From: Escherichia phage KEP4
DNA length: 64,000 nucleotides
Reading direction: 5' to 3' (one strand)
Sequence record: PP047754
Shown here: positions 1-64,000 of the stretch, piece by piece
How positions within the stretch are numbered: position 1 is the first letter of the stretch
Layout: each line of letters begins with the position of its first letter
The notes under the pieces: generated by a model
Seen by the model: the letters and a program-made list of their open reading frames with translations, nothing else
What the model was told of the DNA's origin: nothing
Database searches by the model: none
Program-made: the position numbers and the translations under genes

Positions 1-101
1 TGCGCCGAAGTGGGCAACTGTTTACCGGACTGATCGGGTAGACCCAGGAGAGAGCAGGTAATCCCGATCAGGAGGATGAGGAGTAACATCATGTAAAACA
101 T
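1..101 (-). CDS. hypothetical protein, N-terminal fragment (hydrophobic N-terminus MFYMMLLLILLIG); gene runs off the window start
   Basis: minus-strand ATG at 101 with GAGGG 6 nt upstream; open frame to position 1; too short to judge. Confidence 0.3.
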   Translation of the reverse strand, partial: MFYMMLLLILLIGITCSLLGLPDQSGKQLPTSA

Positions 102-158
102 AGTGTTCCCTCCCTTCCATGCAACTAACTTTACTACAATTATTTATTGAATAAAGCG

Positions 159-728
159 TTATTTTAACACTTCTAACTTCACAACACGACGCAGAAGGTA
201 AACATATTCGCCAGCAGCTTCATGCGTCATATAATGGGTAGAAGGTGTGGAATGATTGTTCTGGGTTTCTTTTAATCCAACACGTTCTGCCCAACCATTA
301 ATAGAGTTCCCATAGAAACCGATAATCGCGCCAAAATAAATGCGCTGGCTTTCTGGCTCTAAAACATAGTTGACAGTGAAGCAAATATCAGAACGAATAG
401 ACTCCAGTTTCATACCAACACGACCTTCGGAGAATTCGTTACGAACATATAAATGACGGAAACGATCGCGCCGCGCTTGTGATGATTCTTCCAATTCTTG
501 TCGGAGTGAAGAAGTTACGTCAATATTAAATGAAAATGTTGGATTCTGTAAATCGGAACGGGCCAACTCTAACGCAGATTCAACAACGCGACGGAAATTG
601 ATACTTTTACCTGTCAGGCGTTTCACTTCATCTGTGATTGTTCCAAAAGGGATTTTCGTGGCGCGTTCCCCTTCGTATTTTGCCAATAAAGGAATAATGT
701 GTTTCATGATTGCTGTGTTAATGTGCAT
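159..728 (-). CDS. hypothetical protein (189 aa)
   Basis: 569-nt minus-strand ORF; GAGG SD 9 nt upstream of ATG at 728; no recognisable motif. Confidence 0.55.
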   Translation of the reverse strand: MHINTAIMKHIIPLLAKYEGERATKIPFGTITDEVKRLTGKSINFRRVVESALELARSDLQNPTFSFNIDVTSSLRQELEESSQARRDRFRHLYVRNEFSEGRVGMKLESIRSDICFTVNYVLEPESQRIYFGAIIGFYGNSINGWAERVGLKETQNNHSTPSTHYMTHEAAGEYVYLLRRVVKLEVLK

Positions 729-1044
729 TCCGGAGCCTCACCGAATTGATTAAATGTCTCCATTATTATATTGGAGATACGTTTATTGAATATAAACACA
801 GGAATGGCCAATAAAATAATGACAGTGATTATTAATAGGTAAAAACTACTTTTCTACAACATCAAGAAACTGTATCTTAACGCGGTGCCCTTCGAGTTGT
901 GAGTGTTAACGAACAACGAGAAGCAGCCTCCATGGCTGTGGAATGGGACTGCCTGTCAAGGCGGTGTTACGAGCGAGGGCGTCAGCCCCCTCGCGAGTAT
1001 ATTCGAATAAATTAAACGCGCGCGAGCGTTTTGATTCCCGTTGG

Positions 1045-1051
1045 CTAAATA
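1045..1051 (+). promoter_or_regulatory. late-promoter-like box CTAAATA
   Basis: CTAAATA about 40 nt upstream of the baseplate gene start; analogue of the T4 late promoter TATAAATA. Confidence 0.4.
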
Positions 1052-1091
1052 TCTTCAACACCATATTCAAACTCAGGTGATGGAGATTATC

Positions 1092-2873
1092 ATGGCCACG
1101 CAAACAGTTCCTTCACTCGACGTCAGAGCATTTGAATACATTATTAAACAGCGAATGAAAGCTGATCCCACCTTTAAAGATTATGACTTTGAAGGTTCTG
1201 GTCTTAGTGCGATTATTCGTTTGTTGGCATCTGACGCGAACGCCATAGCCTTTATGCAAAACATGCTTAATGGTGAAGGCCATTTGAAGACAGCAAATCA
1301 ACGTTCAAACGTCGGTTTATCTGCTGCATTTCTTTCCTACACGCCTGACAACTATCGGGCAGCATACATGTATGTCAACATCAAAGTTACGCCTTATGAC
1401 GCCAGCACAGCCCCCAATGAGATCATCATGGATCGGCGCGTAATGTTCGTTGGGGCAAAAGACGGCAGTTCCTACAACTTTACTGTTGAGAAACCAGTGT
1501 CGGCAACGTTGACTGCAGACGGTTATTACATGTTCAACAATGTAAAGTTGATACAGGGGAATTGGTTGTACAAGACATATGATGTTGAAGGAAGCGCGAT
1601 TTCAACATATACGATTCCTTCTGGGAATGTCGATATCAATCATATGGTCGTGCAAGTACAAGAATCAGAGTCTTCCGACGTTTCGACGACATATCAACGT
1701 TACAACAGTCCATTTGATCTGAGCCAATATGCCTACCTGTATTTCGTAGAATTGGGTATTGATGGTCTGTATGTGTTTGAATTCGGAGATGGTTATCTTT
1801 CGCGTCGAGTAGAAGATGGGAACGTCATATTCCTTCAATACTTAGAAACTTCTGGTGCTGATGGGAATGATATCACAAGCCTGTCATCAGCGTCATCCAT
1901 AGGCGGGTTTAACCAGGTCGATGTAGAATTGGTTTCCGAACGTAGCGCAGGTGGAGACGATCCGGAATCTATTGAGGACACTAAACGGTTGGCTCCTTTA
2001 GCTTATCAGGCTGATGGTGCTGCGGTTACAGAAACAGATTATGGTGTATTGACTGAAAGGTTATTCTCCAACGTCTCCCGAGCTAAATCATATGGTGGTG
2101 ACACGCTGTCTCCTCCTGATTCTGGCTATGTTTACATCGCTGTTATACCTTCTGTTGGTGAGACACTTTCGGACGCTGAGAAGGCCGATATCGTTGCTGC
2201 TCTGGACAAGTATAATGTGGGATCTATTACCCCCAAAGTGGTAGACTCCGAGATCACATATATCCAAGTCTCAACGACTATATTTTGGGATCCGACTTCT
2301 ACAGTCTACGTTGAAGAACAGATGAAAGTTGTTGTTGGAAACAGTATCGTTAAATGGGGTGAAAATAATCTCGGCGGATTTGACCAATTGTTTGACAAAG
2401 AAATATTGCAGGAAGCAATTACAAAAATGGAGCGTTCTATTAACTCGAATATTACTTCGGTTGGTTATAAACGCCATTTCAAACCCGATTATGGAGTCTT
2501 AGACAGTTTTACATTCAGTTATGGAAGAAGTATCAAACCTGGTTCTGTGAAAATAACGGGGTTCAAACCGCTTCCTGCCGAGGTGGATTTCACTTACTAC
2601 ATGCGCGACAATAATGGCGATTTGAACATGTATAAAGTGAATAACAATGACACGACAAAAGAGTTTTTAGTTCAAAAAACAGGGGTTGTAGATTATGCAA
2701 ATGGGGTTGTAGACCTTCAACAGATCACAGTCTCCAACTATAACCCTGAAGGGGTGACCATAGTCGTGTTACCGGATGGACTGAACCAGAACATACAGGC
2801 TACACAAAACCAAGTATTCAAGATTGGTGATGTGGTTGTTACGCCAGAGGTGCGCTATGTCCAAAGATCTTAA
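1092..2873 (+). CDS. baseplate wedge protein (T4 gp6-like), tentative
   Basis: 593-aa ORF; track start 1041 is TTG, ATG at 1092 has GGAG 6 nt upstream; position at head of the baseplate/tailspike block; product by synteny and size only. Confidence 0.5.
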   Translation: MATQTVPSLDVRAFEYIIKQRMKADPTFKDYDFEGSGLSAIIRLLASDANAIAFMQNMLNGEGHLKTANQRSNVGLSAAFLSYTPDNYRAAYMYVNIKVTPYDASTAPNEIIMDRRVMFVGAKDGSSYNFTVEKPVSATLTADGYYMFNNVKLIQGNWLYKTYDVEGSAISTYTIPSGNVDINHMVVQVQESESSDVSTTYQRYNSPFDLSQYAYLYFVELGIDGLYVFEFGDGYLSRRVEDGNVIFLQYLETSGADGNDITSLSSASSIGGFNQVDVELVSERSAGGDDPESIEDTKRLAPLAYQADGAAVTETDYGVLTERLFSNVSRAKSYGGDTLSPPDSGYVYIAVIPSVGETLSDAEKADIVAALDKYNVGSITPKVVDSEITYIQVSTTIFWDPTSTVYVEEQMKVVVGNSIVKWGENNLGGFDQLFDKEILQEAITKMERSINSNITSVGYKRHFKPDYGVLDSFTFSYGRSIKPGSVKITGFKPLPAEVDFTYYMRDNNGDLNMYKVNNNDTTKEFLVQKTGVVDYANGVVDLQQITVSNYNPEGVTIVVLPDGLNQNIQATQNQVFKIGDVVVTPEVRYVQRS

Positions 2874-3711
2874 TAATGGACACAACGGGGTTAAGTATGA
2901 AACTCCGTTGTTCTACCAGAATGATTTCCCTCTGTTCATAGAATTTATGGACACGTTTTTCAATTGGCTGTATAGACAGCAGGGGTTCACTCAAGAAGAG
3001 ATCTTGGCATATCTGGCAGATACGTCTAGTTGGATGAATCCCGAGAGTGAAGATTCTCCGGTTAAACAGCTGATTGATTTAAAGGCTGACAAGACTCCAG
3101 GCTCAGAGGCCAAGGATTATTTGTCTGATAAATTCTTGGTTCGTACCTTTGAGAACATGATGGCTCTGGATGCCGAAGAACTTTTAGATGCCGACGGAAG
3201 GCCGCTATTGTCAATAGAAGATAAGAACAAACAGATAGATGACTGGTATAATGATTTTGGTTTCCAACGAACTGTTGATAAATCATTTCAGGAATTTGGT
3301 CATTTTATCCCAGTTGGTTCGGATTCTTTGCTGACGGCAACGGGAGACAGGTTCTCAGTTTACATTGAAGGAACGAAACGGAGAACGCTAGATCATCCAC
3401 GTTGGTTGAAACTGTTAAAACATATCTATAAAATCCGCGGAACCAAGAAAGCAATTGAATTGTTCTTTTGGATATATTTTGGTTGTCCAGTCAGTGTCTA
3501 TTTCCCAAAAGAGGAAATAGGCGGTCTGGATGGCAATTTTGAATGTGACGGTATGACAGGGATGCGTGATGACTATTATTATGATGAGTACACTTACGTG
3601 ATAAGAGTCCCAGGCGACGTATCTGATTTCGAAGGCGTATTTGAACGTGTCTTCCGTCAGCATTTCCATCCTGCTGGGTTTACTGTATTCCTAGAAAGTT
3701 CAAGGAGCTAA
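2857..3711 (+). CDS. putative baseplate/tail structural protein (284 aa)
   Basis: ATG at 2857 with GAGG 7 nt upstream, overlaps upstream gene by 17 nt; no motif recognised. Confidence 0.5.
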   Translation: MSKDLNNGHNGVKYETPLFYQNDFPLFIEFMDTFFNWLYRQQGFTQEEILAYLADTSSWMNPESEDSPVKQLIDLKADKTPGSEAKDYLSDKFLVRTFENMMALDAEELLDADGRPLLSIEDKNKQIDDWYNDFGFQRTVDKSFQEFGHFIPVGSDSLLTATGDRFSVYIEGTKRRTLDHPRWLKLLKHIYKIRGTKKAIELFFWIYFGCPVSVYFPKEEIGGLDGNFECDGMTGMRDDYYYDEYTYVIRVPGDVSDFEGVFERVFRQHFHPAGFTVFLESSRS

Positions 3712-3713
3712 AA

Positions 3714-4904
3714 ATGGCCGATTTCCTGAGTCAATATACAGGTCAGCAGATAGATCAGATATTGGGTTCTGTTGACGACAAAGTAAGTAAAAATGACGTT
3801 ATTAACGATTTTGAAGTTAACGACCCATTGTTTCCACCATCTGCTCGCCTGACATATGAGTTGAAAAGATCTGTTGACACAATCAATGATACTCTGGCCA
3901 ACAAAGTTATTCGTACAGATAGTGGTGAACAAACAATCAATGGCAAAAAGACTTTCAATGCGTTGTTGGTGACCAATGGGGGCATACAAGTCCCCGCCGG
4001 AAAATCCGTTTCAATCACAGATGAACCAACGAACTCGACAGATGGTGTTAACCTGAGCATGTTGAGAAAGCATGGCGTCAGTGAAGACACTACCCCGCCT
4101 GGTTCTGGTTTGGCTGGGGAGTTGTTGACATCCGGATATTACAAATTCAATTTGGATTTCACCAGATTGTCTGCGTATACCGGACCAACGTTGCCGACTT
4201 CAGTTCCTGTACAGACAGATTCTGGAGCGCGTTATTGGACAATGACTGCATTTTTTGATGCGTTGTTTGCAGACAACCGATTTAATGGATATGTGACAAC
4301 GACAGCGTATGACGCAGATATGCTGAGTCTAGAGTCTCAAATTAATAACATCAACACGTCGTTGAACGGGAAAGTCAACACCTCGACTTACAACACTAAG
4401 ATGGCGTCGTTGGATTTGAGTATCTCCAATATCAACACGTCTCTGGGTAATAAAGTCGAGGTCAGCACATATAATACGAAGATGACTTCCTTGGACGGCA
4501 GTATCAGTTCTCTCACGACTGGTAAGGTCGATGTATCAACGTATAATGCCAAAATGACCACAATTGATAACAGTTTAGGGAACGCAGTTTATCGCACAAA
4601 AACAAACTTGTCGTCATACACGGTTTCGGCTTCGGGAACGACGGCTCTTCCAGATTTTGATTTGGTGAACCTTTGTCAAATACTGGTAACTGCGCAATGG
4701 GGGACAGGTAACGTTGTTGACACATATCGAGTAACCATAACTCGTGACGGAACGATCAAATCAGAGTTGTTGGTTCAGAAAAGTACGAGTGGTACAGTGA
4801 CGTTCACAGGGTCTGTGGTGGGCGGTAAATTGAGAATTTCCGTTGTTAATGCGAATACAACAACTGCTTGTTCTGTCGATTATTCTATTGCAGCTTCTTT
4901 CTAA
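3714..4904 (+). CDS. tail fibre-like protein with tandem 27-aa repeats
   Basis: 396 aa; N-terminal KVIRTDSGEQTINGKKTFN fibre-type motif; central repeats NINTSLNGKV-TSTYNTKM-SLD. Confidence 0.6.
   Translation: MADFLSQYTGQQIDQILGSVDDKVSKNDVINDFEVNDPLFPPSARLTYELKRSVDTINDTLANKVIRTDSGEQTINGKKTFNALLVTNGGIQVPAGKSVSITDEPTNSTDGVNLSMLRKHGVSEDTTPPGSGLAGELLTSGYYKFNLDFTRLSAYTGPTLPTSVPVQTDSGARYWTMTAFFDALFADNRFNGYVTTTAYDADMLSLESQINNINTSLNGKVNTSTYNTKMASLDLSISNINTSLGNKVEVSTYNTKMTSLDGSISSLTTGKVDVSTYNAKMTTIDNSLGNAVYRTKTNLSSYTVSASGTTALPDFDLVNLCQILVTAQWGTGNVVDTYRVTITRDGTIKSELLVQKSTSGTVTFTGSVVGGKLRISVVNANTTTACSVDYSIAASF
4347..4580 (+). repeat. two full and one partial 81-bp in-frame tandem repeats inside the fibre gene
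   Basis: units start at 4347 and 4428 (aacatcaacacgtc / aatatcaacacgtc); third unit degenerate. Confidence 0.6.
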
Positions 4905-4909
4905 AACTA

Positions 4910-4946
4910 AATACCCCTAGATGACATGAATACATTTAGGGGTATT
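4910..4946 (+). promoter_or_regulatory. hairpin fused to late-promoter box (CTAAATACCCC at 4907-4917); 10-bp stem aataccccta/taggggtatt
   Basis: perfect inverted repeat 4910-4919 / 4937-4946; right-arm GGGG lies 8 nt before ATG 4951. Confidence 0.6.
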
Positions 4947-4950
4947 ACAA

Positions 4951-7900
4951 ATGGCCAACAAACCAACACAGCCTCTTTTCCCTTTGGGTTTAGAAACTTC
5001 TGAGTCTTCGAACATAAAAGGCTTCAACAACTCCGGCACTATTGAGCATTCCCCTGGTGCCGTAATGACATTTCCTGAAGATACTGAAGTTACAGGTCTT
5101 CCATCTTCTGTGCGTTACAATCCTGATAGTGATGAATTTGAAGGTTATTACGAAAACGGTGGTTGGTTGTCTTTGGGTGGCGGCGGAATACGCTGGGAAA
5201 CGCTCCCTTACGCTCCCTCTAGCAATTTGTTAGAAGGTCGCGGCTATCTCATTAATAATACGACAGGGACTTCTACAGTGGTTCTCCCTTCCCCTACGCG
5301 CGTTGGTGATTCAGTTACAATTTGTGATGCCTATGGGAAATTCGCGACGTATCCATTGACTGTATCTCCAGCGGGAAATAACCTGTACGGCTCCACCGAA
5401 GATATGACGATATCCACCGATAACGTGTCGGCGACTTTCACTTGGTCTGGTGCCGAGCAGGGTTGGGTTGTTACATCTGGTGTTGGCCTCGGCCAAGGTC
5501 GTGTGTACAGTCGTGAGATTTTCACTCAAATTTTAGCATCTGAAACAAGTGCTGTCACTCTCAATACTCCACCAACAATCGTGGACGTGTATGCTGACGG
5601 AAAACGTCTTGCGGAATCCAAATATTCACTAGATGGGAATGTAATCACTTTCGACCCTTCTTTACCTGCCAGCACTGAATTGCAGGTAATAGAATATACT
5701 CCGATTCAGTTGGGCACTGGCGGCGGGGGTTCGGGCGCTTCTGCAATCACCTGGATTTACAATGGCGGATCCGCTATTGGTGGCGAAACCGAAATAACGC
5801 TAGATATCGTTGTAGATGATGTTCCGGCTATTGATATAAACGGGTCTCGTCAGTACAAAAATCTTGGATTCACGTTCGACCCATTGACGAGTAAAATCAC
5901 TCTGACGCAAGAACTGGAACCAGAAGATGAAGTTGTTGTGGTTATAAATGGGACACCAAACATTTATAACCAAATCGATCGTTCTTTACAGGAAGTTGCT
6001 CGCGCCTACAATTTTACAAATGCTCAAGTTATTTTGAGCAACGATTATACTTCTGTTCTGGATAATAAAGTCGTTATTTATGATACGACATCCCAACGTT
6101 CTTGGGGGATTCCATCTGGAATCCCAGCAGGTTCTACAGTGGTTTCCGTCAATGGGGATCAACTGAAGTACAAAAATGGATCAACTGAAACCACTGTTAC
6201 ATTGGTGAGTGTACCAGGTAGTGCAGAGAAATTGAAGAACGATCTGGCTTCAAACTCTGGTTCAGGTATGTTGAAAACTTCTAGAGGTGATACCGTAGAA
6301 GAAGAATTGACTTTCATTAATCAGAATATGGTCGTTCAAATTTCAGATTTCGCGAGTCTTAGAACTTTAGTGCCAGCCACAGCGGGTATCCGAGTCAAAT
6401 TGAAAGGTTATTATTCTGGTTCTGAAATCGGTGGCGGAGAATTCATTTCTGTCGCTGGAGATGCTGTTGATGATGCTGGGATGATTGCTCGAGTGTCAAG
6501 CAGCTTCTATTGGAAGAGAATTATCGACAAACACATTACTCCTGGCATGTATGGCATCAAAGGGAATCTTCCAGAAGATCCGGCAGTGAAACTGAACGCT
6601 ATGTTTACGGCTGCGGCTGCGGCTAACGCTTATGTCTTACTGAACGATGTCGACACTCTGGTCTGTAAAAGCCCTGTCGTGATTCCAGCACATTCATTAG
6701 TGTACGGCAACAAACGAACTATACTGAAACGTGATGCATCGTTGTCATATGCTAATGATTTCTTGACAATTATGAATGATTCATATGTCAAGGGGATCTA
6801 TGTTGATGGTAGCCGTTTAGATTCTCAGACTCCTCTAGAAGCAGTTTTGGTGCGTATCGCTGGGAATGTAACTATCCATAAGAGTGAGATCCGAAACAAT
6901 GCTGGCTATGGCGTTGTTGGTAACGCAGTCCCTGGTATTCGTATCACCAAGAACATTTTTTCCAACTTCGCCAAAGGTTGTGTAGCCATGTTTGGCGACG
7001 GAACAGCGACGAGTGATGATCTGCAAATTAATGATAACAGATTCTTTAACCTGGGCGCGGGAACCATTTATGTTGGCGGTTACTCAAACTTCCTTGTCGA
7101 CAAAAACGTCGGAAGAGGCACTTACGTGGGTTCTCCAGGAAACCGTCTGTATGTTGTGACCAATACTAACGGGACTATCACCCAAAGCGCTGGGCCAGAT
7201 TTTGGGCCATTGAAAACGGGTATGTTCTTTGTATTGCCTGGTGGTTCTGAACATATGATAACGGCGGTCAACAGCCTTACCAGTGTGACAGTAACCCCAC
7301 CACCGCCGTCGAACGCCACAGTTCGTGCAATCGCAGGGACAGGGGATCTTCTGGGCATCCAATCATGCTCCTACGGCACCATCAGCCGTAACAACCTGAC
7401 CGATTGCGTGACTTACGGAACTGGTGGAGGCACGATGGAGGGGAGCACTCTGGGTTGCAATTATGTCACTTGGGAAGACAACTTCATCCGCAACACAGGT
7501 AAGAACGGAATCAACGTCGGGCAATCAGGCGCTGGGGTTGCCACGTGTTCTATCCTGAGGAACACTCTGATACAGGTTGGTAACGGCGGTCAGGGTGTTG
7601 GCCCAGCGTATCTTCTGCCTTGGTTCGATACGCTAGGTATCGCTCTGTATCAGGGAAACCCAGGTTATATGGCGAATATGGACGTCAGTGATAACAACGT
7701 CTCTACATGGTCTGGCGATCTGAATGACGGCGCTGCTTGGTTTGGTATGAGCGGTTGTACGGAAGCCACTGTGACTTGTACAGGCAACAAATCTTCTGGT
7801 TATTCCGACGGCTATGTTCGTGGAGATATATTAGAAGTCACGTTGACAGGTTATGGTACAGGGGCGGCTGCGACTTCATTCGTTAGTGATGGTGAGTCTA

Positions 7901-8124
7901 TACAGATAACCGTTCAAACAGGTACTTCACCAACAGCTTCACCTTATTTTTCAGTGCGGAAGGCGATCCGCACCCGCCATCAACCGATGATAACGGCGCA
8001 GATCGTCACCACAACTGGGAACATGTCTCATTGTTGGGGTATGCAATCTAGTACAGCAGGAAACTGGATGGTGGGTCAGAATACAACTCCTTCGGGGCTT
8101 ACGACATATTACGCAAAAGGGTAA
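4951..8124 (+). CDS. tailspike protein, long form (1057 aa) with N-terminal attachment domains and a C-terminal beta-helix-like region
   Basis: shares an internal module with ORF 10771 (SLQEVARAYNF...VVIYDTTSQRSWGIPSGIP vs SIQEIARSANV...VVYDVAAQTSYGLPTIP); Gly/Asn-rich periodic C-terminus. Confidence 0.7.
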   Translation: MANKPTQPLFPLGLETSESSNIKGFNNSGTIEHSPGAVMTFPEDTEVTGLPSSVRYNPDSDEFEGYYENGGWLSLGGGGIRWETLPYAPSSNLLEGRGYLINNTTGTSTVVLPSPTRVGDSVTICDAYGKFATYPLTVSPAGNNLYGSTEDMTISTDNVSATFTWSGAEQGWVVTSGVGLGQGRVYSREIFTQILASETSAVTLNTPPTIVDVYADGKRLAESKYSLDGNVITFDPSLPASTELQVIEYTPIQLGTGGGGSGASAITWIYNGGSAIGGETEITLDIVVDDVPAIDINGSRQYKNLGFTFDPLTSKITLTQELEPEDEVVVVINGTPNIYNQIDRSLQEVARAYNFTNAQVILSNDYTSVLDNKVVIYDTTSQRSWGIPSGIPAGSTVVSVNGDQLKYKNGSTETTVTLVSVPGSAEKLKNDLASNSGSGMLKTSRGDTVEEELTFINQNMVVQISDFASLRTLVPATAGIRVKLKGYYSGSEIGGGEFISVAGDAVDDAGMIARVSSSFYWKRIIDKHITPGMYGIKGNLPEDPAVKLNAMFTAAAAANAYVLLNDVDTLVCKSPVVIPAHSLVYGNKRTILKRDASLSYANDFLTIMNDSYVKGIYVDGSRLDSQTPLEAVLVRIAGNVTIHKSEIRNNAGYGVVGNAVPGIRITKNIFSNFAKGCVAMFGDGTATSDDLQINDNRFFNLGAGTIYVGGYSNFLVDKNVGRGTYVGSPGNRLYVVTNTNGTITQSAGPDFGPLKTGMFFVLPGGSEHMITAVNSLTSVTVTPPPPSNATVRAIAGTGDLLGIQSCSYGTISRNNLTDCVTYGTGGGTMEGSTLGCNYVTWEDNFIRNTGKNGINVGQSGAGVATCSILRNTLIQVGNGGQGVGPAYLLPWFDTLGIALYQGNPGYMANMDVSDNNVSTWSGDLNDGAAWFGMSGCTEATVTCTGNKSSGYSDGYVRGDILEVTLTGYGTGAAATSFVSDGESIQITVQTGTSPTASPYFSVRKAIRTRHQPMITAQIVTTTGNMSHCWGMQSSTAGNWMVGQNTTPSGLTTYYAKG

Positions 8125-8137
8125 TATTGAATGCCTA

Positions 8138-8171
8138 AATACCCCATATTGGTCATCCTTTATGGGGTATT
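8138..8171 (+). promoter_or_regulatory. hairpin fused to late-promoter box (CTAAATA 8135-8141); 11-bp stem aataccccata/tatggggtatt
   Basis: perfect inverted repeat 8138-8148 / 8161-8171; GGGG 7 nt before ATG 8175; near-identical copy at 10726-10765. Confidence 0.65.
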
Positions 8172-8174
8172 ATC

Positions 8175-10715
8175 ATGATTTCTCAATTCAATCAACCACG
8201 CGGTTCCACTTCCATAGAAGTTAACAAACAATCTATCGCTCGAAATTTCGGTGTCAAAGAAGACGAAGTCGTTTATTTCACTGTCGGTATTGACCTCAGT
8301 GGATTTAAAGTAATTTATGATGAGTCTACCCAACGGGCTTATTCTCTCCCTTCCGGTATTGTTTCAGGGACAACTGCAATTAGTCTGGATGAAAGAGCTA
8401 TCCTCACTCATTCTTCTGGCTCTGTTGACCTTGGGGAATTAGCAGTAAGCCGCGAAGAATATGTGACTTTACCTGGTTCTTTTAATTTCGGCCATACCAT
8501 TAATGTGAAAAATGAACTTCTTGTTCACGATGATGAAAAATATCGATGGGATGGTTCTTTGCCAAAGGTAGTTGCCGCTGGTTCTACACCCGATAACTCA
8601 GGCGGTGTTGGCACAGGCGCGTGGATACCTGTTGGCATTAATTCTTTGTCTGGCGATGGTGGTTGGTCGCGTATCGGATCAGAATTTGGTAAATCTTTGA
8701 AAGAACATATTCAAAGTCTTCCCAGCTTGTCTGCTGTCAAATATATGACATTTGTTGAATACGCAGCCCTTTTGGCAGGAAACGACACGGTCAATCATGA
8801 CGTTAAAGTTCAGCAAGTTATGGATGAAGCGCATGAATTGAAATGCTCTGTTTATTTTCCAACAGGGCGTTATGTATTTGACACTGCAGTCAACGTTTGG
8901 ACATACGTTCGCGCTGTTTGGGGAGACGGTTCGGCCATTATCACCAGACGTTACGGAAGTCAGTTTAGTTCCCCTGGGGTGATAGATCCGGCGCATGATA
9001 CGCGTAAATTATTCCGAATGATGGGCGGAGCGTTGGGACCGCAGTCTATTCATGGTCTTATTATTGATGGTAATGCGCGTTCATTTACAGTCCCAAAACA
9101 TACTGATTCGGATCAAACTTATCCCAACCAAACTTATTATGGCGATGTTGAACCAGTCGATGTTGGCCCATATGTATTTGGACCGGAAGGAAATACTTCT
9201 GTTCCTGGCGCTTCTTACTATAACCATGATAAGAAAGAATCCGGTCTGACCGTTTTCGATATGGTGTTTAAAGATCAACCTGGTGGTGGTGTCGTAGGTA
9301 ATGGCCAAAACGTCCGTGTGTTTGGAAATCACTTTATGGGTTGGTATGACCATGCTGTGTATATCGCCGGAAGTAACTTTGCCTCGGAAGGAGACGGAAT
9401 TTTGTGTAGTGATATTGTTGTCACTGGTAACGTATTCCGAAATCGTATTAACAATCGAGGCAATGGAGCAGTCAAAGCACGATTTGGTGTTAATCGTTAC
9501 GCAGTTACAGGCAACTCCTTTGATATAGTTGACTATTGCATGGCATTTGAGATGGGTAATGGACCAGCGACTCAACCATTTGGCCAAATTGTTGTGGACG
9601 GCAACGTGTGCACTTCAGATGGTATGTTTATGCAAATCGGGAATGATATTGGGACTGAGTGGTTCTCGACCAATTGGCTCAAATCAATGACTATTACGAA
9701 TAACACAGCACGGTCGTTGGATCGCATTTTCTTGTTAGGGGTTAGCGGATCTTCCAGTTATATTATGGATGGGTTTTCTGTACAAGTGGCCAATAACCGA
9801 TTTTATGCGCCGTCATTTTTGTCCGTGTACACATTCATGACGAATACGGAATGGATGTTGAATAACAATATCGTGGAGATCACAGGAACTGCTATGATCA
9901 CAGGAGTTGATCAATCGAACATCAACAATTCACGGATATATCTTAAAGATAATGTTTTAGGAGTTCTCCGGACTGATGTTCAAGGTTATGCTGCAGTCAG
10001 TAATTTTCAACAAGTTGAAATTTCTAATAATACATTGCGTAATTTGTATTTCCAAATAGGAAGTTATACCACAGATCTGTTTATTAAAGGAAATACTGTT
10101 AACTACACATCTGCATTATCCAGTAAAAACTTGGCGCTCATGTATTCAAGTGCTGGGAATGGTTTGATAACAGCCGATATCAGTGATAATAAGTTTTTCG
10201 GTGGAGTTGGTCGTTGCCAACTTAAATTCAGTAGCAGCGCTTCTCTGGATTGTATTAACAACAAATTCTTTACAACTTCGGCACCGTTTTTGGAATTGCA
10301 TCCGGCTGGTTATACTCCACGTGTCGTTCGTATAAAGGACAATTTAATGCGTGGTGCAGGCGTATTGCTGGCTCCTCTTGCTTCTGGTGTTTCTTTGTCC
10401 GGTGCTGGGAATTATATGGTAATTTCGGGAAACACGTTGATGGCTAATAACCCATCTGCGCCTGAAAATATAACTTTGTATCAGGACACAGGTGCGCAGA
10501 GTTGGGTGGCCCATTATGAAACTATCAGATGTGTTCGAAATGATTTCAAATCTGCGCTGTTGGCGATTAATGCAACAGGGACAGCACAATCTGGTTTGAG
10601 TACTACCAATAAATTCTGGTTCGGGGATAACGCGACGATTAATACCACGGTTGTTTGTACTTATCCTGCTGGCAACAAAGCCAACACCGACATCACCCAG
10701 ACAGTTTCAGTTTAA
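8175..10715 (+). CDS. tailspike protein (846 aa), parallel beta-helix type
   Basis: N-terminal ~150 aa paralogous to ORF 13591; middle region has pectate-lyase-like repeats (GNGQNVRVFGNHF, VTGNVFRN, VTGNSFD). Confidence 0.7.
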   Translation: MISQFNQPRGSTSIEVNKQSIARNFGVKEDEVVYFTVGIDLSGFKVIYDESTQRAYSLPSGIVSGTTAISLDERAILTHSSGSVDLGELAVSREEYVTLPGSFNFGHTINVKNELLVHDDEKYRWDGSLPKVVAAGSTPDNSGGVGTGAWIPVGINSLSGDGGWSRIGSEFGKSLKEHIQSLPSLSAVKYMTFVEYAALLAGNDTVNHDVKVQQVMDEAHELKCSVYFPTGRYVFDTAVNVWTYVRAVWGDGSAIITRRYGSQFSSPGVIDPAHDTRKLFRMMGGALGPQSIHGLIIDGNARSFTVPKHTDSDQTYPNQTYYGDVEPVDVGPYVFGPEGNTSVPGASYYNHDKKESGLTVFDMVFKDQPGGGVVGNGQNVRVFGNHFMGWYDHAVYIAGSNFASEGDGILCSDIVVTGNVFRNRINNRGNGAVKARFGVNRYAVTGNSFDIVDYCMAFEMGNGPATQPFGQIVVDGNVCTSDGMFMQIGNDIGTEWFSTNWLKSMTITNNTARSLDRIFLLGVSGSSSYIMDGFSVQVANNRFYAPSFLSVYTFMTNTEWMLNNNIVEITGTAMITGVDQSNINNSRIYLKDNVLGVLRTDVQGYAAVSNFQQVEISNNTLRNLYFQIGSYTTDLFIKGNTVNYTSALSSKNLALMYSSAGNGLITADISDNKFFGGVGRCQLKFSSSASLDCINNKFFTTSAPFLELHPAGYTPRVVRIKDNLMRGAGVLLAPLASGVSLSGAGNYMVISGNTLMANNPSAPENITLYQDTGAQSWVAHYETIRCVRNDFKSALLAINATGTAQSGLSTTNKFWFGDNATINTTVVCTYPAGNKANTDITQTVSV

Positions 10716-10730
10716 ATTGAATTGAGCCTA

Positions 10731-10765
10731 AATACCCCATATTGGCAAATCCTTTATGGGGTATT
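10731..10765 (+). promoter_or_regulatory. hairpin fused to late-promoter box (CTAAATA 10728-10734); copy of the 8138 element
   Basis: inverted repeat 10731-10741 / 10755-10765; the in-frame ATG at 10756 lies inside the right arm. Confidence 0.65.
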
Positions 10766-10770
10766 TTCAA

Positions 10771-13536
10771 ATGACCAGAAATGTAGAAGAATTATTCGGC
10801 GGCGTAATCACAGCTCCCCACCAGATTCCTTTCACTTATAAATCAAGTGTCGGTGGAGAAACTTTCTTTTCTCTACCTTTCTATCCTGTCACTGGCGTAG
10901 TCACAATTAACGGCGGCATGCAAGTTCCGTTAGACAACTTCGAGATAGACGGGAATACGTTGAATCTCGGGCGCGCATTGTCCAAAGGCGATGTTGTGTA
11001 TTGCTTATTCGATAAAATTCTTTCACCAGAAGACACTGCCAAAGGCATCCGCATATACAAATTTCAAGCCGTGGGTGGAGAAACTGAATTCACGCCTGAC
11101 TTTACTTCTTATGGTGTACAGTCTCTTTATATCGGTGGCGAATACAAAACTCCTGATATAGAATATTCCTATAACAGCACGACAGGGAAAGTGTCTTTGC
11201 AAACTGCATTGACTGCAGGCGTTTGGGTAGTCGCTGAAATGTCTGTTAAACAACCGAATATCAGTCCGGCGTTTGATCGCAGTATTCAAGAAATTGCCCG
11301 TTCTGCTAATGTGAAAGACTCTGAAGTCATCGTTAGTACGGACACCATATCTTTATTGGATGGGAAGAAAGTTGTTTATGACGTAGCGGCGCAAACCAGT
11401 TATGGCTTACCAACCATTCCTGATGGTTCTGTCATTTCTTCTGTTAGTAATGGGCAACTTACTTATAATCCAGGTAATGTTGTAGTGGATTTGTTACCTT
11501 TAGAAGATTCATTTATTAATGTGATAAACACTCTGGGGCGCAATGATGGTGCCAAGTATATCGGAGAATGCCATTCTGTTGCTGATCTCAGGAATACTGA
11601 ACCCACTATGGATGGACAACGCATTATTCTTAAGCAACACACTGCGGGTACTCTTCTTGGTGGAGGGGTATTCCGTGCGTTAATTGATGGTACAGGAAAG
11701 ACTGATGATAACGGCACTGTGATCAAAACTGTTGGCGGCGCAGCCTGGTTACGTGTTAATGCTGATAGAGTTAACCCATTCATGTTTGGTGCTTTGGGCG
11801 GTTCTAATGATGATACTATTCCAGTACAATCTTGTGTGGACAGTGGTAAGGCCACACAATTAACTGGTGTACATTACGTTAGCAATATCCGGTTAAAATA
11901 TAATACGTCGTCTATTTATGGGTCTGGATTACATTACTCCAGGTTGCATCAGTTGCCTTCTGCTACTGGGAATTGTATTACCATAAAAGATACATGCTCC
12001 CTTATTGTATTAGACTCCTTTGGGGTATATGGCACAGGTGCACAACAAGGCACATCATTTACTGCGGGTACAACAGGTATCTATATAGAAACTCCTTCAG
12101 GTCTCTCAGCCGATTATCCGTTCCACACTACCGCAGACCCAAGACGCGACTTGTGTATTTCTAAGGTCCATATAGCAGGTTTTGATGAATATGGGTTAAA
12201 TATTGATAGTGGTAACTTTAGTGTTACTACAGATTCTCTTTTAGTCAACCACATCAATCAGGTGGGCGTCCGTTGTGCTACTACTGATTGGACTTGGACA
12301 AATATTCAGGTTAATACCTGCGGTAAACAATGTCTGGTTCTTGATGGTTGTGGTAATGGTCGTATTATTGGTGGTAAATTCATTTGGGCTAACTGGCAAC
12401 CTTATGGTACAGTAGGACAGTTCCCAGGCATTACTATTAATAATAGCCAGAATATGGTTATTAATGGTATTGAGGTACAAGATTGTGGCGGGAATGGCAT
12501 TGAGATTAGCGATTCATATTCAATTTCCATGAACGGATTGAACACCAATCGTAACGGCATCAACGCTAACAACACTTTCTACAACATCGTATTTAACAAA
12601 AGTGATGCAGTTATCAACGGATTCGTAGGACTCAATTATGCTGCGAATAGTGGTTCAGGTGCTAACTCTAGTGCAGGCAATTTTCAGTTCCTGTCTAATG
12701 ATTGCAGCGTCACCATTAATGGTGTGGTTGAGACTGGTTATATGGGCATTAACTTTATTGGTGATAACAATATTATCAACCCCACAAATTCCGAACTGAG
12801 CATTAACGGATTGGTTAATTATTCCAAGACTGGTTTGCAAACCATGAACGAGACCCCTACATTTGATGGTGTTAGCACTACACCTGTTTATGTAAGTGTC
12901 CCATCTTCTGTAGGGCAAGTAAATGGTCTGAGACTATCACAAGCCAACAAAGATAAATTACTGTACTCAAGAACAGCAGGTCCAGAAGGTATTACCATGG
13001 CTGCTGTTGTAGTACCTACCATATCTGGAGCTGAAGTATTTAACTTCATGGCCATTGGTTCAGGGTTTAGTGATACATCCAACAGTCTTCATCTTCAATT
13101 AGTTATAGACGCTTCTGGAAAACAAACAATTGCTTTGCTATTGGGGGGCGATGGTACAACCCAAATTTTATCTGGGGATTTACCTAACGACCTTAAACTA
13201 CAAAGTGGTGTGCCATATCATATAGCTATTGGTGCTAAACCTGGATATTTCTGGTGGAGTATTCTTAATATTCAGACGGGTAAGAGAATCAGACGGTCAT
13301 TCCGAGGCGCTTATTTAGCTGTACCATTTAATTCTATATTCGGATTAACTTCTTCATTAACATTCTTCTCGGATAGCAATGCTGGTGGGGATGCCTGTTC
13401 TGGTGTAGGTGCTAAAGTGTATGTTGGTATGTTCTCTTCTGAGAATGATTATGTAGCTTCACGGTACTACAACCTGATTAATCCTGTAGACCCTAATAAG
13501 TTAATTAGTTACCGTATATTGGATTCTTCTATTTAA
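10771..13536 (+). CDS. tailspike protein (921 aa) with N-terminal attachment domains and beta-helix
   Basis: start set to ATG 10771 (hairpin-spacer-ATG as at 4951 and 8175) rather than track ATG 10756; repeats GNGRIIGG, NGIEVQDCGGNGIEISD. Confidence 0.7.
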   Translation: MTRNVEELFGGVITAPHQIPFTYKSSVGGETFFSLPFYPVTGVVTINGGMQVPLDNFEIDGNTLNLGRALSKGDVVYCLFDKILSPEDTAKGIRIYKFQAVGGETEFTPDFTSYGVQSLYIGGEYKTPDIEYSYNSTTGKVSLQTALTAGVWVVAEMSVKQPNISPAFDRSIQEIARSANVKDSEVIVSTDTISLLDGKKVVYDVAAQTSYGLPTIPDGSVISSVSNGQLTYNPGNVVVDLLPLEDSFINVINTLGRNDGAKYIGECHSVADLRNTEPTMDGQRIILKQHTAGTLLGGGVFRALIDGTGKTDDNGTVIKTVGGAAWLRVNADRVNPFMFGALGGSNDDTIPVQSCVDSGKATQLTGVHYVSNIRLKYNTSSIYGSGLHYSRLHQLPSATGNCITIKDTCSLIVLDSFGVYGTGAQQGTSFTAGTTGIYIETPSGLSADYPFHTTADPRRDLCISKVHIAGFDEYGLNIDSGNFSVTTDSLLVNHINQVGVRCATTDWTWTNIQVNTCGKQCLVLDGCGNGRIIGGKFIWANWQPYGTVGQFPGITINNSQNMVINGIEVQDCGGNGIEISDSYSISMNGLNTNRNGINANNTFYNIVFNKSDAVINGFVGLNYAANSGSGANSSAGNFQFLSNDCSVTINGVVETGYMGINFIGDNNIINPTNSELSINGLVNYSKTGLQTMNETPTFDGVSTTPVYVSVPSSVGQVNGLRLSQANKDKLLYSRTAGPEGITMAAVVVPTISGAEVFNFMAIGSGFSDTSNSLHLQLVIDASGKQTIALLLGGDGTTQILSGDLPNDLKLQSGVPYHIAIGAKPGYFWWSILNIQTGKRIRRSFRGAYLAVPFNSIFGLTSSLTFFSDSNAGGDACSGVGAKVYVGMFSSENDYVASRYYNLINPVDPNKLISYRILDSSI

Positions 13537-13540
13537 AAAT

Positions 13541-13562
13541 ATACCCCTCTTCGGAGGGTATT
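13541..13562 (+). terminator. terminator-like hairpin (tacccctc-ttcg-gagggta) followed by TTT
   Basis: GC stem with ttcg tetraloop directly after stop 13536; shares the ATACCCC motif with the promoter hairpins. Confidence 0.5.
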
Positions 13563-13590
13563 TACTAGAGAAAAACAGGAGATTCTTATT

Positions 13591-15825
13591 ATGAATCCGC
13601 AATTTGCTCAACCAAAAGGTTCTACTTCAAAAGAATCGAATAAAGATAGCATCGCCCGTAAATTTGGGTGCAAAAAGTCGGAAGTCGTTTATGCGAAATC
13701 AGGACAGTCCTTGTCTGGTTATAAGGTTATTTATGACAAGGAAACACAGAGAGCGTATTCCTTGCCTGTAGATATTCCAGCAGGAACCACGGTTATTAGC
13801 CTTAGCGCCAGTGCTCTGCTTGTACACTCTGGGGGTTCTGTAGACCTGGGCGAACTAGCTTCCCAACGCAATGAATATAATGTATTACCTGGTTCTTTTA
13901 CTACTGGTGCAATAGTATCCACAAAGAATGATGTACTTACCCACAATGGTATCCAGTATCGTTGGAATGGTTCATTACCTAAAGTTGTACCTCAGAACTC
14001 TTTACCATCCAGTGATGATAATTGGATTGGCTTGGGTGCTTCTTATCTGAAGGAACAGCTTAACAGTACCAGTGGTGCATCCATGGTAGTACTGGCTAAT
14101 GGCAAAACCATTGAAGAAGAATTTGCCGAAGAAGCTGCATGGCAGAACCAAGAGAATATGGTGAGAACCGTTATTCCTAATGTTTATCACCATATCCGTG
14201 GCGTTCAGCGTCACTCTGGTAAAAACTTAGCATGGTCTGCTCCAGACGTTGCTATTGATAAACTTAACCCTACGGATACCGTCTTCTACCGTATGCCCCA
14301 GATTGTTAAAACTGGTGATGGTACTCTGATGATTTTCTGTAATGAGTTGCATGGTAACAATACAGATATTGGTGCTACTCCAGATCAGCAATGTAATATC
14401 GTTATGAAATACTCCATTGATAATGGGTGGTCTTGGTCGGCTAAGGTAGTGGTAGCTAACTTTGGGGCTACGTATCAGAACGGTGAGATTGCTGCTGTGT
14501 ATAACCCAGCAGATGGTCGGGTATACTGTTACTTTACTTCCTGCAAAGGCCAGTTGGGTTGGGGATACTCACAGCCAGGCAATGACCCTAATACATCATC
14601 CCAGATATATGTTACCTACTGTGATGCGGAAGCTCCTACTATATGGCGTACACCAGCTAACCTTACTGCTACCCTTAAGCCAGCAACGGCAGATTTTATC
14701 TGGACTTCACCAACTAAACCAGTTGTTTTACCGGATGGTAAGATGGCAATGATTGTGTCTACCGTCACTGGTTCACGGGTTGATTCTTTCCTTACCATCA
14801 TGAAGTATGACATTAAGTACAGCATGGACTACGTACTTAGTTCCGAAGAATCTGGTGGGGAAGTCGGACTGAACCTTTTGCCGGATGGTCGTATGGTGAT
14901 GAACTCTCGTGCTTACCACACCACAGACCTTAAAGGGCTTCAGAAATTCTATATCAGTGATCATCAGTTTAAGAACTGGCAGCACTTATCTGATTTAGTT
15001 ACATCGGATAGTAAGGGTGACCTGGTTCCTATTTTTGATGGGGTTAATGGTGTTCTTACTTGGGCGTTTACTTGTGCTAATGGTGTAGGTGATAATTCTA
15101 TTGGTCGTACTAACTACCGAGTATGGATTAGTCGTGACCTAGTTACTTGGGGGTTAGCTCCTACTGGGGATATCAACACAAGTGATTCTGTTGGGTACAT
15201 CGCATCAATGCCTGGTGGTGATGATGGTTATGTAATCTCTACATCTGAATCAGGTGGTTTTGGTGGTATTTGGTTTACTCAATGGAATGCTAAGTATATC
15301 CAGAACAGAAACTACAACCGCTATCACAAAGAGTTGCGAGAATTAGAGTCAGTAGATGAAACAGCAATGCTCGCATCCGGTGCTATTCCTAACTACTCTT
15401 TTTACGTAAACAAAGACTCCAACCTAATTAACTTCAACCGCAACGGTACTCCAGTTAAGATTCAGCAGTTGGGGGTTAGTCAGAATGCTGTTGATAAGTA
15501 CACTACAACTCAGACCCTAGCATCTATTCCTGTAGATGGTGTTGATATTGTATTAGTCACTGGTTCTGGTACTACTCTTACCCTTAGTGGGTTTAGCGGT
15601 GGATATATGGGCCAGCGTGTGACAGTTATCTCTGATTCATCTGGTGGTGGGGTGGTGCTTAAACGTGCTGATACAACATTGCCTACTGTAACGGACAGAT
15701 TCCACTTTAATGTGGCAGGAGCCTTTACTGCTTTGAGGGTAGACTATGCAACTAAGATGATGGCTACTTTAGTTAAGACTCCATCTGGTTGGTTCACGGA
15801 AAGTATTGCTAACGTAACAATCTAA
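13591..15825 (+). CDS. tailspike protein (744 aa) with sialidase/BNR-like beta-propeller catalytic domain
   Basis: AGGAG SD 9 nt upstream; N-terminal anchor domain paralogous to ORF 8175; FYRMPQIV (RIP-like) motif and Asp-box SIDNGWSW. Confidence 0.65.
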   Translation: MNPQFAQPKGSTSKESNKDSIARKFGCKKSEVVYAKSGQSLSGYKVIYDKETQRAYSLPVDIPAGTTVISLSASALLVHSGGSVDLGELASQRNEYNVLPGSFTTGAIVSTKNDVLTHNGIQYRWNGSLPKVVPQNSLPSSDDNWIGLGASYLKEQLNSTSGASMVVLANGKTIEEEFAEEAAWQNQENMVRTVIPNVYHHIRGVQRHSGKNLAWSAPDVAIDKLNPTDTVFYRMPQIVKTGDGTLMIFCNELHGNNTDIGATPDQQCNIVMKYSIDNGWSWSAKVVVANFGATYQNGEIAAVYNPADGRVYCYFTSCKGQLGWGYSQPGNDPNTSSQIYVTYCDAEAPTIWRTPANLTATLKPATADFIWTSPTKPVVLPDGKMAMIVSTVTGSRVDSFLTIMKYDIKYSMDYVLSSEESGGEVGLNLLPDGRMVMNSRAYHTTDLKGLQKFYISDHQFKNWQHLSDLVTSDSKGDLVPIFDGVNGVLTWAFTCANGVGDNSIGRTNYRVWISRDLVTWGLAPTGDINTSDSVGYIASMPGGDDGYVISTSESGGFGGIWFTQWNAKYIQNRNYNRYHKELRELESVDETAMLASGAIPNYSFYVNKDSNLINFNRNGTPVKIQQLGVSQNAVDKYTTTQTLASIPVDGVDIVLVTGSGTTLTLSGFSGGYMGQRVTVISDSSGGGVVLKRADTTLPTVTDRFHFNVAGAFTALRVDYATKMMATLVKTPSGWFTESIANVTI

Positions 15826-15831
15826 AATACA

Positions 15832-15857
15832 AGCCCCCAATAAGGGGGCTTTCTTTT
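15832..15857 (+). terminator. rho-independent terminator (agccccc-aataa-gggggct + TTCTTTT)
   Basis: 7-bp GC stem plus U-tract after the tailspike block. Confidence 0.75.
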
Positions 15858-15915
15858 GCTATGTCTCGTTAACCTGACAGGAACTGGAAGTTCAAAACTA
15901 TCTATTGGCTGTATA

Positions 15916-15922
15916 CTAAATA
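15916..15922 (+). promoter_or_regulatory. late-promoter-like box CTAAATA (also TATAAAAT at 15926-15933)
   Basis: about 35 nt upstream of ATG 15956. Confidence 0.4.
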
Positions 15923-15955
15923 TCTCTATAAAATGGCACTCGATGGAGCATCAAA

Positions 15956-18900
15956 ATGCAATCTACAAATTTAAACCGTCGCCCGTATTGGGATGACTGG
16001 AATCCTGGGAAACGTTTTTCACGGATTCTTTTTCGTCCGATGCCTATCAAGGTTCAGACTCGCGAACTGAATCAGATGCAGACTATTCTTCAGGATCAAA
16101 TTGAAAAACTGGGCAACCATTTGTTCAAAGATGGTTCTATGGTTATCCCTGGCGGTTTGACGATCACTAACGCCGCAGTCTCTTTGAAATTCACTTTGGC
16201 TGGTGGTACTGAATTCACTGATCTGGAAGGTATTTCTGAACTCTACGTTTTGGGGAAAGACAATAACGCCAAAGCGCGTGTGCTGTCTCTTGAACGTGAT
16301 CTGTCTGCTCCTGATACAATGCTGGCTATCCTTGAGATGACTGAAGCGGGTAATGCTGACGGATTCCATGTTAACGATAATCTGTATTTCCAGACTTACG
16401 ACGTGAATGATAATTTCATTCGTATTGGTTATGGGATCGCGGCTGCTGTGACTGGTTCTATCGTTGCTCGTATGACGAAAGGCGTTTACTTCATTCGTGG
16501 GATGTTCCTAGACGTTGATGACGCGACTCTTATCGTTGATAAAACTTCGAACACGTCTTCCCACCGCGTCGGATTTAAAGTCACTGAAACCATCGTGACT
16601 GAATCTGAAGACGAATCCCTTTATTCAAATGCTCAGGGAACGATTAACTCCAAAGCCCCAGGCGCTCATCGTCTTCGAATAGATCTGGTCTTATCTCGAT
16701 TTGATTATGATGCTGTGGTTGAAGACTTTGTTGAACTGGCCAAAGTTCGTGATGGTAAAATCCAGTCTATGGTGACTCAGTCCACCTATAATATTCTGGA
16801 AGACACGTTGGCCCAACGGACGTATGAAACCAACGGCGATTACAACGTTTCAACGCACCAGATCGACATCCGCGAACACCTGAAAGTCAATAACAATGGT
16901 GGTGTATTCAATGCTGCTGATGGCGGCGACGAAAGTAAATTCGTGTCTGTAATGAAACCAGGTATTTCCTATGTTCGCGGTCGCCGTATCGAAAACGTCG
17001 GGGAAGAGTTGGTGATCGTTGATAAGGCGCGGGATACCGATGTCCTGAACAACACCCCTGTTGCGGTGGCCACAGGCAATTATCTGGTCACTAAGAATTC
17101 TAAAGGTGTGCCAGTGATATCCCGCACCGTTCGATACAAATTACTGAATGCTTCAGGCGTTACCCAGGCTACAGCACTTTGTATATCAGCTGAACGTAAT
17201 TCAACAGAATTTCGTCTGTATATGCGCGACCTGGTCGTTACTGGCGATGCATCCACTATCACCAAAGTGTCTTACGAAGAAAGCGGTATCACCATGTTCT
17301 CTGCTGAACTGGAATCCAATCAGTTTAACCAGAGTTCTATGATAGATCTGATCTTCTCTCTTCCGGTATTCGGTGTCAAGACTTTAGCACCAACTGGCTC
17401 CGTGGATATCAACTACACTGTTCTCAGAACGTATAAAGTGACGTTGGACAACAGCGGCGCGGGTTCTATTTCTGCTCCATTGGGATATAGTTTTTCCCCA
17501 GAATTTTCGTTGTACTCTGCAGCGAAATCTGATGGTTCTGAAGCGCAGTTCGATATCTCTGGTTCTTTGTCTTTGACTGGTTCTCCGGTCGGTTCGGCGT
17601 TGCAGATTTCTCTGGGCAGTGGTAATGCTAACCAGTCAATCAATTTGCTGGCGCTGATGATTCGTACCACGGCCACAATCAAAACGAAGACCATCACTGA
17701 AACAACTGAAACAGTGACGTTCACCTCGCAGACTAGCCACCCTTTGGCGAATCACGATGGTTGGAAATTGGTGTCGGTCAAAAACGATACTGGCGCAGAC
17801 GTGACCTCCAGCTTCGTCCTAGATGGCGGACAGCGTGATGCAGGGTATTACAAGTCTAACTTGTTATCCAGCGCTGGAGCAATCTCAGGGACGTATACAG
17901 TGGTGTATCAATACTTCGCCCACAGTTCCGGTGATTTCTTCTCTGCTGATTCGTATACTTCGATGGATTATAAAGATATCCCGAATTATACATCTTCTAC
18001 ATCAGGCGCGGTGTACGGCCTGGCAGATAGTTTGGATTTCCGTCCGAAAATCACCAACGGAACTTCTGACACAGATATGGTTCGTCCAAACACTGCAGTT
18101 ATTCTGGACACAGAATATTATCTGCCGCGTATTGACGCGATTTATCTGGCAGATAACGGTGTGTTTGGTGTGGCTCGTGGCATCAGTTCGAACAATCTGG
18201 CTTCTCCAGCAATCCCAGCGAACGCCATGCGTTTGTATGAATTGTTGATCCCACCGTATACGCCGAATATTGATGATATCCAAATTCGCACTATTGACAA
18301 TCGTCGTTATACGATGCGCGATATCGGTAAACTGGAAACCCGTATTTCCAATGTTGAATACTATACCTCTCTGTCACAGTTGGAATCTTCAGCGATGACA
18401 CAGCAAGTGTTTGACCCCATCACGGGTAATCCTCGTTTCAAAAATGGTATTGCAGCTGATCCGTTCAAAGACTTCCGGTTGATTGATGACTTGTCTGAAG
18501 ATTGGATGGGTTCTATCGATACCGAAAACGGACGTCTGCGCCCGTTTGTACAACAAAACGTTGTTGACATGACTCCGGTTGGCTGGAACAAAGTGATGGA
18601 TGGGATGGTGGTTTGTAATTACACGCCTGAAATCTCAGTGAACCAAGAATATGCGACGACGACGATCAACGTTAACCCGTATGCAGTATTCAACTGGGAA
18701 GGTTTCTTGAAGATTAACCCGACCACGGACTACTGGTTCGAAAACTATTATGTTGCCCCGCGTATTATTAATGAAACGATCAACACCCGTGGTACTGTAC
18801 AAGAAGGTTCAGTGTACGGAACATGGCGGACTGTTTCTGTTTCTGATCGTGTTTGGGAGCCGCATGGTGCTGGTGGTGTGTGGTGGGGATATCGTTACCG

Positions 18901-20794
18901 CACGACTGTTTCTGCCCGTGATGTGACCACATACACATACACAGACAAAACAACCACGACCATGACTGGTGAACAGATTGTGGAGACGCAAGTTATCCCA
19001 TACATGCGCGAGATCGATATTTCTTTCGACGCATCTGGACTGCGACCTTTCACTCGTATGTATGCGTTCTTCTCTGGTCGTGACGTCAATCTGTATTGCA
19101 AACCGAATGGCGGTAATTTCGGTGACCCAATCACCACTGATGCCAATGGTGCTGTTAAAGGTGTATTCCGCGTTCCACAGAACGATACAATCAAGTTCAA
19201 CACAGGTGACAACGTGTTCCGCTTGACAGATAGCCCTGTTGATAGTAAATCTGCGGATGATACACTGACCAATGCAGAAATTGTTCATAAATCTTTCGGC
19301 AAGAAACAAGGTATTCAAAAGACCTTTGTCAACACTCGTGTCTTGGGTTACACTGCCAGCACTCGCACCGAAACTTCTACTTCTGAAGTTGTGGTCGACC
19401 AATGGCGTGATCCGATTGCCCAATCGTTTATGGTGGCGACTAAGATTGGCGGCGAGTATATCGAAGGCGTGGAAGTATTCTTCTCTACCAAATCTCGCGA
19501 TGTACCGATCACTTTGGAAATTCGCGAGATGGAGAATGGCTTACCTTCTCACACAGTCATTACTCGTAAGACTTTGAACCCATCTGAAGTGACGATCTCT
19601 ACAGACTCTTCCGGCGGTACGAAGTTCACCTTTGATTATCCGGTGTATCTGCAAGCATCGACTGAGTTTGCTATCGTTTTGTTGGCGAATACTCAGGATT
19701 ACAACGCGTATATCGCGGAAATGGGCAAGAAAAACCTTCTGTCCAACGAATATATCGCCAAACAACCGTATACAGGGGTGTTCTTCACTTCTTCAAACGG
19801 TTCAACTTGGTCTCCGAACCAAATGGCTGATATGAAATTCCGCATATATCGTTGCAACTTTGCGGCTGGTCAGAACGTTGTAACATTTGATCCGAAGCTC
19901 GGGCCAAAACAACGTCCTCTGGGTCTGAACACTCTCAACTGTGTGAGCGGGTCTTCTGTTGTGACGGTGTTTGCACCTGGTCATGGTTTGGTTGCTGGGA
20001 ACAATGTTACTCTGTCTGAATTGACAGGTGGTTGTGGGTTCACCCCAGAACAACTCAACAAAACATTTACCGTGACAGACGCAAGCTATACTTCATTCAA
20101 GATTGATGTTGGCGCAGCAGCAGACAGCAACGGTCAGATTGGTGGTGACAACGCATCTTTCTTGGGCAATTATCTGGTTGATATGTTCTATGCCAGTGTC
20201 ACCAATTCAGCTCTGGAAGGTTCAATTCTGAAATTGGAATATCGCTATCGCGATGCTACTTCCAATTCTATGTCTGATTGGGCTGAATTTGAAACTGACA
20301 CTGACGTGGCGTTGCCGACTGAAGGGATCTATCGTCAGGTCGGGGATTTCCAGATCCGAGCCACCATGACGCGCAGTGAAAACAACGTGTACACCGCTCC
20401 AATGATTGATGGTGATGACCTGAGCGTAATCTTCAACTCATACGGCGTGGATCCATTTGAAGATGTCTTCAAATATGTGACAAAAGACATCGGATTTGAT
20501 AACCCATGTTCGACTGTGAAGTTGTTCTTTGGTGCAATGCTCCCATCTCAGTCTTCTATGAAGGTGCAGGTGAAACTTCTTAGAGCAGGTCAGGAGATGG
20601 ATAGTGTGGCTTGGGAAGATGTTACTCCAACGTCGCCTCTGGTCAACGACGGTTCTACATTCTTTGAATATGAATACGACAAGACTGTGGCGAGCAATAA
20701 CCCGTTTGTTGGCCTGAAAGTCCGAGCGCTTGTACGGGGGAACCGCGTTGCTCCTCCATCATTCAAAGACTTCCGTCTTATTGCTCTGGCATAA
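15956..20794 (+). CDS. very large virion structural protein (1612 aa), function unassigned (possibly baseplate/wedge)
   Basis: 4.8-kb uninterrupted ORF with GGAG SD 7 nt upstream; lies between tailspikes and neck genes; no catalytic motif recognised. Confidence 0.6.
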   Translation: MQSTNLNRRPYWDDWNPGKRFSRILFRPMPIKVQTRELNQMQTILQDQIEKLGNHLFKDGSMVIPGGLTITNAAVSLKFTLAGGTEFTDLEGISELYVLGKDNNAKARVLSLERDLSAPDTMLAILEMTEAGNADGFHVNDNLYFQTYDVNDNFIRIGYGIAAAVTGSIVARMTKGVYFIRGMFLDVDDATLIVDKTSNTSSHRVGFKVTETIVTESEDESLYSNAQGTINSKAPGAHRLRIDLVLSRFDYDAVVEDFVELAKVRDGKIQSMVTQSTYNILEDTLAQRTYETNGDYNVSTHQIDIREHLKVNNNGGVFNAADGGDESKFVSVMKPGISYVRGRRIENVGEELVIVDKARDTDVLNNTPVAVATGNYLVTKNSKGVPVISRTVRYKLLNASGVTQATALCISAERNSTEFRLYMRDLVVTGDASTITKVSYEESGITMFSAELESNQFNQSSMIDLIFSLPVFGVKTLAPTGSVDINYTVLRTYKVTLDNSGAGSISAPLGYSFSPEFSLYSAAKSDGSEAQFDISGSLSLTGSPVGSALQISLGSGNANQSINLLALMIRTTATIKTKTITETTETVTFTSQTSHPLANHDGWKLVSVKNDTGADVTSSFVLDGGQRDAGYYKSNLLSSAGAISGTYTVVYQYFAHSSGDFFSADSYTSMDYKDIPNYTSSTSGAVYGLADSLDFRPKITNGTSDTDMVRPNTAVILDTEYYLPRIDAIYLADNGVFGVARGISSNNLASPAIPANAMRLYELLIPPYTPNIDDIQIRTIDNRRYTMRDIGKLETRISNVEYYTSLSQLESSAMTQQVFDPITGNPRFKNGIAADPFKDFRLIDDLSEDWMGSIDTENGRLRPFVQQNVVDMTPVGWNKVMDGMVVCNYTPEISVNQEYATTTINVNPYAVFNWEGFLKINPTTDYWFENYYVAPRIINETINTRGTVQEGSVYGTWRTVSVSDRVWEPHGAGGVWWGYRYRTTVSARDVTTYTYTDKTTTTMTGEQIVETQVIPYMREIDISFDASGLRPFTRMYAFFSGRDVNLYCKPNGGNFGDPITTDANGAVKGVFRVPQNDTIKFNTGDNVFRLTDSPVDSKSADDTLTNAEIVHKSFGKKQGIQKTFVNTRVLGYTASTRTETSTSEVVVDQWRDPIAQSFMVATKIGGEYIEGVEVFFSTKSRDVPITLEIREMENGLPSHTVITRKTLNPSEVTISTDSSGGTKFTFDYPVYLQASTEFAIVLLANTQDYNAYIAEMGKKNLLSNEYIAKQPYTGVFFTSSNGSTWSPNQMADMKFRIYRCNFAAGQNVVTFDPKLGPKQRPLGLNTLNCVSGSSVVTVFAPGHGLVAGNNVTLSELTGGCGFTPEQLNKTFTVTDASYTSFKIDVGAAADSNGQIGGDNASFLGNYLVDMFYASVTNSALEGSILKLEYRYRDATSNSMSDWAEFETDTDVALPTEGIYRQVGDFQIRATMTRSENNVYTAPMIDGDDLSVIFNSYGVDPFEDVFKYVTKDIGFDNPCSTVKLFFGAMLPSQSSMKVQVKLLRAGQEMDSVAWEDVTPTSPLVNDGSTFFEYEYDKTVASNNPFVGLKVRALVRGNRVAPPSFKDFRLIALA

Positions 20795-20846
20795 ATAGTG
20801 TTGAAAGGTGGGCGTAAAGCCCACCAAACCAATAGAGGATAAAGAT

Positions 20847-21095
20847 ATGCGTGGAATGAAAGTACAGGGGCACGCATCCATGTTGAGAAGCAGTTCTTGT
20901 CCAGGCGCGATCATTTGTACTGATCATGCTGCAGGTATGGCTGCATTGCAAGCCCGTCAACGCAACGAAACCCGTGAAGCCACCATTGTTGAACAATCAA
21001 ACCAGATATCGAATCTGGAGGCGACGATCAAAATGATGGCCGAAAAGTTGGGGATAGAAATCCCCGAAGGAGGTCAGAATGGCGACGCAAGCTGA
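20847..21095 (+). CDS. hypothetical small protein (82 aa)
   Basis: ATG 20847 with GAGGA SD; track start 20808 is an alternative. Confidence 0.45.
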   Translation: MRGMKVQGHASMLRSSSCPGAIICTDHAAGMAALQARQRNETREATIVEQSNQISNLEATIKMMAEKLGIEIPEGGQNGDAS

Positions 21096-21420
21096 AAGAT
21101 CTGGGCTTGATATCCGTGGTATCTTGACTGCTGTCGTGGCTTCTGCATTGGTCTCGGCGGCGTCGTTCCTTTGGTTTATGGGTGGGATGGAAACACGCGT
21201 GAATGTATTGGAGCGAGATTCTAATAAAATGGATCAGGTCCTTCAAAAGGTGAATGACATGAGTGAGCGCATGGCGATCATGAATACAGACCTCGCATAT
21301 GTCAAACAAAATATGGCTGAGTTAAAACTCAATAGCAGCAGCCTATCAGACGATGTCCGCACATTGCGGATTACTGTATCTGATTTGCAGCAACGAGGGA
21401 ATAACAATGGCCGTCAATAA
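21079..21420 (+). CDS. hypothetical membrane-anchored coiled-coil protein (113 aa)
   Basis: GAAGGAGG SD; N-terminal TM helix ILTAVVASALVSAASFLWFMGG then coiled-coil-like region. Confidence 0.5.
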   Translation: MATQAERSGLDIRGILTAVVASALVSAASFLWFMGGMETRVNVLERDSNKMDQVLQKVNDMSERMAIMNTDLAYVKQNMAELKLNSSSLSDDVRTLRITVSDLQQRGNNNGRQ

Positions 21421-22159
21421 AATTCGCGACAAGAAATCTTTTATGAACTATGTCTTGCGTAAATTGGGCGCTCCGGTCATCCAAATTAACCTTGACAGTT
21501 CACAAGTAGAAGATGCTGTTGATGATGCTCTACAGAAGTTTTGGGAATATCATCGCGACGGTAGCCAAGATGCGTTCTTCCTGTACCAAGTTAAGCAAGA
21601 AGATATCGACAAGGGTTATATTGAATTCCCAGAAGATATTGACGATGTGATTGAAGTTATCCCTGGACCTCCTATTGAGTCAATTGGAAACTGGGCAACT
21701 CCTCAATGGCAAATGGCCCAAGCCATGCTTGTACCAAAAGCGGCGCTTGTGTCTATTCGTCTCATTGATTACGTTTCCATGCAACAGCGCCTGTCTGATA
21801 TCACAAGCGTCTTGAATGTTCGTCGTAATTTTGTGTACAAGAAGTTCCAGCGACGCCTTTACCCGCAATTTGCTGCCACCATTGATGAAACTCTGGCTTT
21901 CCGTTGTTATCAGAATATCGACCCCGAATCGGAAGAAAACGCTGAAGCATGGAATGACATGTGGTTGAAAGCGTATGCGACTGCATTGGTTAAGCGCCGT
22001 TGGGCAGAGGTGCTTAAGAAGGCAAGAGGCATCCGTCTCCCAGGTGGTATCGAACTGGATGGTGATAGTATGTTCAGTGAGGCCGAGACCGAGATAGAGC
22101 GGTTGGAGGAAGAATTGCGTACTGGTCAGCAATACCCTATCGATTTTATGATGGGATAA
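21407..22159 (+). CDS. neck protein (T4 gp13-like)
   Basis: motifs LRKLGAPVIQINL, FWEYHRDG and C-terminal YATALVKRRWAEVLKKARGIRLPGGIELDG resemble T4 gp13; synteny. Confidence 0.75.
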   Translation: MAVNKIRDKKSFMNYVLRKLGAPVIQINLDSSQVEDAVDDALQKFWEYHRDGSQDAFFLYQVKQEDIDKGYIEFPEDIDDVIEVIPGPPIESIGNWATPQWQMAQAMLVPKAALVSIRLIDYVSMQQRLSDITSVLNVRRNFVYKKFQRRLYPQFAATIDETLAFRCYQNIDPESEENAEAWNDMWLKAYATALVKRRWAEVLKKARGIRLPGGIELDGDSMFSEAETEIERLEEELRTGQQYPIDFMMG

Positions 22160-22162
22160 GAG

Positions 22163-22189
22163 AAGGCGGGATAACCCGCCTTTCTTTTT
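22163..22189. terminator. bidirectional hairpin terminator (aaggcggg-ataa-cccgcctt, T-run on + side)
   Basis: follows gp13-like stop (22159) and overlaps the stop of the convergent minus gene (22188). Confidence 0.7.
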
Positions 22190-22400
22190 ATAACTTGATG
22201 TCGCGTTCGGAAGGATTTGAATTTGCTAGAATATAACCATCAACCACGTTCTTTTCATCCCACCATTCAATAAAATCATTCCCATCTTTGCCTTTAATAA
22301 GACCCACAATGTTATAAGAATTATTTGCGACTTTAGCGTCCACACAGATAATTCTCACACGCCTTCCGTCACGAGTTTCTTTAATATCTTCAACCTTCAT
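22188..22400 (-). CDS. hypothetical small protein (70 aa) on the opposite strand inside the neck module
   Basis: minus-strand ORF with GAGGA SD 9 nt upstream of ATG 22400. Confidence 0.5.
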   Translation of the reverse strand: MKVEDIKETRDGRRVRIICVDAKVANNSYNIVGLIKGKDGNDFIEWWDEKNVVDGYILANSNPSERDIKL

Positions 22401-22431
22401 TTATCAATTCCTCAAAAGAATTAATGATTGA

Positions 22432-22456
22432 CTAAATACCTTCAAAATTGAGGGTA
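22432..22456 (+). promoter_or_regulatory. late-promoter box CTAAATA plus hairpin (taccttc/gagggta) whose 3' arm GAGGG is the SD of the next gene
   Basis: same architecture as the tailspike-upstream elements; 7-bp stem with one G-U pair. Confidence 0.5.
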
Positions 22457-22461
22457 AAGTC

Positions 22462-23103
22462 ATGGCTACTTCAAAATATTTCAACTATACAGCACACCAA
22501 GGTACTCAGAAATTAATTGACGACTTGGTGGTCGAGATGATACAACTACGTGGGATTGACGTCAAGTATATTCCACGTTCCATCGTTGAAAAATACCCAA
22601 TTTTAAACGAGGCTGAACATAAATTCGACCAGGCGTTCGATATCGAAGTATACATGCAAGATTACCAAGGCTTTAACACCCAAATGTGGGAGAAGTTTGG
22701 CGGTATTCAATTACAAGATGAAGTGACGTTCACCATTGCTCGTCGCCGTTTTTCGGAAGTGATTGGTAATGGGCCAGGACTTGAGCAGATGCCTCAAGAA
22801 GGTGATTTGATATACCTCCCAATGGCGAACAAGATATTCAAAGTGAATAACCCGAATAACGACGAAGAATTTATGCAATTCGGTAAATGGTACACATATT
22901 CCTTACCGTGCACGTTGTTCCAATATGGTAATGAAGATTTTGATACTGGTGTATCTGAAATTGACGACATCGATAAACGTTTACAAGATCTAGACGGCGA
23001 TGGTGTCTATAAAGATGCCAGTCTACAGACAGATAACCAATTTGCGGACGAAATAGAGAAAGATCTTTCGCCCAATAAAATGAAGATAGACTTCGGGGAA
23101 TAA
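22462..23103 (+). CDS. neck protein (T4 gp14-like), tentative
   Basis: 213 aa; assigned by position between gp13-like and gp15-like genes. Confidence 0.55.
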   Translation: MATSKYFNYTAHQGTQKLIDDLVVEMIQLRGIDVKYIPRSIVEKYPILNEAEHKFDQAFDIEVYMQDYQGFNTQMWEKFGGIQLQDEVTFTIARRRFSEVIGNGPGLEQMPQEGDLIYLPMANKIFKVNNPNNDEEFMQFGKWYTYSLPCTLFQYGNEDFDTGVSEIDDIDKRLQDLDGDGVYKDASLQTDNQFADEIEKDLSPNKMKIDFGE

Positions 23104-23105
23104 TC

Positions 23106-23804
23106 ATGGCCAGACCATTTGAAAAATATTTCTACCATGAATCGTTGTTGAAATACATTCATGTCTTCAACGCTATCATGTCAGATTTAAAAGTCAAAAC
23201 CGAACGTGGCTTGATGGAAATCCCGCTGCATATGGCTATTGGCCGTCGCAATGACCTCAACAGGAACGTGCCAGCCAATATGCTGCCATTTGCGACTATG
23301 TCCTTCGGTCAATTCGAAATTAATAAACAAGTGACCAAGTCGTATCATAATCAGATATCGACTGCAACTGCGCGGTCCAAACAACGAATTCCGATCATTA
23401 TAGATTTTGAATATAACATCAGAACGAAGAAACTGGTCGAAATGCTACAGGTGTTGGAACAAATTTATTCTGTGTTCACTCCTTCTATTGATTGTCAGAT
23501 AAAAGACAACGATACGTTATCTCAAGATCAAAACGTGAAGATTATGTTGACATCCCATACCATTTCCGATAACTGGGAAGGGGATGCCGCTGAATCACCC
23601 CATATAGATTGCACCTTTAATTTTCAATTACATGGGCACATTTATGGCGAAGATTATTGGGTCGATGACGGCTCTGGCGGTGGTGATCCGAACGTTATCA
23701 AAGAGATAATTATTGAAATGTCTAATGATTTGAACACGCCATGGTCGGAACTGCCTGAGTGGTTCCGAGTTGACAAAGATGGCATACATCATCCGGAGGA
23801 TTGA
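23106..23804 (+). CDS. tail sheath stabiliser / tail terminator (T4 gp15-like)
   Basis: 232 aa; synteny and loose similarity to T4 gp15. Confidence 0.6.
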   Translation: MARPFEKYFYHESLLKYIHVFNAIMSDLKVKTERGLMEIPLHMAIGRRNDLNRNVPANMLPFATMSFGQFEINKQVTKSYHNQISTATARSKQRIPIIIDFEYNIRTKKLVEMLQVLEQIYSVFTPSIDCQIKDNDTLSQDQNVKIMLTSHTISDNWEGDAAESPHIDCTFNFQLHGHIYGEDYWVDDGSGGGDPNVIKEIIIEMSNDLNTPWSELPEWFRVDKDGIHHPED

Positions 23805-23806
23805 TC

Positions 23807-24487
23807 ATGAGCAATATGTCAGAAAGGTTACTTGCGACGCTAGACGCGGTGACTGCCAGAGATGAAGTTGGTAAGGAGGCGATGGAAGCCGTCTCTCCAC
23901 GTCCAGGTATTGACTTCGATGAAAAAACGGGCGAGTGGTTTGGTGAACGCCCAGAAGGTTATCAGCCGATTCCAGAACCTCCATCATTGGAAGATATCGC
24001 GTCCAAAGAATCCAAGGTTCCGGAGTTTGCGGATACTGATGCCACAACAGATTACAAGCGGATACGCGACACAACATATGCCATGCAAGAAGCCACGATG
24101 TTCATGATGGGGCAAGCTGCTAAATTAGCTGCATCTACCGAAGCCCCAAGAGCGTTTTCCGTGTTTCGTGAATTGGGCGAACTCATGCGCGGCCTGAACA
24201 AAGACCTGATGGAAAACCAAAAAACCATCAAAGCTGTGACAGGGGATAAAGAACCGCCGACTGATGACACAACCGTGGATGTTACCACTTCACCCGACGG
24301 GACCACAACAGTATCTGTTGGGAAGAAAGCGAGATCTTCGCGCGATTTATTGAAAACGATCGAAGATGCACGCCGCCGCGCTGAAGAACGCGCCCAGGCA
24401 AAAGCCACCCAACAAACCGAAGATGAAATTATCGACGGAGAAACGGTTGACGTGAAGGAAGAAGACGATGGCGTATCAGAAGCGTGA
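23807..24487 (+). CDS. terminase small subunit (T4 gp16-like)
   Basis: GGAGGA SD 6 nt before ATG 23807 (track start 23801 is TTG); segment MQEATMFMMGQAAKLAAS...FRELGELMRG resembles T4 gp16; directly upstream of TerL and overlapping it. Confidence 0.7.
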   Translation: MSNMSERLLATLDAVTARDEVGKEAMEAVSPRPGIDFDEKTGEWFGERPEGYQPIPEPPSLEDIASKESKVPEFADTDATTDYKRIRDTTYAMQEATMFMMGQAAKLAASTEAPRAFSVFRELGELMRGLNKDLMENQKTIKAVTGDKEPPTDDTTVDVTTSPDGTTTVSVGKKARSSRDLLKTIEDARRRAEERAQAKATQQTEDEIIDGETVDVKEEDDGVSEA

Positions 24488-26678
24488 TATAGAATATGCT
24501 CCGATAAAAACGGGGTTTAAAATCGACGACGTGAAATTGCGTATGGACCAGACGTTCATGCGCAAGCCTTCTGTGCGCGCTCCACGAGTCGAGTTGATGC
24601 TAACAGATGAACAAGAAGACGAATTTGTTGAATGTTCAATGGACGCGCATTACTTCGCTGCCAATTACTATAAGATAACGACAATCGATAAAGGCTTTAT
24701 CCTTTTCGATATGCATGATTATCAGAAACAATTATTTCACGATTTTCAAGATTATCGTTTCAATGCCGTTGTCCAGGCGCGTCAGTCCGGTAAATGCGTC
24801 CGTGGTGATACTCTTGTTTATGTCTATGATACAGTCAGTCAACAAGAGTTGCATCTCACCATAGAAGAGCTTCACAAGCGCTTCGAAGGACCGAACCATG
24901 CTGTGCCACTGAATACCATTGGCAACCACAATAAGTTTGTAGACAGCCGTTTCGGGAAACGATATTTTGTTGAGTCCGACACTGGCTGGGTTCCGGTTAT
25001 TGCCGCTCATAAAACGAAAGAATACGCTGAATACGTGGTCAGGACTGAAACCGGACGCACAATTCATGTCGCAGATGAGCACATGTTCTTCAATGAATAT
25101 GGGCGCGAAGTATTTGCTAAAGACATGGAGGCCGGAGATGCCATAATGACCCAGGAGGGAATAGAATTCATCTCTGAGATCTGGGAGACTGGTGAGTACC
25201 ACCACATGTATGACTTGCAAGTCAAGTCCAGCGATCAACGTTATTACACGAATGGGTTCCTCAGCCATAATACCACGGTCGTGGCTGCGTTTCTTCTTTG
25301 GTATGCGATGTTCCACTCAGACAAAGAAATCGCGGTACTGGCAAACAAAGAGAAACAAGCGATTGAAATTCTTGACCGTATCAGGAAGGCGTATCAGGAC
25401 CTCCCATTCTTCCTTCAGCAGGGTTGTGAGAAGTTTGGTTCTACACTGATAGAGTTTGAGAACGGCTCTAAGATATATGCTTATGCAACGTCTTCGGACT
25501 CTATTCGTGGTCGTTCTGTATCTCTCTTGTACGTGGACGAAGTCGCATTCATCGAAAATGACTTTGAATTTTGGGAATCAACATTCCCAGCGATCGCATC
25601 TGCTGATACTTCACGTTGTATTCTGACCAGTACTCCGAAAGGCCAGCGAGGGTTGTTCTATGATATCGTCACCAAAGCAGACCCGCGCCATCCGCAATAC
25701 AACGACTTCCATCTTACCGAAGTCCCTTGGTACAAGGTTCCGGCGTACACCAAAGACCCTGATTGGGAAACCAAACAACGCGCTCGTCTGGGGGATGCCC
25801 GTTTTGACCAGGAATTTGGAATCAAGTTCCGTGGTTCTGTAGGTTCATTGATACCAGCCAAATGCTTGGATAAAATGACATCCAAGTTATATCGAGAGCC
25901 TAATGAATTCACCAAAATTTACAAGGAATATGACCCGCAACGCATCTACTTCGGGATTGCAGATACGGGGAAAGGTGTTGAAGGAGATTATTCGGTTCTG
26001 ACAATTCTGGATATAACGGAATACCCGCATGTCATAGCGGCCAAGTACAGGAACAATACAATACCTCCGATGATGTATGCATACACGATAGCCGATATGT
26101 GTACTGAATACGGGGAATGCCCTGTCCTTGTAGAAACCAACAACGACGTTGGTGGACAGGTTATTACGATCTTGTATCAAGAAATTGAGTATCCAGAGAT
26201 CATATTCACGTCGACGGATAACAAAGGGACAGGGAAACGGATTGGTGGTCGTAAACCAGAGCCAGGCATTAACACCAACAGGAAAGTGCGATCTATTGGT
26301 TGTGCTAACCTGAAAGCGCTTATTGAGAAAGAAATGTTGGTGATTGAAGATCAAGACACGATAGATGAACTCAGCACATTCGTGTTCCGTGGTGCGCGTT
26401 ATGAAGCAGATGATGGATGTCACGACGACTGCGTTATGCCGTTGGTATTATATTCTTGGGCAGTTAAACAAGAATGGTTCAGTGATCTGACTTCTACCAG
26501 TATTTCTCAAGACATGAGAAATAGAATGTCTTCGACTGAGTCACAACAAGTATTCCCGTTTGGTGGTTTAGTCGTGGGAGACACTCCATCTGGAACTGAG
26601 CATCTCCCTGGGTTCGGTGGTGTTCAAGTCTTCGACGAACGTTCAGGGATGACCATGGATGAGTGGTTTAAGAATTGA
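24468..26678 (+). CDS. terminase large subunit (T4 gp17-like), intein-containing
   Basis: extein reads ARQSGK/TTVVAAFLLW (T4: SRQLGKTTVVAIFLAHF), downstream YVDEVAFI Walker B-like and nuclease region; 736 aa vs ~610 for T4. Confidence 0.9.
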   Translation: MAYQKRDIEYAPIKTGFKIDDVKLRMDQTFMRKPSVRAPRVELMLTDEQEDEFVECSMDAHYFAANYYKITTIDKGFILFDMHDYQKQLFHDFQDYRFNAVVQARQSGKCVRGDTLVYVYDTVSQQELHLTIEELHKRFEGPNHAVPLNTIGNHNKFVDSRFGKRYFVESDTGWVPVIAAHKTKEYAEYVVRTETGRTIHVADEHMFFNEYGREVFAKDMEAGDAIMTQEGIEFISEIWETGEYHHMYDLQVKSSDQRYYTNGFLSHNTTVVAAFLLWYAMFHSDKEIAVLANKEKQAIEILDRIRKAYQDLPFFLQQGCEKFGSTLIEFENGSKIYAYATSSDSIRGRSVSLLYVDEVAFIENDFEFWESTFPAIASADTSRCILTSTPKGQRGLFYDIVTKADPRHPQYNDFHLTEVPWYKVPAYTKDPDWETKQRARLGDARFDQEFGIKFRGSVGSLIPAKCLDKMTSKLYREPNEFTKIYKEYDPQRIYFGIADTGKGVEGDYSVLTILDITEYPHVIAAKYRNNTIPPMMYAYTIADMCTEYGECPVLVETNNDVGGQVITILYQEIEYPEIIFTSTDNKGTGKRIGGRKPEPGINTNRKVRSIGCANLKALIEKEMLVIEDQDTIDELSTFVFRGARYEADDGCHDDCVMPLVLYSWAVKQEWFSDLTSTSISQDMRNRMSSTESQQVFPFGGLVVGDTPSGTEHLPGFGGVQVFDERSGMTMDEWFKN
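24795..25271 (+). mobile_element. mini-intein (159 aa) inserted in the TerL Walker A P-loop between GK and T
   Basis: starts Cys (CVRGDTLV, block A), contains GRTIHVADEH (block B-like), ends FLSHN followed by Thr +1; no homing-endonuclease domain. Confidence 0.75.
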
Positions 26679-26681
26679 TCA

Positions 26682-26688
26682 CTAAATA
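26682..26688 (+). promoter_or_regulatory. late-promoter-like box CTAAATA upstream of the sheath gene
   Basis: immediately after TerL stop; about 40 nt before ATG 26731. Confidence 0.4.
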
Positions 26689-26730
26689 TCTTTCAAATTG
26701 AGCGAAACTCTACCGAGAAGGAATGATATT

Positions 26731-28626
26731 ATGGCAACTCAAAGCTTCAGCGTTGCGCCGTCCGTTCAGTGGACTGAGCGTGATGCCACGCTTCAGACGT
26801 CCCCGTCCGTTGTTGTTCAGGGCGCGACCGTCGGCAAATTTCAATGGGGTGAAGTTGAACTTCCAGTGCTGGTGACTGGTGGTGAGACAGGTTTGGTGAA
26901 GAAATTCTTCAAACCCAACGACAGCACCGCGACCGATTTTCTCGTAATCGCGGACTTTTTGTCTTACAGCTCTATGGCATGGGTGACCCGTGTTGTTGGT
27001 CCTCTGGCCAAGAACTCTGTTACCAAAGGTCAGACAGCGATTGCGATCAAAAACAAACTGGATTTTGAAACAGCAAGTCCTTCGGCGTCCATCACTTGGA
27101 CTGGTCGTTATCCAGGTTCCCTGGGTAATGATATTGCTATCAATGTTTGTGATGCTGCTGGGTTCTCAACTTGGGAATTCCGTAATAACTTTGCATACGC
27201 ACCTCAGTCTGGTGAATTCCATGTAGTTGTCGTAGACAAAGTTGGTCGCATTACCGACTCTGCTGGCGCGGTCGGTCAGGTTGACCGTATCTCCGTTTCT
27301 GGTACGGCTACTGCTGCTGGCACCATCAGTGTGGCAGGTGAAGATATCGCATATCTGGATACTGATACTCCAGCCGATTTGGCAACCAAAATCGGCACAG
27401 CGCTAACTTCCCTGACAAGTGTTTATTCTTCTGTTGTCGTGAAGTCCAACACTGTCATCGTGACACATAAAGCTATCGGTCCTCAGGCCGTTACAGCTAT
27501 CGTTCCTGATGATAAAGGACTGACTGCAACAGCCGTAATCACTACTGTTGGCGCTTCTGGTTCCATCATTGAAAAATACGAACTGATGCAGAACACCCAG
27601 GGTTCTAAAAAATCCGATGGCGCGAATGCGTACTTCAAAGACGTGATCAACGATACTTCAAATTGGGTGTATACCTTCGCGAGCGAACTGGTTGCAGGTG
27701 TCGTTGAATTAGAAGGCGGCGTAGACGATTATAACATCAACCGCGTGGCAGCTATCCAAGTCTTGAACAATGCTGAAGCATATGATGCGAAGCCAGTATT
27801 TGCGTACTGTGAAGAACTGATTGAGCAACAAGCATTGATCGACTTATCTACTGAGCGAAAAGATACTGTATCTTTCGTATCCCCGCTCCGTGATACGGTT
27901 GTTGGCAACCGTGGTCGTGAAATGGATGATGTCGTTGCTTGGCGTGAAAGTCTGGTGCGCGACTCCTCCTATTTCTTCATGGACGACAACTGGGCATACG
28001 TGTACGATAAATACAACGATAAGATGCGTTGGATTCCGGCTTGTGGCGGCACCGCAGGTGTTTGGGCGCGAAGCATTGAAATCGCGGGTATCTACAAATC
28101 TCCGGCGTTCCACAACCGTGGTAAATACAACAACTATAATCGAATGGCGTGGTCTGCGTCTTCTGATGAACGTGCTGTGTTGTACCGCAATCAGATCAAC
28201 AGCATCGTAACCTTCTCCAATGAAGGCATCGTCCTGTATGGTGACAAAACTGGCCTGACCCGCCCGTCGGCGTTTGACCGCATCAACGTTCGTGGTCTGT
28301 TCATCATGGCTGAGCAGAACATCGCCGCAATCGCCAAATACTATCTTGGTGAGAACAATGACGCGTTTACACGTGGTCTGTTCAGCAATGCGGTTCGTCC
28401 ATATATTCGCCAGCTGGCGAATATGGGCGCGATTTACGATGGTAAAGTCAAGTGTGATGAAGATAACAACACTGCTGATGTCATTGCGGCAAACCAAATG
28501 GTTGCTGGTATCTGGTTGAAACCGGAATACAGCATAAATTGGGTGTATCTTGACTTTGCTGCAGTTCGACCAGATATGGAGTTCAGCGAAATCGAATCCG
28601 GTGGCGGCATCGTTGCTGCTTCATAA
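26731..28626 (+). CDS. tail sheath protein (T4 gp18-like)
   Basis: GKFQWGEVELP near the N-terminus as in T4 gp18 (GKFQWGPAFQ); 631 aa; synteny; track start 26698 is TTG. Confidence 0.85.
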   Translation: MATQSFSVAPSVQWTERDATLQTSPSVVVQGATVGKFQWGEVELPVLVTGGETGLVKKFFKPNDSTATDFLVIADFLSYSSMAWVTRVVGPLAKNSVTKGQTAIAIKNKLDFETASPSASITWTGRYPGSLGNDIAINVCDAAGFSTWEFRNNFAYAPQSGEFHVVVVDKVGRITDSAGAVGQVDRISVSGTATAAGTISVAGEDIAYLDTDTPADLATKIGTALTSLTSVYSSVVVKSNTVIVTHKAIGPQAVTAIVPDDKGLTATAVITTVGASGSIIEKYELMQNTQGSKKSDGANAYFKDVINDTSNWVYTFASELVAGVVELEGGVDDYNINRVAAIQVLNNAEAYDAKPVFAYCEELIEQQALIDLSTERKDTVSFVSPLRDTVVGNRGREMDDVVAWRESLVRDSSYFFMDDNWAYVYDKYNDKMRWIPACGGTAGVWARSIEIAGIYKSPAFHNRGKYNNYNRMAWSASSDERAVLYRNQINSIVTFSNEGIVLYGDKTGLTRPSAFDRINVRGLFIMAEQNIAAIAKYYLGENNDAFTRGLFSNAVRPYIRQLANMGAIYDGKVKCDEDNNTADVIAANQMVAGIWLKPEYSINWVYLDFAAVRPDMEFSEIESGGGIVAAS

Positions 28627-28633
28627 AATGACC

Positions 28634-28660
28634 AACCCCGCTTCGGCGGGGTTTTCCTTT
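28634..28660 (+). terminator. rho-independent terminator (aaccccgc-ttcg-gcggggtt + TTCCTTT)
   Basis: 8-bp GC stem, ttcg tetraloop, U-tract after the sheath gene. Confidence 0.85.
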
Positions 28661-28683
28661 GTCTTATTGATTTGAGTTATTGA

Positions 28684-29142
28684 ATGATATACGCATACAA
28701 AATTGAAACGATAACTAATGGAAAGGTCTACATCGGTGTGACCAATCACCCACAACGAAGATATGATCAGCATTTTGCGAATGCTTTTCATCATGGAGTC
28801 CAAAGTGAATTGTATGATGCCATGCGTAAGTATGGAACATCTGGATTTACTTTCGTTGTAATTGCTCAGACCGATGAAGTCCATAAATGGGAATTAGAGA
28901 AGCAACTCATCGCTCAATATAATTCTTATGAGATGGGTTACAACATGAATAAAGGCGGTAATGATGGAAGTCATATGCTGGGTAAAACTGCAGCAAAATT
29001 GACATCTACAGGTGAACACATTGGTCTTGTTTCTCTCATAGATCCCCGTTGGGAATTGTGTGAAATCGAACCCGTTTTAAGCAATGTTGACCACGGATTT
29101 GATTTTTCTTCCATGAAGATTAAAAGATTGACGACTAATTAG
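28684..29142 (+). CDS. GIY-YIG nuclease (free-standing, homing-endonuclease-like; 152 aa)
   Basis: IYAYK...KVYIGVT...RRYDQH...E...YNMNKGG matches GIY / YIG / Arg / Glu / Asn catalytic pattern; inserted between sheath and tube genes. Confidence 0.7.
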   Translation: MIYAYKIETITNGKVYIGVTNHPQRRYDQHFANAFHHGVQSELYDAMRKYGTSGFTFVVIAQTDEVHKWELEKQLIAQYNSYEMGYNMNKGGNDGSHMLGKTAAKLTSTGEHIGLVSLIDPRWELCEIEPVLSNVDHGFDFSSMKIKRLTTN

Positions 29143-29172
29143 AATTGTGTACTCTTATTTGGAGATATAAAA

Positions 29173-29706
29173 ATGGCGACAGTCAATGAGTTTCGCGCAG
29201 CCATGTCACGAGGGGGCGGCGTACAACGCCAACACCGCTGGCGTGTGACTGTAAACTTTCCTTCTTTTGTTGCTGGTTCCGACACAATTCGTGACGTGTC
29301 CTTGCTGGCTGTAACCACCAACACCCCAACAGGTCAGCTGGGCGAAATTCTGGTGCCCTGGGGTGGTCGTGAACTTCCGTTCCCAGGGGATCGTCGTTTC
29401 GAAGCGCTTCCTGTGACGTTCATTAACGTGGTGAACAACGCTCCATACAATGCTTTTGAAGTGTGGCAGCAATTCATCAACGGTAGTGAAAACAACCGCG
29501 CCAGCGCGAATCCAGATGATTATTTCCGTGATATCATCATGGAACTTCTGGACGCGAATGACAACGTGACTAAGACATGGACTTTGCAGGGTGGCTGGCC
29601 TCAAAACCTCGGCCAATTGGAACTCGATATGTCGGCAATGGACTCTTACACACAGTTCACTGTCGACTTGCGTTATTTCCAAGCCGTTTCTGACAAGTCA
29701 TTGTAA
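29173..29706 (+). CDS. tail tube protein (T4 gp19-like)
   Basis: 177 aa; C-terminal WTLQGGWPQNLGQLELD resembles T4 gp19 GLWPTNVGELQLD; GGAG SD. Confidence 0.8.
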   Translation: MATVNEFRAAMSRGGGVQRQHRWRVTVNFPSFVAGSDTIRDVSLLAVTTNTPTGQLGEILVPWGGRELPFPGDRRFEALPVTFINVVNNAPYNAFEVWQQFINGSENNRASANPDDYFRDIIMELLDANDNVTKTWTLQGGWPQNLGQLELDMSAMDSYTQFTVDLRYFQAVSDKSL

Positions 29707-29719
29707 TGTCCTCGGTGCT

Positions 29720-29738
29720 GGGGGAATGTTATTCCCCC
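29720..29738 (+). terminator. hairpin gggggaat-gtt-attccccc after the tube gene (weak terminator or attenuator)
   Basis: 8-bp perfect inverted repeat; no clear U-tract. Confidence 0.4.
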
Positions 29739-29773
29739 TCACTAATTACAAGAAAATGTTGAGGACTTAGATC

Positions 29774-31456
29774 ATGGCTGGATACGGCAGAGGGTTCTTC
29801 GGTTTGTTTGGCGGCGGCGGTTTAGTCAATGCCAAAGTCGACACCGATAAGTTAGCCCAAAAACAAGATGAATTGTTGCTCACCAAGGCGACAGTTGTTG
29901 CTCTGGACGATGCTCAAGACGGTTCTATAATCCTTCAGGGCGGTGCAAACACCTACAACTATGTTGGCGTTGAGAGTGAACTTCTCAGCGTTAAAACAGT
30001 TGTGGAAGAATATCAGTCCATGGCTCAACAGCCTGAAATTCGCAAAGCGGTGGACATTATTGTCAATGATGTTGTCACCTGTGAGGAAGATGAAACTCCA
30101 GTGACAGTAAACCTTGACAAAGTTGAAGGGATATCTGATACTGTTAAAGAATCTATCACCGAATGCTTCAAAGAAGTTATGCACTTGATGGACTTTGACA
30201 ATACAGCATATCAGAAGATCCGGAAATGGTATGTTGACGGTCGACAAGCATATCATGTCATCGTTGATCCCACGAATAAAAAAGGCGGGATCAAGAAATT
30301 GGTTATGCTTGATTCTCGTTGCATTCGTCCTGTCTATATCGTTGAGAAGGCGATGCGTGAAGGCGGTATTGAAGCAATAGAATCTGTAACATTGAAGTAT
30401 TATTACAACCCGAATTATAATCGAAACCAATTCACTGGCCAATCTGGTACTTCCCAGAACTTCCAGCCTTCACAGCAAGAACTCGTATTCGATGACGAAA
30501 GCATTGTTTACATCGATAGTGGTGAAGAGCCATTGGCCAATGGTATTGTCCCAGGCCTTTTAAATCCTGCTATCCGTCCGTTGAACAACCTGGTTACGAC
30601 TGAAGATGCGACTGTAATTTATGCCATCACTCGCGCCCCTGAGAAACGCGCATTCTATCTTGACGTCGGTACTCTCGGTAAGAAATCTGCTGAAGAATAC
30701 ATGACCATGATGATGGGTAAATTCAAAAACCGCAACGCATATGACCGCACCACTGGTAAGATAACAGGTAATGCCCATCTTATGGGTATTGCAGAGGATT
30801 ATTGGTTGCCGCGCCGCGAAGGTCAGAATGCTACAGAGATTGCGACTGTTGGGGGTGGGAATCAATTGGGCGAAATGGATCACGTGAACTATTTCCGTGA
30901 AAAACTCTATGATGCTCTAATGATCCCTAAGAGCCGCCTCCAAGAGGAAGGATCTATTAACATTGGGGGTTCTAACCTTGCGGAGATTACACAGGAAGAG
31001 CTGCGCTTCAGCAAGTTCTGTGCTGGGTTACGACGCCGTTACTCCCATTTCTTCATGGAATTCTTGCGCCGCCAGTTAATTTTGAAAGGCGTTACGGATG
31101 AAAAGGATTGGAATGAGAAGATCAAACCGTTTATAAAGTTTGAATTCACATCCGATAGTTACATTCGTGAACAACAAGAAAACGCTATCTTGAATGATCG
31201 TCTGGCTTCATTGAACACTGTTGAGCCATTTGTTGGTTCCATTTTCTCCATAGACTACGTCATGAGAAATGTATTGCGTATGTCTGATGAAGAAGTTAAA
31301 GAACAACAAACGAAGATCGCGGAAGAGAAAAAGAAAGGTCTCTATCCGAAGGTTCAAGCAGATGAAACTGGCAATTATAGCGGTTCAGATGTTAGTCCGT
31401 TGAAGTTTAAACCTGAGACTATCCCATTCTCCGGTTCAACAGACGATAGTATTTAA
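29774..31456 (+). CDS. portal protein (T4 gp20-like)
   Basis: 560 aa; ITRAPEKRAFYLDVGTL and EDYWLPRREGQ resemble T4 gp20 (ITRAPDRRVWYVDTGNM, EDYWLQRRDGK). Confidence 0.85.
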   Translation: MAGYGRGFFGLFGGGGLVNAKVDTDKLAQKQDELLLTKATVVALDDAQDGSIILQGGANTYNYVGVESELLSVKTVVEEYQSMAQQPEIRKAVDIIVNDVVTCEEDETPVTVNLDKVEGISDTVKESITECFKEVMHLMDFDNTAYQKIRKWYVDGRQAYHVIVDPTNKKGGIKKLVMLDSRCIRPVYIVEKAMREGGIEAIESVTLKYYYNPNYNRNQFTGQSGTSQNFQPSQQELVFDDESIVYIDSGEEPLANGIVPGLLNPAIRPLNNLVTTEDATVIYAITRAPEKRAFYLDVGTLGKKSAEEYMTMMMGKFKNRNAYDRTTGKITGNAHLMGIAEDYWLPRREGQNATEIATVGGGNQLGEMDHVNYFREKLYDALMIPKSRLQEEGSINIGGSNLAEITQEELRFSKFCAGLRRRYSHFFMEFLRRQLILKGVTDEKDWNEKIKPFIKFEFTSDSYIREQQENAILNDRLASLNTVEPFVGSIFSIDYVMRNVLRMSDEEVKEQQTKIAEEKKKGLYPKVQADETGNYSGSDVSPLKFKPETIPFSGSTDDSI

Positions 31457-31463
31457 AGTTCAA

Positions 31464-31470
31464 CTAAATA
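31464..31470 (+). promoter_or_regulatory. late-promoter-like box CTAAATA
   Basis: 28 nt upstream of ATG 31498. Confidence 0.4.
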
Positions 31471-31497
31471 TAGAAAATTAATTCGGAGATCAAAATC

Positions 31498-31668
31498 ATG
31501 AGCGCAATTGATATCGTTCGTGCAGTAATTGACGGTGACACTGAAACTGCTGTTGCAGAATGCAACATGGAACTTGATGCACGTAGTCAAGAACTATTAA
31601 ACCAAGGCACCGCATATGTTCTGGATTCTATCGCAGCTGATATGAATTCAAACAACAACGGCCAGTAA
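31498..31668 (+). CDS. small prohead core protein (T4 gp67-like position), 56 aa
   Basis: not in ORF track (<60 aa); ATG with GGAG SD, acidic 56-aa product between portal and protease genes. Confidence 0.5.
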   Translation: MSAIDIVRAVIDGDTETAVAECNMELDARSQELLNQGTAYVLDSIAADMNSNNNGQ

Positions 31669-31676
31669 GGAGATGC

Positions 31677-31994
31677 ATGATGGAAATCACAGAGATCGCC
31701 ACGTTCGCTGATTTCCTGGCCTCTCGTATGGACGAGCAGCGAGTCATCGATAAAGTGAACGCTCGTGGTAAACGCCGCCGCCGCTTGAAATGTGCCCCTG
31801 GGTTCAAATTGTCGGCTGATGGTTCACGTTGTGAAGTTATGGACGCCAGCGAACGTCGTGTTCGCAAGATCGGCAACCGCAAAGCCCTCCGCTCTAAAAA
31901 GCGTATGGGAATGGGCTATCAACGTAAAATCGAGCGCCGCAAGAAAAAGGCTATGAAGTTCCGCAAAATGATGGGACTGAGTAAGAACAAGTAA
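31677..31994 (+). CDS. highly basic prohead core / internal head protein candidate (T4 gp68-like position)
   Basis: 105 aa with Arg/Lys-rich C-terminal half (GKRRRRLK, RKALRSKKR, ERRKKKAMKFRK); AGGAG SD. Confidence 0.55.
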   Translation: MMEITEIATFADFLASRMDEQRVIDKVNARGKRRRRLKCAPGFKLSADGSRCEVMDASERRVRKIGNRKALRSKKRMGMGYQRKIERRKKKAMKFRKMMGLSKNK

Positions 31995-32001
31995 GGAGTT
32001 T

Positions 32002-32670
32002 ATGATGAAACTGTTGCGTGAGATCACAGCGATAGGGAAGGATCTTCAAATCGGTGAGGCCACAACCTCAACTGGTGGGAAGGCCATGTTCATCGAAGGT
32101 CCGTTTGTGATGTGTAACCAAGTCAACCGTAACGGGCGTAACTATGATCTGCAGAAAGTGGGTATTCCTGCTGTCGAAGCATACGACAAAGAGTATATCC
32201 AAGATCGTCGCGCAATCGGTGAAGTCACACATCCTGACTATCCTTTCCCTAATCTGGTGGAAGCTGCGCTCAAAACCGAATCCCTTCGCTGGGAAGGCAC
32301 TAATGCCATCGGTCGGGCGCGAATTTTAAATACACCAAAAGGCCAAATCATACGTGCATTGGCCGAAGCAGACTTCAATCTGGCCGTGTCTACACGTGGC
32401 CTGGGTGAGACCAAGTCAGTAAACGGTTATGATGACGTTCAGCCTGGCTTTATGCTCACCGCTGTTGATGCAGTCGACCGTCCTTCTGGACAAGTTTGTT
32501 ATGTTAAGGCTGTGAGTGAATCTGTTGAATGGCAGCTTGATGAGGCTTCGGGTATTTGGATGCCTCGTGATGTTAAAGGGAAAGTTGTAGACCAGTTGGT
32601 GAAAACCAATATCCAGGTTGAAGACGATTTCCTGCGCCGCCTTGATGCAGCATTGAATCATCTGGGCTGA
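32002..32670 (+). CDS. prohead core protease (T4 gp21-like)
   Basis: 222 aa at the gp21 position; AAGGAG SD fits ATG 32005 better than 32002. Confidence 0.75.
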   Translation: MMKLLREITAIGKDLQIGEATTSTGGKAMFIEGPFVMCNQVNRNGRNYDLQKVGIPAVEAYDKEYIQDRRAIGEVTHPDYPFPNLVEAALKTESLRWEGTNAIGRARILNTPKGQIIRALAEADFNLAVSTRGLGETKSVNGYDDVQPGFMLTAVDAVDRPSGQVCYVKAVSESVEWQLDEASGIWMPRDVKGKVVDQLVKTNIQVEDDFLRRLDAALNHLG

Positions 32671-32681
32671 ATTTCAGCTCA

Positions 32682-32688
32682 CTAAATA
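32682..32688 (+). promoter_or_regulatory. late-promoter-like box CTAAATA
   Basis: 29 nt upstream of scaffold ATG 32717. Confidence 0.4.
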
Positions 32689-32716
32689 CTGAAAAATCGT
32701 TCAGAAGGAAACTATC

Positions 32717-33556
32717 ATGAAACCTGAATTGCAAAATCTGTTTGAAGGCGTTAACGGCATCAGCCCAGATTTCCTGGATAAAGTATCCAATTTGCTGGAA
32801 TCGAAAGTTGAAGCGGCTCGTCTGAAAGCTATCCAAGAAACCGAAGCAGCTGGCAACGTCGAGCGCCTGAATTTGGTAGAATCTCACCAGAAAGAAATCG
32901 CCGACCTGAAAGAAAATTTCATTCTGCAATTGGCTGGGAAAGTTGACTCATTCCTCAACGCGGTGGTTGAAGAATGGGCTAACAAAAATGCCCCAGCTAT
33001 TGACGCTCAGATCAAAACTGAAGCTGCTGAACGCTTCCTCACTGGTTTCTCCAACGTGCTGAAAGAAGCAGGTGTGAGTTTCGCTACTGACCCAGACGGT
33101 CAGATTGCTGCCCTCACCAGTCGCCTTGCTGAAGCAGAACAACGCGCCAGCATTGCCAATACTGAATTGGCTCAGCTCAAAGAAAGTGAAACCAAACGCC
33201 AGCGCAATGATGTCATTGATCGTATTTGTGAAGGTATGGTTGACACCAAGAAAGACACTGTTGTCAACCTGCTGGAAGGTATTGAATTCCAGACCGAGTC
33301 TGAATTTGAATCCCGTGTGCGCACCTTCCGTAACCTGGTAGAAGGCAAAGATGACTTCTCTGATAAAGTCGGCAAAGACAATGAAAAAGGCAAGCCGGAT
33401 GGCGACAATTCTGAAAAAGACATCAAAGAAGGTAAAAAACCGAAGAAAGAAGGTGAAGCCGACGATGATGACGATGACGATGATGACAAAGACGAAGTTG
33501 GCAAAGAAGTCAACGAAGCCGTCCGTCGCCAGATCAGTGCTTTGATGAACGGCTAA
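32717..33556 (+). CDS. prohead scaffolding core protein (T4 gp22-like)
   Basis: 279 aa, alpha-helical, acidic C-terminal run EADDDDDDDDKDE; synteny. Confidence 0.8.
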   Translation: MKPELQNLFEGVNGISPDFLDKVSNLLESKVEAARLKAIQETEAAGNVERLNLVESHQKEIADLKENFILQLAGKVDSFLNAVVEEWANKNAPAIDAQIKTEAAERFLTGFSNVLKEAGVSFATDPDGQIAALTSRLAEAEQRASIANTELAQLKESETKRQRNDVIDRICEGMVDTKKDTVVNLLEGIEFQTESEFESRVRTFRNLVEGKDDFSDKVGKDNEKGKPDGDNSEKDIKEGKKPKKEGEADDDDDDDDDKDEVGKEVNEAVRRQISALMNG

Positions 33557-33569
33557 TTTTAGCAGCCAC

Positions 33570-33597
33570 AGCCCTCGAAAGGGGGCTTGATTTTGAA
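33570..33597 (+). terminator. terminator-like hairpin (agccctc-gaaa-gggggct + TGATTTTG)
   Basis: 7-bp stem (one G-U pair), GNRA-type loop, U-rich tail between scaffold and capsid genes. Confidence 0.55.
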
Positions 33598-33647
33598 CTA
33601 CTAAGTAATTTCAACTTAACTGAATATCAATGTAAGGAACGAGCATC

Positions 33648-34970
33648 ATGACTAAGAAACTTGTAACCGAAGAAATGCGCAAACAGTGGCTGCCAGTTCT
33701 CCAAAAAGAATCTGAAGCTATTCAACCTCTGTCTGCCGAAAACGTAACCATCCGTCTGATGCAGAACCAGGCTGAATGGAACGCAAAAAACCTGGGCGAA
33801 TCTGACGCACCTGGTTCTGTGAACAGCACTGTCGGTAAATGGCAGCCAGTTCTGATCGACATGGCAAAACGTCTGGCGCCGATCAACATCGCGATGGACT
33901 TCTTCGGTGTTCAGCCGCTGTCTGGTCCTGACGGTCAGATCTTTGCACTGCGCGCTCGCCAGGGTGTTGGTGACAGTTCCAACACCGCACAGTCTCGTAA
34001 AGAACTGTTCATGCAGGAAGCCGATTCCGGCTATTCCGGTGATGGTACTGTACAGGCTGGCGACCCGTCAGGCTTTAGTCAGGCTGAAATCGAAGGTTCT
34101 GGCTCTGGCGTGACCACTATCGGTAAAGGTATGCCGTCAACCGACGCGGAACTGCTGGGTACTACCACCAATCCGTGGGCGCGTGTTGGTATCACCGTTC
34201 AGAAAGCGACCGTTACTGCCAAGTCTCGCGGCCTGTATGCTGATTACAGCCATGAACTGCGTCAGGATATGATGGCAATTCACGGCGAAGACGTGGATAA
34301 TATCCTGTCTGACGTGATGGTAACTGAAATTCAGGCGGAAATGAACCGTGAATTCATCCGTACCATGAACTTCAGTGCTGTTCGCTTCAAAAAATTCGGA
34401 ACCAACGGTGTTGTTGATATCGCGCAGGACATCTCTGGTCGTTGGGCGCTGGAAAAATGGAAGTTCCTGACTTTCATGCTGGAAGTTGAAGCGAACGGTA
34501 TCGGTGTTGACACCCGTCGTGGTAAAGGCAACCGTGTTCTGTGTTCTCCGAACGTGGCATCCGCTCTGGCGATGTCTGGCATGCTGGACTATGCTCCAGT
34601 TCTGCAGGAAAACACTAAACTGGCTGTTGACCCGACTGGCCAGACCTTCGCTGGTGTTCTGTCCAACGGTATGCGCGTCTATGTTGACCCGTATGCTGTA
34701 GCAGAATATATCACTCTGGCATACAAAGGCGCAACTGCGCTGGATGCTGGTATCTTCTTCGCGCCGTATGTGCCGCTGGAAATGTACCGCACCCAGGGTG
34801 AAACCACCTTCGCTCCGCGTATGGCGTTCAAAACCCGTTACGGCATCTGTGCTAACCCGTTCGTACAGATTCCGGCTAACCAAGACCCGCAGGTTTACGT
34901 GACTGCTGACGGTATCGCTCAAGACAGCAACCCGTATTTCCGCAAAGGTCTGATCAAATCTCTGTTCTAA
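33648..34970 (+). CDS. major capsid protein (T4 gp23-like)
   Basis: FFGVQPLSGPDGQIFALRA, AKSRGLYADYSHELRQD, ICANPF and NPYFRKGLIK match conserved T4 gp23 segments. Confidence 0.9.
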   Translation: MTKKLVTEEMRKQWLPVLQKESEAIQPLSAENVTIRLMQNQAEWNAKNLGESDAPGSVNSTVGKWQPVLIDMAKRLAPINIAMDFFGVQPLSGPDGQIFALRARQGVGDSSNTAQSRKELFMQEADSGYSGDGTVQAGDPSGFSQAEIEGSGSGVTTIGKGMPSTDAELLGTTTNPWARVGITVQKATVTAKSRGLYADYSHELRQDMMAIHGEDVDNILSDVMVTEIQAEMNREFIRTMNFSAVRFKKFGTNGVVDIAQDISGRWALEKWKFLTFMLEVEANGIGVDTRRGKGNRVLCSPNVASALAMSGMLDYAPVLQENTKLAVDPTGQTFAGVLSNGMRVYVDPYAVAEYITLAYKGATALDAGIFFAPYVPLEMYRTQGETTFAPRMAFKTRYGICANPFVQIPANQDPQVYVTADGIAQDSNPYFRKGLIKSLF

Positions 34971-34988
34971 TCGACAGGTTTTGATAAC

Positions 34989-35016
34989 AAACCCCGCTTC
35001 GGCGGGGTTTTTCTTT
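34989..35016 (+). terminator. rho-independent terminator (aaaccccgc-ttcg-gcggggttt + TTTTCTTT)
   Basis: 9-bp stem, ttcg loop, U-tract after the capsid gene. Confidence 0.9.
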
Positions 35017-35104
35017 ATAGGGATTCACTATAAGACCGCTAATAGTTTTCAATAAATGGGCAATGAACGATCATTACCCAACTTTCACAATAGGAATACA
35101 ACTC

Positions 35105-35299
35105 ATGGCAAAAGAAACTCTTAACAATGAAAACTCCAACTTTGCAGAATGGCATACCGAATTAGAGCGCGTTGCCCGTTCTCAACATGGTTCTGCCGCT
35201 GATGCAGATGCTTGGCGTGAAGATTATGAATCTGGAAAAACTCCACGTCAGGCTTGGGAAGACGAATGGGGGTGGGATGATGCCGACTCTAATCCGTAA
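35105..35299 (+). CDS. hypothetical acidic small protein (64 aa)
   Basis: ATG 35105 with AGGA SD; Trp/Asp/Glu-rich; track start 35063 is an alternative. Confidence 0.45.
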   Translation: MAKETLNNENSNFAEWHTELERVARSQHGSAADADAWREDYESGKTPRQAWEDEWGWDDADSNP

Positions 35300-35510
35300 G
35301 ATATATCTGGATAAGAACTATTTGGAATCTAAAATCGAAGTTTTCACGGCTCAAAAAATATTTGAAGACGGTGAAACGAGATATTATCTGAATCCAGACC
35401 TTTATCTCCCAGGAAGTAATTTGAATCGCGACATATCCCAAATAGATGGCACAATCATTCGTTGGGAAATAGCGACGCAAGAAGACAACTGTCACAACAT
35501 AACACTTTGA
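35277..35510 (+). CDS. hypothetical small protein (77 aa)
   Basis: ATG 35277 after GGGGGTGGG; overlaps upstream stop. Confidence 0.4.
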   Translation: MMPTLIRKIYLDKNYLESKIEVFTAQKIFEDGETRYYLNPDLYLPGSNLNRDISQIDGTIIRWEIATQEDNCHNITL

Positions 35511-35525
35511 AGAGAGAACTACATC

Positions 35526-35972
35526 ATGTCTAAACAAAATTATATCTTTATTAGTCCAGGACGTTCCCAGTTTTTTCGTAGCGACATCGATACACCTATC
35601 GAAGGTTTTCGCATTTTCAAATGCTATAAATTGGCCAGCGGTGACATTGATTATCAAAGTCACGACAATGACCGCCAAGACTTGGTTGATAACGGTTGGG
35701 AAGAAATAGATTCTCCTCAATATCTGACCGTCAACCTTTATTATATGAAGGAAAGCGGTAAATATTATTCGACTGGGGAGTTGAAAATCCGAGTTTCAGA
35801 AGCCCAATCCAATCCAGCAAAAAGTTGGTATGACACGCAAGAGTTAGTGCGTGATCTCCTGAAGAAAGGCGAACTGCCTGGCTTGGTTAAAGGTTCCCGT
35901 TTTGATACCTTCATGTCCTGTGAACAACACCCGTGCTATGTTCCGACTTTATTTAAAATCAGCAACATATGA
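35526..35972 (+). CDS. hypothetical protein (148 aa)
   Basis: ORF only; weak SD. Confidence 0.5.
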   Translation: MSKQNYIFISPGRSQFFRSDIDTPIEGFRIFKCYKLASGDIDYQSHDNDRQDLVDNGWEEIDSPQYLTVNLYYMKESGKYYSTGELKIRVSEAQSNPAKSWYDTQELVRDLLKKGELPGLVKGSRFDTFMSCEQHPCYVPTLFKISNI

Positions 35973-35983
35973 GAGATTAATAT

Positions 35984-36358
35984 ATGAGCAATTTACCACT
36001 GCTTCAAGTCGGCGATGTGTTCGTTCTCACAGAAGAAATGACCATTGAAACTCAGGTGCCTAAACATTTCTTGTATTCTAATTGCAAGGGAGATTGGCAA
36101 ACGGACTCTGGTTATATCACCCCTGAGGGATTCTTCGGTTACATGCAAGGGCATTATGTCGTTACCAAAACAGCTCTACAAGGAGGTAGCGCTGGTCACG
36201 ACCCATACCCAGACGGTCATCATGTTTGGGCACAGCATACCGAAAATGAACGCATCAGGATCTGTTTTTATCAGACAGGCAGCTTCAGAAACATGCACCG
36301 TAACGTTCCAGTAGTCGGAAAAGCCAAGGCGCAAACATGGACTTGGGAGAAATTATGA
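35984..36358 (+). CDS. hypothetical protein (124 aa)
   Basis: GAGAGA SD 7 nt upstream. Confidence 0.5.
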   Translation: MSNLPLLQVGDVFVLTEEMTIETQVPKHFLYSNCKGDWQTDSGYITPEGFFGYMQGHYVVTKTALQGGSAGHDPYPDGHHVWAQHTENERIRICFYQTGSFRNMHRNVPVVGKAKAQTWTWEKL

Positions 36359-36591
36359 GAATCAAAAAGATTGGAGCAAGCCCGTTGACGGGCACTATCT
36401 TCCAAGGTACATTGAATACCAAAACCAGTATGTGGGTAGGTGAGAAGACCGACGTGACTAACGACTGTGTAGCGGCTACGGCTGAACACATGCGCCACAT
36501 CAAGAAAGACTACTGCTTCCCTACTAAAGACGGCAAGTTTCTGGTGCTGAGCGCTGAGGTTCACGACACTCTTCCTGATCGCTTCAAATAA
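36355..36591 (+). CDS. hypothetical protein (78 aa)
   Basis: ATGA overlap with upstream stop (translational coupling). Confidence 0.45.
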   Translation: MRIKKIGASPLTGTIFQGTLNTKTSMWVGEKTDVTNDCVAATAEHMRHIKKDYCFPTKDGKFLVLSAEVHDTLPDRFK

Positions 36592-36610
36592 ATTTAAAAT
36601 TTATTCAATA

Positions 36611-36640
36611 AACGGGGTTTACTTCTTCAATAAACCCCGT
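36611..36640 (+). promoter_or_regulatory. hairpin aacggggttta-cttcttcaa-taaaccccgt
   Basis: 10-bp stem; contains the 15-mer ggggtttacttcttc also present at 55264-55278. Confidence 0.4.
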
Positions 36641-36694
36641 ATACTTCATTCCATAAGCAGCACAACACTGACTCTGAAATGAAGGAACTACATC

Positions 36695-37159
36695 ATGACA
36701 ACCGTAAAAATCTCCGTCTGGGCATTCAACAATTTCACCAAATTTGACGCGTTTGTTAAAAACGCTCTGGGCATCACCAACATAGAATCTTTCACTTCTT
36801 ATGACCGCGAAGATCAGGTCAAAATGCTTCGTCCTGAAATCGACCTTGATGCAATGCTGAACGCCATCAAGAATCACGATGACAATCTGGCTGAATTCGA
36901 AAACCTCCGCACCTCTATCTTCAAAAAGAATGGTGGCATCCGTAAGCTGAGCAACAAAACCATCAAATATGTCACCGAAGGGTTCTTTGTGGTGTTCGAC
37001 TTCATAGAAACCAAGCCGAACGAACTTCGTAAAGATTTAGACGGCAACGTTATCACCCTGAAAATGTTTGGCGAAGCCAAGGCCGATATGATGCGTGACG
37101 GCCTGTGTGATGAGACATTCACATACGACGAATATTGCGATCAGTGCCAAGATCTGTAA
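36695..37159 (+). CDS. hypothetical protein (154 aa)
   Basis: AAGGA SD 8 nt upstream. Confidence 0.5.
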   Translation: MTTVKISVWAFNNFTKFDAFVKNALGITNIESFTSYDREDQVKMLRPEIDLDAMLNAIKNHDDNLAEFENLRTSIFKKNGGIRKLSNKTIKYVTEGFFVVFDFIETKPNELRKDLDGNVITLKMFGEAKADMMRDGLCDETFTYDEYCDQCQDL

Positions 37160-37180
37160 TTTGTTCTAAACCATTTGAAC

Positions 37181-37201
37181 GGGTATGTTAAAATCATACC
37201 C
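37181..37201 (+). promoter_or_regulatory. hairpin gggtatg-ttaaaat-cataccc in the 5' leader of ORF 37228
   Basis: 7-bp perfect inverted repeat 27 nt upstream of the start. Confidence 0.4.
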
Positions 37202-37227
37202 AACCCCTACAAATAGAGGACTATAAC

Positions 37228-37545
37228 ATGGCTTGTAAAACACCAGAAATGAAATTAGTTGTTTCGTCAAAGGGGCGTCGCAGCCGCAGTCGAAATCTCA
37301 TCACCCGTTTAGATATTCTACGTCAAAAATATCAAGGTCACAGCGTGTTCACACGCATCCGTAACGCATTAAAGGAAGGGCGAATCGAGTTGGAGCTATA
37401 TCGTCCAAACGGTTCGACTCGTGCGTATCAGACCACCGACGGTTTGCTGGAACTGATCCGCCTCTCGGGAATGAGCATAGAACCTCGTTCATCAGGGACT
37501 CCCTTGTGCAGCCTGTATGTAATCGGCAATCTTGGGGCGCTGTGA
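37228..37545 (+). CDS. hypothetical basic protein (105 aa)
   Basis: AGAGGA SD; Arg-rich N-terminus (KGRRSRSRNLITR). Confidence 0.5.
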   Translation: MACKTPEMKLVVSSKGRRSRSRNLITRLDILRQKYQGHSVFTRIRNALKEGRIELELYRPNGSTRAYQTTDGLLELIRLSGMSIEPRSSGTPLCSLYVIGNLGAL

Positions 37546-37550
37546 GTTCT

Positions 37551-37973
37551 ATGAAGAAGTATATCGTTCTTATAACGGGTTCCCGTTCTATAACTGAGCG
37601 GGATAAAATCTTCGCCAAACTGGATGAACTGTTAGATCCCCACGAGATCGAAACTTTTATAGAAGGTGAAGCGGTTGGTGTGGACTTGATATCTCGTGAT
37701 TGGTGTGAAATCAATTATGTTCATGTTACACCAATGGAGATCCCTAAGAATTATCACACGATATATGGGAAAGGCGCAGGAAACCAACGTAACAAAGATA
37801 TGTTAGACAAAGCTACAACCCTGGCCAAACAAAAAGGTCTTGAGGTCTTTGGAATTGCATTATGGGATGGTTCGTCTACTGGGACGCAAGACATGATTAC
37901 CCGCATGAAAAAAGCAGGTGTCAATGTCAATATCACTCTCATGGGCAAACCCAAAACCAAACGATTGTTATAA
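37551..37973 (+). CDS. SLOG-type (DprA/LOG-like, DUF2493-like) Rossmann-fold protein, tentative
   Basis: KKYIVLITGSRS...EGEAVGVDLISRDWC pattern; 140 aa; track start 37506 is GTG. Confidence 0.4.
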   Translation: MKKYIVLITGSRSITERDKIFAKLDELLDPHEIETFIEGEAVGVDLISRDWCEINYVHVTPMEIPKNYHTIYGKGAGNQRNKDMLDKATTLAKQKGLEVFGIALWDGSSTGTQDMITRMKKAGVNVNITLMGKPKTKRLL

Positions 37974-38007
37974 ATATGTTTGCCTTCACACCCATATGGA
38001 GTTAGCT

Positions 38008-38178
38008 ATGCTGCAATTAATTTTGATTCTTTGTGTCGCTTTTACCATGTACTTTCTGGCGCGAATCAGTTATATCACACTAAATGATCTGAAAGATACA
38101 CCACGCGAACCTAAATTTATATTTCTAAAGAAATACACCAAAAAGTTCTGCGAGAATTTTATCTATCATCTTCCGTGA
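38008..38178 (+). CDS. small membrane protein (56 aa, one TM helix)
   Basis: GGAG SD 6 nt before ATG 38008; LQLILILCVAFTMYFLARISYI hydrophobic segment. Confidence 0.4.
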   Translation: MLQLILILCVAFTMYFLARISYITLNDLKDTPREPKFIFLKKYTKKFCENFIYHLP

Positions 38179-38179
38179 T

Positions 38180-38207
38180 TATAAATACCCCCAAAATTGG
38201 GGGTATT
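38180..38207 (+). promoter_or_regulatory. exact T4-type late promoter TATAAATA (38180-38187) fused to hairpin aataccccc-aaaatt-gggggtatt
   Basis: 9-bp perfect stem 38184-38192 / 38199-38207; GGGGG 6 nt before ATG 38210. Confidence 0.65.
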
Positions 38208-38209
38208 TT

Positions 38210-38938
38210 ATGAACGCACAAATCTACGATGTCCTTTCCTCTGGTAATGCATTTAGCAACCCGCTTCCGTCCCTCTCCGGTCCCTCACAGGATTTAATCA
38301 CCAGTGGTAGTACCAATATACCATTGATAACTGCCAACGCGACTCCGGAGATGCAGGCGGCTATGGTTGCTGGTGGACTAACACCAGAAAAACTCACAGC
38401 AGCCACCACCATGTATAGCGCCGCCAACACGGGGATAACGACACTGAACACATATGGAGACCAAAGTATCAATGACGCGTATTCTCGCATCGGTACTTCC
38501 GTGTCATACAAATCAGGTCTGAAGGGTATATCACGAGAGCCAAACAATTGTGATTTGATCAACAAGGCTTTTGGTGTTGTTCAGGATTTAGGACGCCAAT
38601 GGCTGAATGCTATGGAAGGTGCTCTACAGACCGTAACAAACAAGATATCGGAATTGTATGACATGATTATGGAAGGTGCCTCAGAAGGGATGGCAAAACT
38701 ACAGCAATTGGCTGCTGAAGTAACAGGACATATCAATGAGGCAATAACCGCCGTCAATGGAGTTATAAACGATATCACCGATGGGATAGCTGCAGAACTT
38801 GCTCATATTGAAAGTATGATCAAAGAATGTCTAAACTTCTCTTTTGCGAATGTTCTTGGAGAATGGGCTAAAGATCTCTGTGCTGGAGGCGTTATTGATA
38901 AAATAGGGACTCCAGAATTAAAAGAGTCCCTGAAATAA
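38210..38938 (+). CDS. hypothetical late protein (242 aa), likely virion-associated
   Basis: driven by late-promoter/hairpin element; Ala/Thr-rich N-terminus, alpha-helical C-terminus. Confidence 0.55.
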   Translation: MNAQIYDVLSSGNAFSNPLPSLSGPSQDLITSGSTNIPLITANATPEMQAAMVAGGLTPEKLTAATTMYSAANTGITTLNTYGDQSINDAYSRIGTSVSYKSGLKGISREPNNCDLINKAFGVVQDLGRQWLNAMEGALQTVTNKISELYDMIMEGASEGMAKLQQLAAEVTGHINEAITAVNGVINDITDGIAAELAHIESMIKECLNFSFANVLGEWAKDLCAGGVIDKIGTPELKESLK

Positions 38939-39592
38939 TCAATGTCTAGCGGGGAGAACTCCCACTGGTTCGATACCTTCCATCACCAGGGAGTTCACCC
39001 CAACATCACTCATTCGAATCCATACTTTACCGCCTGGTCTTATTTCATAGATGTTCATTTCATTACCCACAGCAGATCCATTAACGAAAACACCCTGAGT
39101 GGCAATTCGGATCGGAGATTTGGTGTTATTAACTATCTGAAATGATATTGCAACGTCTCTGGTGATTTCTACGTCCCTTGCTTGAGTATTCCTTCTGAGT
39201 TTGTCAAAGAAAGAAGGGTTGAAAGTCGCTATGATGCTATTATTCTGAGAGTAATAAATACTTGCGGATAGATATGGGATCTTTCCTTCGTCACCTTTCC
39301 TCAATAGGGGAATCGTGGTTTTCCAGTATGGTCTCAGTGACTGGTTGTTATCATCAAAACAACCAACAGCTTGAAGAGTCTGGAAGTTCTGAAAATCAGA
39401 TACTACTTGATTCAGAATATTTTTATTGCATTTATCAATGTCGGCTGAGATGTTAACAGGTATGGTTCTGATTTCAGGATCCCAGAGGTCGGTTACAGAA
39501 ATGACGGACGTGACAAAGATACGGCAACTTGTGAGTGCAAGCACCATTATCATCGTCATGATCCATTTTCTGAATCCGCGTATCAGGAACAC
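38939..39592 (-). CDS. putative lipoprotein on the opposite strand (217 aa from GTG 39592; 206 aa from ATG 39559)
   Basis: GTG 39592 with GGAG 9 nt upstream; n-region RGFRKW, h-region IMTMIMVLALTS, lipobox LTSC; abuts the stop of ORF 38210. Confidence 0.5.
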   Translation of the reverse strand: MFLIRGFRKWIMTMIMVLALTSCRIFVTSVISVTDLWDPEIRTIPVNISADIDKCNKNILNQVVSDFQNFQTLQAVGCFDDNNQSLRPYWKTTIPLLRKGDEGKIPYLSASIYYSQNNSIIATFNPSFFDKLRRNTQARDVEITRDVAISFQIVNNTKSPIRIATQGVFVNGSAVGNEMNIYEIRPGGKVWIRMSDVGVNSLVMEGIEPVGVLPARH

Positions 39593-39622
39593 TAAAACGT
39601 TCTCCACAGCAAAGGTGCTAAC

Positions 39623-40117
39623 ATGACAGGTGTACAATTCAAAAACGAAAATCCTAATTTCGCGGCTTCCGATAAATGGCGCTTAACTATCGGAGACCTA
39701 ATATTGCTTACTCGTTCAATACATGACTTCAGTATTCCTGGAGTGTATTCTGAAGGTATCGAGGGACCATCCCCTGGCGATGTGCTCAACTCCATACCTT
39801 CAGAACGTCTCACGTATGACCCCATCGTATTTACGTTCGTTATCGATGAGAGTTGGTACAACTGGGAACAGATTTACAATTGGATTGCGTCCAATGCTGG
39901 ATCTGATTTAGCTGTTAGCCGTGACATCACCATCGACCTTCTTGATAACATGAATCGACCTGTTGGTCTACAATTGTTGTTGGAAGAAGCCCGTCCCACA
40001 GCTTTGGACAACGTATTGGTGGATGTGGATGCTGCGGTTCCCCAACTGGTCACGACTGTCACGTTCAAATATTTGAAACTGACTCCGACTCGCGTCACCC
40101 GCGAAATTGATAAATAA
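39623..40117 (+). CDS. hypothetical protein (164 aa)
   Basis: ORF only. Confidence 0.5.
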   Translation: MTGVQFKNENPNFAASDKWRLTIGDLILLTRSIHDFSIPGVYSEGIEGPSPGDVLNSIPSERLTYDPIVFTFVIDESWYNWEQIYNWIASNAGSDLAVSRDITIDLLDNMNRPVGLQLLLEEARPTALDNVLVDVDAAVPQLVTTVTFKYLKLTPTRVTREIDK

Positions 40118-40158
40118 TAAGTTATAATACAGAGAGTTGAAACAGCAGGGAATAAATC

Positions 40159-40614
40159 ATGAGCGAAACAAAACTTGAAACGATGAAAACCGAAGATATA
40201 ATGGCAGAATTGGAGCCTCTTATTTCGGTAAATCCTGAAGACATGAACTTAGACCAAATGTCATTGAAAATTGGTCGTTCGTGGATGACTGTGCAACGCC
40301 ATTATATTCGTGAAGGAAGATATCTGGAGTATCTAACTGGCAAATTCCGCCAAATAGATCTCTATTTACGCCGATTTTATGCAGGGGAATTGCCGCCCAA
40401 CGTTTATGTTGAACGCCCATTAAAAGTTCGACCCCTGAAATCTGATATAGATGTTTGGGTAAAAGCAGATGATGATTATATCGAATTGTCTAGCATGCTT
40501 CAAGAGCAGAAAGCCAAAGTCAAGTTTATCGAAAGTTGCTTAGATCGTTTGAACAAACTCGGATATGAAGTGAAGAATGCTATTGATTGGCGAAAATATT
40601 TGGATGGGATGTAA
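40159..40614 (+). CDS. uvsY: recombination mediator UvsY-like protein, tentative
   Basis: 151 aa; C-terminal CLDRLNKLGYEVKNAIDWRKY resembles T4 UvsY ALDAIKSRGFAIKHIQDMRAF; sits upstream of uvsW. Confidence 0.4.
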   Translation: MSETKLETMKTEDIMAELEPLISVNPEDMNLDQMSLKIGRSWMTVQRHYIREGRYLEYLTGKFRQIDLYLRRFYAGELPPNVYVERPLKVRPLKSDIDVWVKADDDYIELSSMLQEQKAKVKFIESCLDRLNKLGYEVKNAIDWRKYLDGM

Positions 40615-41360
40615 TGGTTTCTCTACAGGCTTTGCGCAAACTTAATGACTTTGAAAATCGTCATCATACATTTCAGCAATATTCCTTGCCGTTTAAGGAA
40701 CTGACTTGCGTAACTACCGAAAATGGTCGTCACTATGTTTCCCCCACTGGAGTCAAACTAACTTCAGTGACGACCATGTTAGGGCGTACTGGTGACCACA
40801 CATGGTTAGAAGCCTGGCGGGACAAGTTGGGGCATGAAGCTGCTGATATAGAAACACATCGTTGCGCAGACCGTGGGGAAAAACTTCATTTGGCTTGTGA
40901 GTTGTATCTCAAAAACAGACCAATGAAGGAAGTTCTGGAAGCTGCAGGGGAATACGTGTTTATGTTCAAACAGGTTTTCCCCTACCTTAACAAAATGAGC
41001 AAGATATATGCACAAGAGATTCCATTATATAGCGAAGTCCTGGGTCTTGCTGGTCGTGTTGACCTCATCGGGGTTTACGAAGGAATTCCAAGCATAATCG
41101 ATTTCAAAACATCTAACACCCTAAAAACTCGAAGCATGATAGAAGATTATAGTATTCAATTGTGTCTATACTCAGTCATGTTTCAACAAATGTTTAATGT
41201 CAAGATAGAGCGTTTAATCAATATTATATCCAACGAAAATGCCCTTGTTCCCACCATAATCGAATTCGATCGCAAAGACGTTATTTCTAAAATGTTTGAC
41301 CGTGTCCGTCTGTATCACAAAATGGACAAAGAACAGAAAGGAATCTGGGCGGATCGCTAA
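40614..41360 (+). CDS. PD-(D/E)XK-family nuclease (Cas4/RecB-like fold), tentative
   Basis: GRVDLIGVYEGIPSIIDFKTS fits the D...(I/V)DxK motif; TAATG overlap with the upstream gene. Confidence 0.45.
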   Translation: MVSLQALRKLNDFENRHHTFQQYSLPFKELTCVTTENGRHYVSPTGVKLTSVTTMLGRTGDHTWLEAWRDKLGHEAADIETHRCADRGEKLHLACELYLKNRPMKEVLEAAGEYVFMFKQVFPYLNKMSKIYAQEIPLYSEVLGLAGRVDLIGVYEGIPSIIDFKTSNTLKTRSMIEDYSIQLCLYSVMFQQMFNVKIERLINIISNENALVPTIIEFDRKDVISKMFDRVRLYHKMDKEQKGIWADR

Positions 41361-41363
41361 ATA
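41357..41363 (+). promoter_or_regulatory. late-promoter-like box CTAAATA overlapping the upstream stop codon
   Basis: 27 nt upstream of uvsW ATG 41390; GGGGG 9 nt before the ATG. Confidence 0.35.
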
Positions 41364-41389
41364 CTCCATAATATTGGGGGAAATTAGTG

Positions 41390-42889
41390 ATGTCTGAGAT
41401 CCAAATAGTCAAAGTGAACGAAGTTAGAATGCGGATCCTCGCCGAGGATTATATCCGTGAAGAACTCAACGATTACTTCAAATTTGAAGATCCTAATTTC
41501 CAACCGAATCCGTTCAGTAAATGGGACGGCGTAGTGCGGCTGTTCACAAAGAGTTCTGGGCTTATCGACATCGGCCTGTTATTTGAGGTGTTCAAATTCT
41601 GTAAGATGAACGGTTACACCATCAAATTAGATCCGACCTTAAAATATATTCAAGATATTCCGGATGAAGAAATTCATGCGTTCATCGATACATTGAATGC
41701 GGTGTACCGAGACGAAAACAAACAATATCAAAAAGCGATTGTCCGTGATTATCAATTTGATTCTGTTGCCACAGCAATACGCCAAAGCAGATGTGTCCTC
41801 GAAGCTGCCACGAGTGCTGGCAAATCCTTTATTTTGTACATCATGGCGCGTTACTACAGGCAACGCAGAGATGCCCTCGAAAGTAATCTGAGGACGTTAA
41901 TTGTTGTACCATCCATTCATTTGGTGACTCAGTTGTATGACAACTTCGAAGAATATAGCCACGGGACAGAATGGAAGCCATTGATGAACGTCCAGACAAT
42001 ATACGAAGGGGCAACGAAAGAGATTTTCAAACCCATAGTTATTTCAACTTGGCAAGGTATCCAGAACCAACCCAAAGAGTGGTTCCATCAATTTGGAGAT
42101 ATCGTCGTTGACGAAGTACATACATCAAAATCAGATAAATTGTCTTACATCTTGAACAACTGTATTAACGCTGATCAACGTTTGGGAGTAACCGGAACCC
42201 TGGCGAATACAAAGGTCGCAGGGTTACAAGTCGTTGCTCACTTTGGCGCATATCATAAAATTATTACAGCGCGCGATTTAATCGATCTAGGATATGCGGC
42301 AGACATCAATGTTAATATGATTGAAGTCATACATCCTATGGCAGACTGTATTGAAATGCACGGTGCTGAGTATCAAAAGGAAATAGAATTCCTCATTGCT
42401 AACGAACGCCGAAATGAATTGATAGCTCGAATGGCTCTATCTTTGAAAGGGAACGTGGCAGTCATGTTCGAACGTATCGATGCACACATGATGTTGGTTT
42501 ATGAAATGCTATCGGCAGTCAAGAAAAACGTATTCGTCATCAACGGGGAAGTCAAGACAGAAGTTCGTAAACAGATTCAGGCTGCTATGGAAGAAGGGGA
42601 AGATATAACACTGTTGGCATCATATGGTACTATGCAACAGGGCGTATCTATCAAAAAACTCCATCATCTGATATTGGCCCATCCCAGCAAATCTTATATC
42701 CGTGTTATACAGACATTGGGGCGTTTGATGCGTCAGCATTCCTCTAAGGATGTTGCGCGAATCTGGGACCTGGTAGACAACCTGCGTTACAACGGTTCCT
42801 ACAACCATGCTCTCAGGCATTCTCATGAGAGATATAAATTTTATCTTATGGAGCGCCACCCTGTTAAAATGAAAAAAGTGGCGCTCTAA
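41390..42889 (+). CDS. uvsW: UvsW-type SF2 DNA helicase
   Basis: WDGVVRLF, ATSAGKS (Walker A), VDEVH (DExH), STWQGIQNQPKEWFHQFG, KKLHHLILAHP, IQTLGRLMRQHSSK, IWDLVDN parallel T4 UvsW motifs; track start 41387 is GTG. Confidence 0.9.
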   Translation: MSEIQIVKVNEVRMRILAEDYIREELNDYFKFEDPNFQPNPFSKWDGVVRLFTKSSGLIDIGLLFEVFKFCKMNGYTIKLDPTLKYIQDIPDEEIHAFIDTLNAVYRDENKQYQKAIVRDYQFDSVATAIRQSRCVLEAATSAGKSFILYIMARYYRQRRDALESNLRTLIVVPSIHLVTQLYDNFEEYSHGTEWKPLMNVQTIYEGATKEIFKPIVISTWQGIQNQPKEWFHQFGDIVVDEVHTSKSDKLSYILNNCINADQRLGVTGTLANTKVAGLQVVAHFGAYHKIITARDLIDLGYAADINVNMIEVIHPMADCIEMHGAEYQKEIEFLIANERRNELIARMALSLKGNVAVMFERIDAHMMLVYEMLSAVKKNVFVINGEVKTEVRKQIQAAMEEGEDITLLASYGTMQQGVSIKKLHHLILAHPSKSYIRVIQTLGRLMRQHSSKDVARIWDLVDNLRYNGSYNHALRHSHERYKFYLMERHPVKMKKVAL

Positions 42890-42894
42890 CCATT

Positions 42895-43260
42895 TCAAAT
42901 ATCTTGATTCACATAGGCGGGGGTTGCCTCGCCTTCTTTGTTGGAACCAAATAAACAGTCGATCGTGCCAATACATTGTTGTAGCACTTTCGGCTCAAGA
43001 ATCTGAGAAAACAATTCTTCATTAGATGCCAGCAGTGGAACAACTTTCACTTCCCGCGCCTGGCCTTGTTGAATAATGCCAACATACAGACCTTTGTTAT
43101 TTGGGAGTAATGGTATCACCAACATCGGTGACACAATAAACCCCGATGTACAGAAAAGGCTTTGTAAATAAACGCCTTTTAATGACGAACGTTGTTCTGA
43201 TATGGAAAGAATTGCTTCTTGGTCTTCCCCTACTGCGTATAAACCAACAAATTGCTTCAT
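42895..43260 (-). CDS. hypothetical protein (121 aa), convergent with uvsW
   Basis: minus-strand ORF with ATG at 43260; no motif recognised. Confidence 0.45.
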   Translation of the reverse strand: MKQFVGLYAVGEDQEAILSISEQRSSLKGVYLQSLFCTSGFIVSPMLVIPLLPNNKGLYVGIIQQGQAREVKVVPLLASNEELFSQILEPKVLQQCIGTIDCLFGSNKEGEATPAYVNQDI

Positions 43261-43599
43261 ATATTATTTCTCACGTGTTAGCAAACTTGGCTACATAATA
43301 ATGTCATGCTCTGTTTAGACCAAATAAAATATTTTACTTGTTGAATAAAAATCGCTTTCTTGTTGAACAATCCGTGCGTAATATACGAGTTGTGAGCTTT
43401 GCGAGCAACGAGTATTATCACGAGCGAAGCGAGTAGACTGATAAAGAAAGGTTTTATTAAAACAGAATATTATAAATGCCGTCAGGCATTTATTTATCGC
43501 GCGTAGGGCAATTTATCACTTGTTCTATAACTACAAACACGCGATACTAATTTGCGTCAAATATGACTTGAACCCCACTATATTTTGAGGATACAACTA

Positions 43600-44268
43600 A
43601 TGCAAGAGATCACTCTCTCCGAACGCACTTTACAACTGCTGGCTAACTTTGAAACCATCTGCCCCTCTATCGTTCTGGCACCTGGTAAAAAGTTGCGCAC
43701 TGTTAACGATTCCAGTACAGTTATCGCTATTGCCGACATTGACGAAGACTTCCCGTTCGAATTCCCGATTCTGGATCTGACCAAATTGCTGGCAATCCAG
43801 CGTCTGCCGAGTTTTAAAGGCGGTAAAATTGAAATGTCGGAAGACCACATTTTGCTGAAAGGTGAAAACTCCCAACTGCAATTCTGGCGTTCCGCTAAAG
43901 AACTGACTGTCGTTCCGGCAGACAGCATCGATCTCCCGTCTGTAGAATTTGAAGCAACAGTCACTCCTGAAAAAATGAAAGAGCTGACCCGCGCATGTTC
44001 TACTCTGGGCCACAAAACTGTACGCCTGGTTGCCAGCGGCGGTAAAACTCGTCTGGTGGGCACGACCACTACTATCGACAATTCCAACGATTACACTGTT
44101 GAGTTGGGTGAAACAACTCTGGGTGATTTTGCTATGCCTGTTGATGTGGTCAACCTGAAAATGATCGAAGGCAACTACGTGATCCGCGCCTGTGCCGAAA
44201 TGCAACTGGTTAACTTCCAATCCGCAGACGGCACCATCAACTATTACGTCGGCATGCAGCTGGATTAA
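43600..44268 (+). CDS. sliding clamp (T4 gp45-like)
   Basis: 222 aa; N-terminus TLQLLANFETICPSIVLAPG parallels T4 gp45 TTALLKNFATINSGIMLKSG; GAGGA SD; precedes clamp-loader genes. Confidence 0.8.
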   Translation: MQEITLSERTLQLLANFETICPSIVLAPGKKLRTVNDSSTVIAIADIDEDFPFEFPILDLTKLLAIQRLPSFKGGKIEMSEDHILLKGENSQLQFWRSAKELTVVPADSIDLPSVEFEATVTPEKMKELTRACSTLGHKTVRLVASGGKTRLVGTTTTIDNSNDYTVELGETTLGDFAMPVDVVNLKMIEGNYVIRACAEMQLVNFQSADGTINYYVGMQLD

Positions 44269-44298
44269 TCAATAACGATTCGGCGCTTTATTATCGGT

Positions 44299-44320
44299 GG
44301 CGGGGGTTTCCCCGCCCTTT
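44299..44320 (+). terminator. terminator-like hairpin (ggcgggg-gttt-ccccgcc + CTTT)
   Basis: 7-bp GC stem after the clamp gene. Confidence 0.6.
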
Positions 44321-44346
44321 GAAACGTTTTATCTAAAGAGGCTGCA

Positions 44347-45336
44347 ATGTCTAACATCACTATCGTCACAGATCAATACGCGTGGGAAAACAAATATCGT
44401 CCTGACAATCTGGATGAGATCGTCCTCCCTTCAGACGTCCGTGCAAAAATCCATGGCTATGTTACATCAGGTAATGGAAACATCCCCTCAATGCTGTTCT
44501 ATTCCCCTCAGCCTGGTACGGGCAAGACTACTTCTGCTCTGGCTGTGTGCAACGAAATCGGTTGTATCAAACCGTTGACGATCAATGCGTCACTGGATAA
44601 CAGCATTGATGTCATCCGTGACCGTGTTATTCAATACGCAACTGGCGTCAGTGTTTTCGGTGGCCGCAAAGTCGTTATCCTCGATGAAGTTGAGCGACTT
44701 TCCATGGCGGCGCAGGAATCCCTGAAAGGCATCGTAGAGAAAGTCTCAAAAAACTGCTCCTTCATCCTGACGACTAATGCGAAACAGCGCGTTAACGAAC
44801 CTCTGCGTTCCCGCTGTCGTGAAATTGATTTTATCTGGTCTGAAAAGGAAGCAGATGAAGTTAAACTTCAATTCATGCGTCGTTGCGCAACTATCCTGAC
44901 AGAGGAAGGCATTCCGTATGAAGCTGGTGTAATTGCTTCCATTGTGAAATCATATTTCCCAGATAATCGCAAAATTATGGGAACTCTTCAGGATAATGCC
45001 ACCACGTTTGGTAAAATCGATGAACGCGCTCTGGCACAGGTTAAAGCAGGGGAATTCCAAGCGTTGGTGGATTTCCTAAAAACCAATGATTGGGCTGGGA
45101 TGAAGCAGTGGGTGACCGACAACCAAAACTACATCACTGAAGATTTTTATTCCCGTTTCTTCCATTTCTGCGTTCCCCAGAACAAGGAAAAGACTCCTTT
45201 GATTCAAAACGAGTCAATCCCTGATCTGGTATGTGTCTGTGGTCAGTCTCAGATTGAACATCGTTCCGTCGGCGACGTCTGGTTACACGGCGTTTACTTC
45301 TTGACTAACGTCATGCTCAACATCAAATGGAAGTAA
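44347..45336 (+). CDS. clamp loader large subunit (T4 gp44-like AAA+ ATPase)
   Basis: Walker A PQPGTGKTT, Walker B ILDEVE, sensor SRC motif (RSRCREI). Confidence 0.85.
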   Translation: MSNITIVTDQYAWENKYRPDNLDEIVLPSDVRAKIHGYVTSGNGNIPSMLFYSPQPGTGKTTSALAVCNEIGCIKPLTINASLDNSIDVIRDRVIQYATGVSVFGGRKVVILDEVERLSMAAQESLKGIVEKVSKNCSFILTTNAKQRVNEPLRSRCREIDFIWSEKEADEVKLQFMRRCATILTEEGIPYEAGVIASIVKSYFPDNRKIMGTLQDNATTFGKIDERALAQVKAGEFQALVDFLKTNDWAGMKQWVTDNQNYITEDFYSRFFHFCVPQNKEKTPLIQNESIPDLVCVCGQSQIEHRSVGDVWLHGVYFLTNVMLNIKWK

Positions 45337-45340
45337 TATT

Positions 45341-45763
45341 ATGGCCGCTCCGTCACTGTTCGATTACCTCGGTGCGTTGAATAGCACCAAAGAGAATCTG
45401 TTGATGACCGAAGACCCCGAAATCAGAAAGGCTTTTGATCCTTTCATGACTCGGCGCGGCCTTGCTCAGAGTAAAGACACGCTTGTGGTTGCTGAACAAA
45501 TGAACCGCTTCCATGCCATTACTCCTTGGATGCAATGGAACCTGGCGTTTCATAGCATTCCGGCAAAACGTCGCTATGGCAAGTGGTCTAAGAAGGGAGC
45601 TATGGATCCTGATGTGAAATTGATTTCTGAGTATTATTACATCAGTCCTGAAAAGGCTTCAGAATATGTTCGATTCCTGCCGAAAGAAGTCCTGGCTGAA
45701 ATCAAGGCGAAGGTCGAACGTTCCAACAGCAACGAAAAAGCCAAACCGCGCAAGGCTAAGTAA
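45341..45763 (+). CDS. clamp loader small subunit (T4 gp62-like)
   Basis: 140 aa; AKRRYGKWSK matches T4 gp62 GKRYGKWAK; synteny. Confidence 0.7.
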   Translation: MAAPSLFDYLGALNSTKENLLMTEDPEIRKAFDPFMTRRGLAQSKDTLVVAEQMNRFHAITPWMQWNLAFHSIPAKRRYGKWSKKGAMDPDVKLISEYYYISPEKASEYVRFLPKEVLAEIKAKVERSNSNEKAKPRKAK

Positions 45764-45792
45764 TTCAAATAATTGTTAAAGGGGTATGAGTC

Positions 45793-46257
45793 ATGGCGCG
45801 TAATACGCTGGACATCTTAAAACTTTCAGCTGTCAACGATGAGGCCAGCATTGTTGACTGTATGGTTGAAGTTCAATTGAACCAAGACAAACCAGGGATT
45901 TTCCTGGGTATCAAGGAAACGCTGAGTCGGATAGGGGTTAACACTCGTCAAGAGCCTAACACCTTGTATCAAACGTGCCATATCCTGCATAAATTTGGCA
46001 GATATCACATCGTGCATTTCAAGCATTTGTTCATGCTAGATGGGCACTACAACGGCTTTACGCGTGAAGATGTCCTGCGTATGAATCGGATTATACGGCT
46101 TCTGGAGCAATGGAATATGGTTAAGATCTTGCATCCGGAACAAATAACCGAAGTGGCTGACATGTCTCGGATCAAAGTTGTAAAACATGACCAAGTTTCT
46201 GAGTGGAAATTGGTTCCAAAATACACTATTCGCCCAAGTCGGGCAAAAAGCGAATAA
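45793..46257 (+). CDS. regA: translational repressor RegA
   Basis: LYQTCHILHKFGRYHIVHFKHLFMLDG and EWKLVPKYTI match T4 RegA (LYQSCHILQKKGLYYIVHFKEM...EWKLVPKYTIG); about 25-30 aa longer at the N-terminus if ATG 45793 is used. Confidence 0.85.
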   Translation: MARNTLDILKLSAVNDEASIVDCMVEVQLNQDKPGIFLGIKETLSRIGVNTRQEPNTLYQTCHILHKFGRYHIVHFKHLFMLDGHYNGFTREDVLRMNRIIRLLEQWNMVKILHPEQITEVADMSRIKVVKHDQVSEWKLVPKYTIRPSRAKSE

Positions 46258-46273
46258 CTGGAGTCGCTATATT

Positions 46274-47137
46274 ATGACAACTACATTTAATAAAAACGTG
46301 AGATTGAATTTGGCTTTTGGTAATGCGGCTGGAGATATTACAGCCCCTGACTTCGGTAAAATTCGCAATCAGGCCAAACTGGTTCTGGAAGAGACCCGCG
46401 AATTACTGGAAGCGGCTTATTTCGATCATGACATCAAACTTGAGCTGGTGGCAACTCCAAAAGAAGACACCGATGATGTTGATATGGATAAAATCCTGAA
46501 AGCCATCATGGACGCTCAGGGTGATATCACAACTGTTAATGACGGCGTGGCCCATATCGCTGGTTTTAATGGTGATGAATGTTTACAACGTGTGTTTGCC
46601 TCTAACATGAGCAAATTTATTCGCTCAGAAGATGAAGTCGGTCCGGCACTGGAATATTATTATTCACGCGGTTTCCCAGATGGCCAGTTACGCGTTGAAG
46701 GTGAATTCCCTCAGGCATGCATCAAAGTGAATGAGACTGTGATGTGGAATGGAAAAGAATATCCGAAAGGAAAATTCCTGAAAAACATGGCTGTGTTCAA
46801 AGAGCCTGATTTCTCTGATATGCTGACGAATACCCCTTCCCGTCAGATCAATGACATCGTTGCCAGCATGGCAATTGAAGAAGGTCAGGTATTTGTTGAT
46901 GATCTGAACGGCGTGGCGTTGGTATCTCCAAAAACGTTGGAAGTAATTCTTTCTATGGCAGTTGAAAAATCTTCTCGACCCGTAGATGTTAACGGCCAAA
47001 TTGAAAGTTATGTGCCAGCGTATATCATTAACGATACCAATATGCCTAAGCTGTGTGGGGTGTGGGGTGCTAATGTTCGTGTATACGCGTGCGCACCTGT
47101 TCAAAACACTGTGACACACCTCTCTCGCTTCGATTAA
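46274..47137 (+). CDS. hypothetical protein (288 aa); N-terminal EExxELLEA segment is MazG/all-alpha NTP-pyrophosphatase-like (weak)
   Basis: ATG 46274 (track start 46187 overlaps regA); LVLEETRELLEAAYFDHD. Confidence 0.5.
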   Translation: MTTTFNKNVRLNLAFGNAAGDITAPDFGKIRNQAKLVLEETRELLEAAYFDHDIKLELVATPKEDTDDVDMDKILKAIMDAQGDITTVNDGVAHIAGFNGDECLQRVFASNMSKFIRSEDEVGPALEYYYSRGFPDGQLRVEGEFPQACIKVNETVMWNGKEYPKGKFLKNMAVFKEPDFSDMLTNTPSRQINDIVASMAIEEGQVFVDDLNGVALVSPKTLEVILSMAVEKSSRPVDVNGQIESYVPAYIINDTNMPKLCGVWGANVRVYACAPVQNTVTHLSRFD

Positions 47138-47160
47138 TATAATCCGTTATTCACTAAACA

Positions 47161-47188
47161 ACAGAGGCTATAATGGCCTCTGTTTTTG
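47161..47188 (+). terminator. rho-independent terminator (acagaggc-tataat-ggcctctgt + TTTTTG)
   Basis: 8-9-bp stem, U-tract. Confidence 0.8.
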
Positions 47189-47206
47189 TATTCTAGAGAG
47201 GATACC

Positions 47207-48433
47207 ATGAAAGATAAACCGTGTGACATTCCTTATTGCGGTGTTCGGGAAGCTAAAATTAAATCTGCACATCCCATGTTAAGCCCATTCCATAAACAAC
47301 TCGCATACGAATGGATGAGCGAGCGCTATAAGATCCACGTGAGAAAGGACGTCCAGCGTCTTCCTGCTCCTTGGACGGATAATCCCATACTACGGCAGGT
47401 CAAGTTCTGTAACGTCCGGAGAGAGCACGACAGGCAGTCTCTTAACCTGATCAATAATATCGTCAAGAACGACGCTCTGAGCATGGCCGACAAAATGTTC
47501 AACTGTGTTCTGTTCCGCATGTTCAATCTCTGGGATCCGATCAAGGTGGCGCTCGAGGGCGCTATGACGATTTCAGACTTTGCTAAAATCAACCTGGACG
47601 AGACCCGCGCCCGTCTTCAGAAGTTTGAATCTGAAGGTGGTAAGATCTTCACCAACGCATTCAACACAGGCGGTCTAAAACAATGTCTGGCGTTCCCCGA
47701 ACTTGTTGTCAACCACAAGGAGCAGCGCTTCGGTGGCATGATGGTTAAGGTACACCGTGTTGGCCAGGGTGTCGTGGATGAATTGGATTACAAGGTCGCC
47801 AAGAAGCTGGTTGAAGAGAATCCTGGGGAGTACACCATTGAGGGTTGGGAGCCGTACATGCCAATGCGTGTCATCCGCTCTTTGAAGGCATTCGTCAACA
47901 AGTACCCCGATTACTTCAATGATCTTTTACGTCTTGACTCTCCGCTGAAAGTTTACCAGCGCATGTATGATGACATTGAAGGGCTTGGGCCATTCCTGGC
48001 ATATCAGATCTGGGTGGACTTCACATACATCCCTGAGTATCCATTCAGTGAGAATCATTTCACTATTGCTGGTCCAGGTTGCCGTGCGGGTATTGACCTG
48101 ATGTTCCTGGATAAGGACGGCATGACTCATGAAGAATGCATATTCTGGGTTCGTGATCATCAGTATCAATTGTTTGCTCAGTATGGTTATGTCCAAGAGC
48201 AGTTCTGGTCAGCCGAAGCGCCGGAAGATCAGTGCATGAACGTCATGCAGCTGGAGAACATGTTCTGTGAATTGAGCAAGTACACCCGCTGTGTTGAGGC
48301 TATCGAGAGAGGGGAAAAGCCACGCGGCAAGGTCGGTTATGATGGAGGCGGGAGATACAAAAATCGATGCGATGAAATTGTCCTCAATCGCGGATCGGTC
48401 AATTTATTAGATCGTTTGAAGAAACCTGAATAA
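47207..48433 (+). CDS. hypothetical protein (408 aa); speculative DNA/nucleotide-modification enzyme
   Basis: GAGAGG SD; Cys/His-rich N-terminus (CDIPYCG, KFCNVRREHD); no Walker motif; function not assignable by eye. Confidence 0.55.
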   Translation: MKDKPCDIPYCGVREAKIKSAHPMLSPFHKQLAYEWMSERYKIHVRKDVQRLPAPWTDNPILRQVKFCNVRREHDRQSLNLINNIVKNDALSMADKMFNCVLFRMFNLWDPIKVALEGAMTISDFAKINLDETRARLQKFESEGGKIFTNAFNTGGLKQCLAFPELVVNHKEQRFGGMMVKVHRVGQGVVDELDYKVAKKLVEENPGEYTIEGWEPYMPMRVIRSLKAFVNKYPDYFNDLLRLDSPLKVYQRMYDDIEGLGPFLAYQIWVDFTYIPEYPFSENHFTIAGPGCRAGIDLMFLDKDGMTHEECIFWVRDHQYQLFAQYGYVQEQFWSAEAPEDQCMNVMQLENMFCELSKYTRCVEAIERGEKPRGKVGYDGGGRYKNRCDEIVLNRGSVNLLDRLKKPE

Positions 48434-48546
48434 AGAATCGCGTTACTTCGTTCTTCAATAACTTTTTCAACGTATATATTGACCTCACTTTAACGACGCG
48501 CCCCGATAAGGGCGCTCACTTTGAACTGAAACAGGAAGACTATACC

Positions 48547-50562
48547 ATGGCAGAATTCAAACCCTTCGCAACGGCAGTTAATAACAACGTGCTGGCGATG
48601 TCCGCAACTGGTCTGTTCATGACCAATATCGATAAAGATGCTCTTTGGGATCTGTATCTGGCATCTTTCCCTGCTGGTACCAACCCGCTCTACCGTGAGC
48701 GTACTGAGCACGACTGCACCTGCTGTAAACAATTCATCCGTAACATCGGCGGTGTGGTCACCATCGACTCCGACCTGAACGTAATTTCTATCTGGGACAA
48801 CATTGATCTGGGTAATGAATATGACGTGGTGGCTGCGGCTCTTTCCGCGTATGTCAAACAACACGCAATCGTCGATGTTTATTTTAACGATTCTGCCAAA
48901 GTCGGCCTGTCTCACAATCACGAAATGAAAGACGGCAATGTCCGCACCTACAACCACTTCCACACCGACCTGCTGGGTAGCTATGTTCTGCGTCCGGACG
49001 CAATCGCTTCGAAAAAAGGTGAAATCCGCCAGGCTATTGAATTGTTTGAACGCGGTCTGCGTGAAATTACTCTGGAATCAGCTGAAATCGTTCTGGAACT
49101 GATTGACCAGAATTCTCTGTATCGCGGCGCAGAACACAAAGCAGCAGTGAAGGGATTTGTTGAAACCAAAAAGGCATATGAACAAATCCCCGAATCAGCC
49201 CGTTCTCTGTGGGCATGGCATACTGGATACCGTTCAAACAATCATGTTCCACACGGCATCCGTAACACAGTTATCGGCACTCTGCTGACAGATATCAGCG
49301 AAGGCGTGGAACTGGAAAAGGCTGTTAAATCGTTTGAATCCAAAGTTGCTCCGGCGAACTACAAACGTCCGACAGCGCTGGTTTCAAAATCCATGATCGA
49401 AAACGCTCAGAAAGAAGTTATTGCTCTGGGTTTGGAAGACTCACTGGCGCGTCGTTATGCGGTTTATGATGATCTGACAATCAACAACGTTCTGTTCGCA
49501 GATCTGGCTGCTCAGAAAGCGATGGATCCGTTTGCTCAGCTGGCTGCCGAAGTGAAAACTCCGACCAAGTCCCTGGAAAAAGTTGAAGAGATCAGCGTTG
49601 ATGATTTCCTGAGCAATGTTCTGCCAAAAGCGCATTCAATGGAAGTGCTTGTAGAGAATTCTCATACTAGCAACCTGATGTCCCTGGTTGCTCCGGCGAA
49701 CCCAGATGCGCCTAACCTGTTCAAGTGGAACAACGGTTTCTCCTGGTCTTACAACGGTGAAGTGACCGATTCCATTAAAGAACGTGTAAAGGCTGCTGGC
49801 GGTAAAGTTGACGGGTATCTGCGCGTTTCCTTGGCGTGGCACAATAACGACGACCTCGATCTGCATATGTTCAACAACATGGAGCACGTTTACTTCCGCG
49901 ATCGCCGCTCTATGACAGGTGCCCATCTGGATATCGATATGAACGGTATGGATGGTATTGATCCAAACCGCGCTCCGGTGGAAAATATCATCTTTACAGA
50001 TGAAAGCAAGCTGCGCGATGGTGAATACCGTTTCGAAATCCACAACTACAATCAACGTGAAAAAATCGACGAAGGGTTTGAAGTCGAAGTAGAATACAAA
50101 GGCGCAACGCATCGTTTCAGCCATCCTGGCCTGAAAGATCAGGGACGTATCACCGCAGTCATCTTGACTGTTAAAGACAAACAAGTTGTTGGCATTAAGT
50201 CCGAACTGGCTAATGTTGATAAGTCTAAAGAAGTTTGGGGTATCAAGACAGCGACCTTCCAGAAAGTACAGCTGGTCCTGAACTCACCAAACCATTGGGA
50301 TGGCGAGCAGACAGGCAACAAGCACGTGTTCTTCATCCTGGAAGGTTGTGCTAATCCTGAAGGTACTCGTGGTTTCTACAACGAATATCTGAAGCCAGAA
50401 CTGGATAAACATCGTAAGGTTTTTGAAATGTTGGGTAGTAAAATGAAAGTCCAGCCGAATGAAAACCAACTGTCCGGTCTGGGATTCTCGACGACGCAAC
50501 GCAACCATGTGTTCGTCAAAGTGTCCGGCGCGTTTAACCGTACTGTAAAAGTCATTTTCTAA
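48547..50562 (+). CDS. hypothetical large protein (671 aa)
   Basis: AGGAAG SD 8 nt upstream; TEHDCTCCKQF motif; no recognisable catalytic signature. Confidence 0.6.
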   Translation: MAEFKPFATAVNNNVLAMSATGLFMTNIDKDALWDLYLASFPAGTNPLYRERTEHDCTCCKQFIRNIGGVVTIDSDLNVISIWDNIDLGNEYDVVAAALSAYVKQHAIVDVYFNDSAKVGLSHNHEMKDGNVRTYNHFHTDLLGSYVLRPDAIASKKGEIRQAIELFERGLREITLESAEIVLELIDQNSLYRGAEHKAAVKGFVETKKAYEQIPESARSLWAWHTGYRSNNHVPHGIRNTVIGTLLTDISEGVELEKAVKSFESKVAPANYKRPTALVSKSMIENAQKEVIALGLEDSLARRYAVYDDLTINNVLFADLAAQKAMDPFAQLAAEVKTPTKSLEKVEEISVDDFLSNVLPKAHSMEVLVENSHTSNLMSLVAPANPDAPNLFKWNNGFSWSYNGEVTDSIKERVKAAGGKVDGYLRVSLAWHNNDDLDLHMFNNMEHVYFRDRRSMTGAHLDIDMNGMDGIDPNRAPVENIIFTDESKLRDGEYRFEIHNYNQREKIDEGFEVEVEYKGATHRFSHPGLKDQGRITAVILTVKDKQVVGIKSELANVDKSKEVWGIKTATFQKVQLVLNSPNHWDGEQTGNKHVFFILEGCANPEGTRGFYNEYLKPELDKHRKVFEMLGSKMKVQPNENQLSGLGFSTTQRNHVFVKVSGAFNRTVKVIF

Positions 50563-50600
50563 TTGATTTTGACCACAAATTCGTAATAAGGAACAATGAA

Positions 50601-50972
50601 ATGTTTGATCAAGCAACCCGTTTAAAACTGCGTTTCAACTCTAACAAAGGTCTGCTATCTGTTGAGCAGGTTTGGGATCTGAATCTGAACGCACTGAACG
50701 AGCTGGCGAAAGATCTGAGCCGTCAGGTGAAAGAAGCAGCCAGCGATGAAGAAGACTTCATCGGTGTGAAAAGCGCGGTCGATTCTCAGTTACAACTGCG
50801 GTTCGATATCGTGAAAGCGATCATCGGTGTTAAACTGAAAGAACGCGATGAAAGCGCGACCGCAGCAGAGCGTAAAGCGAACAACCAGGCGATCATGGAA
50901 CTGATCCAGCGTAAGAAACAACAGGAACTGGAAGGTCTGTCTGTTGAAGAACTGGAAAAACTCCTGAAATAA
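50601..50972 (+). CDS. hypothetical helical protein (123 aa)
   Basis: AAGGA SD; predicted coiled-coil C-terminus. Confidence 0.5.
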   Translation: MFDQATRLKLRFNSNKGLLSVEQVWDLNLNALNELAKDLSRQVKEAASDEEDFIGVKSAVDSQLQLRFDIVKAIIGVKLKERDESATAAERKANNQAIMELIQRKKQQELEGLSVEELEKLLK

Positions 50973-50992
50973 TCTGACGGCTCCGGCCTGAG

Positions 50993-51020
50993 AAACCCCG
51001 CCGTGTGCGGGGTTTCTTTT
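50993..51020 (+). terminator. rho-independent terminator (aaaccccgc-cgtgt-gcggggttt + CTTTT)
   Basis: 9-bp stem plus U-tract closing the 47207-50972 unit. Confidence 0.85.
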
Positions 51021-51031
51021 GGACAAAAATC

Positions 51032-51442
51032 ATGAAATCTATTACGTGTGATTACTGCGGTCAACCTGCCCAATACGTCGGGTGTGATGTTGTATACCCC
51101 CACCGCCCCGACCTCCGCAATCTGAAGTTCTGGGTATGCTCGCCATGCGACGCTCGTGTGGGTTGCCATACCCATGGGGATGGTAGACAACCTCTGGGAA
51201 GGATGGCGAATGCCGCTCTCCGTGCTGCTAAGCAGGAAGCTCATAGATCGTTTGACCCTATCTGGAAAGGTGGGCAGAGGAGCAGGAGTGATGCTTACAG
51301 CTGGCTGGCTCATAATCTGGGGATCAAGAAGCGCGATTGCCATATCGGCTTGTTCGATATCGATATGTGCCGTAAAGTAGTCGCTGTGTGTAATCAACTA
51401 AAGGCACAAGATAATGTCAAAGGAAATACAAGAAGCATTTGA
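51032..51442 (+). CDS. zinc-ribbon protein (136 aa)
   Basis: CDYCG...C(x)VGC and CSPCDARVGCH Cys clusters; ATG 51032 (track start 51005 is GTG inside the terminator). Confidence 0.5.
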   Translation: MKSITCDYCGQPAQYVGCDVVYPHRPDLRNLKFWVCSPCDARVGCHTHGDGRQPLGRMANAALRAAKQEAHRSFDPIWKGGQRSRSDAYSWLAHNLGIKKRDCHIGLFDIDMCRKVVAVCNQLKAQDNVKGNTRSI

Positions 51443-51665
51443 AAATTTATCTCAGGTAATGACCGACTGTAACCGCCGGAATTATTGTGATGAAGCGTAT
51501 ACCAAATTGAAAACTACTGTTGAAACCGAGCTGGCAGGTCTTTCCGTTTTCAAAGATATTCAGACCGAAGCGCTATATCTGTCGGATGAAGATTTAAGGC
51601 GTTGCCCCCGCAAGATTTACCAATTACTGGATCGTTTGGTGAAAGTGGGGGTGAATAATGGGTAA
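51414..51665 (+). CDS. hypothetical protein (83 aa)
   Basis: AAGG SD 9 nt upstream. Confidence 0.45.
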   Translation: MSKEIQEAFENLSQVMTDCNRRNYCDEAYTKLKTTVETELAGLSVFKDIQTEALYLSDEDLRRCPRKIYQLLDRLVKVGVNNG

Positions 51666-52383
51666 TCGTGAAGGGATTAAACTCACACCAGAACTTCTGA
51701 AGTCACATATTGCTGAAGTGATTTATGAAGACCGTGAAGTTGGTGGTCACCGCGTCATTACATGCCATTTCAAGATGGACAATGGGTTCGTTGTGTGGGG
51801 TAAGAATAGTTCCACATCGGTAGACCCTGCCAACTTCGATGAAGAAATGGGCAAGCAGCTGGCCTATGAAAAGACCTTTTCTCAACTGTGGGAACTGGAA
51901 GCATATCGCGCGATGGTAGAAAAGCAGATCATCGATGTGTCTGCCGAAGATGCTAAGATCAACATTGATGAATATGTGTCAGAAAGGGAAGCGATACATG
52001 AGATGGGTGGTTCTGAATTTCTTAAGGGTAAAGGACAATCCATCGTGTTTCGTCATCCCAAAGATCCAAGTCGGGGATTTCGCGTTGAATTTGTTCGCAC
52101 CGATAATGAACGTTATAACGAACGACGCAATGGTGAGGCACGATCTTTGGTGGAAGCGTATCTTCGCTCGTTCATGACTTCTGAAGAACTAAATTCTGAA
52201 CTTGTCTTGCGTTTGGCGAAAACGTGTAATGCTGCTTCAGGGGATTATCCGTGGTGTGACCTGTCAGAAGACAAACGCCAAGCAGCCTGTGATCGTGTTA
52301 AGAAATTCTTGTTAGATCCGAAAGCCCAACCTGGTGATTCCGTAGGGGCACTGTATAGAGCCATTGTGGTGTCCTACTTGTAA
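51658..52383 (+). CDS. phage protein with N-terminal N4 gp49 / Sf6 gp66-like domain, tentative
   Basis: HRVITCHFKMDNGFVVWGKNSSTSVDPANFDEEMGKQLAYEKTFSQLWELEAY fits the family pattern as I recall it. Confidence 0.45.
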   Translation: MGNREGIKLTPELLKSHIAEVIYEDREVGGHRVITCHFKMDNGFVVWGKNSSTSVDPANFDEEMGKQLAYEKTFSQLWELEAYRAMVEKQIIDVSAEDAKINIDEYVSEREAIHEMGGSEFLKGKGQSIVFRHPKDPSRGFRVEFVRTDNERYNERRNGEARSLVEAYLRSFMTSEELNSELVLRLAKTCNAASGDYPWCDLSEDKRQAACDRVKKFLLDPKAQPGDSVGALYRAIVVSYL

Positions 52384-52650
52384 TTCTTCAAAAGTCTTTC
52401 AAAATCAATAACGTCCGGCAAAATGCTGGGCGTTTCAATTAATAAGCCAAGGTATAATGGCCCAACTGAAAACGCGGGGGAATTTCTTTGTCCAAGCCAT
52501 TCATTCGTTCCGGAGTTGATTCTCTAGACTCCCAATTTAAGCCGAGCGAAGTTTTAATCCAACAAATTGAAACCAATCGTGAATTCATAGAACACATGTT
52601 GGCAAAGCCGGAAGGTGAAGCCGCTCAAACCACCAAAGAAGGTAATAACG

Positions 52651-54867
52651 ATGATTGAATCATTAACATTTAAAAATGCGGTAGCAACCGTCGCGCCGTC
52701 TAACCATGTAATCGTTGTGGATATCTCCGGTTCCATGTACCGTTCACTTCCTGAAGTTCGCAAGCATCTGAAGGAAAATCTCCCGTCTCTGGTTAAACCA
52801 GAAGATACCGTCAGCATTCTTTACTTTTCATCCCGTGGTGATTTCGGTACGGTATTCGCTGGCCGTCAGATCAATAGCGCGACCGATCTCAGTGAAATCA
52901 ATAAACTGATTGACCGCTTCCTGCAACCGTCCGGTTGTACGGGATTTGTAGAACCTCTGAAGTTGGCTGCTGAAACCGCGTTGAGCCTGAACAAACCTGG
53001 TTATGTCAATAACCTGGCGTTCATGACCGACGGCTATGACAACTGCTGGCGCTCTAATGAAATTCTGGCAGCAGCTGAAGTACTGCCCAAGGCGTTCGAT
53101 AATATTACATTCATCGAATATGGCTGGTATTGTAACCGCGAACTTCTGGCTCTGATGTCCGAGCGTTCTGGCGCGACTCACGTGTTTGCCGAAGGTCAGA
53201 CTGAATATCAGACCGAACTGGAAAACGTACTGAAATCATCTACGCCGAAAGTGGTTGTTGATGTTCCCCTGGTTTACACTCATGCCATCTACGTTGAAAA
53301 CGGCGTGGCAACTGTGCTAGCCGTACAACCCGATGAAGAACACCCGATTGGCCACGTCAGCATCCCTGAAAGCGTTTCTCAGCTGTGGGTTGTAAACCCT
53401 AACATGATCGACCAGCTGGATAATCTGGCAGACACCCAGGCGGCATACGTGCTGGCATTCTATGGCGTGTACACCATGGACGCCGATCTGGTCTGGGCCG
53501 CGCTGAAGAAGACGGGTGACGTCCGCTTCATCAAACAATACAGCAACTGTTTCACCAAGCAGGACTATTCCAACATCAAAGTCGATCTGACCCAGGCTAT
53601 CGTGGATGAAACTCTACGCGGCGTAGATGGCATCGATTACAATATGGTTCCAGCTGAAGATGCAACGACCATTGTTGATGTCTTGACCTACCTGGCCGAA
53701 GCCGATGTCTCTGTTGTCACTAAGCATCCATTGTTCTCTTACAACAGCATCGGTCGCGGCACTGTGCAGAAAGTTGATGACACTGAAGACAAGCTGGCTG
53801 AACAAATCGCCGAAGCCAAAACCAAAGCAGAGCGTAAAGCGCTGGCTCTCAAACTGGCTGAGCACGAAGATTGGACACCGGAATTTACTCCGGTTGATGA
53901 CAAAGGGATTGTCCCAATTAGCAATCTGGTCTACAATTCAGAGCGCCCTAACATCAGCATTCAGACCGTTCAGCATGGGACGGTTGTTGTGCCGGAGTTC
54001 GTACAGAAGAAATATGAACTCCCTGAAGAACTGGGAACCTGGCGTTATCGTAATTACACCATCGTCAAAGATGGAATCATCAACCTGAAGACGATGCCGA
54101 TTACTGCCGAATCTCCGATTGTCCGAGCTAAGGTTGTCCAAGATTTGATCGCCATGGGCGTTAATGTATTTGGTGGACCGGAAATCTTCATCGTTAATTT
54201 AGAAAGCGTTCCGATGGTCAACCGCGCCATGACCAAGAACATCAGTGCTGCCGAATTCTTCGCTGACAACGTTCGTCGCGAAGCGCTGAAGGCAAAACAG
54301 AAAGTTCTGAAATTCTATCGTGATGAACTGGTTGGCAAAGGCAATGCAACTGGTCTGGCTTCTAAATATGGTAAAGAAGCCGCCGATTTCTTGTCGGCAA
54401 ATGGCATTCGCGACTACGGGTTCTCGCCGAAAACTACTTCTGTGGAATCAACCGATGTCTACATGAGCCGTGAGCTGAATGTGAAAATCAAAGGTGCTTC
54501 GTCGCTGCCGAGCATTGCGTCAGTTATCAAAAAGCAAGCAGATGGTAAAAAACTGAATGTCGCTGATCAGTTGATTGCCAATGCTTTGGCCGAATACGAC
54601 GCTTTTGTTAAATCGCCAATGATCACCAGCGTACCTGAAGAGACTCAGAAAAAGCTGATTGAAAGCTGGATCGGGGACGCAGCAAAAGCGGCCATTAACG
54701 AAGTCCGCGCCCTGAACAAAACTCTGTCTAAAGTAGTTTACGGCATCGTCGCTGGTCATGGTTGGTTCACTGATTTGGATCTGGAAGAGTCTACGATGGA
54801 TGTAGAAGTTGATGGGGTGAAATACACCGTCACTGCCGAACTGGCCGAAAAAGAAATCAAAATCTAA
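52651..54867 (+). CDS. von Willebrand factor A (vWA) domain protein, 738 aa
   Basis: N-terminal MIDAS-type motif VVDISGSM with downstream TDGYDN; track start 52615 is GTG; 267-bp untranslated region upstream. Confidence 0.65.
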   Translation: MIESLTFKNAVATVAPSNHVIVVDISGSMYRSLPEVRKHLKENLPSLVKPEDTVSILYFSSRGDFGTVFAGRQINSATDLSEINKLIDRFLQPSGCTGFVEPLKLAAETALSLNKPGYVNNLAFMTDGYDNCWRSNEILAAAEVLPKAFDNITFIEYGWYCNRELLALMSERSGATHVFAEGQTEYQTELENVLKSSTPKVVVDVPLVYTHAIYVENGVATVLAVQPDEEHPIGHVSIPESVSQLWVVNPNMIDQLDNLADTQAAYVLAFYGVYTMDADLVWAALKKTGDVRFIKQYSNCFTKQDYSNIKVDLTQAIVDETLRGVDGIDYNMVPAEDATTIVDVLTYLAEADVSVVTKHPLFSYNSIGRGTVQKVDDTEDKLAEQIAEAKTKAERKALALKLAEHEDWTPEFTPVDDKGIVPISNLVYNSERPNISIQTVQHGTVVVPEFVQKKYELPEELGTWRYRNYTIVKDGIINLKTMPITAESPIVRAKVVQDLIAMGVNVFGGPEIFIVNLESVPMVNRAMTKNISAAEFFADNVRREALKAKQKVLKFYRDELVGKGNATGLASKYGKEAADFLSANGIRDYGFSPKTTSVESTDVYMSRELNVKIKGASSLPSIASVIKKQADGKKLNVADQLIANALAEYDAFVKSPMITSVPEETQKKLIESWIGDAAKAAINEVRALNKTLSKVVYGIVAGHGWFTDLDLEESTMDVEVDGVKYTVTAELAEKEIKI

Positions 54868-54875
54868 ATCTAATT

Positions 54876-54899
54876 GGCGGGGAAACCCGCCTTTACTTT
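54876..54899 (+). terminator. terminator-like hairpin (ggcggg-gaaa-cccgcc + TTTACTTT)
   Basis: 6-bp GC stem after the vWA gene. Confidence 0.55.
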
Positions 54900-54911
54900 C
54901 AGGAAATGAAT

Positions 54912-55223
54912 ATGAGCAACAAACCGACTTATGTTGATGTCATGCGCGATTTGGCCCAATACGCATGTGACAACCTGAACATGGAAACTTGGCGCGACGG
55001 CGATCATAAAGAAAAGTTCGATAATATCGACGACAACATCGATGCGTTGGCTCCTCTTCGGGCCAAGAGCGATCTCGGCGGTGATGATCTTGACATGATT
55101 GAACTCATCATGGAAGTTGAAGAACAATATGATGTTGAAATCAGTGATGACTGGGTAGGCAAACATGGTGATGATCCCACGCTCGGCGAATTAGCTGAAT
55201 TGGTAGTTGCCCTCAGCAAGTAA
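54912..55223 (+). CDS. acyl carrier protein-like protein with Asp at the phosphopantetheine-attachment position
   Basis: SDLGGDDLDMIELIMEVEEQYDVEI aligns with ACP helix II ([24 protein letters not shown]) but has D where the conserved Ser lies (codon 55086-55088 gat). Confidence 0.6.
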   Translation: MSNKPTYVDVMRDLAQYACDNLNMETWRDGDHKEKFDNIDDNIDALAPLRAKSDLGGDDLDMIELIMEVEEQYDVEISDDWVGKHGDDPTLGELAELVVALSK

Positions 55224-55231
55224 ACCAAAAG

Positions 55232-55259
55232 AATCCCCAATATTTATTGGGGATTTTTA
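55232..55259 (+). terminator. rho-independent terminator (aatcccca-atatttat-tggggatt + TTTAC)
   Basis: 8-bp stem plus U-tract. Confidence 0.7.
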
Positions 55260-55343
55260 CTTTTAGGGGTTTACTTCTTCTAAAGAATATCCTATTATTC
55301 AATAACTGGCTAACGTGGGGTTGGCTAGAAAAGGAGATACAAA

Positions 55344-55583
55344 ATGAAACTACCAGGTCATATTGAAGTTTATATGCGGTTATACAAAGAAGGTAACGCC
55401 GCTGCTAAAGAACTACACGAACTGATTTTGTCATACGGCGTTAAGTCTGTTACAGAAGTAAAGAACAACAAAATAGACGGCGAATATGTGTCAATCAATG
55501 GGCGTGGTCTGAAAACCAACCCAACATATTTTGTGGGTGTCCATTTAGACACAGGGAAAGAAGTCGTGGAGATCGTGGCATAA
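55344..55583 (+). CDS. hypothetical protein (79 aa)
   Basis: AAGGAG SD 7 nt upstream. Confidence 0.5.
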   Translation: MKLPGHIEVYMRLYKEGNAAAKELHELILSYGVKSVTEVKNNKIDGEYVSINGRGLKTNPTYFVGVHLDTGKEVVEIVA

Positions 55584-55822
55584 TGTCTAATAAGAAAGTT
55601 GAAACGACGGTAGAAATTGATCGTAATTGGGGATTACTCCGCGCTAAAGGTTTTCGTCGTGTTTATATGACCAAGGAAGTTTATGTTCAGCGTCGCGACG
55701 TTATTATCAGCAAGAAAGGTAAAGAGTGGGTTGCTGAAGAAGTTGACATTGAAACAGGTGTCGTGGGCAAAGTAAAAGCGAAGGCGGCTATTTTGTTTTC
55801 TCTTCTGAAGCATATCAATTAA
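55583..55822 (+). CDS. hypothetical basic protein (79 aa)
   Basis: TAATG overlap with upstream gene. Confidence 0.5.
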   Translation: MSNKKVETTVEIDRNWGLLRAKGFRRVYMTKEVYVQRRDVIISKKGKEWVAEEVDIETGVVGKVKAKAAILFSLLKHIN

Positions 55823-55835
55823 TTCTATAAACTCC

Positions 55836-55863
55836 GGCGGGGTATGATTACCCCGCCTATTTG
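55836..55863 (+). terminator. terminator-like hairpin (ggcggggta-tgat-taccccgcc + TATTTG)
   Basis: 9-bp stem. Confidence 0.6.
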
Positions 55864-55906
55864 AAATTGCAGGAACTTATATCATGATCTCTGTCGAGGG
55901 TATAAT

Positions 55907-56194
55907 ATGACAAAGGAACAAGAACTCGCTTTGTTCTCTATGGTTCGCAGTAATGTTAAATTGAGTTTTAGACAAGTGGACTCCATTATTGATCTTATGA
56001 AAATTAAGAATTCCATAGATAACGATCATTTGCGCACCGCTCTTTTGGGATTGTTGGAATTCGTTTTGCGCGGATCTGATCTTGGACCAGTGAATGATAT
56101 TGACGACCTGACCAAATTGTTAAACACTGGCGGTGATGGTTTCGATACCGCTCGTATTCTGATTAACTGTGGTCCTAACAAAGAAGAGGTATGA
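55907..56194 (+). CDS. hypothetical protein (95 aa)
   Basis: GAGGG SD 6 nt upstream. Confidence 0.5.
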   Translation: MTKEQELALFSMVRSNVKLSFRQVDSIIDLMKIKNSIDNDHLRTALLGLLEFVLRGSDLGPVNDIDDLTKLLNTGGDGFDTARILINCGPNKEEV

Positions 56195-56195
56195 T

Positions 56196-56354
56196 GTGGA
56201 CAAAGATTTGGTTTGGGAAATCGTGAAAGGTATCCTGGTAATAATTGCTGTGGTCTTTATCCTAGGAGGAAACTTCTTCTATTGGTTATTGCGGTATGAA
56301 GAGAAGCGTCGAGAGCGGAAAGAACAGAAGAGAAAAGATCGATGGATGAACTAA
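56196..56354 (+). CDS. small single-TM membrane protein (52 aa), tentative
   Basis: GTG start with GAGG SD; ILVIIAVVFILGGNFFYWLL then KRRERKEQKRK tail. Confidence 0.3.
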   Translation: MDKDLVWEIVKGILVIIAVVFILGGNFFYWLLRYEEKRRERKEQKRKDRWMN

Positions 56355-56386
56355 CTAAGGGATAACCCTATATCCCGAGGTGTGTC

Positions 56387-56836
56387 ATGTTTCTTACATC
56401 CTTTATTGACTGGATGAATATCATAAATGGCCTGAGGATTCCTGTTGGGAATCTTGGGCTTTCTCGTTCTTCTATGCCGCAAATCGATACCGACAAACAA
56501 GAAGATTTTCACAAATATCTTGAAGACAACGGCGTGTCCATAGATGCTGCGCAAGTGCCCATCAAAATGCTTCGTCTTACCCAGAACGAAATCAATAAAA
56601 TGAAGGTCTGGAAGATCATGAAGCAAATCAGAAATAAGAAACCTATGGGTAGAGTTTGGGTGTCTTCTGACAATTACGTTGTTGACGGTTCTCACCGATT
56701 TGTCGCTGCGTTGAACATGGATGGTAAACAGCGCATGAAGGTCTACAAAGTTGATTTGCCTGCGATGGAATTCGTAAAACTCGCCAAACAATTTCATGGT
56801 GTGCGGTACAGAACGGTCAGCGATACCCGTTTCTGA
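56387..56836 (+). CDS. ParB-like nuclease domain protein, tentative
   Basis: VVDGSHRFVAA matches the ParB/sulfiredoxin-type DGxHR motif; GAGG SD. Confidence 0.45.
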   Translation: MFLTSFIDWMNIINGLRIPVGNLGLSRSSMPQIDTDKQEDFHKYLEDNGVSIDAAQVPIKMLRLTQNEINKMKVWKIMKQIRNKKPMGRVWVSSDNYVVDGSHRFVAALNMDGKQRMKVYKVDLPAMEFVKLAKQFHGVRYRTVSDTRF

Positions 56837-56915
56837 ATACGATAGTTTATTGAAACCCTTTACTCAACATGGTGAGTCGACTATCATTTTATCCAATGAA
56901 ATAAGGAGAATCACC

Positions 56916-57605
56916 ATGAAACGTTTAATCCTCGGGGTTGTGCTGGCAGGTCTGGCATTACCCGCCGCCGCCAAGCTGAACTCCACAGGTGACAAACTGT
57001 GGTCTGATCTTTCCTACTGTGCTGGGTTCTCCCAGGCGGTCGCTATCGACAAGTCCGGTTCCATAGAGAATTTCGCTGAACTTTGGAACACGGGTAACGT
57101 CTCCACTGCTGTTGTTAATGCTGGGATTGAGTTCAACCGTTACAAACAGGGAGCCTACAACTTGAAAGGCTACCTGAATGACGATGAATTTAACCGAGGA
57201 GGCATGGAGGCTGGCGATCTCATCATGACTGGCCGTATGGGCACACAAGGCCGTATGACTGTAAGGCAATGCCGTTCTCTCCCCTCTCCGGCATTACAGA
57301 AGGGTGTGCAAATCGGGCGTCGACATTTGGATCTGATCAATGATGGCAACCAATGCATCAAGGTGTTTGAATATAGTGCCGACCAAGAATCAGATCGACG
57401 TTTGAAAAAGGAATGGCGGACACGTGCCCTTGGATTGAGAGCATGGCTCGTAGAAAACGATTATTACTACGAGGATCGTGTTCAGAACGGATTGAAAGAT
57501 CTTTCTACTAATTTGTCTGTCAATCTAGACGACCCAAGGCTTTCGCGTGAACTCAAGCAAACACGGATTGACTGCGACAATATGATGAAGGAGAACGAAA
57601 GATGA
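56916..57605 (+). CDS. exported protein with signal peptide (229 aa)
   Basis: AAGGAG SD; MKRLILGVVLAGLALPAAAK signal peptide; track start 56796 overlaps the upstream gene. Confidence 0.55.
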   Translation: MKRLILGVVLAGLALPAAAKLNSTGDKLWSDLSYCAGFSQAVAIDKSGSIENFAELWNTGNVSTAVVNAGIEFNRYKQGAYNLKGYLNDDEFNRGGMEAGDLIMTGRMGTQGRMTVRQCRSLPSPALQKGVQIGRRHLDLINDGNQCIKVFEYSADQESDRRLKKEWRTRALGLRAWLVENDYYYEDRVQNGLKDLSTNLSVNLDDPRLSRELKQTRIDCDNMMKENER

Positions 57606-57922
57606 GAAACATAATATTCTTGTTATTCTTTTCTATGTTGGCATCATTCCAAGTTGTGGCAACTCCGGCTAGCAAATTGAATATCTGTGCGGCCTGGTTG
57701 TCTACTTATCAACAATTTCACCCTGATGATAAAGATACATCCATCCTTTTATCAGATTATGAAGGTGAGTTGAAACGCCTTGATCTCTACAGCGTGGATC
57801 AAATAGAGAATGCTTTGGATTTGCCAATGATGGAGTCCGCTGCCGACAATAGCAAACAGACGATCAAAGATCTGACTATGTGTCGGGAAATAGCGACTAA
57901 TTTCGTTGGAAATCAAAGATAA
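57602..57922 (+). CDS. small exported protein with signal peptide (106 aa)
   Basis: AGGAG SD; MRNIIFLLFFSMLASFQVVA signal-like N-terminus; ATGA overlap with upstream gene. Confidence 0.5.
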   Translation: MRNIIFLLFFSMLASFQVVATPASKLNICAAWLSTYQQFHPDDKDTSILLSDYEGELKRLDLYSVDQIENALDLPMMESAADNSKQTIKDLTMCREIATNFVGNQR

Positions 57923-57972
57923 TTTTCAGGTTAAAATTTAACTTCCATTGAACTGAAAGGAAATACTTCGTG

Positions 57973-58935
57973 ATGATTATTACTAAAAAGATCGCCGAAT
58001 CGATCGTTGAAAAGAATAAGATGTTCGCGCCCAACAAAGCAAAGGTCATTCTGATTCACGAAGACGGGCGCGTCATCTTCGCTGAGAAGTTTGAGCAGGG
58101 TTGTGCTTTCTGGTTCGCAGATACTATGCGCGAAAGCAAGCTGCAGGGCATCATCTATAAATTGACTCTGGTTGCCAAGCGCAATGATCAGGGTGATTGG
58201 GTTACGGTCTGCGATTTCAGCTCTAAAGTTGAAACTAAACCCAAAACCCGCCAAGAAAGGATTTTAGAGGCTCAGGAAAAACTTCGAGTCGCTCGCACAT
58301 CATCCGCGGAGAAGCCGGAAATCAAACCAGCCGTTATGCCTGTCACCAAACTGCCTCCAGTGAGTGAAAAATCTGTTGAGCAGTACGCCGAGAAGCGCAA
58401 GGGTGACGGCATGTCTGTTTCTAAGATGTGTAAGATTGTTGAGCCTTTTAAGGGCGATTCTCCACATGAGCCGAATCCAGTATCTGAATCCCAGCGTTTG
58501 GTGAAACTGGAAGACGGCCATGTTGTGGAGAAGTCTGTTTTGACAGTAGAACCGTTCTTTCCAGATACAGCAAAAGTCAAATCGCTGGCTGAAAAAGTTC
58601 ACGGTTCAGAATTCATCTCCCTGCGCGAACTCGAACCACCTACCCGCCGCCGGATCGCAAATGAGTTATTTGTGTCTTTCAGACCTGACGGGAAGATCAT
58701 CCTGTGTAAAGCCCTGCGGGATTCTCTACCTTGGACAACCTTGAACATGGTAGTGACACGCGACTTCAATAGATTCGGTATCATGCAAGGCAAGGATTAC
58801 AACGTTAACCAGAGCGGCACTTACGTCAATCGTGCCATGTGTTCCAAGTTGGTCTTCCCTGAAGATACCGGAACCATACGTGTTCGTTTAGAATGGGATG
58901 AAACCCTGAACATGTATGTTGGTGATATAAAATAA
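57973..58935 (+). CDS. hypothetical protein (321 aa)
   Basis: ORF only; GTG 57970 is an alternative start. Confidence 0.55.
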   Translation: MIITKKIAESIVEKNKMFAPNKAKVILIHEDGRVIFAEKFEQGCAFWFADTMRESKLQGIIYKLTLVAKRNDQGDWVTVCDFSSKVETKPKTRQERILEAQEKLRVARTSSAEKPEIKPAVMPVTKLPPVSEKSVEQYAEKRKGDGMSVSKMCKIVEPFKGDSPHEPNPVSESQRLVKLEDGHVVEKSVLTVEPFFPDTAKVKSLAEKVHGSEFISLRELEPPTRRRIANELFVSFRPDGKIILCKALRDSLPWTTLNMVVTRDFNRFGIMQGKDYNVNQSGTYVNRAMCSKLVFPEDTGTIRVRLEWDETLNMYVGDIK

Positions 58936-58947
58936 TTCAATAACATT

Positions 58948-58978
58948 AAGGCGGTTATTATTAAACCGCCTTTTATTT
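58948..58978 (+). terminator. rho-independent terminator (aaggcggtt-attatt-aaccgcctt + TTATTTG)
   Basis: 9-bp stem plus U-rich tail. Confidence 0.75.
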
Positions 58979-58992
58979 GAGAGATCTATATT

Positions 58993-59661
58993 ATGAATAA
59001 GAAGAGTCGTATCATCATCGGCGCGGATCAGGGAAATCTGTATTTTGATACAACTGGTGCTATCGCCCACGCCATCCTTCCAACAGGTATTTCTGTTTAT
59101 TGCGTCGAACATCCAGATCCAGCGATCAAACGACTTTGTTACATCCATCGTGAAAAGGGATTGATCGTATTACCAGAAGGCGCAATTATGCGCGCTCGTT
59201 TTTGGCCGATTGATTTTAATTCCATGAGCAATAGGGAGATCGACGCCCGTTTCTTCGCATATAATATGAACCGGACTCTAAAAAATGAAACTCAGAGAGT
59301 TGTTCATTTCGACAATGAAACTCATGGAGTGACGTTAGAATTCAGAATTCGTGGTGAAGCTATTCAGGTGAAGAAATCAAGCTGGAAAACTGAAGGGACG
59401 TTCACATATGATTATGCGTTAATCGACAAATTGTGCAATCAGTTTCGCATTAGTCTGACTGCCAACGACGATTTAGGTCAGTATGTTGTATGGACAGCCC
59501 GTTCACCACATATGAACGGTATCATGATGGAGAGTGAAACTCGTAATCGCGCTGTGCTCCAACTGCTGCTGTTAGACGCGTATTCTCGCAACCCGTTGGA
59601 ATATCTGTCTCGGGAACAGATTGATAACGCGCTTTCTCATTGTAACCGTCTGGAGGTGTAA
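58993..59661 (+). CDS. hypothetical protein (222 aa)
   Basis: ORF only. Confidence 0.5.
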   Translation: MNKKSRIIIGADQGNLYFDTTGAIAHAILPTGISVYCVEHPDPAIKRLCYIHREKGLIVLPEGAIMRARFWPIDFNSMSNREIDARFFAYNMNRTLKNETQRVVHFDNETHGVTLEFRIRGEAIQVKKSSWKTEGTFTYDYALIDKLCNQFRISLTANDDLGQYVVWTARSPHMNGIMMESETRNRAVLQLLLLDAYSRNPLEYLSREQIDNALSHCNRLEV

Positions 59662-59662
59662 T

Positions 59663-59950
59663 ATGTCCGGCGTATGGTGTGATGTATTATTAGTGAGATT
59701 TTCAAATGGGATGGATAACCAGATTATTTCATTCTTTTATCCTGTTCCCTTTTCTTCTATGGGTCTGACTGTCAAGCGCGTTCTTGACATAGAAGAAAAC
59801 CTCAACGCTATGCCGTATATGGCGCGACCACACGTGCTGGGTTGTGAACTGTTAAACGAAATGATGATTGATGAGAATCTTGTTGAAACAATTATCACGC
59901 GTGAACAGATGAAAACCATACTGGCTCAGGGAGAACCCCATGTCGAATAA
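59663..59950 (+). CDS. hypothetical protein (95 aa)
   Basis: GGAGG SD 6 nt before ATG 59663. Confidence 0.5.
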   Translation: MSGVWCDVLLVRFSNGMDNQIISFFYPVPFSSMGLTVKRVLDIEENLNAMPYMARPHVLGCELLNEMMIDENLVETIITREQMKTILAQGEPHVE

Positions 59951-60260
59951 ACCGTTTGAACTTAAATTTCGCGTTTGGCATATTCCCCAGGTTCCTGGGA
60001 TCGCTTTTCATGTTGAGGTTCCAACATTTGAAGAAGCGCAGCGCCTGAAGAATGCTCTGGGTGATTATGATTTGTTCCAGTTCAACAACAATATCAAGCC
60101 GGATTATTGCAATGCTTCGGGCATTCAGATTTATCAACATGATCTGACCGATGATGATCTTAATGATATGGGTCTGGATGATCGTTGGGTTGATATGGAA
60201 GATGTTGACGAACTCAACGATTATTTCGAGCATCTGCGCAGTACAGGGTGGGAAATATGA
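59940..60260 (+). CDS. hypothetical acidic protein (106 aa)
   Basis: GGGAGA SD; Asp-rich C-terminal half. Confidence 0.5.
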   Translation: MSNKPFELKFRVWHIPQVPGIAFHVEVPTFEEAQRLKNALGDYDLFQFNNNIKPDYCNASGIQIYQHDLTDDDLNDMGLDDRWVDMEDVDELNDYFEHLRSTGWEI

Positions 60261-60565
60261 TTTCAAAATATATTGTAAAGCCTGGGGATACTCTGTCCAG
60301 GATCGCTCTAAAATTATATGGTGATGCCCAACAGTATATCAAATTAGCCAGATTCAACAATATCCAAAACCCAGGCCATATCACGGTTGGTCAGATTATT
60401 TGTTTACCCACACCTGTCGAAGACAAAGAACACATTATGATTCCGGTTCAACCGACTCAGAAGTGTTTGGATGCGATAGCTGGTTTATTTCGGCCAGGTT
60501 TTTGTGATGGAACTATTGAACGTCACATTTATCAAGCGATTGTGGAAAACGCAGGTGTAAAATGA
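60257..60565 (+). CDS. LysM-domain (peptidoglycan-binding) protein
   Basis: YIVKPGDTLSRIALKLYGDAQQYIKLARFNNIQNPGHITVGQIICLP is a canonical LysM motif; ATGA overlap with upstream gene. Confidence 0.65.
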   Translation: MISKYIVKPGDTLSRIALKLYGDAQQYIKLARFNNIQNPGHITVGQIICLPTPVEDKEHIMIPVQPTQKCLDAIAGLFRPGFCDGTIERHIYQAIVENAGVK

Positions 60566-60771
60566 TCGGATTAATTCGTTACCTGTTCATATTCGTAATT
60601 TCAACATTCATTTTATTTTTCTTTTTCAAATACTTGAAAGAGACTAAAATCTACCGAAGTAAACGTTGGCGCAAACGGGTGAGGGTAACTTTCCTGCTGC
60701 TGATTTCTTCGGTTACAATAACCGCACTCACATTGGGTGCATATATCTACATTTTTGAAGGGGTACATTGA
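60562..60771 (+). CDS. small membrane protein with two TM helices (69 aa); holin-like topology
   Basis: two hydrophobic segments separated by KETKIYRSKRWRKRVR; ATGA overlap. Confidence 0.45.
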   Translation: MIGLIRYLFIFVISTFILFFFFKYLKETKIYRSKRWRKRVRVTFLLLISSVTITALTLGAYIYIFEGVH

Positions 60772-61562
60772 TGTTCAAGAAATTGGTGTTCGGTGCAATT
60801 ATGGTTCTGGCTGCAAGTCTACTTTCTGGTTGTGGCGGCGTTATCGATGAAGGTAATGTCGGCGTTCGCACCCAATGGGGTGAAGTAGACATGAACCCTG
60901 TAACAGCGGGGATCTACACCAGCTTTGTTTCAAGCGTGGATGTTTACACGACCAAAGAAGCCGTTGTGAGTCTGACTAAAATGACGCCAAAGGCCAAAGA
61001 CAACCTGACTCTGGAAGACTTGGATGTGGATGTTTATTACACACCCAATGTCGCAAAGGTTCCGTGGTTCCATACCAAATTTGCTGGCCAGAGCGCCGAA
61101 CTCGATGATGGCACGATAGCGGTGGGTTTCAATCTAGTTAAAACTGCTGCAGCATCTTCTTCGATGGACGCCGTTTCTTCTCTTGATTCTATGACAATTC
61201 ACACCCAACGTGCTGAATTAGAGAAGATGATTAAAGACCGCACTCAGCAACAATTAGAGACTGCTGCGCCTGGCATGTTCACAATCACACGCGTGTTGGT
61301 CAAAAAGGCGCTGACGGATCCTTCTATTGAGCAGTCTATCCGTGATAATGTTATGGCGGACAAACGATTGGATACGGCAAGAAAGAACGTTGAAATTCGC
61401 GAGCAAGAAGCCCAAGCGAACCAGAAACTGACCACTTCGCTGACGCCTGAATATCTTCAACATGAATATAACATGGTATTACAATCATGTGCCAATAGTG
61501 GAAAATGTACTCTGATCGTTGACGGATCCGGCTCAGGTAAAATGCTGAACGTCGGCAAATAA
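60771..61562 (+). CDS. lipoprotein with SPFH/band-7-like domain, tentative
   Basis: signal plus lipobox MVLAASLLSGC; GNVGVRTQWGEV resembles the SPFH domain start; GAAGGGG SD. Confidence 0.5.
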   Translation: MFKKLVFGAIMVLAASLLSGCGGVIDEGNVGVRTQWGEVDMNPVTAGIYTSFVSSVDVYTTKEAVVSLTKMTPKAKDNLTLEDLDVDVYYTPNVAKVPWFHTKFAGQSAELDDGTIAVGFNLVKTAAASSSMDAVSSLDSMTIHTQRAELEKMIKDRTQQQLETAAPGMFTITRVLVKKALTDPSIEQSIRDNVMADKRLDTARKNVEIREQEAQANQKLTTSLTPEYLQHEYNMVLQSCANSGKCTLIVDGSGSGKMLNVGK

Positions 61563-61645
61563 ACGCTTTATTCAATAATATTTGTTAGGTAAGCTGTAGT
61601 CCTCTTGTAGTGAAACATTGTAAACAACTAACTGGAGTAATCCGA

Positions 61646-61924
61646 ATGAACCGTACTGATTTTATCGCTCACATCGCCCAGACTCAGGGTATGACCAAAG
61701 GCGAAGCAGAGAAGATCGTGGCATCCTTTATCAACGGCGTAAAAACTGCAGTCGCAGCTGGCCAATCTGTCCAATTCGTCGGCTTTGGCGCGTTTGAAGT
61801 TAAACATCAGGAAGCGCGCACTGGCCGCAACCCGCTGAACGGGCAAGCGATTCAGATCGAAGCGAAAAATGTTGTTAAATTCAAAGTCGGTGAAGGTCTG
61901 AAAGCTGCTGCCAACGGCCAGTAA
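61646..61924 (+). CDS. HU/IHF-family histone-like DNA-binding protein
   Basis: MNRTDFIAHIAQTQGMTKGEAEKIV...FGAFEVKHQEARTGRNPLNGQAIQIEAKNVVKFKVG is a canonical HU fold signature; GGAG SD. Confidence 0.8.
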   Translation: MNRTDFIAHIAQTQGMTKGEAEKIVASFINGVKTAVAAGQSVQFVGFGAFEVKHQEARTGRNPLNGQAIQIEAKNVVKFKVGEGLKAAANGQ

Positions 61925-61973
61925 TCACATCCAGAGCGGTCGTGCCTAGCACAGCGTGTTAGGCTAAAAGAGA

Positions 61974-62002
61974 AAGCCGAGGTTAATGCCTCGGCTTTTT
62001 CG
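61974..62002 (+). terminator. rho-independent terminator (aagccgagg-ttaatg-cctcggctt + TTTTCG)
   Basis: 9-bp stem plus U-tract after the HU gene. Confidence 0.85.
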
Positions 62003-62049
62003 TTGTTGGAATTCGGGTAAACTATAACAGAACCCAAAGGAGGAACAAC

Positions 62050-63771
62050 GTGACAGCATTTAATCAATACCGAAAGGCGATTGACGCCATAGGCCGTAAG
62101 GTTCCTATAGAAGAAATACAAAGCCTTGCCAAAAACGAATTTCCATATGACAAGGCGAACCAAGGCCAGATGGAATGTATCGTCGAAGCCGTTGATGCCT
62201 TGGTCAACAAAAAGGTCAAACACGTGATCATTGAAGCCCCAACTGGCGTGGGGAAATCTTTGATTGGGACAACAATTCATAAAGTGATTCGCCATTTGGT
62301 TTTACAGGCCGATCCTTATGGGCAATTCCGCACGTCTATCAGTACGCCTACCAAAGGTCTACAAGATCAGTATGCTGCTGAAAAGGCGGTAGCGATAGAC
62401 ATCCTGAAAGGCAAGAAGAACTATCGTTGCCACGTACACCCAGATGTGTATTACAACGCTGTGCAATGCCGTATAGCATGCCGCGACGGGCATTGTAGCA
62501 AACGCCGTTGTCCTTATGTACAGGCGCGTAATTTGTGGACGGATATTTCATCATTGCGTTGTACTAATGCTGCCATGATGATCGAAATGTGTACAACCAT
62601 CTGCATGAAGCCCGAAAACCGTTCCGATATGCTGATCCTTGACGAGTGCCATAAAATGCCCTCTACGCTCCTAGAGCACACGATCATGGAATACAATACA
62701 AAGGCCGTGGAGGGGCTGCGTTCTATCCCTGAGGGCAAGGAGATCGTCTCTACCATTGGTGATATCGTAGAACGTACCAAGGACTATGTCCTGGGCAAGT
62801 TATATTCTTTGTCTGGTGAACTACATTCAATGTTTGAAGACCTCCATCTCAAAGTAGAAAATTTGTTGGAAGTTCTTGAAGAATTGGTCGAAGATGATCG
62901 CTTGAGTGAAAGCCAAGTGATGAAACTCGCCGACATTATAGATGTCTTGCATAACTTGAGTGATTATTGTGGTATTATGTCACAAACCCAAGCAAGTACA
63001 TTTATTGTGCAAGATAAGGGGGAAGATTTTATCCGGTTTAAACCTGTTATGCCTTCTGATGTAAGCGAATTCGGGTTATTCCGAAAAGCCGATTATCACG
63101 TTCATATGTCAGCAACGATCTGTGGTATAGATTCGTATGCTCGTTCATTGGGTATTCGACAGGGGGATTATCATTCCATTCAGATCGGCAATCCTATCCC
63201 AATTGAAAACAGAAAAGTCAACTATATGCCCATAGTGAAGATGACTAACAATATGGGCGACTATGAAATGAAAAGGTTGACGGAATATATTGATGAAATA
63301 ATCGCGTTCCACCCAGGTCAGTCCGGCATTATCCATACAGTGAGTTATGATCGCGCCTTGGCAATACAAAAATTCAGCAAATATCAGAATTTTATCCATG
63401 TTCCGCGTACCCGAAAGGCGTTGATGGATATTATGGAAAATGCTTTTAGAACAAAGTCCCCATGCGTCATTGCCAGTCCGGCTATGGAAGAAGGTTATGA
63501 TTTCAAAGGGGATTACAGCCGTTTCCAAATACTGATCAAAGTCCCTTATGATTATCTGGGCGATCCACTGATAGCACATATCAATTCAGTGGATCCGTCG
63601 GCATATTTCCGCAATGCAGTACTGCGCATTGTTCAAATGTGTGGACGTTCGGTCAGGGGTGTTGATGACTGGGCTGCGACATACATCATTGATTCATCCT
63701 TTGAATCTCTTATGATGCGCAACCCAGAATTCTTCCCAACCTGGTTCACCGATGCAGTGTTTGAGGTTTAA
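62050..63771 (+). CDS. DinG/Rad3(XPD)-family Fe-S helicase
   Basis: GTG start with AAAGGAGG SD; Walker A APTGVGKS, DEAH-type LDECH, Cys cluster (CHVHPD...CRIACRDGHCSKRRC), motif VI QMCGRSVRG. Confidence 0.75.
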   Translation: MTAFNQYRKAIDAIGRKVPIEEIQSLAKNEFPYDKANQGQMECIVEAVDALVNKKVKHVIIEAPTGVGKSLIGTTIHKVIRHLVLQADPYGQFRTSISTPTKGLQDQYAAEKAVAIDILKGKKNYRCHVHPDVYYNAVQCRIACRDGHCSKRRCPYVQARNLWTDISSLRCTNAAMMIEMCTTICMKPENRSDMLILDECHKMPSTLLEHTIMEYNTKAVEGLRSIPEGKEIVSTIGDIVERTKDYVLGKLYSLSGELHSMFEDLHLKVENLLEVLEELVEDDRLSESQVMKLADIIDVLHNLSDYCGIMSQTQASTFIVQDKGEDFIRFKPVMPSDVSEFGLFRKADYHVHMSATICGIDSYARSLGIRQGDYHSIQIGNPIPIENRKVNYMPIVKMTNNMGDYEMKRLTEYIDEIIAFHPGQSGIIHTVSYDRALAIQKFSKYQNFIHVPRTRKALMDIMENAFRTKSPCVIASPAMEEGYDFKGDYSRFQILIKVPYDYLGDPLIAHINSVDPSAYFRNAVLRIVQMCGRSVRGVDDWAATYIIDSSFESLMMRNPEFFPTWFTDAVFEV

Positions 63772-63998
63772 TAACCCGCAATAAACGATAAATGGCACTT
63801 GATATTTGGTTCAAGTGTCGTTATCGTGATAATCATATTGTCCACATCTTGGCTGAAAGATATATTTGCGATCGGTTTGGTTTGAACATGATTATACAGG
63901 CTATAAATCAGATCTTCACCACGATAACCGATTTTGCCATCAGTGTCCTGCCAATGACCGAGGGTAGACTCTCGAGCGTGTACTCGGAATTCGACCAT
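63768..63998 (-). CDS. hypothetical protein (76 aa or longer), convergent with the helicase; may extend beyond the window
   Basis: minus-strand ORF with ATG at 63998, 2 nt from the window end. Confidence 0.35.
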   Translation of the reverse strand: MVEFRVHARESTLGHWQDTDGKIGYRGEDLIYSLYNHVQTKPIANISFSQDVDNMIITITTLEPNIKCHLSFIAGY

Positions 63999-64000
63999 AT

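Follow-up and report, generated by a model that had tools for sequence, protein, structure and literature searches.

The minus-strand open reading frame (ORF) at 38939-39592 of Escherichia phage KEP4 is almost certainly a functional Kuttervirus gene, which encodes a bacterial-type lipoprotein precursor of the DUF7424 family and is a core gene fixed in inverted orientation between two late virion genes. Taken as a whole, the observations are best explained by an envelope-modifying DUF7424 lipoprotein acting in superinfection exclusion or entry blocking, an explanation that we put forward tentatively and with a confidence somewhat short of even. Positions refer throughout to the window, that is, the whole stretch of 64,000 nucleotides that was analysed (record PP047754), and the features of the locus are collected in Table 1.

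A minus-strand gene between two virion genes

The first-pass annotation of this DNA had described a minus-strand ORF of about 210 aa at this place. The ORF stands at the coordinates given, and its length is corrected to 217 aa. The GGAG Shine-Dalgarno sequence that had been read ahead of a GTG start is present at 39605-39602, with the GTG on the minus strand at 39592-39590, and the lipoprotein signal with the lipobox LTSC was likewise recovered, its cysteine being Cys23. Alternative starts are a TTG at 39637, which gives the longest ORF (232 aa), and an ATG at 39553, which is used in some GenBank records (204 aa). Alignment of homologues favours the GTG at 39592 over both, and this choice is supported by the conservation of GTGGAGA and the GTG start in Maynard, Klebsiella phage 0507-KN2-1 (Taipeivirus), Dickeya phage RC-2014 (Limestonevirus), E. 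coli phage ZQ1 (Aglimvirinae) and a Serratia 3M-like phage. In the Maynard record, the annotators picked the same GTG and marked the ribosome-binding site (RBS) at the same place.

Table 1. Features of the lipoprotein gene and its surroundings, in window coordinates
Feature	Position	Strand	Details and basis
DUF7424 lipoprotein precursor CDS	38939..39592	-	GTG start, TGA stop 38941-38939, 217 aa; ORF with PF24199 and phrog_3832 matches
Signal peptide, residues 1-22 (n-region R5/R8/K9, hydrophobic core, lipobox L20-T21-S22)	39527..39592	-	Translation
Cys23 codon, predicted lipid-modified first mature residue	39524..39526	-	Invariant in alignments A1, A2 and A4
Cys55 codon, predicted disulfide partner of Cys78	39428..39430	-	Invariant in A1 and A2; at least 90% in A4
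Cys78 codon, predicted disulfide partner of Cys55	39359..39361	-	Invariant in A1, A2 and A4
Shine-Dalgarno GGAG	39602..39605	-	9 nt upstream of GTG; read from sequence
30-nt divergent spacer	39593..39622	.	Contains RBSs of lipoprotein and gp3-like genes
Weak candidate promoter TTGAAT-16 nt-TAGCAC	starts 39642	-	Sequence scan
Converging neighbour, DUF7217 virion protein gene	38210..38938	+	Pfam DUF7217, E 2e-101; TAA abuts TGA of lipoprotein gene (0 nt)
Diverging neighbour, gp3-like tail completion / sheath stabiliser gene	39623..40117	+	phrog_45 tail tube family, E 3e-33; annotated in relatives
T4-type late-promoter-like TATAAATA, then hairpin	38180..38187	+	23 nt before DUF7217 start

In composition and substitution pattern the gene resembles its surroundings. 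Its GC content is 41.7%, compared with 44.5 +/- 3.1% in 654-nt windows of the stretch (20th percentile), and its GC3 is 42%, with 41-46% in the neighbours. Judged by a dN/dS of 0.042 against phage Maynard, with 0.015-0.038 for the neighbour genes, it is under strong purifying selection. In a six-frame scan of the whole window, a lipoprotein signal was found in only two ORFs longer than 100 aa, 38939-39592 and 60768-61562, so the signal is not a background feature. The second of these ORFs is an SPFH/band-7 lipoprotein.

As the first-pass annotation had noted, the gene is a lone opposite-strand gene in a plus-strand block, wedged between two plus-strand late genes; its contact with the stop codon of 38210-38938 (0 nt gap) and the 30 nt to the gene at 39623 were both confirmed. 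On the 5' side of the DUF7217 gene, the order is prohead protease, scaffold, major head protein, several small genes and a SLOG/'GTP-binding' protein, and the gp3-like gene is followed by UvsY, a PD-(D/E)XK exonuclease and a UvsW-like helicase. The Sajous1 proteins gp166, gp167 and gp168 map to the KEP4 DUF7217, DUF7424 and gp3-like genes with identities of 96%, 90% (89.9%) and 98%, respectively. In LC-MS/MS of CsCl-purified Sajous1 virions, gp166 and the tail completion protein gp168 were detected with 8 spectra each (PMC10892097 Table 6), and the DUF7424 orthologue gp167 is absent from the virion protein list of that table, which is weak negative evidence from one proteome. Listing of both flanking products without gp167 suggests, weakly, that the lipoprotein is a non-structural product whose gene is set between two virion genes. 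A 'gp214-217 tail completion / molybdate-binding / ferritin operon' named in PMC10892097 was also considered as the same locus and was dropped, because the Sajous1 orthologue is gp167.

The family-wide fixed position between two virion genes could also indicate a virion or assembly protein that functions together with the products of the tail and virion genes on either side. We regard this as very improbable: a Sec/SPII signal would take the protein out of the cytoplasm, where tails assemble, its gene would be transcribed from the opposite strand, it is unlisted in Table 6 of PMC10892097 for the purified Sajous1 virions in which both neighbours were detected, and homologues are also found in bacteria and in prophage immunity regions.

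KEP4 belongs to Kuttervirus (Ackermannviridae, ViI-like), and over the 2.6 kb around the gene it shares 99.8% identity with Salmonella phages Se-H/I/J/N and 99.3-99.7% with SE14, SFP10 and others. A tblastn search of 50,697 phage records found the gene in 348, with at least 80% of the protein covered in 345. The hosts of these 348 phages are Salmonella, Vibrio, Klebsiella, Escherichia, Dickeya, Serratia, Shigella, Erwinia, Enterobacter and Aeromonas, and the genomes carrying the gene are mostly about 145-168 kb. In every relative that was opened, the gene occupies the same slot, inverted and head-to-head with the gp3-like gene; these relatives comprise Maynard, Sajous1, a Klebsiella phage (Taipeivirus), a Dickeya phage (Limestonevirus), E. 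coli ZQ1 (Aglimvirinae), Serratia 3M-like viral contigs, Aeromonas phiA8-29 (Tedavirus), Vibrio D506 and a metagenomic T4-like contig. Maynard, Klebsiella, Dickeya and ZQ1 even share the gap of 0-1 nt between this gene and the converging gene for DUF7217. Comparison with related phages, which the first-pass annotation had proposed as a check, thus found the ORF neither absent nor degraded but intact in 345 of the 348 records.

Divergence of the protein increases with the distance of the relative. It is 35% identical in the Serratia-like phage (46-74% for the neighbours), 26% in the Aeromonas phage (34-46%) and 22% in the Vibrio phage (39-44%). By these identities, the gene is less conserved than its neighbours at genus-to-family distances, yet intact throughout. 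The 348 records, the fixed slot and orientation, the ordinary GC content and the purifying selection lead us to conclude, from sequence comparison, that it is an old core gene of the family.

This conclusion differs from the first-pass annotation, in which the gene was read as an acquired moron. A single opposite-strand gene inside a plus-strand block does invite that reading, and homologues act as cargo in temperate prophages. However, every relative examined has the gene in syntenic position, family-wide at 22-99% identity, neither its GC nor its GC3 is unusual for the genome, the dN/dS value above is low, and the divergence of the gene is roughly in step with that of its neighbours. Recent acquisition by the KEP4 phage, whose likelihood we consider close to negligible, is refuted by these data; ancient acquisition by the ancestor of the family may be compatible with them.

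Protein family and predicted envelope location

The protein matches Pfam DUF7424 (PF24199) with E 1.1e-60 and 205.2 bits, against a cut-off of 27, over profile positions 2-195 of 196, and phrog_3832 with E 3e-113. A profile search against 1.84 billion representatives returned 87 relatives at E<=1e-3, nearly all of them 190-230 aa long and matched end-to-end; the homologues form 53 clusters at 90% identity, and all of the distant relatives checked (36/36) also match DUF7424. Annotated orthologues are 89-99.5% identical to the KEP4 protein, and in GenBank they are labelled 'putative lipoprotein' (kage as kage_37, STP55, LPST94, bering, pertopsoe and others) or, for Maynard_69 of phage Maynard, 'conserved hypothetical lipoprotein'. 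The gene is thus already catalogued through the GenBank labels and Pfam DUF7424, and the family carries no assigned function.

Other searches returned the same family or nothing. DUF7424 was the sole family in a Pfam scan at E<=0.1, a fold search of BFVD gave DUF7424 members only, and the PDB sequence search and NCBIfam gave no match. A locus scan with one protein also came back empty, and the divergent alignment contains no stretch of conserved residues. PADLOC defence HMMs at E<=0.1 matched neither the KEP4 protein nor three bacterial or prophage homologues, and no sequence or fold homology to T5 Llp, Cor or TraT was detected. A literature search found no paper mentioning DUF7424 and no experiment on any DUF7424 protein.

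The precursor begins with MFLIRGFRKWIMTMIMVLALTS and continues with CRIF, the first residue of which is Cys23; its n-region MFLIRGFRKW is followed by the uncharged hydrophobic stretch IMTMIMVLA. Lipoboxes were recognised in 212 of 229 members of the family, and most of those that lack one are N-terminally truncated gene calls; a few relatives carry LNSC, a lipobox that the strict PROSITE pattern does not cover. When 36 members were aligned, reaching down to 15% identity (A2), invariance was restricted to the columns of Cys23, Cys55 and Cys78, and Asn155 of an NDT motif and Ser195 of an LSDV motif are nearly invariant. In a larger alignment of 75 sequences (A4), Cys23, Cys78 and Asn155 are invariant and Cys55 is kept in at least 90%. 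By these alignments, lipoprotein character is the deepest conserved trait of the DUF7424 family.

According to these signals and the standard Gram-negative pathway, translation would start from the weak GTG behind GGAG and the precursor would be exported by Sec. Lgt would then lipidate Cys23, signal peptidase II (LspA) would cut after Ser22 and Lnt would N-acylate the new N-terminus. In enterobacteria, lipoproteins without Asp at position +2 are sorted to the outer membrane. The DUF7424 protein lacks this Lol-avoidance signal and has Arg there instead, as do all 49 of 49 full-length Ackermannviridae clusters, and Lys stands at this position in most bacterial ones. Hence, the +2 rule predicts outer-membrane sorting: because +2 is Arg and not Asp, Lol would carry the lipoprotein to the inner leaflet of the outer membrane.

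The mature protein of 195 aa (21.9 kDa, pI 7.9) would therefore face the periplasm. The two conserved extra cysteines suggest, in an exported protein, a disulfide between Cys55 and Cys78, by which the domain is probably stapled. In a second, confident AlphaFold model (pLDDT 84.6, pTM 0.80), an alpha/beta sandwich is followed by a beta-rich domain. The C-terminus, ending in GIEPVGVLPARH, is not hydrophobic, and the protein has no C-terminal transmembrane segment. The family conserves no acidic or basic residue and no histidine, which makes it most likely that the mature domain acts by binding and not as an enzyme.

Transcription of the locus

Since the gene lies on the opposite strand, it needs its own promoter, and by its position any such promoter must lie within the gp3-like CDS, beyond the 30-nt spacer. 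A sigma-70 scan of the minus strand upstream of the gene gave weak or misplaced matches only and no convincing promoter, the candidate in Table 1 included. Our literature search found no transcriptome of any Ackermannviridae phage.

The T4-type late-promoter-like TATAAATA lies before the DUF7217 gene, and the related motif CTAAATA, in the form CTAAATAcc with a hairpin, is found ahead of many plus-strand structural genes. Both motifs are confined to the plus strand, with none on the minus strand around the lipoprotein gene, and neither precedes the gp3-like gene at 39623. A CTAAAAC before the gp3-like gene was considered as a promoter and rejected for its lack of conservation among relatives. 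With the converging gene 0 nt away, there is no room for a terminator. On the simplest reading, late transcripts starting from TATAAATA at 38180 would cross the lipoprotein gene in antisense direction and reach the gp3-like gene by read-through.

In accordance with this arrangement, the lipoprotein gene would be driven from the 5' end of the gp3-like CDS, at another time than the late genes, and its separate opposite-strand transcription unit would give it a schedule different from that of the surrounding late genes. Antisense read-through could shut the gene down late in infection. Compared with Maynard and Sajous1, hardly any change is seen in the spacer or in the first 20 codons on either side of it, and the remainder of the two genes differs by 14-18%. 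This near-invariance is suggestive of an overlapping regulatory element in the divergent region; recombination mosaicism could explain it too.

Homologue contexts, possible functions and known systems

Besides virulent Ackermannviridae, DUF7424 genes are carried by genomic islands and by prophages of the P2/HP1 type. The prophage copies come from three genera of Pasteurellaceae (Haemophilus, Gallibacterium and Rodentibacter); there the gene directly follows an HTH+Peptidase_S24 (cI-type) repressor gene on the same strand, with 4-nt overlaps with its neighbours at two prophage loci (L005 and L016). The prophage slot before tail gene D is variable, with a BRCT/WYL protein and an Excalibur-domain protein that come and go. 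When sequenced phage records were searched with query P0197, no P2/HP1-type phage was matched, so the DUF7424 gene appears to be cargo in those prophages. Genes co-transcribed with the repressor typically have lysogenic-conversion or exclusion functions. Another copy lies in an integrase/resolvase island, another beside BrnTA and an integrase remnant, and in Alcaligenes, Photorhabdus and an Enterobacteriaceae strain the gene stands alone in the chromosome, the 10 kb around it being free of phage genes.

The protein may alter the infected cell's envelope to the advantage of the phage, and the likeliest form of such an alteration is superinfection exclusion or blocking of a receptor or of entry, as with T5 Llp or the Cor lipoproteins, a role that we consider possible but somewhat doubtful. 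Later phages would be kept out, and progeny would not be wasted on infected cells and debris. The repressor-operon contexts in the three Pasteurellaceae genera count, indirectly, for an exclusion-type role, as do the copies in the integrase/resolvase island and beside BrnTA and the lower conservation of the gene, relative to its neighbours, at genus-to-family distances. Ackermannviridae adsorb via tailspikes to O-antigen or capsule; to our knowledge, no protein receptor is known for the family, which counts against blocking of an outer-membrane protein receptor. Purifying selection and family-wide retention would suit an indispensable housekeeping role as well as an arms-race gene.

Hence, a general envelope-physiology or counter-defence lipoprotein has to be weighed as well. 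Its periplasmic domain would bind a host envelope component, possibly peptidoglycan, a machine for outer-membrane biogenesis or transport, or a defence or stress sensor located in the envelope, and would serve to keep the infected cell intact and productive, not to shut out other phages. Such a role would fit a gene that is kept under strong purifying selection in every lineage of a strictly virulent family, and the lone chromosomal homologues in Alcaligenes, Photorhabdus and the Enterobacteriaceae strain, with no phage genes nearby, point to a more general envelope function; the absence of conserved catalytic residues suits a binding protein. On the other hand, the mobile-element and repressor-operon contexts of the Pasteurellaceae prophages are classic for exclusion and conversion genes, and the protein has no similarity to a known envelope-maintenance family. 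We regard this role as unlikely, without dismissing it.

An outer-membrane lipoprotein with a predicted periplasmic location could also join or time the disruption of the envelope at lysis, being o-spanin-like or lysis-regulating, as o-spanins are the best-known phage-encoded outer-membrane lipoproteins. This is a long shot, however. The globular mature domain of 195 aa is far larger than o-spanins, there is no adjacent or embedded gene for a membrane-anchored partner, the neighbours being virion proteins, and the lack of a C-terminal transmembrane segment excludes a unimolecular spanin. Homologues in prophages lie in the immunity region and not in the lysis cassette. Putative spanins of relatives are annotated elsewhere in the genome in a table of PMC10892097. 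No spanin gene was recognisable in a search of 50600-57000, so the spanin role is rejected on size, partner and context only. Size, neighbours, export signal, proteomics and the contexts of homologues thus speak against both the lysis and the virion roles.

The preferred reading, exclusion or entry blocking, can be extended to the family. DUF7424 would then be an unrecognised, widespread mobile-element lipoprotein family for exclusion or entry blocking, with a fold unrelated to Llp, Cor or TraT, which became fixed in Ackermannviridae and is silenced there late by antisense transcription. So broad a proposal we hold to be rather unlikely as it stands. If entry blocking is true, Ackermannviridae would gain their first assigned exclusion function, and the binding partner could reveal a poorly defined secondary receptor or entry route of tailspike phages. 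Moreover, a function would be given to a Pfam DUF that is also found in Pasteurellaceae prophages and in beta- and gamma-proteobacterial chromosomes. Ackermannviridae are widely used in biocontrol cocktails against Salmonella, E. coli O157, Klebsiella and Dickeya, and exclusion between members, if true, would affect cocktail design. If the function is otherwise, the gene is simply a well-annotated conserved hypothetical lipoprotein.

Among known systems, the o-spanins of the lambda Rz1 type are like the DUF7424 protein in being phage-encoded outer-membrane lipoproteins, and differ from it in size, in its globular domain, in its lack of an i-spanin partner and in the place of its gene outside the lysis cassette. 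In P2-like prophages, old, tin and fun are conversion or exclusion cargo in the repressor operon. Distant DUF7424 members fill such a slot in the Haemophilus, Gallibacterium and Rodentibacter prophages, whereas the KEP4 phage is virulent and its DUF7424 copy is a fixed core gene, not variable cargo.

The Cor lipoproteins of phi80/N15/T1-like phages and TraT of F-like plasmids are surface or superinfection exclusion lipoproteins. They are outer-membrane lipoproteins of mobile elements, expressed to exclude related elements, and TraT is of similar size to the DUF7424 protein, but in the Pfam scan at E<=0.1 neither had homology to it. T5 Llp is reportedly an early lipoprotein that inactivates the FhuA receptor (Decker et al. 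1994; Braun et al. 1994, the second cited in PMC9409062). With about 60 aa in its mature form, Llp is much smaller than the 195 aa considered here and has no sequence or fold similarity to them, and its target FhuA is T5's own receptor, whereas we know of no protein receptor for KEP4's family. Nevertheless, both genes are conserved in the relatives of their phage, and both are separately transcribed and adjoin late structural genes, and we propose T5 Llp as the working analogy for the DUF7424 lipoprotein.

Start region of the two divergent genes

Near-identity of the nucleotide sequence to the Maynard/Sajous1 lineage was seen at ~39530–39685, where surrounding divergence is 14–18%. This island comprises the first ~20 codons of both the lipoprotein gene and the gp3-like tail completion gene, together with the 30-nt spacer between them. 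Possible explanations are a shared regulatory region and a patch left by recombination.

In the virion proteome paper on Sajous1 (PMC10892097), gp214 was named 'tail completion protein' and described as the first gene of a 'ferrojan horse' operon, gp214–217. However, the GenBank record of this phage (MW021757) lists gp214 as a hypothetical protein of 795 aa, and the gp3-like tail completion protein is annotated as gp168. The operon argument of that paper does not bear on the lipoprotein locus.

Neighbouring genes and prophage homologues

Successive parts of phrog_289 ('GTP-binding domain', 500 positions) were matched by three consecutive ORFs at 37506–38938 (+) (Table). Either these ORFs are fused in some phages, or the PHROG was built from merged gene calls. 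The phage also encodes a second lipoprotein of 264 aa (60768–61562, +), beginning MMFKKLVFGAIMVLAASLLSGC. Another solitary minus-strand gene (42895–43260; 121 aa; phrog_4255, unknown function) lies between the UvsW-like helicase and sliding clamp genes, and its 'clamp loader subunit' label, given in one GenBank record, seems doubtful.

In the Pasteurellaceae prophages with distant DUF7424 homologues (L005, L016 and L015), the DUF7424 lipoprotein gene belongs to a variable cargo whose members are gained or lost between genera. The other members encode a BRCT/WYL-like protein and a small protein with an Excalibur (calcium-binding) domain, alongside additional unknown ORFs.

Coordinates of motifs, ORFs and prophage operons (in the window unless a locus is named)
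Feature	Position	Strand	Basis or match
CTAAATAcc motif	4907-4913, 8135-8141, 10728-10734, 15916-15922, 22432-22438, 26682-26688, 32682-32688, 41357-41363	+	sequence
Motif variant TATAAATAcc	38180-38187	+	sequence
SLOG/YspA-like ORF	37506-37973	+	phrog_289 positions 7-146
86-aa ORF	37918-38178	+	phrog_289 positions 133-207
DUF7217 ORF	38210-38938	+	phrog_289 positions 259-500
Variable cargo operon behind cI-type repressor	L005 9177-10902; L016 9498-10923; L015 10001-11998		P2/HP1-like prophages

Recurring motif upstream of plus-strand genes

In the window, CTAAATAcc recurs 20–45 nt 5′ of plus-strand structural genes and some replication genes. The window contains 12 copies of CTAAATA where 7.4 would be expected; 11 copies are on the plus strand. 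Directly 3′ there is usually a G+C-rich hairpin, whose 'cccc...gggg' stem begins within the motif. Judged from sequence, the combination looks like a T4-type late promoter joined to a 5′ stem-loop or terminator.

Follow-up and report, generated by a model that had tools for sequence, protein, structure and literature searches.

Two copies of a conserved hairpin element, a candidate structured RNA, stand before the sliding-clamp and baseplate gene arrays of Ackermannviridae phages

The putL/putR sites of phage HK022 and the nutL/nutR sites of lambda occur as two sense-strand copies at the heads of major transcription units, next to divergent promoters, and have a core of adjacent stem-loops with terminators further downstream. 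The leader of T4 gene 32 combines a 5' pseudoknot with an unstructured, A+U-rich operator that follows it. In T4, the origins oriE, oriF and oriG sit at points of transcription divergence, and at a minimum they need a promoter together with an A+T-rich unwinding element (PMC3016281). On a smaller scale, the mini-hairpins GCGAAGC, GCGAAAGC and GCGTTAGC are found in the priming origins of G4, St-1 and alpha3 and in RSF1010 ssiA (PMC13037366). For the Ackermannviridae, early promoters and a late promoter consensus are unidentified and no origin has been mapped (PMC3184105, PMC3121705); CBA120 has no MotA or AsiA, its early promoters are unidentified, and antitermination has been raised as a possibility (PMC3184105). 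We found no relevant transcriptome study in the literature. Biocontrol and therapy make wide use of members of this family (ViI, CBA120, Det7, Limestone and the Klebsiella Taipeivirus phages).

Here we analyse a spacer that shares part of its anatomy with each of these systems. It lies at positions 43261-43599 of a 64,000-nt stretch of Escherichia phage KEP4 (PP047754), which we call the window, and is 100% identical in Escherichia phage FEC14, Salmonella phages Se-B and Se-D, and Det7 (Kuttervirus, Ackermannviridae). In our judgement the chances are about even that these 339 bp form a two-way control region with, at its core, one of two paralogues of a structured Ackermannviridae element not catalogued before. 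The immediate surroundings are as follows:

42895..43260, minus strand: gene for a 121-aa conserved protein (phrog_4255), transcribed away from the clamp gene
43261..43599: intergenic, putative control region between diverging genes, 339 nt, 34.5% GC
43600..44268, plus strand: gp45-type sliding clamp gene, heading the clamp / clamp-loader / regA array

The original prediction rightly described the spacer as non-coding, extending from the start of a minus-strand ORF (43260) to the clamp ATG (43600), and as AT-rich (its GC content compares with 44.5% for the window). It erred in calling the ORF at 42895-43260 convergent with the clamp gene, from which it diverges (it is convergent with uvsW only), and in calling the spacer the longest non-coding stretch in the window, as 729-1091 is longer (363 nt, up to the ATG at 1092 of the Se-B annotation). 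The gene order is a uvsY-like gene, an exonuclease gene and uvsW on the plus strand, the 121-aa ORF on the minus strand, the spacer, and the sliding clamp gene on the plus strand, followed by gp44- and gp62-like clamp-loader genes and then regA; the spacer therefore parts divergent genes. The start of the 121-aa ORF at 43260 is correct because its N-terminus, MKQFVGLYAVG, is invariant in 8 orthologues, and the 77-aa annotation of this ORF in FEC14 is therefore truncated. Close to its C-terminus the protein carries (S/T)(L/I)DxLFG, which resembles the gp45-binding tail of T4 gp43, EKASLDFLFG (PMC6212786). Neither this protein nor the leftward neighbour of the second copy (see below) has a match in Pfam or NCBIfam, and a comparison of the two detected no homology (E = 0.08).

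An alignment of 13 phages, comprising Kuttervirus, Limestonevirus, Agtrevirus, Taipeivirus and unclassified relatives, gave these DNA identities between genera:

42895..43260, leftward ORF: 0.43-0.47
43261..43599, whole spacer: 0.66-0.75
43381-43436, hairpins H1 and H2 (described below): 0.78-0.85
43511-43599, clamp-proximal promoter-like site and leader: 0.80-0.84
43600..44268, clamp gene: 0.75-0.83

The hairpin segment is thus conserved on a par with the clamp gene and far above the leftward ORF. Mechanical ORFs do exist in the spacer, at 43338-43436 (32 aa, TTG start) and 43399-43506 (35 aa, TTG start) and, on the minus strand, at 43278-43421 (47 aa, GTG start), and several GenBank records carry "hypothetical protein" ORFs in the spacer upstream of the clamp gene, as would be expected if a small protein were encoded here. 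However, the variable columns are evenly distributed over the three codon phases in the spacer (46/45/43), as opposed to 25/49/176 in the clamp gene, and the indels among relatives are not multiples of 3; those of 1, 4, 5 and about 20 nt interrupt every spacer ORF. A protein-coding gene was rejected on these grounds, and we regard a small spacer-encoded protein as extremely improbable. Conservation without codon phase, together with frame-breaking indels, therefore points to strong non-coding constraint.

One segment under this constraint had been described as cgagc-rich repeats at 43397-43432. The CGAG cluster is real, with five occurrences in 43386-43433 compared to 0.075 expected per 50 nt, and is the densest in the 64 kb; it does not consist of simple repeats, its members being arms of two hairpins:

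43383..43415, plus strand: hairpin H1, AUA-C-GA-G-UUG-U-GA-GC-UUU-GC-GA-G-CAA-C-GA-G-UAU, with 11 standard pairs and two tandem G·A motifs
43420..43434, plus strand: hairpin H2, AC-GA-GC-GAA-GC-GA-GU, which contains the GCGAAGC mini-hairpin

The stems with GA motifs have the form 5'-YGAG/CGAR-3', for which tandem sheared G·A pairs are predicted, and are closed by loops that are U-rich or GNA. Among 12 distinct H1 sequences, the paired cells amount to 99.2%, and double changes are seen at 5 of the 11 pairs, counts that were made on the sequences that gave the structures and that represent only about 6 lineages. As controls, 0 of 500 shuffles matched the observed score, and slid partners were paired in 21-59% of cells. 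The unpaired and non-canonical positions of H1 (GA, UUG/CAA) are invariant too. The signal is strand-specific, because on the opposite strand the G·A motifs become C·T mismatches.

In H2, a C-G pair is replaced by U-A in all Aglimvirinae, and the apex has been swapped for a longer G+C stem in the second copy of Kuttervirus and for 13-nt loops in SKML-39 and CRW-SP2; judging from the pair change and the apex swaps, H2 appears to act as a structural module. It carries GCGAAGC (43425-43431), and GCGTAGC and GCGTTAGC are found in relatives, so that the mini-hairpin motif GCGNAGC / GCGNNAGC, as defined in PMC13037366, is present as a sequence motif, which is not the same as membership of a functional family. 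AV101 and PH4 have GCGTTAGC or GCGAAGC as the apex of H1, and Kuttervirus has GCUUUGC or GUGUUAAC.

The invariant H1 core, GAGTTGTGAG-N-CGARCAACGAG, is found twice per genome in IMG/VR isolates, both times sense to the downstream gene. In the window the two occurrences are at 43387-43412 and 894-920, both on the plus strand. A covariance model of H1 (R1) scores 56 bits at copy 1 and 61 bits at copy 2, while the next best score in the window is 13.6; weak R1 matches at 10310 and 32179 are within genes and were dismissed as chance. The two copies occupy the same two loci in one orientation in all genomes examined. Copy 2 is upstream of a gp6-like baseplate wedge gene (ATG 1092), which opens the structural array, and is made up as follows:

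890..998, plus strand: copy 2 as a whole, a larger paralogue in the other long divergent spacer, 42 kb from copy 1
890-923, plus strand: H1 of copy 2 (R1, 61 bits)
924-938, plus strand: hairpin CAGCC/GGCUG
930-933 with 943-946, plus strand: H-type pseudoknot CCAU:AUGG, with a CCCU:AGGG variant
948-965, plus strand: hairpin H3
969-998, plus strand: extended H2
1017-1028, plus strand: G+C box CGCGCGCGAGCG
1045-1052, plus strand: late-promoter-like CTAAATAT, ahead of the gp6-like gene

As a side observation on sequences of the last type, CTAAATA occurs in the window 11 times on the plus strand and once on the minus strand.

An insert of about 48 nt between H1 and H2, consisting of the hairpin, the pseudoknot and H3, sets copy 2 apart from copy 1. 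All 243 of 243 cells in the copy 2 helices are standard pairs, and 6 of the 27 pairs show compensatory changes, including A-U to C-G in the pseudoknot (5:4) and U-A to C-G in H3. These helices tolerate G·U wobbles and never contain an A·C mismatch. The minimum-free-energy fold of the plus strand (-50 kcal/mol, z = -3.9) contains the same helices; the minus strand gives z = -2.6. Covariation, G·U tolerance, the pseudoknot, the predicted fold and the strand asymmetry all favour a structure formed by the plus strand, most simply as RNA. These data also bear on whether the spacer might be a control region acting as duplex DNA only, with divergent promoters, operator repeats (TTGTTGAA, CGAG) that bind a transcription factor, and a bidirectional terminator, and without any folding. 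Such a region would make sense of the promoter-like sites and of the direct and inverted repeats that exist here, among them an invariant short inverted repeat, TGTT-G-AACA, and the early and middle promoters of the family are undefined (PMC3184105). We nevertheless consider it very unlikely, given the compensatory double substitutions that preserve pairing in 5/11 H1 pairs and 6/27 copy-2 pairs and the strand-specific signal (G·A on one strand being C·T on the other), and since a duplex operator does not predict that changes in helix length are tolerated and apices swapped.

A search of 50,697 phage records found the element nowhere but in Ackermannviridae. It also precedes the clamp gene of the metagenomic genome L020 and that of Erwinia phage Bue1, whose clamps are 53% and 56% identical, respectively, and there H1 has one inserted pair and a G·U. 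The gp6 spacer of Bue1 has a GA-hairpin with one motif and an unchanged H2, together with an A+T tract, a G+C hairpin and a CCGCGCGAG / CGCGCGAG box. Comparison of the copies therefore yields a common module, in which one or more GA-hairpins are followed by an A+T tract of 17-85 nt, a CGCGCG(AG) box and the downstream gene's putative promoter; between the A+T tract and the box there is often a hairpin whose sequence depends on the lineage. Searches against Rfam 15 gave no match with E < 2 in 42000-45000 or 500-1400, no gathering-score match in the window, and no match over the elements of L020, L174, L177 and L236; ARAGORN reported 0 tRNA or tmRNA genes in the window. The published CBA120 and AG3 genome descriptions do not list the element, the promoters and terminators predicted in the AG3 paper include neither it nor the palindrome described below, and the GenBank records consulted have no feature annotated over it.

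Hairpins of similar design do occur elsewhere, raising the question whether these are generic stable hairpins (REP-like or "CUUCGG-like", perhaps once mobile) that would block exonucleases or terminate transcription with no specific partner and no regulatory logic. Hairpins of the type stem-GA-GC-GAA-GC-GA-stem are present in RB16 (before gene 3, on both strands) and BcepSauron (before a helicase gene), H1-like and H2-like hairpins are part of nested palindromic intergenic repeats in alphaproteobacterial metagenome contigs, and mini-hairpins stabilise mRNA in vitro (PMC13037366). Against this, each genome has just two copies, whose loci and single orientation are the same in all genera, the unpaired and non-canonical positions (GA, UUG/CAA) are invariant, and the module keeps its linker order, A+T tract and G+C box. 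In addition, the exact H1 pattern has 5 matches in 596 Gb of bacterial genomes, which is near chance. We therefore think that a generic role is distinctly unlikely. A metagenome scan returned mainly heptamer tandem repeats and chance matches; it also brought a small number of true phage copies, as well as an alphaproteobacterial repeat that is unrelated. With a relaxed two-hairpin pattern in IMG/VR, the matches listed were chance ones, and 0 of 68 new loci among them scored with R1.

The hairpins are embedded in a spacer with further recognisable parts, and copy 2 is preceded by a promoter-like site:

43295..43323, minus strand: leftward promoter-like site, -35 TTGGTC (43323-43318), 17-nt spacer, -10 TATTAT (43300-43295)
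43301..43330, plus strand: weak candidate rightward promoter, ATGTCA-18-TAAAAT (9/12 in the scan)
43326-43347 and 43348-43369, plus strand: two tandem 22-nt direct repeats that contain TTGTTGAA, each ending CTTGTTGAA(T/C)A
43435..43471, plus strand: A+T-rich, poorly conserved spacer, about 35 to 85 nt in relatives
43472..43499, plus strand: palindrome ATAAATGCC-GUCA-GGCAUUUAU followed by UUAUCG, terminator-like in both directions
43497..43509, plus strand: G+C box TCGCGCGTAGGGC, which corresponds to (C)CGCGCGAG(R)A of relatives and copy 2
43520..43548, plus strand: clamp-proximal promoter-like site, TTGTTC-17-GATACT
43556..43599, plus strand: clamp leader, with hairpin GUCA-AAUA-UGAC (43556-43567), conserved GACUUGAACCCCACUAUAUUUU and Shine-Dalgarno GAGGA (43587-43591)
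850..878, plus strand: promoter-like site before copy 2, TTTTCT-17-TATCTT, predicted start near 885

That the region might hold promoters had been suggested, and hexamers and their spacing are indeed kept across genera in both directions, although most of the sites are below the threshold of a sigma-70 scan (at least 4/6 matches per hexamer, spacing 16-18 nt). Only 43301-43330 and 43390-43418 pass, and the scan's 6 matches are no more than shuffles give (3.9±2.1). TTGGTC-17-TATTAT and TTGTTC-17-GATACT match 3/6 in the -35 and owe their standing to conservation. The leftward -35 is within an invariant block, TGTTTAGACCAA, and its -10 is TATTAT or TAATAT in all genera while the spacer sequence varies. 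The clamp-proximal site is nearly invariant (blocks CACTTGTTCTATA and GCGATACTA), has equivalents in L020 (TTGCTT-18-TATTAT) and Bue1, and has the site upstream of copy 2 as its sole intergenic relative in the window. The latter keeps its hexamers and 17-nt spacing in Limestonevirus, Agtrevirus, Taipeivirus and Bue1 (TTTTCA-17-TACACT) with a drifting spacer, and stands about 5-12 nt before the first hairpin in five lineages. On this conservation, the leftward, clamp-proximal and copy 2 sites are plausible promoters.

For copy 1 itself, the promoter candidates are ATGTCA-18-TAAAAT, of which the -10 is TAAAAT or TAAATT in other genera and the -35 is poor, and hexamers overlapping H1. Of the -10-like hexamers, TAATAT (43379-84) is the best conserved, and it falls within the H1 stem. 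Because the clamp-proximal site (43520-48) separates the element from the clamp gene, the element need not belong to the clamp mRNA. The clamp operon includes a gene for a RegA-type repressor (PF01818), which makes a putative operator in the clamp leader possible. The sequence CTATATTT at 43578 was discarded as a late promoter, since it is 22 nt from the ATG and transcription would start inside the Shine-Dalgarno sequence.

The repeats and the palindrome of the original prediction exist, with their positions corrected: the ttgttgaa repeats (TTGTTGAA) are at 43338 and 43360 and not at 43336 and 43363, and the 18-mer AAATGCCGTCAGGCATTT begins at 43474 and not at 43476. The two 22-nt repeats have a related third copy at 43510-43530. 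The second holds the invariant TGTT-G-AACA and is kept in all Kuttervirus, Aglimvirinae and Taipeivirus, and the first has been lost in Taipeivirus and the Erwinia phage. Full palindrome arms (ATAAATGCC/GGCATTTAT, 43472-43480 and 43485-43493) are complementary at 9 of 9 positions around a 4-nt loop. A terminator scan flags 43493-43472 on the minus strand only, with 3 G-C pairs; on the plus strand, the stem ends in AUUUAU and the tail is UUAUCG. The palindrome is kept in Kuttervirus and Aglimvirinae, whereas the Erwinia phage and L020 show it weakly or lack it, and Taipeivirus has a different, weak palindrome at this position (ATAGAT-TA-ATCTAT). Since the terminator-like palindrome is lineage-specific, control of read-through at a terminator is not a universal mechanism. 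By comparison, in every lineage compared both copies have a box like TCGCGCGTAGGGC after the A+T spacer. The A+T spacer is unstructured in Taipeivirus and the Erwinia phage, and 43437-43476, at 82.5% A+T, ranks in the top 0.05% of 40-nt windows.

This A+T-rich tract brings up the main rival reading, and a live one, which we judge unlikely: an origin of the T4 oriF/oriG type, in which a transcript driven by a promoter would form a persistent R-loop in the A+T tract after H2 and prime the leading strand. An origin-like element had also been raised in the original prediction. The hairpins would then be part of a structured primer RNA or, in another variant, act in the displaced plus DNA strand as single-strand initiation signals. 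Both copies are indeed at two of the few transcription-divergence points and among the most A+T-rich DNA of the window, a siting that resembles that of oriE, oriF and oriG (PMC3016281). Moreover, mini-hairpins of the kind known from priming origins are present in H2 and in the H1 apex of AV101 and PH4, uvsY and uvsW are just upstream of the spacer, and a structured primer RNA would account for the covariation too. Apices of the GCGAAGC or GCGTTAGC type, like tandem G·A pairs, have high stability in single-stranded DNA as well (PMC13037366), so that the structural evidence is compatible with a DNA-level role on the plus strand. On the other hand, the GC skew has no inflection at 43.3 kb, the A+T tract of copy 2 is only 17-23 nt long, and the tandem 22-nt repeats form no conserved iteron array, Taipeivirus and the Erwinia phage not having kept them. 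An iteron-type origin was rejected in its own right, as there are two tandem repeats only (77% alike) and the first is not conserved in these relatives. T4 origins have no common motif or required sequence (PMC3016281) and R-loops are sequence-independent, so that deep conservation of a fold is not predicted by an origin model, and the pseudoknot and G·U tolerance point to RNA and not to DNA hairpins.

Our favoured reading remains RNA. That the core of the element is a new structured non-coding or leader RNA is, on the comparative evidence, a proposal that we see as evenly poised, and from the same evidence we infer that the element is transcribed, where its transcript may start and end, and what it may do. 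The element would comprise H1 and H2, an unstructured A+U-rich tract, in most cases a terminator-like hairpin, and the CGCGCG(AG) box, and would act as a short non-coding RNA or as a 5' leader transcribed from a promoter within 43300-43380. The invariant G·A motifs could offer a platform to RNA polymerase or to a phage or host factor, and the bound protein would decide the fate of rightward transcription, into the clamp and replication array here and into the baseplate and structural array at copy 2. We favour a mechanism in which the element would regulate read-through, in an antitermination-like way, or the stability of the transcript. The remaining parts of the spacer would supply the leftward promoter of the 121-aa gene, the clamp-proximal promoter and the clamp leader with its ribosome-binding site. 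A role in transcript fate is suggested because the downstream co-directional array contains strong terminator-like hairpins on the plus strand (47160, 54876 and 58948), and because the family has no MotA/AsiA and antitermination has been suggested for it (PMC3184105). More generally, the two GA-hairpin modules may be the long-sought control points of ViI-like development. They could be a put/nut-like RNA, self-contained or dependent on a factor, by which host RNA polymerase passes terminators into the replication and structural arrays of a T4-related phage without MotA/AsiA, or a structured primer RNA for what would be the first R-loop origins defined in the family; we put this forward tentatively, as unlikely. 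A folded element in two copies at the heads of the replication and baseplate arrays would provide a mutable handle on transcription timing and replication start, and the candidate RNA family would have an unusual architecture, with stems punctuated by tandem G·A motifs.

How does the element compare to the described systems? It is like HK022 putL/putR and lambda nutL/nutR in having two sense-strand copies at the heads of major units that adjoin divergent promoters (promoter-like sites here), a core of adjacent stem-loops, and terminators downstream (here the terminator-like hairpins at 43472-43499 and within the array); the likeness is one of anatomy, and no similarity in sequence or model is known. 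Unlike in put/nut, the local terminator-like palindrome is not present in all lineages, and a separate promoter-like site precedes the clamp gene. The put/nut-like anatomy fits copies 1 and 2 of Kuttervirus and Aglimvirinae, and elsewhere the palindrome is not conserved. We know of no N-like factor in Ackermannviridae. With the T4 gene 32 leader the element shares a structured 5' module followed by an A+U tract in the leader of a T4-related replication gene, but about 100 nt, including a promoter-like site, separate its A+U tract from the ribosome-binding site, and the element also precedes a baseplate gene.

The mini-hairpins GCGAAGC / GCGNNAGC of G4, St-1, alpha3, RSF1010 ssiA and the N4 virion-RNAP promoters are strand-specific, as is the element. 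However, they act in single-stranded DNA, whereas the covarying pseudoknot and G·U pairs favour RNA here, and the Kuttervirus H1 apices GCUUUGC and GUGUUAAC are outside the mini-hairpin consensus. A hairpin promoter of the N4 type was discarded, as a phage RNA polymerase is unsupported: the "DNA-directed RNA polymerase" RefSeq label of a 671-aa ORF finds no backing in Pfam, PHROGs, NCBIfam or PDB sequences. As in T4 oriF and oriG, there is transcription divergence, a promoter-like site followed by an A+T-rich tract, and several sites per genome (PMC3016281). The T4 origins differ in having no shared motif or specific RNA structure and in using MotA promoters, which Ackermannviridae do not have (PMC3184105), and no skew signal is seen at the spacer. 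Finally, REP/BIME palindromes and the C(UUCG)G intercistronic hairpins of T4 are, like the element, very stable and intergenic; unlike REP/BIME, which are dispersed, the element is found at two fixed loci in one orientation, and its non-paired positions are deeply conserved.

Mini-hairpins of the same stem-GA-GC-GAA-GC-GA-stem design as the GA-hairpin elements also occur in unrelated phages outside the Ackermannviridae, where they lie in divergent or upstream spacers, and in one variant AC/GU replaces GC/GC. The examples are as follows:

RB16 (L255), 695-745 and 835-870, both strands: mini-hairpins 5' of late gene 3
BcepSauron (L256), 500-545: mini-hairpin

In addition, eight metagenome contigs (L166, L170, L174, L185, L195, L220, L223 and L236) carry a nested palindromic intergenic repeat that holds an H1-like hairpin, GGC-GAGUUGUGAGC-loop-GCGARCAACGAG-CC, and, on the opposite strand, H2-like hairpins such as CCGAGCGAAGCGAGG. 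These contigs are high-GC and probably alphaproteobacterial.

Two independent assemblies start at most 1 nt from the 5' CGAG of H1, namely the metagenomic relative L020 at copy 1 (the element ahead of the clamp gene) and phage rabagast (MT074469.1) at copy 2 (the element ahead of the gp6-like baseplate gene). An end of the FSL SP-063 contig also falls within copy 2. Such ends could be due to difficulties in sequencing or assembling across a very stable hairpin, or could have arisen by chance.

The additional hairpin of copy 2, H3, has GGCGGTGTTACG as its 3' arm (960-971), and the first six bases of this arm match the enterobacterial ops element, GGCGGTAGnnTG, the non-template-strand signal that RfaH recognises. 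The match has no counterpart in copy 1 and may be a coincidence. Further 5', the left end of the window (1-900) is not collinear with either of the best-matching genomes, Se-B (NC_049495.1) or FEC14: relative to Se-B there is a 147-nt offset, and the FEC14 match to the copy 2 spacer begins only at about 849. This lack of collinearity indicates mosaicism 5' of copy 2.

A published 'late promoter Porf217' of phage AG3, tgtagaaaagtagtttttgcctattaata (134939-134967 of the AG3 record), is the reverse complement of a conserved block, TTATTAATAGG..ACTACTTTTCTAC, located 5' of copy 2 (832-842). As published, Porf217 is directed toward the divergent 190-aa gene and not toward gp6. The late promoter of ViI-like phages is still undefined (PMC3184105). 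A candidate for its core is CTAAATA, present 11 times on the plus strand of the window and once on the minus strand, usually 30-50 nt 5' of the start codon of a structural gene or of uvsW. Example positions are:

1045, 4907, 15916, 26682, 31464, 41357 and 54362: CTAAATA, candidate late promoter core

Strong terminator-like hairpins separate co-directional genes in the replication and nucleotide-metabolism array, the second of them being bidirectional:

47160-47184, plus strand: terminator-like hairpin
54876-54891, plus strand: terminator-like hairpin
58948-58972, plus strand: terminator-like hairpin

A further open reading frame carries a polymerase label:

48547-50562: 671-aa ORF, given in RefSeq Se-B as 'DNA-directed RNA polymerase'

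Pfam, NCBIfam and PDB sequences gave no support for this label, and the PHROG families of the ORF have the function category unknown. Since it adjoins a 5-hmdU DNA kinase gene (PF18723), the ORF may belong to a thymidine hypermodification cluster.

Next to the clamp gene, the minus-strand ORF encoding a 121-aa protein (42895-43260) converges with uvsW, and its 3' end contains the following element:

42915-42934: G+C hairpin and T-run, AGGCGGGGGTTGCCTCGCCT TCTTTG, directly 3' of the uvsW stop codon

Hairpin and T-run are nucleotide-invariant between genera, the remainder of the ORF being approximately 45% identical, and the hairpin, placed within coding sequence, probably serves as the terminator of uvsW. 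The 121-aa protein itself, labelled 'clamp loader subunit' in some records, has at its end (S/T)(L/I)DxLFG (ASLDKLFG in Aglimvirinae, GTIDCLFG in the window) and, after this motif, an acidic tail, EGEATPAYVNQD, which is invariant. Judged by this motif, it may be a clamp-binding protein encoded beside the clamp gene. The motif is very similar to EKASLDFLFG, the C-terminus with which T4 DNA polymerase binds gp45 (PMC6212786).

Follow-up and report, generated by a model that had tools for sequence, protein, structure and literature searches.

Escherichia phage KEP4 carries an orthologue of the hypermodification protein ViI gp160 beside a probably independent DUF8224 gene pair

Three genes enclosed by two terminator-like hairpins in Escherichia phage KEP4 (PP047754) probably constitute two functionally independent modules, a DNA hypermodification gene, gp160, and a cassette that encodes a DUF8224 protein and its small partner, each with a proposed role of its own. 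Both modules would share the early/middle transcription context in this ViI-like phage (Kuttervirus). The window, meaning the whole stretch of DNA analysed, comprises 64,000 nucleotides, and the genes concerned lie on its + strand. A gene for a MazG-like nucleotide pyrophosphohydrolase of 288 aa (46271..47137) forms the upstream context and is followed by gene 1, the gp160 orthologue (47207..48433; 408 aa, ATG start), gene 2, encoding the DUF8224 (PF26675) protein (48547..50562; 671 aa), and gene 3, encoding the small helical partner (50601..50972; 123 aa, phrog_2018). The three ORFs are present precisely as described in the initial annotation, and a motif check agreed with it that Walker A is absent from all three proteins. 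The suspected MazG-like character of the upstream ORF was likewise confirmed (phrog_2144, E 7.5e-136; EETRE motif at residue 40). The remark that the unit occupies the place of the DNA polymerase in T4 is purely positional; the ViI polymerase is encoded elsewhere, adjoining gp243 and gp247.

The terminators said to bracket the three genes were investigated by RNA folding. Both hairpin plus U-tract sites are real and each is more stable than shuffled sequences, their termination activity being predicted. The first intrinsic-terminator-like hairpin, between the MazG-like gene and gp160 (47160..47194, + strand), consists of an 11-bp stem at 47160-47184 with a 3-nt loop, followed by the T-rich tail TTTTTGTATT, and has a folding energy of -15.9 kcal/mol (z -3.5 relative to shuffled sequences). 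The second lies directly 3' of the partner gene (50990..51022, + strand) and has a 12-bp GC-rich stem at 50990-51018 with a 5-nt loop and then UUUU. Its folding energy is -26 kcal/mol (z -3.9), and 0/200 shuffles were as stable. A consensus terminator scan missed this downstream site. Terminator-like sites in the 10-kb region showed no excess over chance (9 found, 8.4 expected), so that it is how strong the two hairpins are and where they lie that carries the case for terminators. An annotated terminator occupies the equivalent position after the DUF8224 pair of phiCbK. A third, GC-rich hairpin on the + strand in the 113-nt spacer between gp160 and the DUF8224 gene (about 48495..48517) is also strong (-16.3 kcal/mol, z -3.2) and has no U-tract. 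Since two strong terminators flank the three genes and none with a U-tract lies inside, co-transcription of the three genes is plausible in this phage. A search against Rfam gave no RNA family across the whole window.

Gene 1 is an orthologue of the published hypermodification protein ViI gp160 (Vi01_130c/orf00160), with 94% amino acid identity over 408 aa. The two proteins have the same length and share their neighbours (regA and the MazG-like gene upstream, DUF8224 downstream), nothing substantive is different between them, and the gene order clamp loader - regA - MazG - gp160 is the same here and in ViI. The MazG-like gene adjoins gp160 in every Ackermannviridae locus examined (16 loci, plus Dickeya phage Ds25CZ). 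The 408-aa protein had been described as Cys/His-rich, which is weakly true (Cys 2.7%, His 2.2%), and as having no recognisable signature, which is wrong: its residues 31-367 match positions 5-280 of the 281 in Pfam PF18723 (HMUDK_hel) at 281 bits (cutoff 25; E 1.4e-83). PF18723 is the 'aG/PT-PPlase1' family (aGPT-Pplase clade 1) of Lee et al. 2018, Table 3 (PMC5889632). The aGPT-Pplase test was thus positive for gene 1, and the guess at DNA modification in the initial annotation was therefore right for this gene; it is not supported for genes 2 and 3, which also occur in lineages where the search gave no gp160 homologue. The identification is correct, yet already published, and no new hypothesis is therefore needed for it. 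Homologues of gp160 were found in 400 phage records, only from Ackermannviridae and from Vibrio, Microbacterium and M6-like Pseudomonas phages. Other ViI hypermodification proteins belong to distinct families, gp247 to PF18724 (ADDT), gp67 to PF18748 and gp243 to PF18747. None of the genes for gp67, gp243, gp247, gp226 and the ThyA-like protein lies inside the 64-kb window; all are found in ViI, a near-identical reference, at places outside the region that corresponds to the window. Among close Kutterviruses, gp160 alleles are only 78-83% identical and their C-terminal tails differ.

An alignment of 28 gp160 homologues revealed the invariant motifs LGPFLAYQ (about residues 260-267), GPGC292 and E350-N-x-x-C354-E355-x-x-K358-Y359, within which E350-x3-C354-E-x2-K-Y is invariant in 28/28. 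Paralogues of gp160 in the same phages are the amino acid:DNA transferases (ADDT, PF18724, aGPT-Pplase clade 2), namely ViI gp247, M6 gp51 and PaMx11 gp46 (PDB 8Z2M). Both groups share an E-[TNH]-x-x-C-x-x-x-K motif and a G-[PD]-[WF]-x-[GA]-[FY] helix motif. The paralogue pair of phage Ab20 was aligned by BLASTP at REVEHTLCEFDK / QEVETILCKWK, a marginal match from a single pair (E 0.011), and the aligned motif corresponds to Glu243/Thr244/Cys247 of PaMx11 gp46 (PMC11472151). By the same marginal alignment, the ADDT-type dyad Glu243/Cys247 is matched in gp160 by E350/C354. The Cys and Glu of the corresponding motif are essential in M6 gp51 and ViI gp247 (PMC8989533). ADDT proteins flip 5-PmdU out of DNA and rely on an essential Cys and Glu. 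Comparisons at the level of whole domains gave no such relationship: gp160 did not match the PF18724 HMM even at E<=1, the profile of the 28 homologues did not retrieve 8Z2M, and hhalign of gp160 against gp247 yielded a probability of 0.1, no signal.

While ADDT acts after the kinase, gp160 is tied to the kinase itself. A fusion (Rosetta-stone) link was found in phrog_800, of whose 511 positions 4-220 match the gp67 kinase and 373-479 match gp160, and in Pseudomonas phage Ab20 the kinase and HMUDK_hel genes overlap at the stop codon of the former and the start codon of the latter. SP10 gp186 and the M6/PaMx11-type kinase + HMUDK_hel arrangements also involve the PF18723 domain, tied functionally to the 5-hmdU DNA kinase by fusion (phrog_800) or overlapping codons (Ab20), whereas in ViI-like phages the genes for gp67 and gp243 lie at a distance of tens of kb and gp160 adjoins the MazG-like gene. 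The pathway to 5-NeOmdU starts from 5-hmdU in DNA, which the P-loop kinases gp67 and gp243 phosphorylate; gp247 then transfers serine onto the phosphorylated base, and gp226 decarboxylates the product. Five ViI lysates, gp160 among them, were sufficient for 5-NeOmdU synthesis (PMC5889632). A 2021 paper, whose enzyme table does not list gp160, demonstrated the steps with the kinases, gp247 and gp226 in purified form (PMC8989533). The steps with purified enzymes proceed without gp160 and the SP10 kinase functions without its C-terminal domain; thus the proposed role of gp160 is non-essential in vitro. When the kinase acts alone in vitro, phosphorylation reaches only about 23% of 5-hmdU (PMC8989533).

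We infer that gp160 would be a partner of the 5-hmdU DNA kinase that binds DNA and probably flips bases; in some phages it is fused to this enzyme and in others translationally coupled to it. Because the Glu-x3-Cys dyad of the transferase paralogues is kept, gp160 may also perform cysteine-dependent chemistry, in which case 5-(phospho)hydroxymethyluracil would be its substrate; the alternative would be an inert scaffold. In this role gp160 may set how much, or which, thymidine becomes hypermodified. The invariant Glu-x3-Cys together with the repeated kinase fusion or coupling makes the role testable.

The product of gene 2 is divided into an N-terminal core (residues 1-395, nt 48547-49731, + strand) with the invariant residues C57, C60 and H137, a TerD-like beta-sandwich insert (about residues 400-565, nt 49744-50241, + strand) and a conserved C-terminal domain (residues 566-671, + strand). 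The label PF26675 (DUF8224) was taken from homologues, the model being absent from the Pfam copy scanned; it stands on all 120 listed homologues except one fragment, including a 96%-identical representative. Scans of the DUF8224 protein and its partner against Pfam, NCBIfam and PADLOC returned nothing, and PHROGs gave unknown-function families only. For all three families, phmmer and profile searches of PDB sequences produced chance-level matches only. Foldseek against BFVD retrieved only uncharacterised viral proteins, and the N-terminal region had no convincing structural match. A literature search on DUF8224, HMUDK_hel, CBA120 orf153 and TerD-like phage proteins found nothing relevant.

The core contains the invariant Cys-x2-Cys...His triad and many invariant Arg, Lys and Tyr residues. 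Judged from its conservation, the triad is a probable metal site, although C57 and H137 could alternatively form a papain/OTU-like catalytic dyad. The predicted secondary structure comprises helical and beta-sandwich domains, and the insert has the TerD beta-sandwich fold, a likeness at the fold level only: no TerD match by Pfam was obtained in 40 DUF8224 members at E<=10, hhalign against the TerD of phage ME3 gave a probability of 0.2, no signal, and the insert gave no significant match to the HMMs of TerD or DUF2135, which are Ca2+-binding beta-sandwich domains. Conservation of D436, D438, D462, D464 and E479 is a hint of Ca2+ binding that is suggestive only. The TerD-like insert is missing entirely from paralogues, so it is not the core of the DUF8224 protein. 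We infer that DUF8224 would be a metal-dependent protein binding nucleic acids or nucleotides, dispensable for the phage and acting outside DNA hypermodification.

The partner carries the N-terminal motif A-x-R-L-K-L-R-F-x-T-x-K-G-L-L-S-V-E-Q-L-W-D-L. A weak similarity to SdhE (1puz, E 0.54) was set aside as probably due to chance. A homologue of the partner adjoins DUF8224 in 76 of 82 phage loci, at a median gap of about 32 nt, and in 78 of 80 bacterial loci; no other conserved neighbour of the two was detected across phage or bacterial loci. The small ORFs that follow the shorter DUF8224 paralogues of PaBG and DoCa6 are not detectable partner homologues. DUF8224 was found in 558 of 50,697 phage records, or about 1% of the phage genomes sequenced; Bacillus, Caulobacter, Ralstonia, Acinetobacter and Microcystis phages are among them. 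Chromosomes of bacteria (Micromonosporaceae, Myxococcota, Sericytochromatia, Bradyrhizobium) have the pair too, and a structural relative exists in at least one giant virus. The protein is 40-50% identical across phages of Proteobacteria, Firmicutes, Cyanobacteria and Bacteroidota and actinobacterial and myxobacterial chromosomes. Genes 2 and 3 (48547-50972) would accordingly form an autonomous, horizontally mobile two-gene cassette whose products most likely act as a complex. They may be a self-sufficient system that moves horizontally among tailed phages of many families and bacterial chromosomes, possibly with an undescribed function linked to nucleic acids or nucleotides (conflict, exclusion or repair), a reading that we put forward tentatively. 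A possible anti-defence or conflict role receives no support from PADLOC-DB v2, against which the three proteins gave no match at E<=0.1. The pair constitutes a well-defined target for experimental characterisation.

The initial annotation had treated the three genes as one functional unit. As an operon encoding a single DNA or nucleotide modification pathway, with DUF8224 and its partner as extra hypermodification enzymes, the arrangement would account for the two strong terminators enclosing the genes, for the lack of a U-tract at the inner hairpin and for a gene 1 that truly belongs to a hypermodification family. Moreover, the three genes are adjacent in 16/16 sampled Ackermannviridae viral-contig loci, in the order MazG-gp160-DUF8224-partner, and a lineage-specific functional link may therefore exist. 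However, most of the phages and bacteria that carry DUF8224 and its partner gave no homologue in the gp160 search, among them Caulobacter, Bacillus, Ralstonia, Acinetobacter, cyanobacterial and marine phages. In Ds25CZ (Limestonevirus), regA, MazG and an intact gp160 are kept, whereas DUF8224 has decayed to residues 1-275 and the partner is gone. The junction between gp160 and DUF8224 is an insertion hotspot, with extra, unrelated ORFs in the close relatives L005, L009 and Ds25CZ, which leaves the single unit unsupported. Furthermore, the pair is not among the five ViI lysates that sufficed for 5-NeOmdU (PMC5889632). A common pathway is thus very unlikely, and a DNA-modification reading for genes 2 and 3 is not supported.

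For the cassette itself, the fold of the insert raises the question whether the pair belongs to, or derives from, a Ter (tellurite-resistance-type) system for stress and exclusion, its TerD-like domain sensing Ca2+ or a nucleoside-like signal and being used against superinfection or host stress. This is unlikely, since the sequence gives no TerD signal, paralogues do not have the insert, and Ter systems have no counterpart for the remainder of the protein. Nor were Ter genes among the neighbours of the pair in phiCbK, other phage loci or bacterial loci, and a vWA neighbour is confined to Ackermannviridae. A Pfam survey of 124 phage and 131 bacterial neighbours found no consistent enrichment of Ter, vWA, ligase or defence genes. 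The same pair might instead process or repair nucleic-acid ends, perhaps as an aid to ligases or PNK against nucleases of the host. We give this little credence, as such genes are generally plentiful in phage early regions, the neighbours in bacterial loci are ordinary housekeeping genes, and the searches showed no motif or fold of a nuclease, ligase or kinase. In GenBank/RefSeq the product name 'DNA-directed RNA polymerase' is attached to the protein in Se-B, GEC_vB_N6 and BIS47, but Pfam, NCBIfam, PDB-sequence and fold comparisons offer no support for it and the predicted helical and beta-sandwich domains speak against it. With no polymerase fold found, that assignment is effectively refuted. 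A polymerase or a virion structural protein is therefore extremely improbable, the latter also because the pair is situated among housekeeping genes in bacterial chromosomes and among replication genes in the window.

The 4-kb stretch around the three ORFs shares 97.5% nucleotide identity with Salmonella phages ISTP3 and SE14 and matches 281 phage records, nearly all of them Ackermannviridae; the source phage is a ViI-like Kuttervirus. On the + strand, genes for the sliding clamp, the clamp loader (329 and 140 aa), RegA (154 aa) and a MazG-like protein (288 aa) precede the three ORFs, which are present exactly as initially annotated: gene 1 (408 aa, 47207-48433), gene 2 (671 aa, 48547-50562) and gene 3 (123 aa, 50601-50972). 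In T4 the gene order is clamp, clamp loader, regA and gene 43; the DNA polymerase of ViI is located elsewhere, adjoining gp243 and gp247. Downstream follow a DUF3268 zinc-finger protein (51029-51442), an 83-aa ORF, a gp49/66-family protein and a 750-aa vWA-domain protein (52615-54867).

The initial annotation, which was largely correct as an observation, described a three-gene unit bracketed by strong terminators, and two stable hairpins with T/U-rich tails were indeed found at its ends. The upstream hairpin (47160-47184), detected by the consensus scan, has an 11-bp stem followed by TTTTTGTATT and folds with -15.9 kcal/mol (z -3.5). The downstream hairpin (50990-51018) was not picked up by the consensus terminator scan; it has a 12-bp GC-rich stem followed by UUUU and folds with -26 kcal/mol (z -3.9), none of 200 shuffles being as stable. 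Terminator-like sites in the 10-kb region do not exceed chance (9 versus 8.4 expected), so the terminator argument rests on the strength and placement of the two flanking hairpins. The three genes may well be co-transcribed in this phage.

A check of gene 1 against aGPT-Pplase and other DNA-modification families was positive: the 408-aa protein matches Pfam PF18723 (HMUDK_hel, 5-hmdU DNA kinase, helical domain) over its whole length (E 1.4e-83). As claimed, no Walker A motif is present in any of the three proteins, and the Cys/His richness ascribed to the gene 1 product is modest (Cys 2.7%, His 2.2%). At the syntenic position of the ViI reference genome, behind regA and the gene for the MazG-like protein, lies Vi01_130c (orf00160), whose product is 94% identical to that of gene 1. 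Gene 1 is thus the orthologue of ViI gp160, which is already published. In Lee et al. 2018, gp160 appears as the ViI aG/PT-PPlase1, and five recombinant lysates (gp67, gp160, gp226, gp243 and gp247) jointly turned 5-hmdU DNA into 5-NeOmdU, the ViI thymidine hypermodification (PMC5889632). A 2021 follow-up assigned the kinase to gp67/gp243, the serine transferase to gp247 and the decarboxylase to gp226, demonstrated individual pathway steps using purified enzymes other than gp160, and has no entry for gp160 in its table of enzymes (PMC8989533); in vitro, phosphorylation of 5-hmdU by the kinase reaches only ~23%. That gp160 is itself the kinase was rejected, as gp67 and gp243 are other proteins of other families: gp67, a 220-aa P-loop protein adjoining thyA, maps to PF18748, and gp243 to PF18747. 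The family of gp247 is PF18724, named amino acid:DNA transferase (ADDT), and gp226 matches a PLP fold. None of the gp67, gp243, gp247 and gp226 genes lies within the 64-kb window. In RefSeq and PHROGs, the 5-hmdU DNA kinases verified by experiment are misnamed as terminase small subunit and guanylate kinase (ViI gp67, 8204-8866 of locus L001; gp243, 21620-22534 of locus L085; also PHROG 800), and a gp160 homologue from Klebsiella virus vB_KpnM-20 bears the name phospholipid-lipopolysaccharide ABC transporter.

Its gene arrangements tie gp160 to the kinase, and by its motifs it still looks like an enzyme. On the PHROG 800 profile (511 positions), gp67 matches at 4-220 and gp160 at 373-479, indicating that kinase-HMUDK_hel fusions such as SP10 gp186 belong to PHROG 800; in SP10, the kinase domain keeps its activity when the C-terminal part is missing. 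The PaMx11-type cluster of Pseudomonas phage Ab20 encodes, in this order, an ADDT, an FAD enzyme, a P-loop kinase, an HMUDK_hel protein and a ThyA-like protein. There (L172, 5426-6882) the last base of the P-loop 5-hmdU kinase gene is 5995 and the first of the HMUDK_hel gene 5992, the start codon of the latter overlapping the kinase stop codon, which suggests translational coupling. The motifs GPGC292 and E350-N-x-x-C354-E355-x-x-K358-Y359 do not vary among 28 gp160 homologues, some with as little as 43% identity. A BLASTP comparison of the Ab20 HMUDK_hel protein with its ADDT paralogue gave a marginal alignment of 123 residues (E 0.011), placing REVEHTLCEFDK opposite QEVETILCKWK and YLGDFMAYEV opposite FGPWIGFKV; profile methods gave no link between the HMUDK_hel and ADDT clades. 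In the crystal structure of PaMx11 gp46, the ADDT motif, with Glu243, Thr244 and Cys247, is the active site (PMC11472151); both M6 gp51 and ViI gp247 need the cysteine and the glutamate next to it (PMC8989533). From the kinase fusion and coupling and the invariant ADDT-like motif, we infer that gp160 would bind 5-(P)hmdU by base flipping, acting together with the kinase, and that it may keep cysteine chemistry. Caveats to this reading are the marginal alignment, the failure of profile methods to join the clades, the activity of the truncated SP10 kinase and the pathway steps achieved with purified enzymes other than gp160.

Among very close Kutterviruses gp160 is mosaic, with 78-83% amino acid identity and differing C-terminal tails between the alleles of the window (47207-48433), loci L005-L008 (4295-5497) and locus L009 (3447-4670), while the flanking MazG and gene 2 proteins are 99-100% identical. 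This pattern suggests that allelic replacement or diversifying selection may act on gp160.

The gene 2 product had no match in a local Pfam copy; PF26675 (DUF8224) is the precomputed label on its homologues. This is a very large family with very high conservation: 4503 representatives of 50% identity clusters were found at E<=1e-3 and 1240 at E<=1e-30, and nearly all of the best 150 extend over the full length (about 650-715 aa), with 40-52% identity. Pairing was assessed by tblastn comparison of the window proteins with 80 viral-contig loci and two metagenome contigs. In 76 of these 82 loci, DUF8224 is adjoined by a homologue of the 123-aa gene 3 product, almost always directly downstream (median gap ~32 nt), and clustering of all neighbouring ORFs gave no other conserved neighbour. 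Only in the 16 Ackermannviridae loci do gp160, MazG, regA and vWA genes adjoin it, and Pfam scans of 124 phage-locus neighbours returned heterogeneous replication and repair genes. GTDB genomes gave 132 candidate stretches that proved to be relatives, of which 80 loci were kept, mostly from Micromonosporaceae, others from Myxococcota, Sericytochromatia and Bradyrhizobium. The partner follows DUF8224 in 78 of them; synteny beyond the pair is not conserved there, the neighbours being transporters, regulators and other housekeeping genes. A few loci outside Ackermannviridae (L051, L083 and L084) have DUF3268 relatives within ~1-3 kb of DUF8224, and the vWA protein is near it in Ackermannviridae only.

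Genes 2 and 3 are a cassette separate from gene 1, paired also in phages and bacteria where the search gave no gp160 homologue, and the three genes are not supported as one functional unit. DUF8224 occurs in 558 phage records, including phages of Bacillus, Caulobacter (phiCbK), Ralstonia (phiRSL1), Acinetobacter (ME3), Microcystis (Ma-LMM01) and Cellulophaga, whereas the 400 records with gp160 homologues are confined to Ackermannviridae and Vibrio, Microbacterium and M6-like Pseudomonas phages. Dickeya phage Ds25CZ (Limestonevirus) has intact genes for RegA, MazG, gp160 and the vWA protein; all that is left of its DUF8224 is fragments of residues 1-275 (L173, 3501-4340), and the partner gene is deleted, so the cassette is dispensable there. 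The gp160/DUF8224 spacer is an insertion hotspot. In close Kutterviruses it holds a 135-aa Cys-rich zinc-ribbon ORF or a 383-aa ORF, which we read as a putative homing endonuclease (inserts at L005, 5497-5904, and L009, 4730-5881), and in Ds25CZ a 786-nt gene (L173, 2605-3390); the 113-nt spacer of the window (48434-48546) has no inserted gene and holds only a third stable, GC-rich hairpin (48495-48517) without a U-tract. The spread of the pair beyond gp160 phages, the decay in Ds25CZ and the junction insertions indicate that the adjacency is accidental and specific to this lineage. The cassette is probably independent of hypermodification; the proposed DNA-modification role applies to gene 1, by its PF18723 match and published counterpart, and is unsupported for genes 2 and 3. 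In the ViI reference, DUF8224 is split into two CDSs (Vi01_128c and Vi01_129c; L002, 6301-8320) by a frameshift or sequencing error.

An AlphaFold2 model of DUF8224 from a 40-sequence alignment (pLDDT 82.7, pTM 0.52) predicts an alpha/beta N-terminal domain (1-145), a helical region (150-300), a disordered linker (327-344) and beta-rich middle and C-terminal parts. Aligned paralogues of ~540 aa from Pseudomonas phage PaBG and Xanthomonas phage DoCa6 lack exactly residues ~400-565, which argues that the TerD-like sandwich is an insertion into a core of 1-395 plus 566-671; its likeness to TerD is at the fold level only. C57, C60 and H137 are invariant in all seven family sequences aligned, as are many basic and aromatic residues (R52, R169, K208, R239, Y272, R274, R302, R303 and W584). 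A BFVD structural search returned uncharacterised viral proteins only. One of them, from the giant virus Indivirus ILV1 (A0A1V0SEF2, 624 aa; Foldseek E 4e-7), indicates that the superfamily reaches beyond phages and bacteria.

The best reading is that DUF8224 would be a metal-dependent nucleic-acid- or nucleotide-binding protein, acting with its small partner and accessory for the phage; our confidence in any specific mechanism for the two is low. In Acinetobacter phage ME3, a single case, the pair (gp177 and gp178) directly follows a complete Ter-type operon (L087, 2756-11443: vWA, membrane protein, TerD, PRTase, HAD, PRTase, then the pair) described by the Aravind group (PMC7824862). A link to nucleic acid repair could be drawn from DNA ligase genes within a few kb of DUF8224 in 13 of 66 non-Ackermannviridae loci and from DoCa6, where a DUF8224 paralogue precedes PNK and ligase, but early regions of phages often carry genes of this kind. 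Neither the Ter operon nor the ligases are decisive. PADLOC gave no match, and the literature searched does not mention the family. The name DNA-directed RNA polymerase, carried by records of Se-B (NC_049495), GEC_vB_N6 (MW006480) and BIS47 (KY652726), found no sequence or fold support. The cassette is the part worth following up, its strict pairing and broad distribution in phages and bacteria making it a clean experimental target. In the partner, the conserved N-terminal motif K-L-R-F-x-T-x-K-G-L-L-S-x-E (residues 2-29, 50601-50690) shows a weak likeness (E 0.54) to the RGxxE region of 1puz, which we take to be an SdhE/DUF339-type protein; this resemblance is probably due to chance.
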